64,000 bases of DNA, taken from assembly GCA_028534125.1 (NCBI GenBank), contig CM052816.1:24864001-24928000 (forward strand), written 5' to 3'. Source of the stretch: Lama glama. Its lineage: Eukaryota. The notes under the pieces are model-generated. The model worked only from the letters and a program-made list of their open reading frames with translations, was not told the DNA's origin and did no database searches. Numbering within the stretch: position 1 is the first letter of the stretch; each line of letters starts with the position of its first letter. Positions 1-64,000 of the stretch are shown here, piece by piece. Made by a program: the position numbers and the translations under genes.

Positions 1-372
1 AGTTCTTTTAAAAACATTCTTAACGCTTTCTAGATATTGTCACTTTCCAGCTGACAACATTCCCTCAAGATTGATAGATGGCATGCTGTTCATTTTCCAG
101 ATAAAGATGTTGTCATACCGAGGAAGTTATTTGAGCACACAAAAGCATGTTTAAACTGCATGTCAGTATTCAGTTCTGGACTAGTTGCTTTCCTGTTCAT
201 ATCCAACTGATGTTATTGGAGCATTACACTACCACAAGGGTGCAGTCCCCCTGCACCAGCATAATTTAAATTGCATCTCCCTCTCTTTTCCGAACTGATA
301 CCCCTGCGTCTATTCAAAGATTTATAAAGTTCCTCTCAAAAAATCCTTGGCTGAGGCAGACTTTATTTAATA

Positions 373-999
373 CAGTCTGTTCTTGTTATTTGCAGTAGTT
401 TTGTTCTAGACAGTCCTGTGTAAACACTGCGTTAACCAATACTGAATTATTGCTTCTAGTGGAAATACAGGGTTAGGTTCCTGCAAGCCTTTAGTCTCAT
501 TTTCACCAACTGATCACTGTATAACTTTATGTGTGTTTCTGTTCAAAGGCACAATATTTAATATATATTTTTGATTCGTTAACATTGAACTCATGGCCAA
601 CAGCCATGCCTGAAGAAAGTATATCCACCATGTGTAGTTTTCTCTTTAAGACATATCACAGCCTTCATGTACTTAGGAACCCTAGACAGCATGTCAGACT
701 ATGCTTGGGAGCAATTTTAAACAGTGGACTCACCAGTGAAAAGCACAAAAATGAGGAAGTGGAGGCACTAAATAGATAATGAAAATGACACTTGTTTACA
801 ACACGAGAGCTGAAACAAGAAGGAAGAGATTCGTCTTACTCAGCCTCAGCTGGGAATGGGCACTTTGACTTAAATTTCTCACTGCTCTGTACATGTCTGC
901 AAATGACTGAAAATACCTCTATGACTGATTTTGAGGTTACAGATACATTTTAGCAAGTAAATGGCAAATATAGAATCTGCGAAGAACAAAGATCAGCTG
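373..999 (+). mobile_element. MER82-like non-autonomous TcMar-Tigger DNA transposon, near full length
   Basis: Flanked by TA at 371-372 and 1000-1001. Imperfect TIRs (cagtctgttcttgttatttgcag vs reverse complement of the right end cagctgatctttgttcttcgcag). Internal 'ggaaatacagggttaggttcctg' matches recalled MER82 consensus. Confidence 0.8.
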
Positions 1000-1069
1000 T
1001 ATTCAGTGATATGGAAAATAGCATAATCAAAGCAGTGGAAACCACTTATATTAGATTTATATCCATTCC

Positions 1070-1345
1070 TATTTTTTTTACATGTAAGATTGTATTACTT
1101 TTAGGTGAACAACATGATGATTTGATATATATATATAGTGAAATGATCACCAAAATAAGTTTAGTTAACGTCTATCACCACATGTAGTTACAGATATTTT
1201 TTTCTTGTGATGAGAACTTTTAGGGTTTACTCTTAGTAACATTCAAGTGTACAATACAGTATTGTTAACTATAGTTACCATGCTGTACCTTACATCCCCA
1301 GGACTTATTTATCTTATAGTTGGAAATTTGTATCTTTTGACCACC
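1070..1345 (-). mobile_element. L1 3' end fragment (L1MA9-like)
   Basis: T-run followed by typical L1MA 3'UTR text 'tacaatacagtattgttaactatagttaccatgctgtac...ggacttatttatcttatagttggaaatttgta'. Confidence 0.75.
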
Positions 1346-1964
1346 TAATCATATTTTTAAAAGAGTATATTAGCTATTTCATCACTTGCCGAATCACCCC
1401 TCTTCTCCTTTCCAAATTTCCTGCTCCAACCTTCCTCCCTAGACTTTGCCTGTATACCCTGCATCAATTCCATATTCTTTCTTTCCACCTTTCACTAGAC
1501 AAATTGAAATTCTTCAGCAATTCTTTTGAGGTCCTTCTGGCTGTAAGCTCTGTTGGATTCCTGGCCTCTAGCTTGTATTCTGATATGCAGAGCGATGGTT
1601 ACTACTGCCATTCTTCACAGCGAAAGCTTTGTTGTAGAATGTGCTGTGGAAGTTTGTGCCAGTGTCTTCCAGTGCCTTTCCATCATCTACGCTGGTATTT
1701 CCTTGAAATGTGGGGTCCTAGTTCTCAGTCCAGGCAGCTAGAATATTCCACCCATACTGTCTTTGGTATTTCATAAATGCTAAAAAAAAAAACAAATCAA
1801 TCAAACCTCAACTTTGAATTTCAACACAGACTTTTTGTGCCAGTGGTGGAAACAAGAGCTTTGAGAGAGAAGGTAATTCATTTATTTTTCGATACATAGT
1901 AGACTAGTTTGGGGGCAGCTTCCATACTTTGAAGTCCACAGCAACATTAGTTGTGTTATGTCCT

Positions 1965-2780
1965 AAACTGGACACAACCCAAATTGTGTTATATTTGTTT
2001 ACTAGACTCCCATCCACCATGGAAAGTAAGCAAATTACATATAAAAATATGAATGAAACTCATTGTCATACTACAGAATGGAAGAAGCCAACATAGTAGC
2101 ATACATACTGATAGTTTCCTTTATAAAATTTTTTTTTAAAAAATGCAAAACCATGATGTTAGAAGTCAGGATAGTGAACATTGGGCACAGGAGGGAAGTG
2201 ACTGTGAGCGGGGCAAGGAGCTTGTATTCTGTTTTTTTTTTGTTGTTGTTGTTTTTGTCTGGGTGGACAAAATAGATGTGTTCACTGTGAAAAAATACAT
2301 TAAGCTACATACAGTTATAATGGGAGCTCTTTTCTGAATATATACTCAATGAAATAGTCCTAAATTCACCATGAATGGTGTGAGCCTATTAATATAAAAT
2401 ATATTTTTATGATATGGTGGGTGAATAGATTAAAAAATGGATTTAGAGCTATAGCTGCTGATCTGTAAGGATATCCAAATTACATTGTTAAGTGAAAGAA
2501 GTTAAGTTGTAAGGTATGTATATACTTGTTCTTCTAGTCTGGTAAAACAAACAAATGAATAAATTACCTACATATGTGTATATGTTTATGTGTACATGAG
2601 CCGGGGAAAAGGCAAATAATATACACCAGATGTTAATGTTGGTTACCCTAGGAGGTGATGATTAGTACTGCCTTCTTTTTGTATCTTCTGTTATATTATT
2701 TGACTTGTTACAGTAAGCAGGTATTAATCTTAGAATTTGAAAAACATAAAGAAATGGGAATATTTTATAAAGAAAAAAAT
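1965..2780 (+). mobile_element. Old L1M (L1MC/ME-type) 3'UTR fragments
   Basis: Degenerate motifs 'gttagaagtcaggatagtg', 'gtgttcactgtgaaaaaatacattaagctacatac', 'acattgttaagtgaaa'. Confidence 0.5.
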
Positions 2781-4079
2781 GAATTGAAGTCTGAACTAAA
2801 CAAATGTACATAAGAATACGTAGATCTACCAGAGGGAAATGTTCCCACTTGACAAAAATAAATGAAAATCTCAAGAGTTGTGAAGAAGAAATAGAAGTCA
2901 GAGAGGAAGCAAGAGAGTGCAATTCTAGGGGATGAAGAAGTGAACGGATGAAGTGTAGTTCAGCTTCATTGGTCATATCAGAGTGTACCCAAATCTCATC
3001 AGTTCTCACCTGCCTTGTACATAAAACCAAGCCACATTGGCATAAATAGCTCTTGTTCTTGTCACTTACTGTTAATGCAACTTTTATGTCCCTTGCAAAT
3101 ACCCTCAACTATTTCTGTGTTACAATTATTGTATCATAGGAACTCACAAACCCATTGGTACCCCTCAGTCCCCACAACACCTCATGGAAGAAACTCCATC
3201 AGCCCTACCCCTGTCTCCTCTCTCCACCAACTACAATACAGGCAAAGGCCCACAGTGCGCTCGCTCCTTGTCTGTGTGTCCTCTCCATGGTCCCCATGTC
3301 AGCTTCATGCCTCAGGAATAGAACAAAATAAATATTAAAGAATTTTTAAAGGAAGTCTCCATATATGACAACACATGTAAATAAATGTCCCTGAGGATCA
3401 CCAACACCACCTTCTGTATCAGCTGAGCTCTGCCTGCAGGGCTGGGCTCAGGCAGAATGTACCTCTGCGGATGCTGCCTGTGGGAACCCAGGAGCCACGG
3501 GATCAAGATGCTTGGTCCGCAGCCTTACAGTTTAGCCTGTGCCTGACTACAGTTATTTACAGATTTTCTTTGACCTTTATATTTTTCTGTTAATCATGCT
3601 TGCAGGCCACAGTGGCAGGCTATTTTGAAGTTTCCCTGCCTGCCATATCACTACATCATGAAGTCTGTGCATCTTCCTGGCCTTCTTTCATGGGTCCTTT
3701 AGAAACGATGATCTCAGTCTAATCTCTAGGCAATGCTGCTTCTTCATTTTCTCATTCCCAGGCTCACATTTTTGTTTTTTTGTTTATTAATTAATTTACT
3801 TGTGTCTGAGGTACAGCTGTTCAAATGTTCCGTCAGTTCTTATATTTCTGCTTTTCCCCTTTAAGCTAGCATCATCAAAACACAGAGCCAAATAAAAGGT
3901 TTGTTTTCGACCCACCTCAGTCAATTTTATCCAGTTACAATTAGCCCATGAGCATTAAAGCATGGAAGAAATCGACACCCCCCCCCCCCGTTGCCAGTAT
4001 AACCCTTACACTGTATGAGAACATGAGCAGTAGATTAGCACAGTGTTTTTGCAACTGCCCATCAGCTCAGACATGCCCC

Positions 4080-4370
4080 TCTGTATTGTGAGCTCTCTGA
4101 AGGCAGGCTTTGGTTGGGTCCCATCAATTCTGAATCTGCAGCGCCCAGAGCAACGTGTGAAACAGTGGGCACACTAGATATAGGATTAACTCATCAAGTA
4201 CCAGTATGTCTTCAACATTGTGCTGCATTATGAAGATGTAAAAGTGAATAAAACAGAGTAAGTTAACTCAGTCTAGTAAAGAAAAAAAGACAAGCAAGCA
4301 ATTATAATTAAGTGGGAAAAGTGGTATAATGCAGACATATGAAATTGCTAGGGGGCCAAATATGAGGGAA
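4080..4370. mobile_element. Two short L2 3'-end fragments, tail to tail
   Basis: 'tgtgagctctctgaaggcagg...gcgcccagagcaacgtg' (+) then 'tcaagtaccagtatgt...gtgaataaaacag...cagtctagt' (-). Highly diverged. Confidence 0.4.
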
Positions 4371-6699
4371 TTAATTAGCCAGAGACACTTTATGATGTTT
4401 ATGATCCTGAACACCCAATATTTAACACTGAATCTTGGCCTCATGTCTGTAGGCTAACCCTCCTGCAAAGCTCCCAGTCCCTCTTTAAAGAGGGTTGTAT
4501 TTTGTCACAAACCTGTAGAACTGATTGACTGGCACAAACTTGACTGTTAAATAAATCAGTGTCTGTGTGTGCCTCTAGTCAGTCTCTAGTTTGGCATATA
4601 GGCCTTGAATTATTCACTCGGTTCATGCTACAGCTTGATTCATTTCATTCTACATATGCTTTCCAGAGGAAGACAAATGAAATGGGGGTGAGTGTGCACT
4701 TAAGAACGGTCCTGCCTCCACATCTGATCTCATTCAAGCTCATTCTTCCTGCCCTTTGTTTCTGCTAAAATTATCTGTAAGAACATCTCTTTAAAATCTT
4801 GCCATCACAACCATTTAGGTAAAAGCAAAGGGCAGAAATCAGAGCTTGAGCTTCACAGAATGCTCTGTTCATGGATTACAAATCTTTGTTACCTCCTAGA
4901 AGAATTTAGCTATCCTATAACATGTGAAAAGAGTAACTGCTAAGCATATGTATATAAGAAAGTGATATCGCTTGAAGGGATGGTAAATGTTCATAATCCT
5001 TTTACTCCCTAAGATAGAAAGAGATCTCTTCCATTCCTGACTATGTCAGGTCCTAAAATTTAAGGAGAAAATAACCACAATAAATTGCAAACTTAATCAA
5101 TTATTAAGGCAGATTAATGCTGCATCCCACAATGTTGTCAAAAAACCCAGATGTGTCATATTTGAGTTGCATTTTCATTATGTGCACATACTTGGCTTTG
5201 AGCAGAATTATATGAGTTGGATTAATTTTTTACATGGCCCTCCAGCAGTTCTGTGCAGAGCCATATGGGAGATGTTTGGTTCTCATCAGCTCCCTTCTCC
5301 CCTTCCTCCCACTCATTGCTTTAAACAGAGCTTTCATTCTCTTTAACTATCTGCAGGTTTTATTCTGTTCAGAGAGAAGAGCCACAAAATATTATGACCT
5401 CTAAGTGATGGGCTGTGAGACAGGGTCTCTCTCCAAAGCCAGCCCACAGCGGTGCATTGATCGCACGTGTCTGTGGCCTGGTGTAGGCTGTGTGCAGGGC
5501 TGGTTACTGTCTGTTCTCTTTCATCTCACTGGGAGAATACTTACAGCATGGTTTGCTTTTCTCTTGTGGTCCATAAGGAAGTGGAAGGATTCAGTTTTCA
5601 GCCCTGTTATTATGGTGATTTTTTGCTAAACTTGAAATTCACTTTTCAAAGAGGGTGGATGTTTTATGTGGGGAATGATTGTTAGGAGATTTTCTGAGAT
5701 TTAACTTCAACAGTAACGCTTTATAGTAATATCAAGGCTTCCCTGTAAAGATTTCTAACACATCAATGTGATTATTTGCTAACCACTCTGCAGCAGAGGG
5801 AAGTGGCAAATATCAGTGACTTTCTATGATGAAGGAGCTCAAAGTGGCGAGGTGGTAGAATGCCAGACAGCATTTGAACTTATGTTTTCTTCCTGCTCAG
5901 AATCTTTCTTCCTTCTTTGTCTAGCCCATCTGGTTTCCTTCATTTCTCTGGGCAGAGGAAACAGTGAGAGAAGTAATACAAAAGTTATGCCTCTCTGAGC
6001 ACTGTAAACACGCGCATTGTGATGGGATCCTGCGTCTGGAGCGTCACTGAGGTCAATTATAAGTTAATACAATACTTTGTAATAACCTGGCACCATTGGT
6101 GTTTTCTACTAGATAGAAATAGAGTCTGTGTCAGGTGAATGGAATTTTAATTCCAATCAACATTCAGTTGTTTGAAAAATGGCGTTATGAGCAAATGCAT
6201 ACTTAAAAGATAGCTGCCACTTAAAGTGCCTTCTGGAACGTAGGTGAATTCCATCAAAGACAGCTTCCCCCATAATAGAGTAGAAGTGCTATATGAGGTT
6301 AAGTGTCACTTAGTATTTTTATTTCACATCCCTGCTCAGCATATTAAGTGGCAGATACTTTCATATAATCCATTTAATCCCTTGGTGAAATTTGAGGACA
6401 GGCTAGAAAGTTCTTTTCCGTTTTTTTTATTAGTCTGTATCTTGCTCAGGTTTAACATCTATTCATGATGGCACCTCATCCCTTGCCTTCCTATTTAAAT
6501 GCTAGAGGTTAACATTTCTTATGGAAATTCTTCTTAACAGAAAGCTTTATTTTGCATAATTACAATCTGGCTCAACCACAATTCATCCAACATTTATTAT
6601 AACATTTAAAGGTCTCAGAAATACCTCTGAGATGTTTTTGCCTCTTTTTTCTTTTTCAACGAACGGAACAATTTTCATGAGTGGTATGCCCAAGTTCTC

Positions 6700-6700
<1 letters not shown>

Positions 6701-6729
<29 letters not shown>
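6701..6729 (+). repeat. (CTGT)n tetranucleotide microsatellite
   Basis: About 7 consecutive ctgt units, read directly. Confidence 0.95.
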
Positions 6730-6732
<3 letters not shown>

Positions 6733-7921
6733 GTTCATAATGGCCCTGGGCAGCTCTGCTCTGATTGTCTAGGTTCTCATTCATCATTTCTCCTCAGCCC
6801 TGACCTGACCTAAGCCTCTTTCAAACTTACTTTGCTTGGAACCCTTGGGCTGAAACCTGCATATATTTCATGATCTACAATGTAGTGATTTATTAGTAGT
6901 AGTTCTCCTCTTGTCCCTACTCATTGAGCAGCATGATGTCTAGTCGACTACACAGATCAGTTGAGTGAAAATTTGAACATTTGTATGGTTACAGTTTATA
7001 GCAAAGACAATGTAACTGACATGTTTTGAATGTTCTGGATGATTATGCATTTTTTGTAATATAGTTGCTCACTGACCAGAGTAATCTTAGAAACTGGAAA
7101 TACAAGAATGTCAATTAAAATAGAAAACAATAGAAAGCCAGGTGATTCTTTTTTCTCATATCTGGTTATTCAGGATAAATAATTCAATTAAATATAAATA
7201 ATGTTAAGTTGTCTGAAGTTAAGAATTATCTTGAAAGTTGCTGATCACTAAGATATGTCTGACACAGATAATTAGGTGTTGTTGGGGATCATGACTTCTT
7301 TTATTAAAATGTTTTATTTCCATTCCAGTTTCTCTAAGAAAAAAAAGTACCGCTCACAGGAATTAAAAAAAATCATTGCTATCCAATTGGTAACACAATT
7401 AGTGTCTAAGAACATCAAATGCTAAATCCAAGCATATTAATTACATCATTAAAGTAGCATTTGGTACACTGCTGAGATACATTAGAATAACAATAACCTT
7501 TCCGTTAATAGGATTCACTACCAGCGTGTAATGCAGAAGTTGCACACAATGAAGATATCCCATTCCACCACCTCATGGCATAAATCAATATAGTCAGAGC
7601 AACAAAGATAGAGTATTTCCATAAAAATGACATTAAACTATTTTGCGTGTGCCTGTGTGGAATGCCACAATTTGAGAGCCAGATAAACTGCTCAAGAGAA
7701 AACAGAGTTGCTTGGTTACATCTGCTGAAAACAATCTGTGCTGGTGTGTGAGAGCTCATGTCAGCCCCGTAATTACCACAACTGAGATAAAGCCTGGGCT
7801 AAATGTCACCTGCCGCTGACACGCACAGGAAGCCAAGCACCACTAAATGAGTCAGTTACTCTGAGAGTGCTTCGCTTCACTTGCAGGCTGAATGCATATG
7901 CCATGAATATTAAAGGAAATA

Positions 7922-7985
<64 letters not shown>
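7922..7985 (+). repeat. Compound (TG)n(TA)n microsatellite
   Basis: TG run 7922-7947 directly followed by TA run 7948-7985. Confidence 0.97.
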
Positions 7986-7988
<3 letters not shown>

Positions 7989-9398
7989 CAGAGACACACA
8001 TAATGAAAACCTCACCCCAAATCCTCACTGCCCACTCAGAAGTACATTGGGTAAGAAGGTTAACAGATGAATCAGGTTGAAGGGGAAAGATTAAACCACT
8101 AATGAGCATTTCTGTGAGACGGGCAGAGCCTTCCACCTCCTACCACAAACTGGTCATTAGTCAGTGCAGTGCAATTTCGCACCGTCTAGAATGAGTCCCC
8201 AAAGACAGCTGAGGTTCATATTGACAACTGGAACAGTTTGCCTGTGTCTGCATTTAAAGCCCAGGGACACAATGTGTATTTTTAAATACCTTAAGTAACA
8301 GGGGGTTTATTGGTGTTTTAATAAATATTTCTGACAAAAGCAGAATTAATCATCTTGGTTTAAAGGAAATGCCCTTTGTCTCTTCTATGTTTTTTCTTTT
8401 ATCACCTCTTTCAAAAATCATTCTCCCCAGTTGTCGTATTATGTTAGCTGCTTTGCGAGGTGATGTGATTACTAAAAGACTCTCCTCACCTGACCACCTA
8501 ATGCTCTCCTGACACTTCGCTGGAGAGCTCTGGTGCCCAGGCAAAGGAAGAAGAGTATAGTGAGCACAACACCCAGAGGCAGGAGTGCAGCCAGAACAAC
8601 TTCTTCAGCATCCACATGGGCCCGGCGATACCAGGATGATGGCTAGCACCTTGCAGAGGGCCTTCATGGCCATCTCTCATGACCTTGCTGAATTTACCAA
8701 GTGCCAGGGTCTGACCTTTGGCTTTCAGCCTCAAAACCCTTAGAATATCACAAGGGGATTCAACTTTTGGGATGCACTCTCTTGAACTAAGCTCACAGTT
8801 AGTTTCAAAAATGAATATTTACAATAATACATGCATACTATAGAGCCTGAGACCATCTAAAATAGACTACACCAGCAGCTGAACTGTTAGAAGAGGTGTC
8901 TTGATGAGTATAGAGCCAGAATCAGTGGGGTTAGATGAACTGAATGTTTAATTGCATCCTTCTCATCCTTGGGATGGTCTTGTCAATGTGACGGGACAGT
9001 TAGAAATCTGCTCACTGTAGCTGCCAGAGTCTGTTTTCACATTAAAGGTGTGCTTGCCCACGAGACCAGAGACTTGGAGCCTATTATTAATCTGTCATTT
9101 ATCGAACTTTTATTAGGAACCAGGCACTTGTCCTAAAGGATTTTGATGCTCTTTTGTTTATTTATTCGTAACAAAGTTATGTGGGGGGAAATACTGTAAT
9201 TATCTTAATTTACAAATAAGCTTACCAAAGGCCACACAATTCAAATAGCATTTGTTTTCATCTTTTACTAGCCACTGGTTAATTGGCCCACACAGGACCC
9301 ACTAATTTTAGACAAATTAAAAAATTATTAGCATAATGTAATAAATGGAATTAAATTTTATAGTTTAAACATTAATAGTAATTTTCTATAATTTAGAG

Positions 9399-9730
9399 AA
9401 AGGGCAGGCAAACTATGGCCCAAGGTCAAATACAACCTGTTGCCTGCTTTTGTAAGACCTGTGAGCGAAGAATGGCTTTTACATTTTTAAATAGTTGCAA
9501 AAAAAGAAAAGGAATGCTATTTCATGATACATGAAAATTATTGGACAGTCAGATTTCTGTGTCCATAAATAAATTTTTATTTGAACATAGCCACACACAT
9601 TTATTTATTTATTGTATATAGTATTTTTGTGTTATGATGGCAGAACTGAGTAGATGCAACAGAAACTATATGACCCACAAAACCTTAGTCAAGTATTTGG
9701 CCCTTTACAGAAAGTACTTTCTGTCCCATG
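9399..9730 (+). mobile_element. MER58B-like hAT-Charlie MITE
   Basis: Starts 'gggcaggcaaactatggcc', contains 'gtgtccataaataaa..ttatttgaacatagccac', ends 'tggccctttacagaaa...'. About 330 bp, as recalled for MER58B. Confidence 0.85.
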
Positions 9731-10689
9731 AGGGATAATATATTCCAAACCTTTAATCAGAGTTTGTCTACTGGGCATGATGACAGTGAGCTTAAAACTC
9801 GAAGTCATATTCCACATTGAGGATAATTTGTTTATTTTTTATTTCTGCTAAATCTAGAAAGCCTAATTTGTAGGAGGCCATTGAAATGGTAACAAGTATT
9901 TGAAAGTTAGAGCAGAAGGTTATGGATATTTAGGTCAAATGTGGACCCAGGAATGATAGAGTGAGTTTCTTCATGGAAACTACATCCGAAACTCTTTCAG
10001 ATGCTCCCAGGGGGAGCGTAGACAAGACCTGGAAGGTTAAGTACTTCTCTGTGGAGATCCATTGGGTGGATACCTGCTTTCAGCTTTGGTTACTTTTAAT
10101 TCTGCAATGTATTTCATTACATTCTGTGTTATTTTTTGGTTATGGTTTTAAAATCTGATCCAAAATTCATCATAAATTGTTTCTCCAATGAATGAAAAAA
10201 TAGTCACATAGGAAAAACCAGGTTCTTGGAGATGGAGCCATTTGTAGCCCTGTTTGGTCTTGATAAAAAAAATTCTGTATTTTTCAGTCCTGAAATGTAG
10301 GTTCCGCCCATGCCGTATACTTAACAGATTGCTGAGAGCTGCTGTTCGAGTAAGCTGCTTAACATAATAGAAAGAGCATTTATGCACATTATCAATTATG
10401 TAAAGAAATGTTATCACATCTGTTATTTCAAAAATTCATTTGAGAATCTTTCCATCATCTTTCTTGGAAAGTTCATTCAATTTCATTGGGAAAAACAGCT
10501 TTGTATACGTGACGCATTTCTTCACAAGTCTAAAAGTATAGGTACCTGGTGATTGCAGTGTCATTGTATCAATAAATTTTGCTGTTTCTCTCAACACTTA
10601 AATCAACAGGCAAATTGTATCAAAATTTAATATAAATTATATAGGTAATAGGCAAATATATTATTTAAAAAATATCCAACACTAGAAAT

Positions 10690-11640
10690 AAATTTAAAGT
10701 ATCCCTTAACTGCTATATACGTTTCCATTCTCTTCTCTAGAAGCAGTCATCTTATCAACTCAATGTATAGTTTTCTTAACTTCTTAGATGAATTCACAGA
10801 TTGAAATTTTTTGTGTAGTATATATGATTTTAGCACAAGTATTTTGTTGTTTTGTAGTCTGCCTTTTTCACTCAATAGCATTATTTCTTACTGTTTAATG
10901 CTACCAAACATGTCCTATAATGTAGTATTTGCTATTTCTCCTATTAAATAAAACATTGAGATTGATTTCAGTATTTTGCTATTACAAACACTGCTGTAAT
11001 AAACATCCTTGTTTACATCCCTTGTGCATATGAATCAGTTTTTCACAAGAGCTGATAACAAAAAGCAGATTTTTTGGAAGTTGGCACATTTTAAATTTTA
11101 ATAAATACTATCAAATTGGCCTTCAAAATATCGTACATATTTACATTATTGTGAGAATAATGTGAGCGTCCCCATTCCCTATATCCTTGACAACATTTTA
11201 AGTTTTGCAAAGTAGTAGATGAAAAATATTATAAAAGTATAAAAGTATACTGTTGCTGTATTATTTTGTTTTTAAGGAGATTAAGCATCTTTTATGTGCT
11301 TTATTAATATTTGGAATTTTTCTCTTTTCTGAATTGCCTGCTGATTTATTTTTCCCATTTTTCCAGTTGGGCTCATTATTCTTTACTCATGAACTTTGTA
11401 TATTTTCAATTTTTTAAATGGAAAATATTAGTTTTCCAATCAGCAAGTCCCTAAACATAATGGTATGTCTCATATCAAAACGAAGTTTTAATTTTGTTGT
11501 CACTTTATATTTGCTCAGACATATTTTAATTTTTAATTGTATACAGCATGAGATATTTTCTACTATATTTTGTTTCTGCTTATTGCTAGTGTAAGTACAA
11601 ATCTAGCTTTTTTTATGGTAAGACAGTGTCCATATACTTT
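10690..11640 (-). mobile_element. Old L1M (L1ME-type) fragment
   Basis: 'ttttgctattacaaacactgctgtaataaacatccttgt', 'cccattccctatatccttgacaaca', T-rich composition. Confidence 0.65.
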
Positions 11641-11659
11641 TATATTTAAGGGATGATCA

Positions 11660-12040
11660 GCTTCAGGCTTAGCGAGAGAAATGGGCATAGGCTTATCTAA
11701 TTGGATGTTCTTACCCAGGACCTTGACTCTTGAGGGAATGATTCAAACATTTAAGGAAAGTTCAGGAGTTTGTAAAGGAAGCAGCAAGTTCAAGCAGCTA
11801 CACTGCTGCGTGTCAGGTGGTGGCTCTGCCAGAGGCATTGCTGTGATTATTTTATGTTACCTTGGCTATGTTCCCCATCTAGCCTTCCTTAGACACTACA
11901 CTGCCTGCCATTTAAGCCTGTGTTTTTCAGGCATCCCACTGATCCCATGACCTACTTGTTATCCTTAAAACAAATTCCTTTTCTATTTGAATTCACCAGA
12001 GTTTGTTCTCTTTCTTGCAATCAAGAGCGCTGGATGGATA
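11660..12040 (+). mobile_element. ERVL LTR (LTR33-like), 5' LTR of a decayed provirus
   Basis: 3' end 'aaattccttttctatttgaattcaccagagtttgttctctttcttgcaatcaagagcgctggatggata' resembles LTR33-type ends. Followed directly by 'gattttggtac', the usual ERVL/MaLR internal start. Confidence 0.65.
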
Positions 12041-13250
12041 GATTTTGGTACATGGATTTTAGGTAGAAGTCCCTCAGGAAAATGAGGCAATAGAGAATCT
12101 GGGATTGGCCTTCTGTTCTGGTTTTGGTCAGGATCATGAAAACCCATTAATGTCCTGTGATGATGCTGTGGAAGCCCTTTTTGTAGTGGCCAAGAAGTTA
12201 ATTAAATTATCATCAGCAGTCACCTTGAGTGAAGTGCTTTCTGAAGTTAAGATTTGGAGTAACCACATTGCTATATAACACTATGAAAAATAATAACTAG
12301 TTCAAATAATGCTGCAAAGCTTAAAGAAGAGTAACCAGACCCAAATCCATAAATTCTTGTCACAGGGATGCACTGAAAATAAGAGATTTTCCATGACTCT
12401 GTCAACAGCAACTTCATATTATTTAGTTACAGAGCTAAGGTGCCTAAACTAAATCAAAGGAAAAATTTGCCTCAGCATATTGCTGAAATACATTGCTATT
12501 TGAGTTACAGCCTCACCAGGTCATTTCTGCGAATGTTAGAGTATTAATTTGATAAGAGTAGTCTTCCACAACTTAGATGAGGATCAATTAGAGTAATTGA
12601 AAGACTGTCCTCCCCAGCTGAGCCTGTATTGATCATTTAAGGACATCTCCCCTTATTTGATGAGGGATACCCTCCCTGCTTGGAGTATCCTCTGTGAGTG
12701 TTACCTTGCAACCATGAGTACAGTTCACCATTTGCCTACTTCCCTCCAAACAACCAATCATGTAGGTGGAGTCAGATCCCAACAGGACCCAGGGGGCCAA
12801 CTGTAAAATCACATCTGGGGAGAAGTGGGAAACTAACAAAACGAAAGAATTGCACTACTTTGGTAGTTTAGGGGAACAAAAATCTAAGGAATATGTTTAG
12901 GGATGAATTTTAAAGTTTCCCATCCAAGATAAGGGAAACATTTTAGATAAGGCTGAATTTAAATGTGCATATACACAGACCAGAGAACTGATTCAAGGAG
13001 CCCTCTGCTCTGCTGGCTGATCCAACACTGGACTCAGTGGTGCCCCTACACTAAAGAAAATTGTCAGAAATGAATTTTTGGAAAGCAAAATATTAAAAAC
13101 CATGGATTTTATTTAGCCATGCTTCAAAGACTCACTGGAAATATATATCAAACATAAGGAGAAGGATACAGGAAGAGGAATTATCTATGTACAGACCTCA
13201 TAGAAAGGAAAGGAGAGTAACTTTTCTTGGGTCAAAGACCTGCTCTGAGG
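12041..13250 (+). mobile_element. ERVL internal region with degenerate gag
   Basis: Frame from 12844 reads KELHYFGSLGEQKSKEYV*G*ILKFPIQDKGNILDKAEF, resembling ERVL gag 'KEL..F..LY.QK.GE.VWEWILRV...G.NI.LD.AEF' with Trp codons decayed to stops. Confidence 0.7.
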
Positions 13251-14331
13251 GTCTAACCTGATATGGCCTAAGGGTTTTTTAAAAATTTCTGTGTAGTTCA
13301 GATGTATTTTAAAAATGATTAAAAAATACTCATTTAGTTGCCTGAGTGGATGTTCAGGTAGGGATTAGAGAAAATATTGAAAAATACAGTAAAAATGTGG
13401 TTTGTTAATAGGGCAAGACTGAAATGAAGACATGAAAAGAAAATGAAAATGGGCAAAAATAAAAGACAAAAGATATAGTTCACCAAATTGGCTTTATATA
13501 ACTTGCTATAATAATCAGCTTTCAGGGACGGAAGAGAGCACATAACGGGCTTCCTTTGTCCCTTCCATCATGAACCACGCAGAAGTACTGGGACAGGTAG
13601 AATTTCCGGTTGCACTGTGGGAAGCACCTTTCTGTCTTGAACACCAGCTTGGCTGCTGTTATTGTTTGACTCAGAAGGAGACCTCATTCTTTTGAGAAAA
13701 AAAAAAAAAAAGGAACTTAGTGCCGATAATGTACCAGGAATTCTGAAGCAAAACTCTTTTCAGTATGTAAATAAGTGAAAATCACTTGCTCTTTGTCATT
13801 CTGTTTCTCTCCATCTTTCATTTCACCCCATGAGGTTCCAGACATACATTTAGCTACTGAAATAACTTGAGCTACAAATAAGTGTGTTTGAAAAAAACCT
13901 CTGTATCTGTGAAAAACAGCTCCCGATAGAATATTAATACATTTATTTAAATTTAAAATCCATTGCTGGTTTTGAAAAGCCTCAAGTTTAGTTACTTTTT
14001 GCTCTTTGACAATGTCTCTATGTTTGAGTCAAATGAAAGAATTGTTCTCTTTGGTCTCTTTGTTTTGAAGGGTAAAGCAATTAAAGAAATGAGTTTTGAG
14101 AAATGAAATGATATGTAAGACATTTTTTGGAGCATATTTAACTACTTAGTAAGTGGTGTGATAAAAACATATCAAAGGTCATTTTGAAATACCACTGTCC
14201 CCCCTTTGCCTGAATAACTCCTAATTATCCTTCAAATTTCAGGTAGTTGTCATTTCTTCCAGAAGTCCTCTAGAAGTCCCAGGAATAGATGCTTCTTCCT
14301 GTCACAGTCCTTCATGTTTTCCTCTCTTACC

Positions 14332-14404
14332 ACACTCATCATCATATTATATTCAAGTTAAGTTTCTACACTCATCATCATATTATATTCAAGTTAAGTT
14401 TCTA
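14332..14404 (+). repeat. Perfect 36-bp tandem duplication (2 copies)
   Basis: acactcatcatcatattatattcaagttaagtttct at 14332-14367 and 14368-14403. Confidence 0.97.
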
Positions 14405-15619
14405 ATTTTTGTCTCTAATTAAGTCTCTAATTTTCTATTGTCTCCACATAGGTCCTCCTTGTCTTACAAAAGCAGATATATATTGCAATGATGTTTTTTG
14501 TATCCAAAAATCCCAAGGGATTTTCCAATGTAAGCGTTCCACTTACAATCAGAAGGTAGTTTAAGTGTTAAGAAAACAAAAAGAGTCCACAATATGCTTG
14601 TGTTAACATCCAAAGGAAGAGAGTTTTAAAAACCTTTTTGTTCAGCATTGGAATCCTCTCAAACAGTGCCTCCTTCTCCTTTCTAAAGCTCCATTACATC
14701 CATGTTGCTCCCTAGATTCTTAGGAAGGTCATTCTTCCAGAACACCTTTCTCTTCCTCCTCCTTCAAAACTTGTTTTTACTGACAGAATGTTTGGATAGG
14801 ATGCAATAAAAAATTCTGTCTAAAATGTCACTCATTGATAAAATGTATGACATGTGGCTGATTTATCTTCTCGTTAAGACTTTTGACAAAACTTTAGCCC
14901 TGGTGAACCAAGCAGTTGTCTTTTTTTGTTTATACTTGAACCAGAAGGTGCAACTTAGGAATCACCAAAATAAAGCAGGTAGTTTCTATTCTGCATCCAT
15001 CAGCCCCAATCTCAAATGGGTCTTCAAATTGCCTGGTGTTTTTTATCCAACTTTTCCAAAGCACAGAGCTTGAGGAAAGGATGAATATGCTGTGCTTGAT
15101 AGGGATGATGGTGGAGGTGTTGAAATGGGAAGTGAGGTATGCACAAATGTGATGCAACACAATGTGATGAGTTGTGCTGCCTCCCTGCTTCATGTGAGCT
15201 GTTAAGTGACATAGTGGATCACTCAGCAGGCACGTTCTCCCATCAGGCAGGGAGAATTTCTACAGTTGGGCTCTAGGGATGATGTGTATTTCAAAGTAGT
15301 CCGTGGAAGAATAAAAAGAGGGGAGTGTAACATCTACTTCCTTCTTTTCTGCCATTTCCCATGTGTTTTTAGGGTGCATTTTCTTGCCCTTTGACAGATG
15401 CTCAAGAAGCCCTATGGTGTAGCATTTTACTCAAGTTCATAGTGGAGAGGTGGCTTCATAGGGATCAGCTTAGTGTGTGGGATGGGGAGCACTCCAACTC
15501 AGAATCCACACTGGGCAGCTTGCCAAAGGCAACAGTGGTGGCATTGGCATGATGTAAGAGGGAGGCAGTCCTTTCTTAAAAAGAACTAATAATAATGGAG
15601 GGGATTTAAGGAGGATATG

Positions 15620-16122
15620 GTGACATTGTCATATGTTAACTTGGCTTGGTTGCATACATCTCCCAGAATTCCTCTTCCTGTAGATTTCCTTTTAGGTGGA
15701 CCACAAAGGACATTTTCACATGAGATATAAAAGACAAAAACAAAGCACCAGCCATCTGATTTTTCACATTCAAAAGGTTAGGGCAGGAGCTTTTATAGTT
15801 CACATACGTTTTCGCTCATCTGCTGGCTCAATTCATTCCATACACGTGTTCTGCCTTCCTGTGAATTTTCCTTTACTGTCACTCCTGGGCCAAGTATGTG
15901 TTTAGTTTCATGATGGAAGATACCAACTTCTCCTCAAGGGCACTTAGTCCATCTAGGTTAGGTGTTAGTTTGTCCTCATAGGTTTCAGTTTCTTCTTGCT
16001 CTGCCCATTTTGCATCCATCTTCCTTCTCTCCCACCTGTTCTCAAGTTCCAACATCAGAAATAAAGATACCGGTTTCACAGAGACTGTTTCATCAGTGTC
16101 CACAACTGCATAAGGTCAAATA
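15620..16122 (+). mobile_element. ERVL-class LTR (LTR41/LTR52-like), 3'-truncated
   Basis: Start 'atgttaacttggc...catctcccagaattcctcttcctgta...ggtggaccacaa' and end 'ccacaactgcataaggtcaaat' resemble these ERVL LTRs. Subfamily uncertain. Confidence 0.55.
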
Positions 16123-16241
16123 ATACCTAGAAGTTATTTGTTTGTGAAATCCTGAGGGATGCGGAGGGGAACAAGGTTTTTGTTCACTATAGTCTACCAC
16201 TTTTACCTCACGGCCTCTTATGTCCTCCTTATATCCAAGTC

Positions 16242-16244
<3 letters not shown>

Positions 16245-16300
<56 letters not shown>

Positions 16301-16324
16301 GACACACGTGTGTGTGTGTGTGTG
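16245..16324 (+). repeat. Compound (TA)n(CA)n-gacacacg-(TG)n microsatellite
   Basis: TA 16245-16276, CA 16277-16300, TG to 16324. Confidence 0.97.
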
Positions 16325-16329
16325 TATTT

Positions 16330-17015
16330 TGTATATGAGACTGAAGATGCCCTTGTTCCTTCCTGAAGAGTCCAGTCAGCCATAGAGACCCTTTCAAGGT
16401 AGTGTTTAGCTCCTAGATGACTAAGCAAAGTGAGTTAGTGAAACTCAGCTATACTCCTCAGAGTTCATGAGAAGGAATGGTGGGTCCATGCTTTGAAAGA
16501 ACATGCCTCATTGTGCAAGGCATTCAAGACCAACAGTGGGACACTGAGACCTGAGATGGAAATATGGTGGGTGAACCTAGTAGTCTTGAAATTTCCAAAT
16601 AATACTGAGCCATCTTTGCTAAAAAGAGCAACTCTTTCCTTGGAAACTAAATAATAAACTAACCTGAAGCAAGTGCCTTGCATGATTGGAGAACCTATGG
16701 TGGTACTTAAGCTTCCACCCTTGATTAATAGGAATGAAGTGTATGTAGAAAGCAAGGCATTGTGAAATCAGTGGCTGTGGCATTTTGTACAAAATATAAA
16801 AATATACATTAGGATGGCTTCTTAAGACAACTCTAGAGACCATGCAAGAAAAAAATGACAGGTGCAGTGCAATCATGTCCCCTCCCATCCAAAAAAAAAG
16901 AGGGTGTTTTAAAAGTCAAATTATCTGAGATGGGTTTAAAGGAGACCCTGATCTTCTGTATCTGCAGAGGCATGTGTTAACTTGCCTAGGTTGAGTATAT
17001 CTTCCAGAATTCCTG
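16330..17015 (+). mobile_element. ERVL internal remnant (degenerate gag) followed by start of a second LTR copy
   Basis: Frame from 16513 reads VQGIQDQQWDTET*DGNM, like ERVL gag 'VRALIGKEWDPETWDGDM'. 'gtgttaacttgcctaggttgagtatatcttccagaattcct' at ~16974 repeats the LTR start at ~15633. Confidence 0.55.
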
Positions 17016-18059
17016 TATTGGAAATCAAGCCCAGGATCTGGTTATCTGAGTGACAAAACTGAAACAGAGACTAACTGTGTAGCTTTCAGATGTCTTGCAA
17101 CTCCACAAAAGATCATCATCATGAACTTCTTGGCTTATTCACCTGGCATCTTGGTAGATGCTCTGGAAGCCACATCCTAACCCTGCAGTGTATTATTTCA
17201 CCCAAATCCAGAATAGGATGGGCAGTGGCATGGAGACAGTGTGTGAGGTATACCAGCTATGGAAGTGACCTTGAGTTTCAACGTGGTCTACAGCTGGTTT
17301 GGAGATCTCATAAATGGTGACAGTGACAGTGGAGCAGTGGTCTTGGAGGTGGTACATTCTGAAAGGGGAAAACAGTTGATGAAACCTGAGGAGGTATATT
17401 TTGCCTAATACGGTGGTCACACTAAGTAACATGCTTCTCTGGCCAACTCATTTTTCCATCCTCCACAACTGTTATTTCAAATTTGGATCTAGTCAAACTG
17501 CATTTTATTCCCTCACAGACAACAGAAAACCTTGGCTCCTTTTTTATAGAGACTATAGGTGTAATGATGAGAAAGACACTTTCTCATGTTGTAGACATCA
17601 AAGATGGATGTTTACCTCTCTCTCTATTTTTTCTGTATTTGTTTCCTCTTATTTATAGTGGAAGGTCTATTTTTCTCTTATTAAGATCAGTTCTTCAGTT
17701 TTTTTATTTTGTCCCATCCTCTTTTACCACCTCAGGAACTTGAAAACCCTGGGTGACTTTTCCATTTCTTTCTCTTACTTCAAACTTCCCTCTTAGCTAA
17801 TCATGTAGTGGGCTTTATCTATAGATATAGGAGCGTGTGGTATAATACACTTATTATTAGTTGTGTAAACAGATATCTCTGAGTTTAATAAAATTTAATT
17901 AATTATATTGGTACAGTTTATTGTTACAGGTTAAATATTGTATATAGTAATGTTCATGATCTTGAAGTTCCTACATTTCTATTACTTTTCCTCAAGAACA
18001 ACTATAGTAACAATTTGATGTATTCATCCTAAGCTATACATATTATGGAAGAGATGGTC

Positions 18060-18300
18060 AGTACCTACTGAATATACCTTGCATTTCCCAGTCCTGCTCC
18101 TCTGCTGATAGGTTGGATTCATGTGCTGAGTGCTGACCAGTAAAATCTGAGGAAGTGACAAGTGTCTGAGCCTTGCTGTGGCAACCTGAGAGGTTCCAGG
18201 TTCCAGGTTCCAGGTGGTATAACTTCCAAATGTAGGAGGCCTCCTGACTGGCACAGGCTTTGTGTGAGGAAGACATAAACCCTCACTGTGTTACTCTACA
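18060..18300 (+). mobile_element. MLT1-type MaLR LTR fragment
   Basis: 'catttcccagtcc...catgtgctgagtgctgaccagtaaaatctgaggaagtga' and 'tgtgtgaggaagacataaaccctcactgtgtta' resemble old MLT1 LTRs. Confidence 0.5.
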
Positions 18301-18319
18301 AGTAGCTTGTGATATATTT

Positions 18320-20820
18320 TTATGTATTTCATTTAGACAATGAAAACAAAGTAGACATATTATTCTGCTAATTTCTTTGTTCACTTAGCATTATTACTAG
18401 AACTTAGCCATCCCTTCCTAAAGCTGAATTGTATTCTATAGTAACTGTAACCTATTTCATCATTTCCCTACTGTTGAATTTTCAGATGGCTCAGTTTTTG
18501 CTTTGGTATAGTTTGCCTCTACAAGACATGTTGCTGTAAGTACCACAGACAACTTTACATACTGAGATTATTATTTTGTAGTCTAATTTTCCCAAAATGA
18601 TATGTGTAGGTCAAAGGAGTTATGTGTGTTTACTTTAGAAGAGATTTCCAGACTACTTTACAAAAATATTTTAAGCCTTTCACACAAACATCAGAAATAC
18701 ATGAGTGCCTTTACTTCTTTAATCTTAACAATGCTGGATATTGGTTTTTTTACACCTTTTGCTAACATAATATAATACAATATGGTATAAAATATATAAT
18801 ATAATCTGTTATATCTTTGCTTAACTATTATAAATTTGAGCATATTTATATGTTTATTGGTGATTTAAATTTCAACTTCTGTAACATTTTCTATCATATT
18901 TTACTACTATTTTTGTTTCTGCTTTTTGTGTTTTTTTATTTACACATAGGAACTCTATTTATTGTGTACAGACATTCTGTCCTATATGTTGGTAATATTT
19001 TCTTAGTTTATCATTTGATATTTTAAGATTTAAATTTAGATTTTTAAAGTTACTTATATATTCAATGATTGAAAATTTTAAAAGTAAAAAAATGCATTTA
19101 GTTAACTATCACTTTCTCATTCCTGTCATTGGCCATTCAGAATATCTTACCAAGGTAGCTCATGTTATTCATTTCTTGTATATACATAAGATTTTGCATA
19201 AGCATGCAAATATATTGTGTGTATTTCAAGCATTTACAAGTAAGGTATATAACATATAAGTGTGTATATGTGTCTCTGTATATTCTTTACTTTCCCACTA
19301 TTTTACATTTTCTTGTGTTTTTTGCTAAATGAAGTATCTTGGAGATTATTCTATATCAGCAGATAAAATGCTTTCTCATCCTTTCTTATGCTTATATAGC
19401 ATTCTACTCTATGGTTGTACTATTACCATATATGACTGATATTCCTTTAGATGGGTATTTAGATAGTTTCCTATCTTTTGCTTAATTTATTAAGCAACTG
19501 CAATTAGTAACCTTATTTATGTCATTTTACATGTGTTCAAGGGCATTTGTAGAGTAAAATTCCTAGAAGTTGACCTGGCTTAAAGGGTCTGTGGATTTGT
19601 AATTTTGATGGGTGTTACTAGATTGTCTTCCACAGAGGTTCCTCCAAATGCCACCATCAAAGTATAGAGTCTCTATTTCCTCAGACCCTCTTTACAAAGT
19701 TACTGTCAAACTTGTTGATCTTTTCAGAGTTTGTTATTCAAACTGGACTGATGAAAATAGTAATATATACCTTTTATTATAAATGAGATTGTTAATTTTG
19801 AAAAGTCATTTAGATAGCCTTTTCTGTTGTCTCTGATCACTTTTTTGCTTCTTTTTGCCTTATTAAATTTGATTGTTGGTCTTTTTCTTGATATTAAGAA
19901 CCTAAATAGACAAATAGATAAAGACTGGACTATATACAATAGTAAGACTCTCATTCACAACCTGCAGCAACCAGCCCAGGACGCCAAACAATGATCCCTG
20001 TAACAATTGGCCCCATATGGTCAGGACTTGGTTAATAACTGAGAGCATCCCTAATTTTTCCCCTGTTTTCAATAGAGGACCAAATAGAGAAAGCCAAAAA
20101 TGTACCCCTAACCGATCACATGGGATACCTCACATCTAGTTAACCTACCTTCAGCTTCCCCTTGCAACAGCCCCTCATCAGGGCTTAACAGGAGCCTTCC
20201 TTTTTTTCAGTGTAATAAAGCTTTCCCATTACTCTATAAGCCTTGAGTCTCCGCCAAAACACAAATGGTGGTGGTTGACTGTTAACTGAAGCAGATTCTA
20301 AATAAACCTTTGCCTGTTCTCATGTGGGTGGTCTTGTTTGTTAATAAATATTTTGCAGTTCTCTCTATTAGGGACATTTGCCCTCATCATATTAGAGTGT
20401 TTTTAACCACACATTTACAACTGATGTATAAACTGCATAAGGAGAAGTATGCAAATTATGAATGTATTCCTCAATGACTCTTCACAAAGCAAACAATCAC
20501 ATGTAACATGATCTAGGAACAGACTATTACCAAAACCCCAGAAGCTCCTTTGTGCCCCCTTACAATTACTACTCATCCCCACAGCCTTCACCTCTGTCCT
20601 CTCAAGTGATACCACGATCTTTACCTCTAAAACTATAGCATAATTTGCTGCTCTTGAGCTTTGTGTAAACAGAATCATATAGTAGGTACTCTTTTGTTTC
20701 TGGCATCTTGTATTCAACTTTGTGTGGATGAGATTCATTCATGTTGTTCTACGTAGCTGTGAAGGATTACTCTATTCTCATTGCCTGAATATTCTACATT
20801 GTATTTATCTACTTTACTCC
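18320..20820 (-). mobile_element. Cluster of old L1M (L1MC/ME) fragments, interrupted by an LTR
   Basis: 'gatgggtatttagatagtttcctatcttttgct', 'taaaattcctagaagt', 'aacagaatcatatagtaggtactcttttgtttctggcatctt...tgagattcattcatgttgtt'. Confidence 0.65.
19905..20350 (+). mobile_element. ERV1-class solo LTR (MER110-like) nested in L1M
   Basis: 'cacaacctgcagcaaccagcccagga', 'ggtcaggacttgg', 'taaagctttccca', 'ttgagtctccgccaaa', AATAAA near 20301. Match is to a recalled MER110-type consensus. L1M-like text resumes on both sides. Confidence 0.7.
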
Positions 20821-21446
20821 TAAAGTTGAATCTAAGTTACTAATGGAAATTAACTGTTTCGTGTTGCTATTTCCCTCTTTCTTCTCTTCTCCAGTTCCAC
20901 AAAATACTTAACCCAAGTTTGACCAAAGTAGTTGTTTTACTAAATGTGGAAGGAATTATCTATATTAGCAGTGCTGAGTGATCACATGAATCTTCAAGAA
21001 ATTACTCACAGAATAGCTTCTCACACTTAAACACATACAAAAACATCAGAACAGTTTTGACCCACTTTTTGTTCATTGTGGTTCTCACTTGAAGAGTAGA
21101 GCCAATTCTCCTGAAACTGGAAGGAGATGAGAGGAGAGAATAACATTGGTGGTTTGAATTTCTGTGGTGAGAGGTTGCTGGAGACAGAGTTTTCCTAAAG
21201 ACCGGTTGAGAATCAGCATGCAGCTGTAAACTGACCATGGGGCCACTGGCTTATGCACATTATGTTTTATATACAGAGCACATCAGAGATTGTCAAACTT
21301 TATTGGGATCTTTCAGTGTGGTTTATGGAGGACACATAAGTGAGTTAACTTCTTACAATATAGAGAAAATAGGATGCAGTATTATTCTTTTTTTGCCTGG
21401 CTTGTTCCGCATTTTAAAATAGTACTATTGAGTATGTGGCCTAGGT

Positions 21447-21580
21447 CAGTGGTTTTCTAGCATGTATCCAATTTGGAGGGCTTGTTAAAACAGATTACTG
21501 GGCCTCACAAGAATTTGCAATTCTAACAAGTTGCGATTTAATGTTGATAGCTGTTCCCAGAACTTACTTGGAGAACTGAG
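21447..21580. mobile_element. MER5A-like hAT-Charlie fragment
   Basis: 'cagtggttttc...ggagggcttgttaaaacagattactgggcc...agaatttgcaattctaacaagtt...tggagaac'. Confidence 0.7.
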
Positions 21581-21805
21581 CTAAACAATAAAAAGAGTAA
21601 AGCAAAGCAGTAATAATAAGATTAGGAAGCTTATCTTGGAACTTATCTCCCTGTGTGGGGCATTCCTGAGTTCTTTTTTTTCCCCTAGGGGCCATTTTCT
21701 GGTATGTAATAATTTTATTTGTTCTTTAAAGAAACTTTGGAAACTTCTGTAAATTCTTTGCAGAAGAAAAACTTGAGTCATAGGGTTAGAATCTTTTTTA
21801 AAAAA

Positions 21806-21826
21806 AGAAAGAAAGAAAGAAAGAAA
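21806..21826 (+). repeat. (GAAA)n short microsatellite
   Basis: About 5 gaaa units after an A-run. Confidence 0.85.
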
Positions 21827-24800
21827 CCGTGGCTTTTAAAGAAGTATCTTAATACATAAAATTGATAAAGTATAGTAAAAGACTATTTTAGTGGACATGG
21901 AATGCAGAGACATTGGAAGAATTTAGAATGTGCCTCTGTTTTATCTCTAAGTGTCCAATTTAAGGCACAAGCATTTTCAATTAACTTCCAGTTATGTTGT
22001 ACAGACTGTATCAGTATTTTATTAGGTCCACTCATTGATTCTTTTGCCCATTAAAATAATTAAAATAATATCTTGAGTTTCCTTTTGGGGACTAGTTCTT
22101 ACCAATTTCCTTGCCACAAAAAATTTAATATATACATTAATATAAGTGAACTATTCATGGTTTTCCCAAGATTCTCATGAGAAAGGTTTTGGGGATACAA
22201 ATTAAATAAAATGACATTATTATACGAGTAACTTTGATTACACTCTAATATGTTTTTTGAAGTAAGCCAGTTTCAAAGTTCTAAATCTATAACATAATTA
22301 TTACTAAACTAATTTATAATAACATTATATAACAATATAGTTATTATATATAATACAATTATTAACAATTAATCATAATTCTTACTTTGCTAAAAAACTT
22401 GTTATATTTCTCATATCTTTATGATAACACCATTTCTTACAGCCCAGAGTGAGGATGGTTACTTTGGGAGATATTTTATGTTTAAACAGTAAATAGCCCA
22501 ACCTCCAGGTATTCCCTCAGTCTGTTATTGATGATAATTCCATAAACTTCCCCTACAAAACACACAGACACAATTTCAAATGTGTGGTAGGTTGTTGCCA
22601 TTCTTTTTCTTTATTGCTTCCACTGTTTCCTTCACGTTAGACTCAAGTTTATTTTTTAACTTATTAATCGATCTGAATTTTTTTTCCGTTATATAATCCA
22701 TCTGGAATTTAATTTTTGTTCACTGGAAAAGAAATCAATAGCTTTTCCTACTAGGCCTTTATACAGTGATCAGATTGTACTTTATACACTGTACATTTCA
22801 CCTTCCCTCATCGTTTTTACAGGCAGATTATTTTTATGGCCTAATGGTTCTTTAATAGGTCATAAACACCTTATACATTTTCAGGTTCCCTGATAACACA
22901 GCAAAAGGAGCATGTCAGTTCTAAAAGTCTCAAAACCAGGCCTTTGATAAAGTTTTCAATAAAACAAATCTGCAAGTCATTTTAGAAAAGGTTAGATTTT
23001 ATTGCTATCATATTGAAATGTTATTTTTGGCTACTATTAAATCCAAATATAAAGGATTTCTTTGGTATTCACTGTATGAAAATAAGACACTGGAAATTTT
23101 GACCAAATGGACCAATGGGACTTTGCACACATTTTGAGGACAAAATTTTGAGTAGAGTTCTTTTCTCCTTGCTCTGGCTGACTACTGACTTGTCCTTATG
23201 GGACATTTTATCACAAAATTGATTTTATCTATAGTTACTATATTACCTTTTATACTTGCAAAGGACCTCTGATTCCATTTCTTTATTTTAAATAGTGAAA
23301 TATGAACCAGAAGCAAGAATACTGAGGTAGAATTTCTCATAGTCCATTTAGAACCTCTGTTAATTCCCCATTGTATGTATGTGTTAGTTTTAACAGTAGA
23401 TGCTTTAGAAATAGGATGAGAAATCGTAAACACTGCTCGCAGCATTCATTATTTGTTAGTAAGCTTGGCATCATTCTATTAGAAATCTGCTGACTTATGA
23501 TGTGCACGCGCGCGTGCATGTATGTGTGTTGCATACCCGCGTGTGTGTGTGTTCTTAAAAAAAAACTATAAACTTTTTGGAGGATGGGGATAGATGAGAG
23601 GTTGGTGGTTTAAATATCTTTGTTAAAGCAATGCCATGTTGTGAAAATTGTAAAAATGTGTTGTGCTGAGTTACAGCAGAATTTTTTTGTGGGGAACTGC
23701 TTCCACATTAACCTTATTTTACTAGAACATGTAAAGCATTTGCAGGGGACTAGTAGTAACTACACTTGTTCTGAAGTCTCACAAATCTGAATTTCTCCTG
23801 GAAAAATTAGAGCACAGGCTTAGGCTGCTGGCAGATTCCATGTTGTGGTGAGTGCCCCTTTCCTGGGCAGCCAACAGCCTGCTCCATGGTTATCTGCTGG
23901 GACTTCTGCCAACTGGAGCATGGAAACATGAATGTGCTTGCTCTTTTGGCCAGTATACCCAAAGCACCCCTCCATCCTTTTTTTTTAAAACATTGTGTAT
24001 AAAGGAAAATAATACTTAGTGCTCTCTGTCTCTGTCTTTCTCTTACTCTCTTTTTCTATAAATGGCAAGGGTGTTCCAAAGCAGTGTTGTTTCATTGAAT
24101 GCTCTAGAAACATACTTTCATGGATTAGAACTGAGATGACATTTTAATTGTGTCCCTTTCTGTTGTTTAGAATTCAGTCAGCTGCAAGGACCTTGCAGAA
24201 TGCACATATGGAACATTCATATGTGCTGCTTGATTCTGTATGCCACCCTTATATTTGGAGGTTTGTCCATACAAGTCAGCTTGAATTTGATAATATCCTG
24301 TCAATTAAACTAAACCTTGCTTTCAAAGCCAAAGAGCAGAAGTGCCCCGGGCACCTACAAAAAACCCAGGCACACAGCCGCAAGTGGATAGTTAGGTGCA
24401 CAATTACTTGATTTATACACCTGTGTGTTTCTGCAATTACAGCTGCAGGGTTTTGTGGTCTCTGTGGGGGTGTGAACAGTTTGGCTGGCAAGCCCAGTAT
24501 GCCTTACTTTGAAAGTCTGGCTCCCAACATGAATCCCTCTCCCATCACTGATAGAGAACAAAGTCTTCTTGTCACTTTTCCATTTGCCTTCCACAGTGAT
24601 TCAGAGAGAAAACAGTCTCATTTTGCTGCTCTAATTGGGAATTGCTGATTCATTTCACAAGTGCAATCATCTTTGCTATTCATTATACAAACGCGATCTA
24701 ATGGTACCGTGGATATGGCATGGAGAGGGCGGGCTTTCCACCCCCATTACTGACCCAGATAATTGTAAATGTACTTGAGGAAACACAGTTCTTTCCATGA

Positions 24801-26676
24801 AATTCTCCTAATTCACCTTAAGGTTTTGAAACTAAGGCATTCATTTCAAAGAAGGTTCTGTTTCTTTGGGTTTTGCAGCTATTTAAAAACAATGCTTTCC
24901 TTGAAGTTCTATGTATACTTTTAACCTTTTGGCTTAGCTGTAGAAAAGCTTATTACTGCAAGCAGACTCAATCACTCATGATAGTACACTCTGGAGACCT
25001 TATCCTTGCACTGTCTAGTTGAGTAATTAAATGCAGGGTAGATTTACAGTTCACTGGACCGTCATGGAGGGGTGGCAACCATATCATCTCTCCCTTTTGA
25101 ATCTTTCAACTTCACATTGCAGCTTTGTATCAGGATCACTGGAATCAAATGTGAAATCAAATATTAAAGAGCAAATATAGACTATAAAAGGGGTGGCACA
25201 TTGGGAAAAGAGAGACAAGGACATTGAAGGATTTTGTCATCCAAGCAAAGGAAAATTATTCTAACTTGTGTAATTTTGCGGCTTTGTTAATATTAGAAGA
25301 TGTAGCTATTATTAGATTCCCTGTTTTATAGAGAAATTAAACGAGGTCATTTCGGTAACAGAGAACTCACACTTTCTGCAAAACCCCTATTTTCTCAAGG
25401 GGCTCATAGGAACTCAACATGGATAGAAAAACCACTCCTTTTCATCTATTCTCAGAATAGGTACCTAGAATCATAATGGCTGGAGATTGAAAAGGCCTAT
25501 TCAGCTCTGGGCTGCAGCCTCCGGGGATCTAGGCAGCATTTTTCCTCATACTATAGTACATTTTCCATTGTTTTGTATGGTTTTATTTTAATCGTCTCAA
25601 TGCCCTCTCCATCTCTACGGAAAACTGGTTCTAGACACTAGCCAATCTCATCATGAAAATTACTTTCTTACCAGAAATTAAAAGATATCTCTATTTTGGG
25701 GGGAGGAGGGTAAAAACTTATATTCAACAAATAAATGTGAGTAGAGGGATTTAACATCCTGACTAATTTAAACATTTTAGAACTGGAAAAATCTTCTGGT
25801 TTTATGCCAAATGATAAGATAACAGGAAAATTTTTTAAAGACTTTTTTTTTTACCATACACAAATTTTAATAATGTACTTGGTGTATGTGGAATTGTCTT
25901 TTGAGCCAGTAAAGCTAGAAATAAGCATAGGTTTATCAAAGAAGAGAGTAGAGGCCCTTTTGAGGTTGTCTTCTCTCTTGAAATAAAAAAATCCTCTTGT
26001 TTTCTTTTAAATCAAATATCCCTCAAGTTTGGCCCACTTGTATGTATTTTACTATATAAAACAATCAGACAAATTACTGGTCAGCTATTGTTTGAAGAAA
26101 TACTTATTAGTCTCTTCCTTCCCCCCATTTTTTTTGAAGGTTTACTCATACTTTATGAAAGAAATTAAATAGCACTTTTTTAGCTTCATAAGAGACAAAA
26201 TACTCTGCACCTCTCAGTTTGTAAATAACAATACTTAGCTACCTCTAATTGACTTTTGGAAATAGGCAAGTTATAAATACTGCAAATGAATAAGTACATG
26301 TGCAGAATATTTGTCACAGCTTGTTAACATGTGATTTGTCACTGCTATTTAAACAATGGTTTTGATCTTCTGAAAAATTTATTAAACTTAAATGTTGACT
26401 TCACTTACTTATTTATTCATTCATTCAAATAAAACTCATTGAATACCTATGAAGTGTCAAACACTGTTGTAGGCTCTGGAGATTTAATGATGAATAAAAC
26501 AAAGTCCTGTCCTTGTGGAACTTACATTCTAATGGTGGGAGATGAAATGTAAAAAACAAAATATAAATATATATTCTGTCAAATGGTGACATAAGCAATG
26601 GAAAAAAAATCAAGTAGGATAAAGAAGACAGGATCTCACTTATGAGTCTGTGTGCACACAAGTGTGGATTCACGTG

Positions 26677-26678
<2 letters not shown>

Positions 26679-26721
<43 letters not shown>
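26679..26721 (+). repeat. (TG)n microsatellite within L2
   Basis: About 21 TG units, read directly. Confidence 0.97.
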
Positions 26722-26723
<2 letters not shown>

Positions 26724-27145
26724 TTGTGTTGGAGGAAGACTGTTGTTCCCTGCAGCTAGTCAGGATGACAAGGTGACCATAAGAGAAGAGGACCTGAACA
26801 AAGGCTGAATCCAAACTTTCCAGGTTGGGGAGGTTGCTAAATAGAAAAGTGTCAAATGCTGCTGATATGGTTAAGAAATATGATAACGGACTATTGGGTT
26901 TAGCAAAATGGATATCACTGGTGAACTAGATAAGAACATTTTAGTTGCAGTGGTAGGTATGGAAGTCTGAGGATTCTATGGAAACAAGACAGAGGGAAAT
27001 TGGAGATATTATATCAAATACTAGTCCTGACAGAGTTTTCTGCCAGGAGAAAAAATGAAATAGAATATTATTAGCTGGACGGATTGTGAGGTTATAGCAG
27101 TGGAAGAAATAATAGGATGTTTGTACACTGATGGGAAAAATTGAT

Positions 27146-27199
27146 GTGTGTGTGTGTGAGAGAGAGAGAGACCGAAACAGAGAATGAGAGAGAGAGAGA
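27146..27199 (+). repeat. (TG)n(AG)n imperfect microsatellite
   Basis: Read directly. Confidence 0.85.
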
Positions 27200-28249
27200 T
27201 AAATAATGAGGAAGAGAGAGAGGCAGATTCTCAGAACGATGTCCTCATGTAGGGGAGCAGAGAAGTAGGATGGAATCTGGAGGACAATGTGCAGTTGAGA
27301 GATTTTAGAACGAATGTATGCTGATAGTAATGATGTAGTGGAGTGAAGAAAAATCATGACAGAGGAGAGAAGACAGTGAAGGAGCAATGTGCAATGTCCT
27401 GGAGTAGCCAGAGGGCTTGGGATGATCTGGTGCACAGAGAGACTGGCTTCAATTTGGCAGAGCGTCTATCTGTAGTGACAGGAGGGAAGGCTGAAGGTGT
27501 GGGGGCAGTCATGTGTTCATGGAAGGTGGGGTTGCAGAGGCTGTGAAAGTTACCTTTTGATTTTTTTCCTTTCCTCGGTGAAATGGGCAGAAGCTGAGGA
27601 TAAGCATGAAGGTGAAGGTGCTGAAATTTGGAGAACAGAAGGTCAACCAGGAGACAGTAGTCTAGAAGCATGAAAGGAAGAACAGACCAGAGAAGAAGAA
27701 CAGGACTGTAGTTAGTAGTCATGATTATAAAATGAGTCCAGTCAATGTGGTTTTGCTTTTCTTTATATATTCAGCTCGCAGGGGCGAGAGCAGCATATGT
27801 GAATAGTTGAATTTAACTAGGTTTGGGATTTTTCCAGGGCTGTTTGATGAAGTAGTTGGAGAGGTGGCACTCAGGAATGATTACATTGATTGAACATAGA
27901 ATGTAAGCTGGGTTATAGAGAGATGTGAGGACATGAAGGTGGTGAGGGAAAACTAAAAAAAAAAAAATATTTGGATCAATGTCCCTGCGGGGTAAGAATT
28001 AGAGTCAAGAGGGAGTGAGCTGGACCCCTAAAAGGAGCAGTTGGTCAGAGATGGGGAACTTAAAACATCATTCTAGATGAAGGACATTCTTAGAAGAAAA
28101 ACTTGATTTGTAAGCACAGCTGTTAATCATACAACTACTTCTTGCCTCGTGATATCACATTTCCATCTTTATGCCTCTCCTTACTTGTTAAAATAAGCAT
28201 CCTAGATGAAATCTTGAGATTTAGTTTCTCTTTCCACATCCCCCACATA

Positions 28250-28420
28250 ATTATGACAGCTAGAACATTTATATTGGGCTTAAGGTTAAAAAGTTTTTTT
28301 ACATACAGTTTTTCATTTTGTTCTCATGAAAATGCTGTGCATCCACACTTTACAAAAAAAAAAGGAAATTAAGTCTTAGAGAAGCATAGAAACTTTGCAA
28401 AGGTTGGAGGGTTATTTATT
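28250..28420 (-). mobile_element. MIR fragment
   Basis: 'atgacagctagaacatttatattgggctta...ccacactttaca...ggaaattaagtcttagagaag'. Confidence 0.5.
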
Positions 28421-28659
28421 CCAGCTCCAAATGCAAAGTTGATCCCACAAATAATTTGGTCACAGAATACATAATACACACATACACACACCACAACCTC
28501 ACCTCCTCAAACAGATGCATGCATGCACACAGACACACAAAACCTCTTCTCTGCCAACATTTCAGAATAGAAAATAAGAAAATTTCAGCCTTTCTTTGCC
28601 ACCAATTTTAGCATTTAGTAACATTTCTCATATCTCTCTGGGTCCATTCATCTAAAACC

Positions 28660-29212
28660 CTCTCCCCTTCCTTGAGCAATCCATTCTTCACACTGCAGCC
28701 AGAATTATCTTTAAAACAAGCAAAGTGATCATTTAATGTGCCCATTTCAAATCTTTCAGCAGCTCCCTTGTATTTTTAGGGTTAAGTAAAATTCCGTAAT
28801 TTGCCCTGTCATATGCTGTATGGTTTGATCTTAAACCACCTTTCACTTACCCAGTATTGTCTCCCCAGCCTCTAGCCCAGTACCTGGAACCTGATAGTAA
28901 CAGCTAACACTTAGACAGCACACAGGCCAGTCTTTGTCCTAGGTGCTGTATACCTGTAAGTGCATTGTAATCTACTGTTATTGTTCTCTCTCTCTCTCTA
29001 TCATCATTTAATCCTCATATCAACCCACTGTCATCCTTCACACACTAAGGAACTAGCATACAGGATAATCAAGCAACTTGTTTGAAGTTTCATACCTCTC
29101 ATGTGTCAGAGATAGGAGTTAAACCCACACAGACTGGGTCCAGTGCTGTGTCCTTTACCAGTACACATGGTGCCACTGACATAATACATTAATAAGTTAA
29201 CAGATGAATGAA
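28660..29212 (+). mobile_element. L2 3' fragment split by a MIR insertion
   Basis: 'ccattcttcacactgcagccagaattatcttt', then 'ctagcccagtacctggaac' [MIR] 'aataagttaacagatgaatgaa' tail. Confidence 0.6.
28894..29176 (-). mobile_element. MIR SINE nested in L2 tail
   Basis: 'atagtaacagctaacacttag..gccag..gtcctaggtgct..tcatttaatcctca..caacc..aagcaacttgtttgaag..ggagttaaaccca..agactgg.tccagtgc'. Confidence 0.7.
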
Positions 29213-30266
29213 AATATTGTCCTCTGTGTGTCCATTCTACACAGATTATGCTGCAATTTTTCTTCTATTTTTCAGTGAGAAACACCTCATCCCTAGCTGC
29301 TCAAACTCATATTAAAGATGTTTACTAAAAGACACTTTACATTGTCTGCAAACTGGAAAACCTCCTCTTCTGAACACTTTTTTTCTGATAATAGAAACAA
29401 GAATTCATAGTCTTTCACTGTTGTAAAAGAAAAACACACAAGCTCTTAGCCTTCTATTTGTAATACAGAGGGATAAATCAAGGTTAAAAAATAAACAAAA
29501 TTATGGGCAAAATTACTTCACATCATTAAGATTGTAAACTAAAAGTAAATTAACCAGAAACATGAAAGTGTGAAATTCAGTAGAAATCACCACTTTCCTC
29601 CATACTCAATCACTAACAAACCATTAAAAGAGTTTATTCCTTTTCAAAGAGTTGATAGTTTTAGTGTGAAAAGAGAGAATTTGAGACATTTTGAGTCTCA
29701 AGGGGCCATAAAGGTCCTGTTCTACAATGACTCATTCTCTGTAGGATTTCCTTCTACTGCAGCAGAAGGCCACCTCTGCTTGTACATCCTTTGTCATAAG
29801 TTGCTAACTATTTTGAACAATTGCTTTTATTCCACTCTTACAGTTAGGAATAGCTTTATTACTATCTTCCTATTTCTGCCTCCTGGAATTCTCAGACATT
29901 GGTCTCACTTTTGCTCTTTTGAGTCACATGGACCATCAATCTACCTGCTCCACCACCGTGCAAATGGCAGCTCCTGATATAATTGAGGGTCAGTGTGCTT
30001 GTCCTAAACTCCCAACCATCTGAATAAGATGTTGAGTCTAGGTATCTTTCCATTCTGGTTTAAAAATATTTTCCTCATGGTTCTCCTTATATTGTAACAT
30101 CTAGTACAGAATACATGTTCAGAAAGAAATCTGAGCTTCTTTTGGGTACTGTACTTGCACTAAAAAAGGTGTTAAATCTAATTTGGTCTTTGTTTAATGT
30201 TTGTTTTTTTTCAGCTATGTTAGTCTGTATTGAGTTTATAGTCAACTAAAATTCCAACACAGCTTT

Positions 30267-30817
30267 TTTTTTAATTAAAATATAATCAGTTTACAATATT
30301 ATGTCAGTTTCTGGTGTACAGTATAATGTTTCAGTCATACAAACACATATATATATTCATTTTCATACTTCTTTTCATTACAGGCTATAAGATATTGAGT
30401 ATAGTTCCCTGTGCCATACAGAAGAAATTTGTTGTTTATCTATTTTATATACAGTAGTTAGTATCTACAAATCTCAAACTCCTAATTTATCCCTTCCAAC
30501 CCCCTTTCCCCCTGGTAACCATAAGTTTACTATGTCTATATATTTGTTTCTGTTTCGTAAATAAGTTCTTTTGTGTCATATTTTAGATTCCACATATGAG
30601 TGATATCATATGGTATTTTTCTTTCTCTTTCTGGCTTACTCCACTTAGAATGATGATCTCCAGGTCCATCCATGTTGCTGCAAATGGCATTATTTTATTC
30701 TTTTTGTGGCTGAGTAGTATTTCATTGTATAAATTTACCATAGCTTCTTTACCTAGTCATCTGTCAATGGACATTTAGGTTGTTTCCATGTCTTGGCTAT
30801 TGTAAATAATGCTGCTA
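30267..30817 (-). mobile_element. Young 5'-truncated L1 (cetartiodactyl/camelid-type), ORF2 end plus 3'UTR
   Basis: T-tail at 30264-30272 and L1 text 'caggtccatccatgttgctgcaaatggcattatttt'. Probable 13-bp TSD ccaacacagcttt (30254-30266) / ccaaaatagcttt (30818-30830). Confidence 0.92.
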
Positions 30818-31765
30818 CCAAAATAGCTTTAAATCTGTTTCTGAAGGATGATCAAATTTTGAAATATAGTGCCTCTACTACCTTTCTGCTCTAGGACTTT
30901 CACTTTGATTTTCCTTGTTGAATCAAAGGGTTATTGAGAATACTTTGTTTTAGACATTAGTATTTTAGCTATCTCTCTATCATTGATTTATAACTTTATT
31001 ACTTTATAGATAAAGGCTGTATAATATTGATTCTTAGGAATTTATTGAGACTGTGGCCTTCTACAAGGTTACATTTTCAATATTTTCTAATTTTGCCTGA
31101 AGCAAAGGCATAGTCTCTGTTGATGTAAAGTTTATTACTTAGAGCTTATTTTTTTTAATTTGTAAGAAATTATTTGCTTTTTTTGCTCTGTTTGATTTAT
31201 TGGCAATTATTAGTTAATAATCTACAACTAGAATTGTTGATTTATCCATTTTCCCTTATAGTTCTGTGAGCTTCATTCTTGGGGGAAGAAAAGACCAGTG
31301 GACTGGTACTACAATTCTTTGAACTGATTTTTTTTTTTTTGCCTTAGAATAGGTAAATGAGTATTTTATAGTTTGAGGGTCTAGAACCCAACTCTATGAG
31401 TCATTCAGTGCTGCTATATACGTTACACTCAGCTGTTAAAAGAAGCAACCAAGAGAGAAATATTAGATCTTTTACACAGCAGGAAGAGAGAGCAGCTAAG
31501 GCCAATGATAAAATAATTCTCAATACATAAGAAAGGAGAGGAACAAACAAATAATGCTGTGGGGTTTGGGGGAGGTAGGGAATGGAAACTCACTTGGATA
31601 TAATGCCTTAAAGTAAGACATTTCTGAGTGGTAGAAGCTGGCTGTTGGTTGTTTCCTGAAAGTGTCAGCAGAGATCAGAGAAAGGAGAATAAAGACACAA
31701 CTCTGAGGGGAAGTGCTTCATTGGCATAGTGCAAGAGAATGAATTATCACATCAAGAATGACCAC

Positions 31766-32505
31766 TGGAGAAAAAGGAAACTTCCTACACACTTGATGGG
31801 AATGTAAATTGGTGCAGCCACTATGAAGGACAATATGGAGGGTCCTTAAAAAACTAAAAATAGACTTACTGTATAATCCAGCAATCCCACTCCTGGGCAT
31901 TCATCCATAGAAAGCTATAATTCAAAAAGACACCTGCACCCCAATGTTCATAGAAGCACTATTTACAATAGCCAAGACATGGAAACAACCTAAATGTCCA
32001 TCAACAGATGACTGGATAAAGAAGATGTGGTATACATACAATGGAATATTACTCAGCCATGAAAAAGAATGAAATAATGCCATTTGCAGCAACTTGGATT
32101 GACCTAGAGATTATCATATTAAGTGAAATAAATCAGACAGAGAAAGACAAATATCATATAATGTCACTTATATATGGAATCTAAACAAATATATAAAAAT
32201 TTTACTTAAATACCAGAAATAGACTCACAGGCATAGAAAACAAACTGGTTACCAGGGGGTTAGTGCAGGGGAGGAATAGATTAGGAGTTTGGGATTAATA
32301 GATACACATTACTATATATAAACAACAAGGACCTACTGTATAGCACAGGGGATTATATTCAATTTCCTGTAATAAGCTGCAGTAGAAAAGATATATATGT
32401 ATAAATATGTATGTATATATATAACTGAATTGATTTGCTGTACATATGAAACTAACATCGACTACACTTCAACAAAAAGTAAGAATTAAATTAAAAAAAA
32501 AAAAA
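31766..32505 (+). mobile_element. Young 5'-truncated L1 with poly(A) tail
   Basis: ORF2 C-terminal text 'tgggaatgtaaattggtgcagccactatg...ccagcaatcccactcctgggcat...ggaaacaacctaaatgtccatcaacagatg'. A-tail at 32493-32507. TSD aagaatgaccac (31754-31765) / aagaatggccac (32506-32517). Confidence 0.95.
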
Positions 32506-33559
32506 AAGAATGGCCACCATGCTCTAAGGCTCAAGGTGGTCTGCCATTTTCCTGGGATTAAGTAAAGCAAGGGAGCGTGGAGCCAGTATGGCTGCTAATG
32601 CCCTTCTTGCCAACAGTGGCAAATAAAGTGTTGGGGCCCAGGTTAGATGTGATTTCAGAAAATGAATAAACAGAATTTTTTGGCATCTTGTGTCTCACTG
32701 AGCACTTTGTCCGTATTATCAACATATCTGAATGCATTATTTAATTTCATTTTAATCTCTTTTTCTTTACAAAGGTGTGGGCACCTTGACAATAGGCATT
32801 GAATGTTAATCACCTTTAAAACTTCAGCATCTCACATCATGCTGCATACAGAGCAGGTTACCAACAGCTATGTGCTGATTAAACAAATGAAGTAAATATT
32901 AGAAATTCAGAGAGATTGATAGCACTGTCTACCATAGATCTTACCAGAGTAATTAGGTAAGTGTGTAACTTTCAGACCCACTTTTCACAGGACTGAAGAT
33001 CTCTATGCTTCCAACTCATTATGATTTAGTTCTTCCTAAGTGATGAAATAATGCCCACTTAATTGTAATGACAGTTTTCTTTAGTTTGTCTGACACCAAG
33101 GTTACTGTCAACGTAGAGAAAATGGCATGGCCTTATTAAGAACATTAACACCATAAACAGTATGTAGGGGAGGACTACATTCCTTTATTGAAGCACCGGC
33201 ATCATATGTATAAGGAATACTTGTTAAGTGCCCACATTTGTCTCCATGTAAGTTTAAAGACTATAATCCCTGACCCATGAAAAAGGTAGTTTTCCCTCTT
33301 TGATTTAATATTTCATCTCCTAACATTACTTCTAAATATGGCAGGGTTTTTAGTTCATGTTCTTCATGTGCGTAGGTCATCAACATTTTATTACCGAAGG
33401 TGACATGAAAGGTGCGTATTGTCCATTATTCATGTAACCTATGTTATCATCCCTGGGTAGCAATTACATATCAGTATGCTAAATGCTTTTTAAGAATTGA
33501 AGCGATGTTGGTAGGATGAAATTGTTTAAGTAGAAAACAAAACAAAACAGCAACAACTG

Positions 33560-33755
33560 GGCTGCTTTAGAGATGTGGAATTCAAAATCAGTTGAGCAGG
33601 ATATGGGAACTAACTGGTGGTACTTCTTGCTAACTGGTTGACTATGGAAAAATTGTCTGTTTCTTCATTTTTGACATGGACATGATACCTGAACTTATCT
33701 TACTTGGTAGTTATCAGGTTAAAATGAAATAATGTATGTGAAAGCACTTACTATT
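33560..33755 (+). mobile_element. MIR/MIR3 fragment
   Basis: 'ttgctaactggttgactatggaaaaatt...gttaaaatgaaataatgtatgtgaaagcactta'. Confidence 0.5.
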
Positions 33756-33819
33756 ACTATTTTAAAAATCTTTCTGGCCCTCTTTCTCCATTATTGGAAG
33801 TACATTGATTTAACTAATT

Positions 33820-33822
<3 letters not shown>

Positions 33823-33863
<41 letters not shown>
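33823..33863 (+). repeat. (TG)n microsatellite
   Basis: About 20 TG units, read directly. Confidence 0.97.
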
Positions 33864-33864
<1 letters not shown>

Positions 33865-36800
33865 TAGAGGGGTGGTAAGTAAAGGTATGGTCCATTCTAC
33901 AATATATCTTTCTTATTCTTTTCAGAGATTGGTTAGGCGCAGTGTAAGATAGCAACACAATAGCAATTTTATAGCACTGTTTAAGCTTTTACATTTACAT
34001 ACTGCCTGAAGGACCTCACACCAGAGCCAAACAAGTAAGTTGCTTTCAATTAAGGATATTGGCTCAGTGCTTGGTGTTTACACACAATTATTTATGTATG
34101 AGTTGGGGGTTCCTACTTTCAAAATGGGTATTAGAAATAAGCTGCTTGATTTTACATCAGATTTAGCCCTCTAAACTTCACGCCTAATAAAAATACCGTG
34201 CCTATTATATGACAGCATTGTAGATGATTTTTTTAGTTAATTTTCTATTACTCATAATGTATGGATATTCCTAATGATTTCATTAGAGTTTAAATAACAG
34301 AATTCAGCACAAATGTATTTTTACTGAGCAGAAGAAACATAATTTCTCTGAAACTGCAGCTGCTGTAGTTGAAGATGAGGCTCTTACTATCCCTTAGGGA
34401 GATTACTGTCTCTGCCAGCTGACTTAGTTTTTATACAGCCAGCGATTTATTAGATTGCTTTGCTCTTAAGTGTGATAATAGGCCTTATGCTTAGCAAGGT
34501 TTAGAGACTTCCAGTGCATTAATATTTTATGGCAATGACAGGCAAGACACATTTTGTTTACCTAACAAGACAAGCCAAGCCAGAGCTGATGTGTATTGGA
34601 GATTAGCACTTTCAACTCAGAGGAACCCTGTCAATTATATATTTAGGGCTTTGCAATGGCTCTTAACAATTGTAATCTAATCAGTCCCTTACTTGGTACA
34701 TTGTTATTATGTGCAAAGAAATCATCACAGCTTTATAGTCTGGCCTTAACAGGAAATAACCTCACTTAACTGACTAATGTTAACCATGTAATGACAATGA
34801 ATTTTCTGGTGACTTCTTTTCTTCCGATAACAGATTTTATTTCACTTGGAAATCACTCAGCCATGAGCCAAAGCTTCAGTAGATGCACATATATCCAATT
34901 TTATTCGGATGGTCCACTCAATTGATTTGAATCACTTACTAAGGAGAGAGATTATGGTACCCTTGATTTCTGAAATTTTATTGTCATTATTGCCTTCTTA
35001 TTTTACAAGCTATTTAAAATAAAGTAATTTCTGGTCCTCCTGTGGAGCAGAAGTACAAATAAAACATCACAAGATGAAACTGACTGGGCGAGTTACTACA
35101 GTACCATTTTTATTTTGTCTTTCTTCTTTATAAAGCAGAGTTCACAGTTGCATCATTTTCCTTACTGGGAAAAAATCATAAGTCTCAATGAACAGTAAAT
35201 GTTGGAATATTGATTCTCTCTATTTTCAAATTCTCTTAGTATACCTAGCTCATCTGTATGTTTTGAACATAAAATTATATATGCAACATTTCTTCAGTGT
35301 TCTTAAGGGACTGGGACTGTTCCAATCAAATTATTAGGTGCTTTTTATTTGTAATATTAAGCTTCATTTTATATACATGTGAGGTTTATATATAAAGAAA
35401 TTAAAGTTTTATTTATTAATTAATAAACCTTCAGTTTAGATCCAAGATATTATAACTATAATTTAAATATACAGTGGAATTTGAAATTTCTCAATTTGTG
35501 GACATCACATTAAGAGTGTAACCCGAGGCATCAACAGCTCTGAGAAGACAGGGACACTTAGAAAGGGACTGGAAAGCTTCTATCAAATTAGTTAGCCCAT
35601 ACTTTGGGGGAAAGAGAGGGAGGGGAGGGACAGACATAGGTTTGGAGTATGGGGATTGGACAGTTGAAAGGGAAAGAAGCCTGAATATGTGAAAAGTGAG
35701 TCAGTATGCGTTCAAAATTGGAAAATATGAAGTACATGTAGATTTAGAAGAATCGCTAATACCTACTGGGTTCCAATGAGTCATAAACACAGACCACATC
35801 GTGCCCTACAGGGTTCCTATGTGTGTTCATTACTCTTAATGCAGTTCTGTGCAAGCCCCAGAGGAACAAAGCCAACTCCCAAATCTTGGGGTTAGTGTAA
35901 TCATTCTGAGGCTGGCACTCTGCCCATGCTTGACTAAGTCTGCTGATGTTTCTGACAGAGGAGAAAAAAAAGGAAAACATTTGGTTTGAGTTTACAGATT
36001 GCTTTCTTTTTAAAAATTGGGGGAGGGTGGAGTGGTTGAGGTGGGTGGAAATGAATGTTGTCACTGGGCTAAAGTTTTGAAAATTACAAATACACAATAA
36101 AATGAAATTAATCCTTCGTGCAAATCATCCGGAGTTTTGCCGTTTTTTGGGGATGGAGACTTGATGTGAAACCATTGACAATGCCATAGAACCCTCAGTC
36201 ACTAGGGTGTTAAAGCTGAGACTTCTCTTTCAGAGCCTTTCTTCTTTCCTGCAATTGCCCAGAGAGTGTTTATTTGAATGCTAGTTAATTAAATTTTAGT
36301 AAGGACCAAGGCAATCAGATTTATCTCAGTCTCTTCATCTTCTGTTCCTAATTTAGCTTTTAAGGAGTGCTTTCTGATTGCAAACCCCATGAAAGAAAAA
36401 TCAGAGGGCTATGAGGGGAAGGCATAGAGATTATGTTAAGCTTCATCAACCAGGAAATAAAGTGAAAGTAAATTTTCAATGTGCTGGAAGGGAGTAGAGA
36501 CACATAAGCATACACTTTGTATTCGAGCATGATCGTTTAACTTAGTTCTCTACTTTGTTGAGGTATTCAAGTCATTTTTTCCTCTGCCTCCCTCCCCTTC
36601 CCAGAGCAACACGGTTCTCAAACTTGAGAGTAGCTCAAAATACAACACTGTTGGGAAAATGCTGATTCTGGCTTTCTTCAGGGAATTTAGAGGCCCAGTG
36701 ACTTGGAGCAAATCACATGGCTGGTGATTGGCTTTGTCTCTGTTTTTATAAGTGATTAAAAAGAAAACCACTTCAGTAATCCTCAGACCTCTGCTCTCTT

Positions 36801-37384
36801 CTGGGATTTCTTCCAACCAAGCCTGCTCAGTGGAACCCCTGAGGGGAGGAAAGCACACAAGCTCTGGGCCAAAAAATTAGAAAAAGCAACAAAGATGCTG
36901 GAACCAAAAAGTTCAATGTGGGCCAGAATTCAAGTTCATATTAACCTTTTTTTTCCTGGTTTGAGCCTCACAGTCAGTACTTCCATTTGTTTTTCAGATC
37001 ACATTCTCTTAGCTTTCAGGGACTTCACAAAACCTTGGGTGATGGTTTTATATGTTTCTGCTTTGAACATGTGGACAGTTTGGCCCTGAGTTGTCTCTTG
37101 ATGACAGTGAGATCATTTAAGTTGCATAAGAGTTTCAGGAGCCGTCATGTTGAGTTCTTGGGGGAGCGGACGCTGCTCTACCCTGGGTAAATGCTCTGAA
37201 GTGAAGGAATTTCAGAAAAGATTTCCCAAAGGGATGAGTTTCTGAGTCCTCAAACAAGCAAGAAATAAAACCTACATTCATTTAATATTCTTTATATTGA
37301 CTTCATATTATTTTTTATTGAAATACCCATATATGCTTTTGAAAAAATCTATATCAGTTGTTTGGCCAGTGGGGAAGGCAATAT

Positions 37385-37590
37385 GTTCCAGGATCTGAAG
37401 TCTGATTGCTGAGGCTGGAATCCTAATTCCTCCACCTATTTGCTCTAAGATCTTAGATGAACCACTGAGCTTTCTCTCCCCTCTTTCCTCTCTTATAAAA
37501 TGGAGATAATAATAAGAAATATACCCTCTGGGGTTGCTTGGAGTAGTAACGGAATAATATATGTCAAATATTTTAAACAGTACTTAATAA
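37385..37590 (+). mobile_element. MIR SINE
   Basis: 'ggaatcctaattcctccacctatttgctc..atcttag..ttcctctcttataaaatggagataataata..ataatatatgtcaaa'. Confidence 0.7.
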
Positions 37591-37828
37591 AAATGACTAT
37601 ATTATCTTTTAAACAGGAAATTTGTTTTGTGATTTTCTTATTCCTATATTATTAAGCTTTTTGGAAAAGACTCAGTAAAGGATGGTAGTCATGGTATGTA
37701 GTGATTTATAGTCATTTTCTCTAACTCCTTTTTCATCTTACAGGGAGATGATTAAAATTACTGAGTTCTCTTTTTTTATAAAATGGTATTGGGAGAATAT
37801 TTCTTTTAGGATATTGTAGTGTGTTTTT

Positions 37829-38451
37829 TTAATACATGAATATACATATATTCATTTTCATTCTTTTCACCATAGGTTGCTATGAGATATCAAATATAGT
37901 TTCTTGTGCTATACAGTGTGAACTTGCTGTTTATCTATTTTATATATATTAGTTAGTATCTGCAAACCTCGAACTCCCAGTTTATTGCTTCCCATCCCTT
38001 TCCCCCACATGGTAAGTGTAAATTTGTTTTCTATGTCTATGAGTCTGTTTCTGTTTTTATATATAAGTTCATTTGTCTTTTTTTTTTTTTTTAAGATTCC
38101 ACATATAAGTGATATCACATGGTATTCTTCTTTCTCCTTCTGGCTAACTTCACTTAGAATGACATTCTCCAGGTCCATCCATGTTGCTACAAATGGCATT
38201 ATTTTATTATATTTTATGACTTAGTAGTATTTCATTGTATGAATATACCACAACTTCTTTATCCAGTCATCTGTCAATGGATATTTAGGTTGTTTCCATG
38301 TCATGGTTGTTGTAAATAGTGCTGCTGTGAACACTGGGGTGCATGCATCTTTTTGAATTAAAGTTCCCTCTGGATAAATGCCCAGGAGTGGGATTGCTGG
38401 ATCATATGCTAGGTCTATTTTTAATCTTCTGAGGAATCTTCATACTGTGTA
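37829..38451 (-). mobile_element. Young 5'-truncated L1 (same family as 30267 and 31766)
   Basis: ORF track 37909-38199(-) MPFVATWMDLENVILSEVSQKEKE is the L1 3' region. Perfect 14-bp TSD tgtagtgtgttttt at 37815-37828 and 38452-38465. Confidence 0.95.
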
Positions 38452-41400
38452 TGTAGTGTGTTTTTGTTTCTGTATATCACTATAATACCAGGCAGTTGTC
38501 CATCCTGGAATCACAGTGGGTTTGGTGTGCTAGAGAACTTGAATATTTTCTTACATTTTTGATCATATAAATGCAAACAAAGATGGACAAGGCTATATAA
38601 AGTAACATCTGTGCTTAGAATTGCACTTGTTTAATAATAATGTGTTATATCACTTAAAAATATGTTAAAGTGCCATTTTTATTTCACCCATAAATATCTT
38701 AATGAAAAGAAAATCCAGGAGTAATTATATGAATTCTGCACATAAGACTTGCTATTTGTTTTATACTGTTAGCTATTTAATACTACAACTATTTGTACAA
38801 TGGTCAAAACATTAGAAATAATTAGCCTAAATGTGTTTAAACCTCAGCAGAAAACACTTGTGCACTAAAAGATCTAAATATTTAATGAGATTTTTTAAAG
38901 CCACAATTATACCTTTTTATAGAAAAGGAACTTTACCTCTGAGACCTCAAAAAGACTGTTTATTATATAAAGAAAGAGACTTTTATACTTTTAATGTATA
39001 ATTTAATAAGAATTGTACCATTGCAATCTTAAAATCTACAGCTTGAGAAGGAAAACATAAAAGTCATGTCGGAATAATATTTTAGAAGGGTAGCACCTAT
39101 GTATTTTTTAGGATAATGTCCAAAGTATATAGAAGGCAGAAATCTTATTCAGACTGTTTTAGTTTATTGAATTTTCTGTGCCTTGAAAATCATAGCACAA
39201 ATCTCTGGAGACACCTATAAGGATGTATTACATCATAAAGTACACCAAGAATAGTAACCCATGTTATTAAACTGTCAACATACATTACACTATAATTTGT
39301 CCTCAATCCAATGCAACTAAAAAGCTACATTGTTGGCAGGAAGTTTAAAACATAAGACTATTCTCTAATCATCTAAAGCCTAAGGTACTTTGGTGGAAAA
39401 AATGCTGTAATAATCGCTCTACTACTCCATAGCAGCATGTGTGAATTTCATTGGTTTTGTACAGCAAATGTTCAGCTATTACAAGAAAGGATTCAGAAGG
39501 ATTACCACTTAAAGGCTTTGACTAGTGATGCTGTAGATGTCTCATTTCACAGCATATTAATAGTGGTTTTGTATAATAGTAGTAGGGAGAAATAAATCTT
39601 AGAAACTAGAATTTAAATCATGTTTAATTTTCACACAAATGTTTAATGTAAGATCTGACAATGTAATATTGCTGATACCATCAAACCTCACAATTATAGA
39701 GAGTCAGAGTATCCTGTTATACTCTGAAATTTAGGTAATCCACAGACACGGGGAAAGACTAGGTGCTCGTCAGTACTTTCCACAAAACACTTTTTGTGAA
39801 ATAGGCGAGGTGTGAAATGAATGAAAGAAGGAATTTGCCGATGGAGATAAAATTTCCCGTTCAAAGATGGCTAGGGCTTCACTTTCAGGTAATATTCTAT
39901 CTTATGTCATGACACTTATTCAGACGCTTACTTGCTTAGAGGCTTTCAAAGTTAAGGGGAAAAAAGACATAAACCAAGTGGCAAGAAATAATTTCTATTA
40001 AGATTTTATCTTGAGAGTAAGCATAAAGGACTGGAAAGCAGTAGAGTAGGGGGCTTATTTTCTTTAACCTAAAGCAGAGATTGTAGGTATACCCCTGTGT
40101 ACATGTGATGTTCTACATATATGGAAATATCAACGTTTTTTTTTTAGTAGAAGCTAAGTCTATAGTGTTATGCTGCCTAATAACATCAGGAAAATTTGTG
40201 GCATGTGAAATTCAATTATTTTTTTAAATAAGTAAGTCCCTTTTTTCCATTGCATAATTAAATTGAGTTAACTGGAAAACTGGGGAAACCCGTATGGGTG
40301 AATGCAAAGCTTCCCATGTGTCTTCCCCACATCCATTCCAGTCTTTGCCTCCTCCAACCTGAGTGATCTTGGTAAAATATGAATCCAATGAAATTAGTCT
40401 CCTCCCGTTGCTTTTAGTGTAAAGATGGCAGGGAATTGTCAACTGTAACGTGTACTAGCATTTCTTTTCTAAAATTTGTGATAACTTGGGGTCCTGGAAA
40501 GGTCTCATGAAGACTAAGATTGATATGATGCTGGAATCTAAAGATTTTTGATATTTGCAGCATCATGGGAGTCCTGTTATACACGAATGCTCCTTTCCTC
40601 AGAGGAATAACTTTTGATTGCTATTTCACCATTATTTCCCAAACTTCAGGATCTATCACCATGACACTATTAGGGAAAGAGTCAGCCTACCACTGTGATC
40701 TCTGTTCCTAACTAAGAGATGGTCACCTTCAGAGATCTCTCATGTCTTATGAAAAAAATCTCATGCCCCATCAATTTTAAAGTATCATAGTTTAACTCTG
40801 CATCTTTGGCAATGACAGTAACAATTGGGTCTCATACATATGCAGTCATATATCTAAATTACTCAGATTCTACAAAACAGTTAAGGTCATAATGAAATGT
40901 TTTATGACAAAAAGGACAGATAGTGACCAATAGTCCAGTGCATATCTAAGGAATAACAGATGACAGATATAGTCCAGACAGTGCATTGTCTAATCTTTGA
41001 GAACAAGCAAGGAGAAATAGTGACGACAGCAGCTTAATCTCAGACCTTTGCTGCCACTTCAGCAGAGAATCCAGAAAAATTTGCTTATTTCTGTTAAAGC
41101 CATCCTTCACTCTACATAGTTGAGCTTTTAATTCTTATGGGTTAAAATGAAAACGTCAGCAAAATAAATGTAGATGATTCCTTAGGGGTGTTGTAGAGTA
41201 ACTTTCAGGTATATTGTCATATTTATAGCATAATTTATCCAATATCTATTATTAAATCTATCAGAATTCCTTTTGAGCTCTAAAGTCTGTGTCTAACATT
41301 TGTCCTTTTGTATGTGTTATATGTAATTTACCATTTCTTCCTGGAGTTTTCTATTGACTATAGAACTGTGATGTTCCCACACTCTGTATATTTTATTGTG

Positions 41401-41539
41401 CATGGAGTGTCCCACACTACAATTTTCTAGTGATTCCACTTTTAGACTATCTCAGGACCTAGCATAAGGAGTCTCCTGAAGTCAAGTGTTTAAGTATTTA
41501 TGAGTTGGATTTTCCTGATAAGCTGAGATTTCCTAAAAA

Positions 41540-41775
41540 TACAGTTTTCTGTGGAAGAGAGAGCTAGTTGTCTGCCAGAGATTGCTGTGCTTCTTCCATG
41601 ATGTAGAATTGTTGAGTCCCTGAATTACCTCTGGCCAAATGACACCCTTAAACAAGAAAAGTGGAATTTACAGGAGCAAAAAATAAACTTGGGTTAAGCC
41701 ACGGAAATTTGTGTTAAACTACTGAGATTTTAGGGCTTATCTGTTGTAGTAGCTGGTGTAACTTTACCAACGTAA
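41540..41775 (+). mobile_element. MLT1-type MaLR LTR 3' fragment
   Basis: 'aaataaactt..gttaagccac..tgttaaactactgagattttagggcttatctgttgtagtagc' is a typical MLT1 end. Confidence 0.55.
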
Positions 41776-42848
41776 TTTCTTACAATAAAAGTTATTGAGG
41801 TGGAATATACAAATTTATAAAATCAGAATGACTTCCTTAGCTGAAAGGTCGTAACTAGACAGTCTCTGACTACTCCTGGCTAATGATCTCCTTAACACAG
41901 AAAAACACTGACCTACCCTTATTTTTCTGTTAAATCTATTTCCAACTTCCTAAAATGTTTTCAGGGTCAAAATTCTTTTTATTGAAAATACAATTTTTAT
42001 ACTTTTTCCTATGAGGAATTTTACTGAAAATATAGAAAGTTCGTAATAAGCAAATGTGTATCTTCCTGATTCATCCAGTGCCTCACAACATCCCATAATT
42101 TCTCTGTGATTCTGTAATTAAAGATATAAGACAGAGGAATTAGATGAAAAGAATTCACAAGACAATCACATTCTAAAATATTCAAAATGATTAATACTGC
42201 ATTATCCACAAACAGCCTCAGTCTGTAGCTCTTTGCCCAATTTTTTTTTTTCCCATCTGATGGCTGTGAATGTCAAACAATCAAATTAACATAGGATTGT
42301 GCACTCATGGTCTAAAAGAAATTAGGTTGCTTCCTAAATTTTAGCTGCTGCCACAGTTTGTCAATTTAAATGAATGTGTATGTACATGTATGTGTGTATA
42401 TGTGTGTGTGTGTCTGTATATTAACACTTGTTTCTTCAGAGATTTTTCAGTATATATTAGAGAAGAATATTTACAGACTAAGTTTTTAAAGCCTGTATTA
42501 CTGACTCTTATATTTAACCCACTGTGTTTCATTATTAGACTTACTATTAGATGCTATATCTTCATTCCTGCATTTACAACCATGTTAATAAATTTTGGAC
42601 ACTGCTTGGTTTCACAGAACTTTTAATAAATGCTTATCCCATTTTTTCAGTAAACATCTCTCTTATTCCTATACCAGCACATGCATTTGTTTACCTTTTT
42701 ATGTCTATACACAGATTGGAGGATACTCAAATTTCACGCTCTGTGACCTGAGAATAAGAACCAGGAGTAGATTTACACATTTTATTTACCACAATCATGT
42801 CTGAAGTAGCATCTCCAGATGTGAATTTGAAGAGCAGAGAAGTGAGTT

Positions 42849-43170
42849 GCTGTGTAACTGGCGTGACCAACAGTTGCCTTCCCCTTAGTGAGGTTGATTT
42901 GATTGAGTTGAGTAAGTCGTAGCCATCACTAGTAAGTTTGATTTCATTTTTATCTTCTCTGTATCAAATAAAAGGGTTTACTGGGAGTACCTCTTGGTGA
43001 TTATGGTAAACCATATTAGTAATTCATTTTTAATTATGTTGTCTTCGTTAAGGTTTGATTTTTTTTTAAGGAAATAGATACATTTCAGCATGAGTTCATT
43101 TTCATACTTGCCCCTAGGCCATTTACTAAGAATTAGTGAAACATGTCAATTCATTATTTTGTCTACATGA
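42849..43170 (+). repeat. Copy 1 of a diverged ~320-bp direct repeat (unassigned)
   Basis: Colinear matches to 44143-44455 at an offset of ~1290, e.g. gatttcatttttatcttctctgtatcaaataaaagggtt vs gatttcattttattttctctgtttcaaatacaagggtt. Confidence 0.8.
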
Positions 43171-44142
43171 TGAACTTATGTACATGATGCCAACAGCCTT
43201 TCTTGACAAATGCTTCCAGTAGCTTGATCGACTGCCTGAAGTGTATTTTGGGATAGGGAAGACATAGCCACAGAGTAACTACAACTGGGACTTTGTTGTT
43301 TACTTAGCTTGTAATACTTTAAAATAACCTTTTAAAAGTTATGAAATACAACTCACATATAAAAGTTTATACAATATAAATACATACTAGAGTGAATAAT
43401 TATAAAATACAAATCCTTGTAACCACTACCCAATCCAAGAAACAGAATATTGCTTATGACCTTTATATTGCAATACATTTATGTATTTTTTCATAGACTC
43501 CTGTTTGGTTTCAGCTATCCTGTCTTATGGTCTATCATTGATATGTGCATTTTTGAAAGAAATTGGAAAGGTTTTATTAATTATAGAGTAATATTATGTC
43601 TCCCTTTCTAAAGTAAAACAGAGAAGTTTTTGTTTCACTTTTGTTTTCAAAGGTATAAGTCAAGGATAAGTTTGTTGATTTTCTTATCCTTTTTAATTTC
43701 TGTTGTAAGTATCTCATCTAAGTATTTCTGAAGTTAGAGAATATATAAGTCAGAAAAATAACATGAAATTCTACTCCACTCTAGTTCAGGGCTCGGATCA
43801 CTATAGGAGATTGATGCTGTCTATTCCCTTTCTTAAATATATTTCCAGCACTCTTAGAAGACTTGCCAACCTAATTGTTTTTGCTACTTATTATGAACAT
43901 GTTGCGTCTTTTCTCAAGGAACCATAATTATTACCTGTTAGCATGAGGATTTGATTTAAGCTGCTCATTTTTTATACTCGAAATAAACGAATCAGTCATG
44001 TCATTATGTACTGCTAAATTAATCTCTTGCTGCCCTTAGAAGGGAATAAAACTGTTCTCATCTGTTAATTACTCACATCACACTTACTATGGCATTTCCT
44101 AACCATTGTCTTTCTGTGGTGCTATTTGGACTTTGCAAAAGT

Positions 44143-44455
44143 GCTGTGCAACTATTTCTCAGTGGGCTCCTTCTTAGCAGAGGGTAAAGTTAATTTGAGT
44201 TGAGTTAAGCATGTCACATCAGTCATTAGAAAGCAGATTTCATTTTATTTTCTCTGTTTCAAATACAAGGGTTATACTGCTTGTACAATTTGTGGTAAAC
44301 TGGGATTGGTATGTTCCTTTACGGTTGTATTTTCCTTGTCAAGTCTTGATTTTAAGAAGATGGATAAAGTTTTAGATAAGTTCATCTTCATACCTGCATC
44401 CAGGCCATTTAGTAAAATTAGTGAAATATATAAATACATTTTTTTATTTCACCTT
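44143..44455 (+). repeat. Copy 2 of a diverged ~320-bp direct repeat (unassigned)
   Basis: agttcatcttcatacctgcatccaggccatttagtaaaattagtgaaa (44379) vs agttcattttcatacttgcccctaggccatttactaagaattagtgaaa (43093). Confidence 0.8.
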
Positions 44456-45099
44456 CACCATTTATGTGCTTTTATAGAAAATATGCACAAACTATTTAAG
44501 AAGTATACAGGAAAAGTAAACAAAAGCTCTAGTACATTTAAGTACAAAGTGGATGTATTTGATTTTGGATATACAGTTTGAGATTCATAGCACATAGGAA
44601 AAAAATATTAGTTTGGAGCTCTGGATAAAGGTTGGGACTAGAAATCCATTTTTGGGATTTGCCTATTGACTAATAATCAAAGCCATGATTTTGACTGATG
44701 TTTCTATCATATTAATAGGTATAGGTCTTACCTTAGTCTTCAACCCCCAACAAATTATTCTAGGCACTAAAAATAAGAGATGAAATTTTAACAAAATAAT
44801 AGGTTTAATGTGATACATATAGTGTTATAGGTCCTTGCTTTGGCCATGGCTAAAGGATTCAAATTGAATTATTTGGGGCTTAACTGCAGTCAGCAGTCTC
44901 ATGCAGTTTATTCTTGTTTCAGCTTATGGCAGTTATATAAGGGTGTCTTTGCTTGGTTTACAATGTTCCACTCCAGTTTGTATTATTTCAATTATTTAGA
45001 AATACATCTGTTGAATTCAGAATTCCAGAGAGCAGGAAAAACACATTATGATCATTAAAATATATTTTTTCTTCTATGCATCATCCGTATTATTATTGT

Positions 45100-45290
45100 G
45101 ATTTGAATATCATCTGAGTTTTCTTATTTTATCTCCACAAATGCCCTGGGAGTGAAGTATAATATATATTATTAATCACTTTTGGTTTATGCAGAAACAG
45201 ATGCTCAGAAACATAAAATGACATGGTCAAGATGATCCAGTTTAAGTTGAATTCAGGGATTCTGCGCTCAGGATTTATATTTTTGCCAGC
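45100..45290 (-). mobile_element. MIR fragment
   Basis: 'ttttatctccacaaatgccctgggagt..tttatgcagaaacagatgctcagaaacataaaatgacatggtcaagat'. Confidence 0.5.
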
Positions 45291-46908
45291 AAGAGTTTAT
45301 TTTTTACATCATCTTGAGAGATGTTCTCAGTTGTATTAGTTGACTGTTGAAGGTTTCATTAGTTATACGACTTTTTTAAAGATATATTTCAAGAATTATC
45401 AATCTGTTTCACATCTGAGGAAGTAATGGTAGAAAAATGTTTGACCAGCTCAAGGTCAGTGTATTCAGAGGGAGTAGTTGTTGGCACACTCAAATTTTGG
45501 TTTTTAGGCTACAGAGAATGATGGAGATTGTGTTTTTAAATCTAGAAATATGCTATGCATTGTAGTTCACTATAAAATGGGTGTTAGACCAAGTCGAAAG
45601 GGAAATTTATGTGTGGAAGCATCCTTATTTTTAGAAATGCATATTAATCTTTCACTAAACCATAACTAAAATTATAATAGTTCAGTTAGCTGTGTTTTTA
45701 TGTTTTAAATGTTGCAAAAAGAAAAATATCAAGTAGGTTAGGTTATCAAAGCATAACCTTTCAAAAAGATATAATGTAATCCAAAAAGTCCCAAAGGTAC
45801 TTTAAATTGGGGTTCTTTGTAAAGTGTGCCATTTGGTTATACAGAAATTAAACAAAGAAATCAATTGTCATTATTAGAGCAGAGCTTACTCTAAATTAAT
45901 GGTGTATGCTGTTAATGAACCATTGCTGCAAAACTAACAGAGCCAGAGAAGTAAATGCTATTCCCAGCACTGTACATATTCCCCTAACAATCAAGTAGTC
46001 TAGTACCCAACCATGAAAGTTGTATTGATTTGGGCAGTTTTTGAAACAGTAAATGAAAGAGTCAGTGTCTTCCAGAGGGGAAAAATGATGTGATTAAGTA
46101 AAGTCATTTTATTTTCAATTTTCACAAAATATATCTCAGACTGCAGAGAGCATGAAAAGTACATCTTAACATAATTGTATGGCTCAGGAAAGCAGCCAAG
46201 GAAAAACTTTATGTTCAGGTAGCAAAATAAACATCATAATTATGAGTTGTGTAGGATACATTCATCAAAACTTCACTGTGATTTTAAAACTTTCAATTAT
46301 CTTTATCTAATTTTGGTAAATGGCACACATTTGACACTGAAATTGTTTTCAATATTTAATCATAAATGAAGATCATTCATTTTTGAAAAGAATACTCCCT
46401 TTTGAACCAATGGCACACATTTCAAAGGATAACATTCAGGAGAATGTTCCAGTATAAGTAGAAGCTGTGGCTTCCCTCATTTAATCGCTAACGTTTTGAG
46501 CTGCATCTTTTCCCTATGTGTTAGTAGTTAAAGCAGGATCCTTGTGTCTTTTCTCATGTGTGTTTGTACCTGGTTGTGGTGTTGATAGTGGTGGTGGAGA
46601 CAGTCCTGGGTTGTTGACTGTAGAGGAGCTTGAGGCTGCATAAAGTAGGTTACCAAGTATAGCTTTTATGACTTCTTTTGAAGTCGATCCAAGATAGCAT
46701 CCTCCTTCTCACCTCAAAATCCCCAACATATCAGACTGTCCAGTGAGATCCACTACAAGCTGTTTTCACACTGTTTTATTAACACAGAGGGAGCAACCAT
46801 AGCCATTTTCCAGAAAGGATTGAATTTTGAGAAATATCTATTAATATTGACTCTAAAACTACATTCTTCAAAAAAGAAAAAACTTGGAATTTCTGAGGGA
46901 AATTAACT

Positions 46909-47610
46909 CAGTGGTTGTTGATCTTATCAGACACAATACTTTATTTTAAAAAATTGGGGAATGCACTTTACTATCCTGCAATGAAAAGCACAAATATTAT
47001 AACCTACCTGCACACTCAGTTAAAATATTGATAGAACATCCTTTTTTTTAGATCATCTTAATTGTAGTAGAAAGGAGAAATGGTGGAAAGTGATTCATAG
47101 TCAAATATTTTAATATATATGTAAATGCTTATGTATCTTTACACCAGAAGCTCCGGTGAAGCAGTGGGATTCTCACACCAATGTGCAGAATTGCTATGAC
47201 AGTGACAGCTGTGCACGTGGACTGCTATGACACCACCAGTACCACAACACAGTATTCTGAATTGGTGGACTATTCTTGGTAAACTTGCAGACAAAACAAA
47301 ATACAGCCTTCCTTTAATTTACATGGGAGCTGTATTTGTGGAAAAATCAATGCATTTTAAAACTCTGCAGAAATACTGTGCATTTATATAAAACACAGTT
47401 GGTATCTCCAGGTGCAGAAAATTTTAAACAAGATTTTTACCCATGTGACTGTCCAGCAGGACATTCAAACTTGTATGGAGACTTGGAACAGGATTTGATT
47501 ATGCAGTTGTCTCCATGTGTCAGATGTCAAGCATCCACAGACCCTGGTTTCCAAAAAATTCTAGTACCATCCACCATCATGGAGCAAACCAAAAGTGCCC
47601 TTACATGTTT
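46909..47610 (+). mobile_element. MER20B-like hAT-Charlie element
   Basis: 'cagtgg..tcttatcagac..ctttactatcctgcaatgaaa..tataacctacct..tcttggtaaa..acaaaacaaaataca..caggacattcaaa..aaccaaaagtgccc' follows the recalled MER20B consensus. Confidence 0.75.
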
Positions 47611-47959
47611 GTATAATTTGAGAGAACTGTTTTTTCTTTTAATTTTAGGTACTGATATGCCTTATTTTATTAGTTATTAAGACATTGTTGATGCTGGATC
47701 ATTCATGATATTTTGATCCAAACTTTACATGTAAGGGAAATTAAGGCCAGAGGGAGTAATTATGCATTTTCCAAATATTAAAACAGAACATTTAGCAAAA
47801 TGATATAAAAGCACCAACAACATATCTACCAAAACAGTTATTTGGCAGAGTAAGTAGAGAATTATAAAGAAACAGATCAGGCAACACAACACCCTGGCAA
47901 TAATTTTTATTTTTCAACCATGTGTTTTGGCATCATGTGTTGGCCTAGTAATAAGCCCA

Positions 47960-48125
47960 AAGCAGCACTGGGCTGGCTCCAGTCCCAGCTCTGTCACAGA
48001 TTAGTTATGGTACTTGGATAAGTCACTTACCCTCTGTCTGTGCACTTTTCTCATCTGCAATATAAAATGATGCTCACTCCATCTACCTCACTACCAGGAC
48101 ACTGTACTACCACGTGTGAAAATAT
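47960..48125 (+). mobile_element. MIR SINE
   Basis: 'cccagctctgtcac..ttagttatgg.acttggataagtcacttaccctctgtctg..ttttctcatctgcaa..atctacctca'. Confidence 0.75.
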
Positions 48126-48385
48126 AATATTTAGGAATGCCTCTTGTTAGGTCTCCATTTATTATGTGCTCTATTTACCTTTATTACCATTTTGGTTTGA
48201 AAAAGGTATTGCAGGCTTCATACAGTTGAAAGAAATGAAACAGTTAAGGATGTTTGAATGTGTGCTATGAAATGATCTACCTAGAGGTTAGTGAGTAGTT
48301 AACCTGAGGAGTCTGTATCTATATACAGTATGTGGATGTGTGTAAATATCTGTAAATATATTGGATACACAATGTTTCTTAGCTC

Positions 48386-48804
48386 CTTGGTTCTCAGAGT
48401 ACAGTTTGGGCACTCCTCCGGGTCCTTATCACTCTTTCAGGATGTCTCCAAGGTCAAATATTCCTCATAATAGTGCTAAGACCTGGTTTGCCTTTCTGTT
48501 CCTTCTCTGGGAGTGTGTGGTAGCATTTTCCAGAGGCCCCATGATGTTGTAGGGATTTAGATATAGAAGCAGATGGGAAGATCTGTCTGTCTCTCTTCAG
48601 CATCATGAGTTGCAAAATGTAAAACAATGTCACTCTCCTCACTAAATTTATATCTATATCTGAAAAATATCTTTCTTTTAATTTCTAATGCAGTAAACAT
48701 CAGTAAATACAATACACATAAACAAAAGTTTTTTGGGGGTCCTTAATTCTCTTAATTTTTAAGAAGTGAAGTATTCCTGAGACTAAAAAGTTTGAGAACC
48801 ACTA
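48386..48804 (+). mobile_element. hAT-Charlie non-autonomous element (Charlie1-family-like)
   Basis: TIR-like ends 'tggttctcagagt' and 'agtttgagaaccact'. Internal 'ttttccagaggc', 'tgcaaaatgtaaaacaatgtcactct', 'cctgagactaaaaagtttgagaacc'. Subfamily uncertain. Confidence 0.7.
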
Positions 48805-50029
48805 TTTTAGATTATATTCAAATTCTCTCCTCATTAAAGAACTGGCAGAATTGTTTTTCTATAGGGAGTGTCTATTTCCTGACTGTGTTTGAAGCTTCAT
48901 CATCATAGACCTCGTTCTGCGATCTCTTTAGGTTCTTTGTGAGTCATTTTGATCTGTGTGGGAACAGTTGCTTCTTCATAACAGAATTGTTATAGCAAAT
49001 GCAAAAATATTTCAGCCCTTCTTTCTGTAAATGCTGTCTTCTCTGATGGCAGTCTGCATTCTTCTGGTCTACATAATCTGCAAAATGCCCAAACTTGCCT
49101 CCTCTCTATCTGCCCTGATGTAACATACAGCTCATGCTGCCTCCTTAAGAGTTGCAAAGAAGCTGCAGATGGATTTTAGAATCATTGACTTGTTGGCATA
49201 AAGGAAATCACTTTCAGGGATGTACAAACTGCAGTAATGGCACTGCTCTGCAGAAATAATTGGGTTTATAGGCTTCTTACATGTAAGTGCCTACCACATT
49301 CCTGGCTGCTGCAAACCAGTGACTCAGCATTTCACTCTGTGACTGTGTTGCATAGTCTGTGAAGTCTAGTATGAAATGTAGAAAGCACCTTATGGATGCA
49401 AGGATAGATTATAAATCAAGTTTCTTTTCTTTTCCCTTTTTATTCACCTATTTTCCTTTAAACAGGGCTTATCTTGAAAGCTAGAGTGTTTTGGTACATT
49501 TTAGTCAAGTCCCTGGGTAGCTGCTATATACTTGGAATAATATTAATATCTACCTACTGCACAGCTGATAGTGTTCTTTGCAGTGGACCTAATCCTACTT
49601 AAGCAAACAGAACTGTATTGTCCAGATTGTGTAATAATTATTTCCATCATTTTTTTTTGGCACCACCTCCCAAGTCCTCACATTAGGAGGTGCTGACATT
49701 TTTTTTATAACTTATTTGGCCCAATGAAGGAGGATGTTGTCAGTCCCCAACTTTGAATAATTTACATATACAAAGAGATAACAGAGACTTCATATGGGAG
49801 GCACTGCCCCAGGCTGCTGAGGAGGGGGCTCCCCGTGCCTTTCACCCCAGTTGAAGATGCTTAAATAAGAAATAACTTAAATATTTCCTATATGCTGTTT
49901 CAGAGAGATCCAGGGCCCTGTAGAGCCCCAATCAGATGTTCTGAAATCTCTTAAGTCAAGGGAACCCTGCTCACTACAGTCCTAATTTTGAGATTCACAG
50001 AGGATGTCCCACATTAAAAATCCTCAAAA

Positions 50030-50152
50030 TCCCAGAGGACAGAACTCTGCTTAACTATATTTAGCCAACTCTTCTTCAACTTCATTAACCACAGAAACCT
50101 TTTACAAAAGAACACATGTGAACAAATCCTAGGACACCATTTGGGAAATATA
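50030..50152. mobile_element. Possible old hAT-Charlie end fragment
   Basis: 'ttaaccacagaaaccttt...acaccatttgggaaata' resembles Charlie termini. Confidence 0.3.
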
Positions 50153-53100
50153 GACCAAGAGGAAATCCAGCTCTTAAGTAGTTATGGAGAATTACCACAC
50201 TCTTGATACGCACAAGTGTCCATCTTGCCTTCTTCTCATACCCATTATTCTAAGTACCAACAAACAGATTGATCTTGTGTCCTTAGCTGGAGGACTGAGT
50301 AGTTTTCCTGATAAGTGCTGTGATATTCACATGGATATGCCTGGCCAAACTACTTAGGACTGTACTGTAAATGTGTGATGCATTTTGTGGATTGTTACAG
50401 AAGAGCTTTTCTGGATTGTAAATATCTACTTAATGTTAAATGGTTAAAGGTAACCATTTAGCAAATTGGGAACTGATGGTACTAATTTTTTACCTTAAGT
50501 TTTGGAAAGTCAGTATAACTTTGACATATATTTAAGAGCAAAGGAAATATTTTAGCAAAAGGAAGGGACAATTTAGGATGAAAGGAAAAATGAACCTTCC
50601 AATGCACTACTGAATTTGGGTCACAAATGGCATGCTTCCTTATATAGAAGGGCCAATCATCATCCACAAATATTTCTTGAAAAATATCTAGCTGTGTAAT
50701 ACTCAGTTCATTTTTCAGGGGCAAGTCTGTATGACGGAATATATCCATGTGAACATAGATAGCTTGTAGTACTCAGGAAAACATGCATTCATTTATTGTT
50801 AGTTTTCTCTTCCACATCTCCCACTACCAAAACTGGAACCTGAGAGCAATTAAATGTCAAGAGAATAGATGTGTGAAAATGCTGACTGAATGTAGAACTG
50901 ATATTACATTTTAAATATATCTGCACTGCCAAGTCTCCCCTGGAATGCAGCTAGTATTAACTAAAAGAAATGGTACTGCAGAATTAACTTCAAAAAGTAG
51001 ACTTAAAAAAAAATCTTTTGGAGGCTTGTCTGCCCAAGTGATTCCACGGGACTAACATCCCAAACAGTTCAGCTATCTTAGTGATGACTCTTCTGGGGCA
51101 GTCCTATCAGTTATGTGAAACTGCATATTTTTTATACAAAACCAACTTCAGAATTCTTCAACAGTCTATTATCATCGGGCAAAAGGTCTAAGTTTCTAAG
51201 GAGCCAGGGAGAAAACAATAACCTTGTTATAGTGAATGGAAAAAATGAACCCACTAATCCTCATGTTGGGGCAAGAATTCAGCAGTTTGGAATAGTTGAG
51301 CTTGGTTACATCTCTTCGTGGACACGCTTGGTGCTTTCTCTCTGCGTGCTCAACTTTAAAAGGGACATCAATATTTTATTTGAGTCCACTGGAAAATAAC
51401 TAAAAAAAAGAATAAATCACTTAGCAAAAAGCATAAAAATAATGTTTTATAAACTTTTGAAGCCTGTTTTCTCTTTCTTTTTCCATTCCTTTCTTCTTTT
51501 TCCTTAGTGGTAGGTTTGAAGATATTTACTCTGGGAATTCTAGTGGCATTAATTTTCATCACCATATAATCAACTGATGTACAAAAAATATTTGCTCATG
51601 ATAACATTTTAAAGTACTTTCTCTAGTGATGGTACTAGGGAACTACTTTCTGCATACATTTTCACAGATGTTCATTTGCTTTAATTTCTTTGACAAGTTG
51701 TAGTTCCCTGTTAATTGGATATAAGCACTTAATGGGTATATAACTAGATTACCTGGACCAGATTCTTATAATCCAGTATTATCTGGGGAGCTTCCTACAA
51801 ATGCTGTTCCTGGTTCTGCAGCCTCAGCACCTCAGGGATTCCGTACAGAAATGGTCTCTTACTCCAAGTCTTCATACAGGACAGGTTTGCAGTGAGCATG
51901 CCTTAATGCTTATTTTACTTATGCTTTCCTTTTCAGAGACACTGCAAGGCTTGAATTCATTTATAATGGCTTGATCAGCTTCTTTGCAGGGAAAAAAAAA
52001 TCCCCTTTTACATATACCCGATAGACTCAAAATGGAGCACCTACATGAGTCCTGCCATTTAAAAGGAACTCCTTAGATATTTGGAAAGATCACTGCAAGA
52101 AAATAAGTATCTTTGTTTCATGAAAACATCTTGAACTACTTTACTATGCTTTTGGGTCATGAAAACTCCAAACATATTTTGTCAAACATTTGTTCTTCAA
52201 CTTTGAAACCCATGTGGATAGCCAGGGAAAAGCAATCTGTATGTTTCTAATTAATTTACTCTTAACTCATCAGAATGTTGTTTTCTAAGAGCTATTTGAT
52301 GTGTAAGACCTCTTATGAACCTTTCAAATATGGCTTCTAAGCATTTTTCCTTTGAACCAGAAAGTCACTTTTTTTTCCCCCTGAAGCAAATGGAATTCAA
52401 CTCTCAAAAGGCTTAGTTTGGTTAAAAAAATTGTCAGACTCACACAGTCTGACAAAACATGTTCTCTCGCTTAAATGGATTAACTCATGCAGTAGGCACT
52501 AGGAATTAAAGGGCAGTTCATATCATTAGGCAAAGATTCACTTAAAATGGCTACAGTGTTAATGAAATCTTTTAATTTAGCAATGCCCTCAGATAAAATA
52601 ACATTAAATACACTCACGTGAATGGGCGTAGGTACTGCTGCAGGAAAATGCAAAGGAATTAAACATTTTTATCTGAAAAGTTCACATGAGTCTTTATAGT
52701 GTGTGTGCAGACGGTTTTAAGTATTATCTCCCTGATTTCTCCCCAACTCAGTGTTGTACACAGGAGGTTCATAGATTGGCATCATCCAATATTGCTTCAC
52801 CTTTTGGATAGGAATCCTAGAAGCAGAGATTACTACAGTAAAATATAATGACAGACCCGGAGCACAAACATAGACAAGTGTCCCAGGTGTATCATGTTTC
52901 ATTATGTTTACATAGTCCAAGTATGTATGAGTATTCCTTCCTAGTCTTACAAGTACATTTTTGCTTTCTATCTAATAGCCAGTTAGTTTGAAATATCCAC
53001 ATTTTCAAATTCATTGTGTCATAATTGCCTGACTTTTCACCTATTTACTGTAACGGAATTTTGTTTAGAGTCTTCCTGTCAACACACACGTTACAGAAAA

Positions 53101-54437
53101 AAAACAAACAAACAACTCTTGGAGTTTCCTTTAATTATTTTCTCTGTCTCCAACATCCAAGAATCATTAGGTATACCCTTGTGCTTTCGTCTACTGTTTA
53201 TACCCAAATTGCCCCCTCAATTCAGGTGCACAGTAATGCATCATCCCTTTCTAACTTCTGGTTAATAATTACTAATATAGACTATTTAGCATCTTGAAGG
53301 ATAATTTTAATTTGTAGACAAGAATTTATAGAGGATTGTGCGTCATCATCACTGAATTAAGGGTAGTTATATACTCTCAATGATACTATAGCCAAATCAT
53401 TGATCCCACTGAGAGCTTAAAAATCATCTAAATACTGTAAATTGCTATTGCCAGGCAGCTTTCTTTTAGTCTTCTTCCAGAGCAGTTTTGGTTGGAAATA
53501 ACATGAAAACCAAGGCAGTCTGAACATATATAAAGACAAATGCAAACCTCATAGAATTCAAAATGCTTTTCTGCAAAAGCAGGTTTGTATAACTTCCGAA
53601 CATTTTCAATATACTAGTTATAACAGAACCTGTTTCATAGGTTAAATTCTGAAACATTTTCATAGAGGTAATATCCATGATTTCAGTTTACACACAGATA
53701 TTTTAAAATGAAAAATCCCCCAAGTTTATGACTGTCGTTATCATTGAAACATTGGATGCTTGTTGCATCCATGTATTTTTCTGTGGGCAGATTCAGAGAT
53801 TTTGGGCAATATGTGTACCCTGCCTTCAGTGAGTTTATAATTGGATTATAATCCATTCTCCAGAATCCATATAAAGGACTATAGAGACATATTTTTCAGT
53901 TTTATCTTTCAGTGTTCATTGCTTGGCTTTTGAAATGAAGTTTTAAAAATTATTGCCAAAACCCTCAAAACAAGTCCTCTTCTTTGATGTAGGGATGACC
54001 TTGGCATATCTCTCAATGAAAGGACTTACTCCAAGTGAGAGCACTTTTAAAGACTTTACTACCACTCCCACCTCCGCCTCCTGGACTTTGATCTTTCGTT
54101 TTCAGGCAGCATCAACAGAGCAAGATGAAGTGGCTCTGGAAGTTTTTGTCACATGTCAGAAGGACATTTAAATAGAGCAGTACACGTGTATTTTGTAGCC
54201 TTATTCCCTGATGAGCCATAACAAAGAGCTAAAGTATACTTTCCACTGGTGGCAAATTGCTATTGGGAACCACTCCAGGTCACTTGTGGATGAAAAACAG
54301 AGCAGTTAGGATCAATTTGCTTATAGGCTGTAGTTCAAAGTATTATCTAAGTACAGGGTAGTACTAAGTGATTACTTCTTGTAGATCGAGTGTTATTGCA
54401 GTTAGAATTCAGATGAACAAGATCTTTGGGAGAGGCT

Positions 54438-54521
54438 GGAGAGAGAGAGAGGAAGACGAGAGAGAATGAGAACAGAGGGGAGAGGAAGTAAGGGGAAGGA
54501 AAGGAAGAGGGGAAAAGGAAA
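54438..54521 (+). repeat. Purine-rich (GA) low-complexity tract
   Basis: Almost exclusively A/G over ~80 bp. Confidence 0.85.
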
Positions 54522-55417
54522 CCTTGCAGCACTTGATAGTGAAGAGAAAACATTTTTTTTAGCTTTCATAATGATTTCATAGATGTCTGCCTATTAATTT
54601 GAGTTGTCGTTATATTTAAATGGGATGAGAAAATTACCAAAATAGGATTTAAATCATTTATTCGTGTTGCAAATATCAGTGGTCTCTTGTCTCTTAGCAA
54701 GTACCAGAAATTGAATTATTCTGCTTTCAACTGGTTAATAATCTTGCTTGTTAATAGAAATAATTAATCCAGACCAGAATTCTACCTTCTAATTTTGCTA
54801 TACAAAGTATAAGTAAGATTTCACAAGAACAAAACAATCACACAAATTGACTTGAATGATGTGAGAGCCGTGTTTGCCAAATGTACATTTGGTGCAGCAG
54901 GTATCAGGCTTCTGTTATGTTGTCCTTTCTCTGAACTCAGGGGTAGGCTGGGGGAATGTTATTGGAACCGCATGCTTTCATTCAGGTCAGCAGTGTTCTT
55001 CAGAAGACATAATAGGGTCTCTATGATTTCTTTCAGGTTGCAAGTCAGCTGTCCTATGGTGAAGAATCATCCATATGTTTTGGTGGGTTTATGTTTAAAA
55101 ACCCTTTCAAGGACTTGTTTGTCATTGTTTTAGGTGTAAGAGTGTAATATCCCAAAACACAACATGCTAAAGTTTCCTTTACAGTGGAAATATTTCTGGA
55201 TACAATTAGGTTGTCGAATTTTCATAGCATAATGCTTTTCATTTTTTCATGGAAAAGGACAAATATTTTAAATATTTTGGTGTCTGTTTTAACCAAGAGA
55301 AAACTCCTCTAAAAGTGAGAGGGCAGTTTGATGTCCAAAATTGAAAGGGCAAATTACTGCTTTATCACATAAGTGGCTTTTGTAGGTTGGAAGTGAAAAA
55401 TATTTTTAATTTAAAAG

Positions 55418-55757
55418 TGAATTTGGAGATCTGAGCATGCTCACTGTACATCACTTTAAAATTATTAGTTTGATTTAATAGAGGGAATATTCTCAGGCTG
55501 AGGAGTACTTCACTTTGCACGGTATAAGCTCAGATGTTAGAACCCGAACACTTCCCAGTTGAAGAGCTTATAAAAAATGTGAAGTACTCTAATAATTTTA
55601 AATTACTCTATATTGCACATTTTCAGGTCTCTGATCACCTCCAAATTCAAGTGCTTATAAAACTGCTCCCATAATTTTAAATTGCTATGTGCACAGTGAT
55701 TTAAAATTGTAAGAGTGCTTCAAAGTTTTTTAATAAGAGCTTTAATTTAGAAGTGAG
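55418..55757. repeat. Nested inverted-repeat (multi-hairpin) element, unassigned
   Basis: Exact inverted blocks: 55418-55428/55639-55649, 55455-55468/55589-55602, 55503-55513/55579-55589 and 55523-55531/55564-55572. Second hairpin 55635-55757. Confidence 0.8.
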
Positions 55758-56136
55758 TTGAGCAATACTCCAGTATAACTTCAAGAAATTATTAAACTGA
55801 TATAAAAATTTATCCTCTGGAAAGAAAATTACATTATGTATAAAAGGGTGAGGCTCCAAATGAATATATATGAGGATGAAGGTACCAAATGCTCAGGAAC
55901 AATCAGTACATGAAATGAGATAATCGGGTCCTGGATGGGGGTTTGTTTGGTTAATTTTGCTCACTTCTTGCCTGAGGCTATAGTTCTTGAAAATCTAACA
56001 GGTGTTTCAGTTCCTTTAAGGTGAAAAGTTACATTTAGAGGACTTTATTTTCCATTCTCAGTATTTTCAAAGATACTAGGAAATTTCATCTGAAATTATG
56101 GGAAAATGGTATTGTTAGATGAAAGGAGTTTACCTT

Positions 56137-56222
56137 AGAAAAAGAAGGAGGAGAAGGGAGATGAAAAAGAAGGAGGAAGAGAGGGGAAGGGAAAAGGGGA
56201 AGGGAGGGACTGGTGGGAGAGA
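56137..56222 (+). repeat. Purine-rich tract containing a G-quadruplex motif
   Basis: ggggaagggaaaaggggaagggaggg at 56183-56208. Confidence 0.8.
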
Positions 56223-58496
56223 GTATTTTATTGAAGAGGTTTTCCCCCACTTGTCAGTAAGGTAGTTTCTGGACATTTCTGACTACTTAATTTCTCACTT
56301 TTCAAAGGTAAACATGGCATGTTTTAAATTGTACTCACAGATGAATGAAATTGTTTTCATTAACAAGAGAGCTCCTTTCACAAACCAATGGTTCTCTTCA
56401 CACAAGAGGATCATACAGATTTTATTTTTGGACTATACTATTAGTATTACAGTATACTTGTTGATTTGACTTTAAACAGGTTACTGTCCTACACAGATGT
56501 AGCATTATCCTATGTATTTGGGGGATTAAATGTCTTGAGATGTGCCAGCTGCCAGCAACTTGTTTTCCATGTCTTCTCTAGCTAATTTTCAATGCTGTTC
56601 AGGGCAACAAGGCAGTGGGCTTTGATTGAGTCACTTGGTTTGTCTGACTGCACGACTCAATGTATCTGGAATATCAAACTGTTTGATAGAAACACGAGGC
56701 CTCTTGTGTTTTTAACTAGAATTTTATAATGTCTTTGATTGATAACACTTAATTGAAATACAGAAAAAATAATGGTATTCTTTTGTCAAATTGTTGAAGG
56801 TTTGGGATTAATAATATATTGTGACTCTTTGTACATTTCCAAATTTTTTGAAACCCTACAGCCTTACTTCTAAGGAAAAGGCATTTACATTTTACTAAAT
56901 TGAAGATGAAATAAAGGTAAATCAACTGAATGTTTCAGCGGCTCATGTTTCAGTATGGGAGATTATATACATCATTGGGTTCTAAGGTATAATAAATGGG
57001 TGAATGTTAGTTATTATTACCCACGTTGCTATAAATATTACTGTGCATCAAAACATTTGAAATTGTTCTCATCTTCACTTTTGATTTAGGTAAATATTCT
57101 TAAAAGTAACTATCTTCCTATATTTTTTAAATATAGAAGATTAACCTCTGTAACTGCAGGAAAACAAGGCTTTCTCAAATGGAATACATATACAAAGTAA
57201 AGGAGAGAAGGATGGATGTGAGATCTTGAAGAGAAAGGGACTTTTTTAAAAGACAATTTATCATTTATCCTTTATCACCATTTTCTAGAACTTTTCTAGC
57301 ATTGCTAAAATAAATTGCATTCTGTGTCCCCAGTGAACACTTATTAGTGGCCTGGAAATATGGGCTACTTCCCATATCATGAGGCCTCATAGAAAGGAGT
57401 TGTCTGGTTTCATGAAAGTCATTAGTTTGCTTTCACTGCCAGAGTCTGGTTATAATTTCAGGATAGAATTATCTCATTGTTTTCTGCCTGACATGATTTG
57501 TTTTGAATTCTCAAATCTCCACAGACACTCATTTAAAAAACTTCCACAGTGACTGGTTCTTCCTGGGGAAATGGAGGCCATGGGGAGGGAAGGACAGGAT
57601 TTTCTTTCTTTTTCTGAGTCAATTCTGGGCAGTGAATAAGATGTGTTTTTCTTACAGTTGTCAATGAGACTTTCCCTTTAACTGCCTGGCTTATTAATCA
57701 TATGCATTGCCCTAAGATATTGCCCCAAAGATCAATACTCTGATTTCCTTTCCATTTGCCTAGACCAAGATAATTAGGCTCTTTACTTTGTTTTGTATAT
57801 AATGAAGGGGGCAACTAGTGCTAGTAGGGAAAAAAAGGCTATCTCCCTGTGGTAAACGTATTGACATTTACAGACACTGGCAGAGCACAACATGGGGAGA
57901 GTAATGAGAAATTTGACTGCTTTCCCCTCTTTCTTTGCTTCCTGTTTTAGAGCTGCTGCATCCCACAGTGAATTACTAGCTACAAAGAGAAGGGACTGCT
58001 TAGGGACTGACAATTGAGACCATTTACAATTAGCTGAATTGATTAACCTTTACAAATGCTGTTACTTTATGAGGTGTTTTTCTCAGCCCTGGTTGAACAG
58101 TATGCGTTATTGATTCAACACACTCCTGTATGGAAGCCCTGATTTGTCTGTGACTCCACCAGTCATAATGCCTGCCTTGGTAATCATTTCTGCACGTCCT
58201 TGGGAAAACTTGACACGGAAGCATGCTTGGCATTATGTAAATGGGGTCCACGTCTCCCTCTTGGATGGGTGTACACCTAGCAGAAGCCAGAATGCAGACT
58301 TGCCTCCCTGCATCCCCATCACCAGGCACAGCCACAAAGGATGCCAGTCTCCGTGCCAGCATCTCACTGCTGCCCAGTTCCCAGCCTCATTCCCAATAAG
58401 CAGCTTGTAGGAGGAAAAGAGCCACAGACACTTCTGAGGTTTCCAATTCCTCTGTGTTCCCTGGTTTTTATTTAGTTTTTCTGAAATAATTTGGAT

Positions 58497-58519
58497 TGTG
58501 TGTGTGTGTGTGTGTGTGT
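58497..58519 (+). repeat. (TG)n microsatellite
   Basis: About 11 TG units. Confidence 0.95.
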
Positions 58520-58959
58520 AAAGGAAGGAGGTGGTGGGAAATTGTCCAAAAACTTGAATTGTATTTAGCTTAATTTTTTTTTTTTTAAGATTGTAGACTG
58601 ACTCTGAGTGCCACTTTGGCTAGTGAATCCAAAATTTATGATGGACAACATTTTCTTTTAATCAGTTTCATTCAAAAAGCTCTGTGCTTAGAAATAATAA
58701 ATATCACCTAGAAATGGCTGCTTCCCATCCCTCATGCTCCATAGTATACTATGTGAATACAAAATAAATACGCTTTGGTTTCCCCCCTTTCTTGCTTCCA
58801 TCTCTTGCCACTTTCTTCCTTTTATCCTTCCTTTATTCTTCATTTCAAGGTGTACATTTTTGTGATCTTAAAGATAAAAGGACTGAAAGCTTGAAATTCT
58901 ACAGAATAAATCCATCAGCTGTTCCATCAGCATTTCTGAAGTGCATTCTGCACCCAAGA

Positions 58960-59128
58960 TCAGTGATGTGGTGTACTGGGTGCAGTGCAAAATGAAGATG
59001 TTGGGCCCTTGTTCATAAATTATTAAAATTTCCAAACAGTAACAGCAGAGCATTAATCCCCAAATCAGCTCTTCTAAGTGTGAAGCTTGTGTGGCTGTAC
59101 AGGTCACATACCCATGAGATAGGCCCTG
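58960..59128 (-). mobile_element. MER45A-like hAT-Tip100 MITE
   Basis: Reverse complement begins cagggcct..catggg..tgacctgtacag and contains 'ttaatgctctgctgt', 'tgaacaagggccc', 'ttcattttgcactg', as recalled for MER45A. Confidence 0.8.
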
Positions 59129-60984
59129 CCCTCATTTTTGACACTGTTGTTTGTGAAAAGCTTGAGAGAGGCCTGGGCCTGGGATGGTGATACTTGTTTT
59201 TTCTTTCCTGACTTGAAGTTAAACATCCCTGTTGTGAGACTGGTTTATTCCGGATCATGCTGAGTTGCATATGCTTGTTTACCATCTGAACTGCTGCTTA
59301 GTTGGGTCTGAACCTAGAGCGCCACCCTTCTGCTCCTCTTCTGCATAGCAGATCCCAGTGACTTGAAGCACTTTTATCCACGCCAGAATTCTGAGATTGG
59401 AGTGTTTATCCCTTTGTGCATCCAGTAATGGCTGAAAAAAGTTTGTTTTGCTTTATGTGACTAAAGTGAATATTTGGCTTGATGCACATGCAAATACGTG
59501 TGCATTTATTCTTGTATAATACATATACATATTCAAATGTACAGGACTTTTTCCATACATATATGTGCATAACCGAATTGAGTTTATGGCATTCCAAGAC
59601 ACAGATGAACAATGATGGAAGACAGCCATTTTTTTCTTAATGAAGAATTGATGCATTTTTAAAGAAAAAAAATCAGGACGCTGCTCTAACAAAGTCTGCA
59701 GCATTCACAGCATGACAAACAAATTAGAAAACAGCAGATGCAGCACAAATTAAGATGTATTTAGCACAGCAGCCCATCAGATGTGTGAATGTCTTTTGTA
59801 ACTCAGCTTTGCAAGGTTGATGTATTGCACTTTAGACAGCTGATAATGAACCCTCCTAGCAATTAGAAGTGGAAATACTAAGGAGTCAAAATTGTGCTGT
59901 TCCCAGTGGGCCAAAAAAGAAAAAAAAAAAAAACCTGTGAAATTTATTTCTTTATGTGCTTGCAAAACAAAGGGGATGTTTCAATTTATATACTGATGTG
60001 TTTGAATTTCTCTTGCCTTTTAAAAATTCCTACTTCATTTTAATTACCAGCAGATTCTAAAGTGTCATTAAATAAGTATGAATTCTGTTGCAGTTACACA
60101 CGCTTTATGGCCAATACAATGTCTTCCCTTTATGGGATGCATTATTTAGTAATGTTACATTAAGACAATAACTTCAATCATTGTGCCTTCAAATGGCAAT
60201 AAGCATGGTAATAGCTTTGCTGAGCTGCTTCCTGACTTTTCTATCACTGTGTTTTCCCTTTAATATTAGAGCATTGTTTGTATTTCTATGCAGAGTGTGT
60301 TTTCCCCACTTTCTGTTTTCTGAGAGTGGGGGCACTTTTGCAGTAGGACAAAGCATCAAAGTCCATCTAAAAGGCTAAATTCTCTCAATCCAGTGCCAAG
60401 GTTAACCATGAACTGCTAATGTTTGTCCCCCCCCAACAATATTTGATTTAAGCAAGCATATCATTTCCTTCTAGGAGGAAGAGATGCGTGTTAGTCACTC
60501 CTTAGAGCTAGCAACAAACAGTCCAATATTGTGTTAAGTATGGGTTTTGACAAACTTAGCTTGAAAGAACTCACTGGAGAATAAGTGAAAAAACAAATAT
60601 GGAAAAACAGTAACATAAGCAAAGGAAACCTATTTGGTGTATTCTGCCTGGGAAAGAGAGGTCTGATAGGTGATTTAAAAACTAACCCTCTTATGTGAAA
60701 AATCTTAGATGATTCTGATGTTCATAGTCTTAGGGAAGTCAGCATCACAGTTACGGTTTCCCCTTGAGTCTATATGCTGCTATTATGTTGCCAAAAACTG
60801 TATCATCTGTATCCTTAATCTCTGCTCTCTAAAGAGCAACCTCCCAGGGTCAATTCTAAATTAAATGTAGAGGAGTGTAAGGCTGAATTGAAACATACAC
60901 TCACATTTCTGTAAAACAAATACAAATGCCCAAGTGCATTGGTCATATTGTGAACACAAAGGATAGAATTTCTCAGGGAGGCAG

Positions 60985-61990
60985 CCTTTCTGTGGTACCC
61001 AGGGAGGGTTCCAAATGGCATTCTCCTGGATTTCGTTCATAATTTAAAGGGTTCCCAATGTCCAGAGCCCATGATGTCCTGCAGAAGAAGGAGGTGGATG
61101 TCCTCACATTCCTTGCAGCAGGAACCCACGTGGGTGGCACCAATCTTGACTTCCAAATGGAGCTGTTCACTTACAAAAGGAAAAGCAATGGCATGTACAC
61201 CATAAAGCTTCTGAAGACCTGGGGGAAGCTTTTGCTTCTGGCTTGTGCCATTGTTGCTGTTGAAAACCTGGCTACTGTCTCATGTCATACCTTCCAGGGA
61301 TACAGCCAGCAAGCTGTGCTAAAGTTTGTTGCTACCACTGGAGCCGCTCCTATTGCTGGCTGCTCTGGTCCTGGAACCTTCACTAACCAGATCCAGGCAG
61401 CCTTCCTGGAGCCACTACCAGCTCTGGTGGTTACTGATCCCAGGGCTGACCCCAGCCCCTCACAGGGGTGTTTCATGTTAATCTGTGTACTATCACTCTG
61501 AGTAACGTACTGGTGAGACTCCCTTCTGTACCGTGGGAAGATTGCCGTTTCCCACACGGCAGCAAGGGAGCTGTCTCGGCCGTCTGACGTGGGGGTGGGC
61601 CTGCGAAGTACTGCGCCTGCGCGCTGGTTCCCGTGAGCACTCGCGCGAGGTCACAGTGGCTCTCCTTCCACAGTGTGAGGAACGGAAGACATCTCTCCTG
61701 AAGAGACGAAAAAGGATGAGCAGGCCATTCCTGAAAAGGTGTGGGTCCGAAGGAACTTCAGGATGTATGAACTGCTCCAGCTCCTGAACTGACGGCTCTT
61801 CATGCGAGCTCGCGGCGGGGTCTGCCGGCGCAGCTGCACTCGGGCCTAATTATCGGTTCGCCGCTGAAGACCGGAGCCAAGCCGGGCGCCGAGGCCTGCA
61901 CTGTGAGCTCCAGCCGCCGAATCCGTAAGAACGACTGCTGAGTGGCCGCAAGCTGCTCTTCCTTAGGCGCTTAAACAGAAAATGAAACAG
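60985..61990 (+). pseudogene. RPSA: Processed pseudogene of 40S ribosomal protein SA (uS2 / 37-kDa laminin receptor precursor)
   Basis: ORF 61058-61501 [35 protein letters not shown]...[12 protein letters not shown]...VVTDPRAD matches RPSA ([35 protein letters not shown]...). It is intronless and includes a 5'UTR starting at pyrimidine 'cctttc'. There is a frameshift after DPRAD, further indels, and remnant EVLRLR. The stop position has become CAA (61949-61951), followed by 3'UTR-like 'gctgctctt..taggcgcttaa'. Confidence 0.96.
61505..61970. promoter_or_regulatory. CpG-island-like segment within the RPSA pseudogene (function unproven)
   Basis: Hand count of ~39 CpG in ~470 bp, the only CpG-dense patch in the window. 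NRF1-like tgcgcctgcgcg at 61612-61623 and ETS-like acggaag at 61682-61688. Confidence 0.5.
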
Positions 61991-62015
61991 AGGATTAGGA
62001 ATCATGTGACGAGTC

Positions 62016-62426
62016 CAGAGGTCATGAACTAGCAGGGTAGAGGATGGAACAGGCCTGCAGGTGTTTTATTGGTTTGTTTGTTGATTTATTTTAATGTGTT
62101 TAAAAGTTAATGCAGCAATTTTAAAATCAGGAGATTTTCAGGCGAAGGTTTGGATTTCAGCTTTTTGATGCTTCAGCTAGCAGTGGTCCTGCATTCCCAC
62201 GTGGTCATCACAGTTGGGGACCCGCTGCCTTCAGGTGGGCTGGGGCTCTCCACGTTTCCACAGCTGCCCATCCTCCGTTGCCTCTTCCACTGGGCCTGTG
62301 TCAGCTGCTGTTCATCATGCTGCTTGCACTTTAGTTTTCTCCGACCCCCAAACTTTTCTTACTCAGCTGATTTCTGTATTAATGTCACCTGTCCAGCCCT
62401 TATAGACATTTATGTTTATGACCCTA
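62016..62426 (+). mobile_element. MER102-like hAT-Charlie element
   Basis: 'cagaggtc..aactagc..ggcctgcaggtgtttt..tttaaaatcaggagattt..gcattcccacgtgg..gtcacctgtccagccc.tagacatttatgtttatgaccc' follows the recalled MER102 consensus. Confidence 0.75.
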
Positions 62427-64000
62427 ACTCCTCTTAGTATCCCCGTTTTTGAAATTGGAGGGATGAGTTAGGAGATGTATTTTCCAAATCTTAACAACCT
62501 GGATACTATTTTCTACTAATATTTGTATAAGACATTAGGGGAAAATGGATTAATTAGAATAAGGAGAGATTTAGGGTAGTCACGAGAAAGAACTGCTAGA
62601 AGAAAATGTGAAAGAAACGTTTTTTTTTCCTGTTAGAGATTTTGAACTCTTGATTCTTAATTAAAGAAGGATAATTGCTTATATCTGTGCAATGCTATAG
62701 TACTTTTGAAAGTGCTGTCTTATAAAAGAACTTGTATGAGCCCATTTTATGAGGCTGTTGTTTTAGAAAGGACATGGATGATGGGTGATAGTCCCATCTA
62801 GGATGAACTCCATTGTGGGTGTGTGTCTCGGGGGGTAAATTAAGGACTTTATCATGGTTTCTTTTGGCTGTATAATTCCATTTTTCATAAAGACTGTGAT
62901 CTTTCCTAGAAGAGTAGTAAATACACTGCAAAGGACTGAAGCTATTAGAACATGTTGGCTGCTTACAAAGATGGTTTAGGTTCCCCCTTTTATACTGATT
63001 TATGAGGCAGGTGGTATTAGCAATCATCCAGCTTATTACAACTATTTTCATTTCAGTATTGTAAATCTGAAGCACACCAAGATGTTTTCAAATAGCTGGC
63101 GAGACTTGGGAAATTTCTGTCAATTCAGGTTTCAGATAAGCACCTGTGGTGTGTGTAGAAGTCATTTGGCAGATTTCCCTTTTCTCCATTTCTACCTTAG
63201 TTTGGATTTGCAGGGAGAACAATGTTGGGATGAGTATCCAAACGTGTAAGGATAGCGTGGTGCCTGAAAAAGACCTCTGGCCACACATTTCAGTAGCCTG
63301 GGTCCAGGGCTTGCCATTTACCCTTTGTGTGACCTTGACTCATCTATAAAAGAGGGGGATTACTACAGCAAAGCCTGGCTTCCTCTGTGAGCCCGACACA
63401 CGGACCCCTGAATGGCACATTGAATGGCTTCTATTCTCCTTCCCACAGCCGTGGTAACTGCTCACTCTCAAAACTGTTCAAGACAACTAGTGTGTTAAAG
63501 CTTCCCTGAAGGAGAAGTATTTGCTCACAATTGGTAAAAAGTTGTTTAGAGTCAACAGTCAATGATATTTGAGCTTCCAGGAAGTTGCTTGGAAGACAGC
63601 AGTGGCAGGTACAGCTAGACTAAAGAATAATCTGGAGCACAGCAATGAGATAGTGTATTTTTGGCTACCTTTTCCCTTTACCTCTTCCCCTCTGGTAATG
63701 CTCGTGTCTCTAATAGTCCAAAGTCCTTTGATCACCCATGTCTCACAACTATGTCCTCTTGAGCAAGTGCTTCTTCTCCAGATCCTAACCCACTTGCTTT
63801 TTCCACCAAAATTTGGGTGTTGCAGTTTTGTGAAGCCCTAGTCCCTAAACAGATATAGTAGTTTACAAGTATGTGTTAAGGCAAACAGTGACTTACTATC
63901 TTGCCCCTCTGTTCCATTTGCATTCTAATCAGGGATATTCACAATCACAATACACAAACACATTATTGTCACTAAAGATAGAATTATAGATACCAAATGG

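Follow-up and report, generated by a model that had tools for sequence, protein, structure and literature searches.

A CpG island in the 3′ half of a dead RPSA retrocopy, probably built by GC-biased gene conversion on unmethylated DNA

Processed pseudogenes of ribosomal protein genes made by L1 are intronless, cover the full coding span and carry frameshifts. The RPSA retrocopy described here, found in a 64-kb stretch of DNA (hereafter the window, meaning the whole stretch that was analysed), is likewise intronless and frameshifted, and its 5′ half shows the CpG decay of such copies; its 3′ half has moved in the opposite direction. Two described processes come close to what is seen at this locus. 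In dog, unmethylated intergenic sites give rise to new CpG islands through GC-biased gene conversion (gBGC; Berglund et al., PMC4350167), and PRDM9-independent ('default') hotspots occur in many placental mammals (Joseph et al., PMC11161765). The locus resembles the dog islands in that a surge of A/T to G/C (W→S) substitutions combines with CpG retention to give an island that appears to lie away from genes; the dog case, however, is genome-wide and belongs to a PRDM9-null lineage (PMC4350167), whereas here a single locus is concerned, in a retrocopy whose ancestral state is known and in what is likely a camelid. It resembles the PRDM9-independent hotspots in the high equilibrium GC of a CpG-island-like site (0.67–0.77 for the island here), but the sites in that study are orthologues of mouse Prdm9-knockout hotspots (PMC11161765) and ours lies in a lineage-specific insertion. 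Camel and alpaca are not mentioned in the main text of that study, although its species list may include camelids. Rapid CpG gain in previously unconstrained DNA, with gBGC as a source, also likens the locus to the turnover of orphan CpG islands (PMC11170920) and to the 'CpG Beacons' of HAQERs (PMC12687773). Those systems come with chromatin data, and for HAQERs there is evidence of selection on CpGs (PMC12687773); the island described here, known from its sequence, has no excess of CpG-creating changes.

Retrocopies are themselves an established setting for islands. In human, 665 retrocopy-associated CpG islands have been described (PMC4122923), PPP1R26P1/CpG85 in RB1 is an imprinted retrocopy island (PMC3839921), and orphan islands and NRF1 motifs have been linked to retrocopy promoters (PMC4772013). 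As with PPP1R26P1/CpG85, the retrocopy is dead and the island occupies sequence derived from its coding part; the cases named in these sources, however, inherited and kept a parental island, whereas here most of the CpGs are new and the corresponding segment of our comparator is CpG-poor (PMC3839921, PMC4122923). A literature search, in which subscription papers were thinly covered, returned nothing on this locus, nor on any RPSA copy turned island; the RPSA match that it gave was RPSAP52 (PMC6726650).

The underlying process is already published, and the locus is a clean example that illustrates it rather than revealing a new one. Its distinctive points are that the island consists mostly of CpGs newly gained by a CpG-poor coding sequence, that it surrounds an NRF1-type motif and that it comes with an internal control. 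It bears on the question of how islands originate, that is, whether lack of methylation or CpG density comes first. A retrocopy offers a known starting sequence and its own control, one half having decayed while the other became an island, and this one shows that CpG-poor coding DNA can become an island, chiefly by gaining CpGs, in the absence of selection favouring them. The NRF1-type site is a candidate, testable seed and, if that reading were true, RPSA copies would form a series with which to test whether a transcription-factor site precedes the birth of an island.

Structure and authenticity of the retrocopy

A sequence-only reading had proposed that this is one RPSA retrocopy, decayed normally in its 5′ half and turned into a CpG island in its 3′ half. 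The retrocopy itself is borne out by phmmer, tblastn, a codon alignment and a DNA-level match, which together give an intronless, frameshifted copy of the whole coding span (Table 1). The frame that starts at 61058 matched uS2/RPSA among solved structures (phmmer, E 1.5e-49), and tblastn with the RPSA protein P0010 gave 69% over 61058–61459, in the 5′ half. Similarity of the 3′ half to RPSA is weak at the protein level (31%, E 0.066, tblastn); at the DNA level it matches a vertebrate RPSA contig, L003, at 67.6% over 383 columns with a score of 157, as against a maximum of 43 in 300 shuffles. In a frameshift-aware alignment to P0010-compatible codons the 3′ half continues the 5′ half colinearly and with no intron as far as ~61952, and the halves meet in register at codon 148 with neither duplication nor loss at the join. 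The copy carries 18 indels, 16 of them frameshifting, so the reading frame is disabled. Ahead of the ATG, the sequence at ~60985–61057 resembles what we take to be the RPSA 5′ UTR, and the retrocopy may therefore be full length. No target-site duplication stood above chance (the best upstream/downstream match scored 10, equalled by 265 of 300 random stretches), no AATAAA was found and no poly(A) remnant could be established; at the divergence of this copy, decay of such features is to be expected. The words that had been quoted as examples of the changes are present as described (TCCAGA at 61061, GGCAGC at 61558, GACCGGA at 61869 and GCCGCAAG at 61945).

Table 1. Features of the retrocopy and its 3′ flank (positions in the window)
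Feature	Position	Strand	Remarks
Processed (intronless) RPSA/uS2 pseudogene	61058..61952	+	Full coding span, ATG to stop remnant
5′ half, codons 1–148	61058..61503	+	2 CpG and 4 indels; divergence ~15% at protein-fixed sites; serves as internal control
CpG island: 3′ coding half and start of 3′ flank	61505..61970	.	39 CpG; divergence ~28% at protein-fixed sites; 14 indels, of which 9 are deletions and 5 insertions
NRF1-type 10-mer GCGCCTGCGC	61613..61622	+	Putative; sole site in 64 kb
~19-nt insertion relative to RPSA	61676..61694 (approximate)	+	Local template searched, none found
GC-rich (0.61), CpG-poor patch outside the retrocopy	62180..62329	.	May be a shoulder of the GC bias

The hand counts of CpG on which the earlier claim was built proved exact, with 2 in 61058–61500 (GC 0.515, CpG o/e 0.07) and 39 in 61505–61970 (GC 0.614, o/e 0.89). 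Across the whole 64-kb window GC is 0.365 and CpG o/e is 0.16, and the CpG maximum among the other 127 500-bp bins is 8. Taking an island to be a segment with GC and CpG o/e above the usual thresholds over 200–500 bp, 61505–62004 qualifies on sequence (GC 0.592, o/e 0.89), and 61424–62088 is the sole Gardiner-Garden-type island in the window. The CpG change point falls at 61505 (2-log-likelihood range 61479–61531). Of the sharp boundary that had been placed inside one insertion, the sharp CpG step is thus upheld, while for a single insertion it is the colinearity of the halves that argues. Outside the retrocopy, the GC of the patch at 62180–62329 exceeds that of every 150-bp window in 1–60000 (maximum 0.587).

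The sequence was also sought in sequencing runs, using 106 words sampled from 61480–62480. Of the 24 runs listed, 14, which are ~2-Gb data sets under five organism labels, contained at least 0.93 of the words. Three of the 14 may be the source, and the other 11 come from five studies. That 11 further runs from five studies contain the words indicates that the sequence is genuine and occurs in close relatives too, and is not an error of assembly.

As a stand-in comparator, and not as the parent gene, we used L003, a vertebrate-type contig that was the sole near-identical RPSA at the protein level among 80 loci in metagenome contigs; no mammalian RPSA DNA was found in viral contigs. Within its positions 1–1516 it has an intronless stretch of RPSA coding sequence that matches residues 62–295 of P0010 at 97%. 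Its flanks do not look vertebrate, the downstream one resembling by eye a MORN-type repeat frame; the contig could be chimeric, or the gene captured from a host. There are 10 CpGs in its 445-nt 3′ half and 11 in the 251 nt of its 5′ part, and the window has a CpG at 3 of the 10 and at none of the 11. Of the 38 CpGs in the 3′ coding half of the retrocopy, 16 are incompatible with any RPSA-encoding sequence and 5 fall at indels; among those that the protein allows, L003 shares 3 and lacks 14. Given the 16 protein-incompatible CpGs and the mere 10 CpGs of the L003 segment, the island is mostly new, and it is unlikely that the parental RPSA 3′ coding sequence was equally CpG-rich.

Direction and rate of substitution

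Substitutions were given a direction only where the near-invariant RPSA protein dictates the state of a codon position, and the counts below refer to these non-degenerate sites. At protein-fixed sites, W→S changes occurred at 14/133 positions in the 5′ half versus 37/115 in the 3′ half (P=3e-5), a contrast that held across all eight alignment settings (P 1e-6 to 5e-4), while changes from G/C to A/T (S→W) were unchanged (14/128 versus 16/151). The same contrast was obtained when 22 codons variable among 99 of 120 homologues were dropped (13/125 versus 32/106, P=2e-4) and when CpG sites were masked (13/132 versus 26/104, P=0.002), and a change point for W→S lies at ~61555 (61460–61558, permutation P=0.0008). 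The W→S excess claimed for the 3′ half therefore survives polarisation against the RPSA protein, and at these sites W→S exceeds S→W outside CpG as well, which is the pattern by which a gBGC tract is recognised. The W→S:S→W ratio compared directly between the halves did not differ significantly (P 0.08–0.22), and the test within the 3′ half is weaker under CpG masks (P=0.07 with one mask, 0.012 with the strict mask).

An assembly or alignment artefact, or the inheritance of the CpGs from the parent, has to be weighed here, given that similarity to the comparator is only 68% in the 3′ half and that 14 gaps are needed to align it. When neutral simulations were realigned with the same 14 indels, however, the observed W→S excess was reached in 0/110 and 0/110 cases (0/220 null realignments), and the word counts in the 11 further data sets and the 16 protein-incompatible CpGs also stand against such a reading. 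We regard it as largely refuted and barely credible.

The 5′ half proved to be less neutral than had been supposed. Thirteen of its 14 S→W changes fall at sites that were possibly parental CpGs and, with CpG-prone sites masked, it shows W→S at 13/132 positions versus S→W at 1/38. Likelihood fits, which assume a mutational GC of 0.33–0.40, gave B of 1.1–1.8 for the 3′ half, with zero GC bias rejected in all nine mask/background settings (P 1e-3 to 5e-13, rate free). For the 5′ half they gave 0.4–0.7 unmasked and 1.2–1.6 masked, the masked value being indistinguishable from that of the 3′ half (P 0.8–0.9). Since the masked bias is equal in the two halves, the whole copy likely felt a GC bias, and the halves differ in CpG retention and in a ~3x rate. 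The description of the 5′ half as normally decayed thus holds only for the loss of its CpGs, there being a lean to G/C once CpG-prone sites are masked; likewise, the broader reading keeps its W→S excess and its fit to unmethylated DNA under GC bias, but not the 5′ half as a plain neutral control.

The substitution rate of the 3′ half is 2.3–3.2x that of the 5′ half (P 4e-5 to 9e-4), which gBGC alone does not explain, and indels number 14 versus 4 (P=0.03). W↔W changes are alike in the 5′ and 3′ halves (7/133 and 6/115), and S↔S changes differ (3/128 versus 15/151, P=0.013) in a manner that fits a higher overall rate. A special C↔G signature of break repair was considered and dropped, the S↔S frequency of 0.105 being near the 0.084 expected from a plain 3x rate. 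GC at four-fold sites climbs only from 0.47 in the 5′ half to 0.51 in the 3′ half, as against 0.45 and 0.47 for the same halves in L003. CpG-creating changes account for 11 of the 37 W→S changes, versus 11.3 expected from context; selection for such changes was accordingly not seen, and the bias takes no notice of CpG, which is how gBGC on unmethylated DNA should behave.

If CpG is masked, no model fits better than one with equal bias and a ~3x branch length, as would be expected if the halves differed in age. Ectopic conversion, with the parent or a further copy as donor, might later have replaced the 5′ half of an old, GC-driven copy, or the copy might consist of two abutting insertions, and the boundary would then be a conversion edge, with which its sharpness and the lack of a target-site duplication above chance agree. 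An unmethylated, GC-biased 3′ half would still be required, however; the in-register join at codon 148, where nothing is duplicated or lost, speaks against it, and a hotspot whose rate falls off at its edge would explain the same fit. We consider a difference in age to be quite unlikely.

A model for the origin of the island

Forward simulations were run 40 times per cell from three starts, namely L003 itself and versions of it with 20 or 28 CpGs, using rates fitted to the data; the CpG count was not fitted. None of the methylated models and none of the models without GC bias reached 38 CpGs (0/40 runs). Methylated DNA with B of 1.5 gave ~16 CpGs with a maximum of 30 (0/40 at 38 in all three cells), and in unmethylated neutral runs GC fell to 0.49–0.56 and CpG reached 32 at most (0/40 in all six cells). 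Unmethylated DNA with B of 1.5 attained the observed count in 0/40, 0/40 and 4/40 runs at the 5′ rate; at 3x this rate mean CpG was 32, 36 and 42, at least 38 were present in 2/40, 14/40 and 33/40 runs, and the resulting rates were near those observed. Within this set of models, the absence of methylation, a GC bias and a ~3x rate are together the only combination that fits the island.

These results bear on two further explanations. Repeated PRDM9-directed hotspots, or regionally high recombination, acting on normally methylated DNA would yield both the W→S excess and the G/C lean seen in the 5′ half. The simulations of methylated DNA under GC bias nevertheless fall well below 38 CpGs, the rest of the window is CpG-poor at a GC of 0.365, and PRDM9 hotspots are short-lived; we think this explanation very unlikely. 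Alternatively, the 3′ half could be an unmethylated start site transcribed in the germline, with raised mutation and no gBGC. A rate of 2.3–3.2x would suit such a site, and starts active in testis, lncRNA starts among them, are hypermutable whatever the type of mutation (PMC13712754). Such a site might contribute to the rate, yet it does not account for the direction: GC falls in the unmethylated neutral simulations, which stay at or below 32 CpGs, and zero bias is rejected, which leaves this reading with very little credit.

The explanation that we favour, and hold to be probable, is that a long-lived recombination hotspot, unmethylated in the germline, turned the 3′ half of the dead RPSA retrocopy into an island by gBGC. 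We infer both the hotspot and the germline hypomethylation, the latter from the survival of CpGs. After insertion, ~450 bp would have escaped germline methylation, possibly seeded by a putative NRF1-type site spelled by the RPSA codons L-R-M-R. The unmethylated, promoter-like patch may then have attracted meiotic breaks independently of PRDM9; gBGC would have raised its GC, and each new CpG would have survived because it was unmethylated, so that a denser island would reinforce its own unmethylated state. Break repair, a germline transcription start or both could have raised the mutation and indel rates, and conversion tracts extending into the methylated 5′ half would have left a weaker G/C lean there while CpGs were still lost. 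Meiotic breaks are known to raise substitution and indel rates (PMC7615360). Counting against the fit to a hotspot, 9 of the 14 indels in the island half are deletions, whereas indels at human autosomal hotspots lean to insertions (PMC7615360). Human start sites show no present-day excess of gBGC (B 0.33; PMC13712754).

The NRF1-type site, hints of transcription and the genomic setting

The 10-mer GCGCCTGCGC is what we take to be an exact NRF1-type site. It overlies the parental codons L-R-M-R, where L003 has a version with one mismatch, and two of the three CpGs common to L003 fall inside it. Of 5000 shuffles that kept the island's dinucleotides, 34 contained it, and it was one of nine motifs tried. 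The island also contains a CRE/E-box-like word (a CRE-like word occurred in 258 of 5000 shuffles); consensus motifs for ETS, YY1, NF-Y and CTCF gave no convincing site in it, and the BANP motif was found only with two mismatches. Splice-donor-like words, as consensus matches only, lie at the island edges at 61463 (-), 61513 (+) and 61925 (+), and could serve a first exon in either direction. Two RNA-seq runs from one study, with a reproductive system label, hold 0.28 of the words of 61480–62480, which is only a hint of transcription. Runs X17–X20 are small (word shares 0.10–0.16) and were counted as no evidence.

The NRF1-type motif, the CRE/E-box-like word, the donor-like words on both strands and the RNA word share would all suit a 3′ half that had been co-opted as a promoter, an enhancer or an imprinted differentially methylated region, as PPP1R26P1 was in RB1, with selection fixing and keeping its CpGs and G/C, and there are precedents for promoter or imprint function in retrocopy islands (PMC3839921, PMC4122923). 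This half evolves faster, however, not slower, and with more indels; CpG creation is no commoner among its W→S changes than context predicts, and their excess persists outside CpG contexts. Moreover, the NRF1-type motif was one of nine tried and is partly inherited, and the RNA word share does not discriminate between parts of the segment, between strands or between RNA and carried-over DNA. We judge co-option to be unlikely, while noting that it and gBGC can both hold.

A more specific form of the hotspot explanation, offered tentatively and with doubt on our part, would run as follows. A putative NRF1 site in the RPSA codons L-R-M-R, retrocopied into AT-rich DNA, might have kept a patch unmethylated in the germline and drawn PRDM9-independent breaks for tens of millions of years, and gBGC might have built a CpG-island promoter that now fires in reproductive tissue.

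Four reading frames in the island matched no Pfam family, and there were no Rfam matches in the window. A search for a host gene gave no Pfam match above the cut-off among the 150 longest of 684 stop-free frames, in a scan that also missed the RPSA frame and in a window that ends 2 kb downstream. As no coding exon was seen in the scanned frames, the window may be a gene desert or a long intron. A repeat-free stretch at ~34250–34950 looks by eye like conserved non-coding DNA and has no coding exon in the scanned frames. Elsewhere in the window, three related L1 3′-end fragments (~30270–30830, 31790–32500 and 37820–38450) are 76–88% alike and have tails that we take to be of the cetartiodactyl type.
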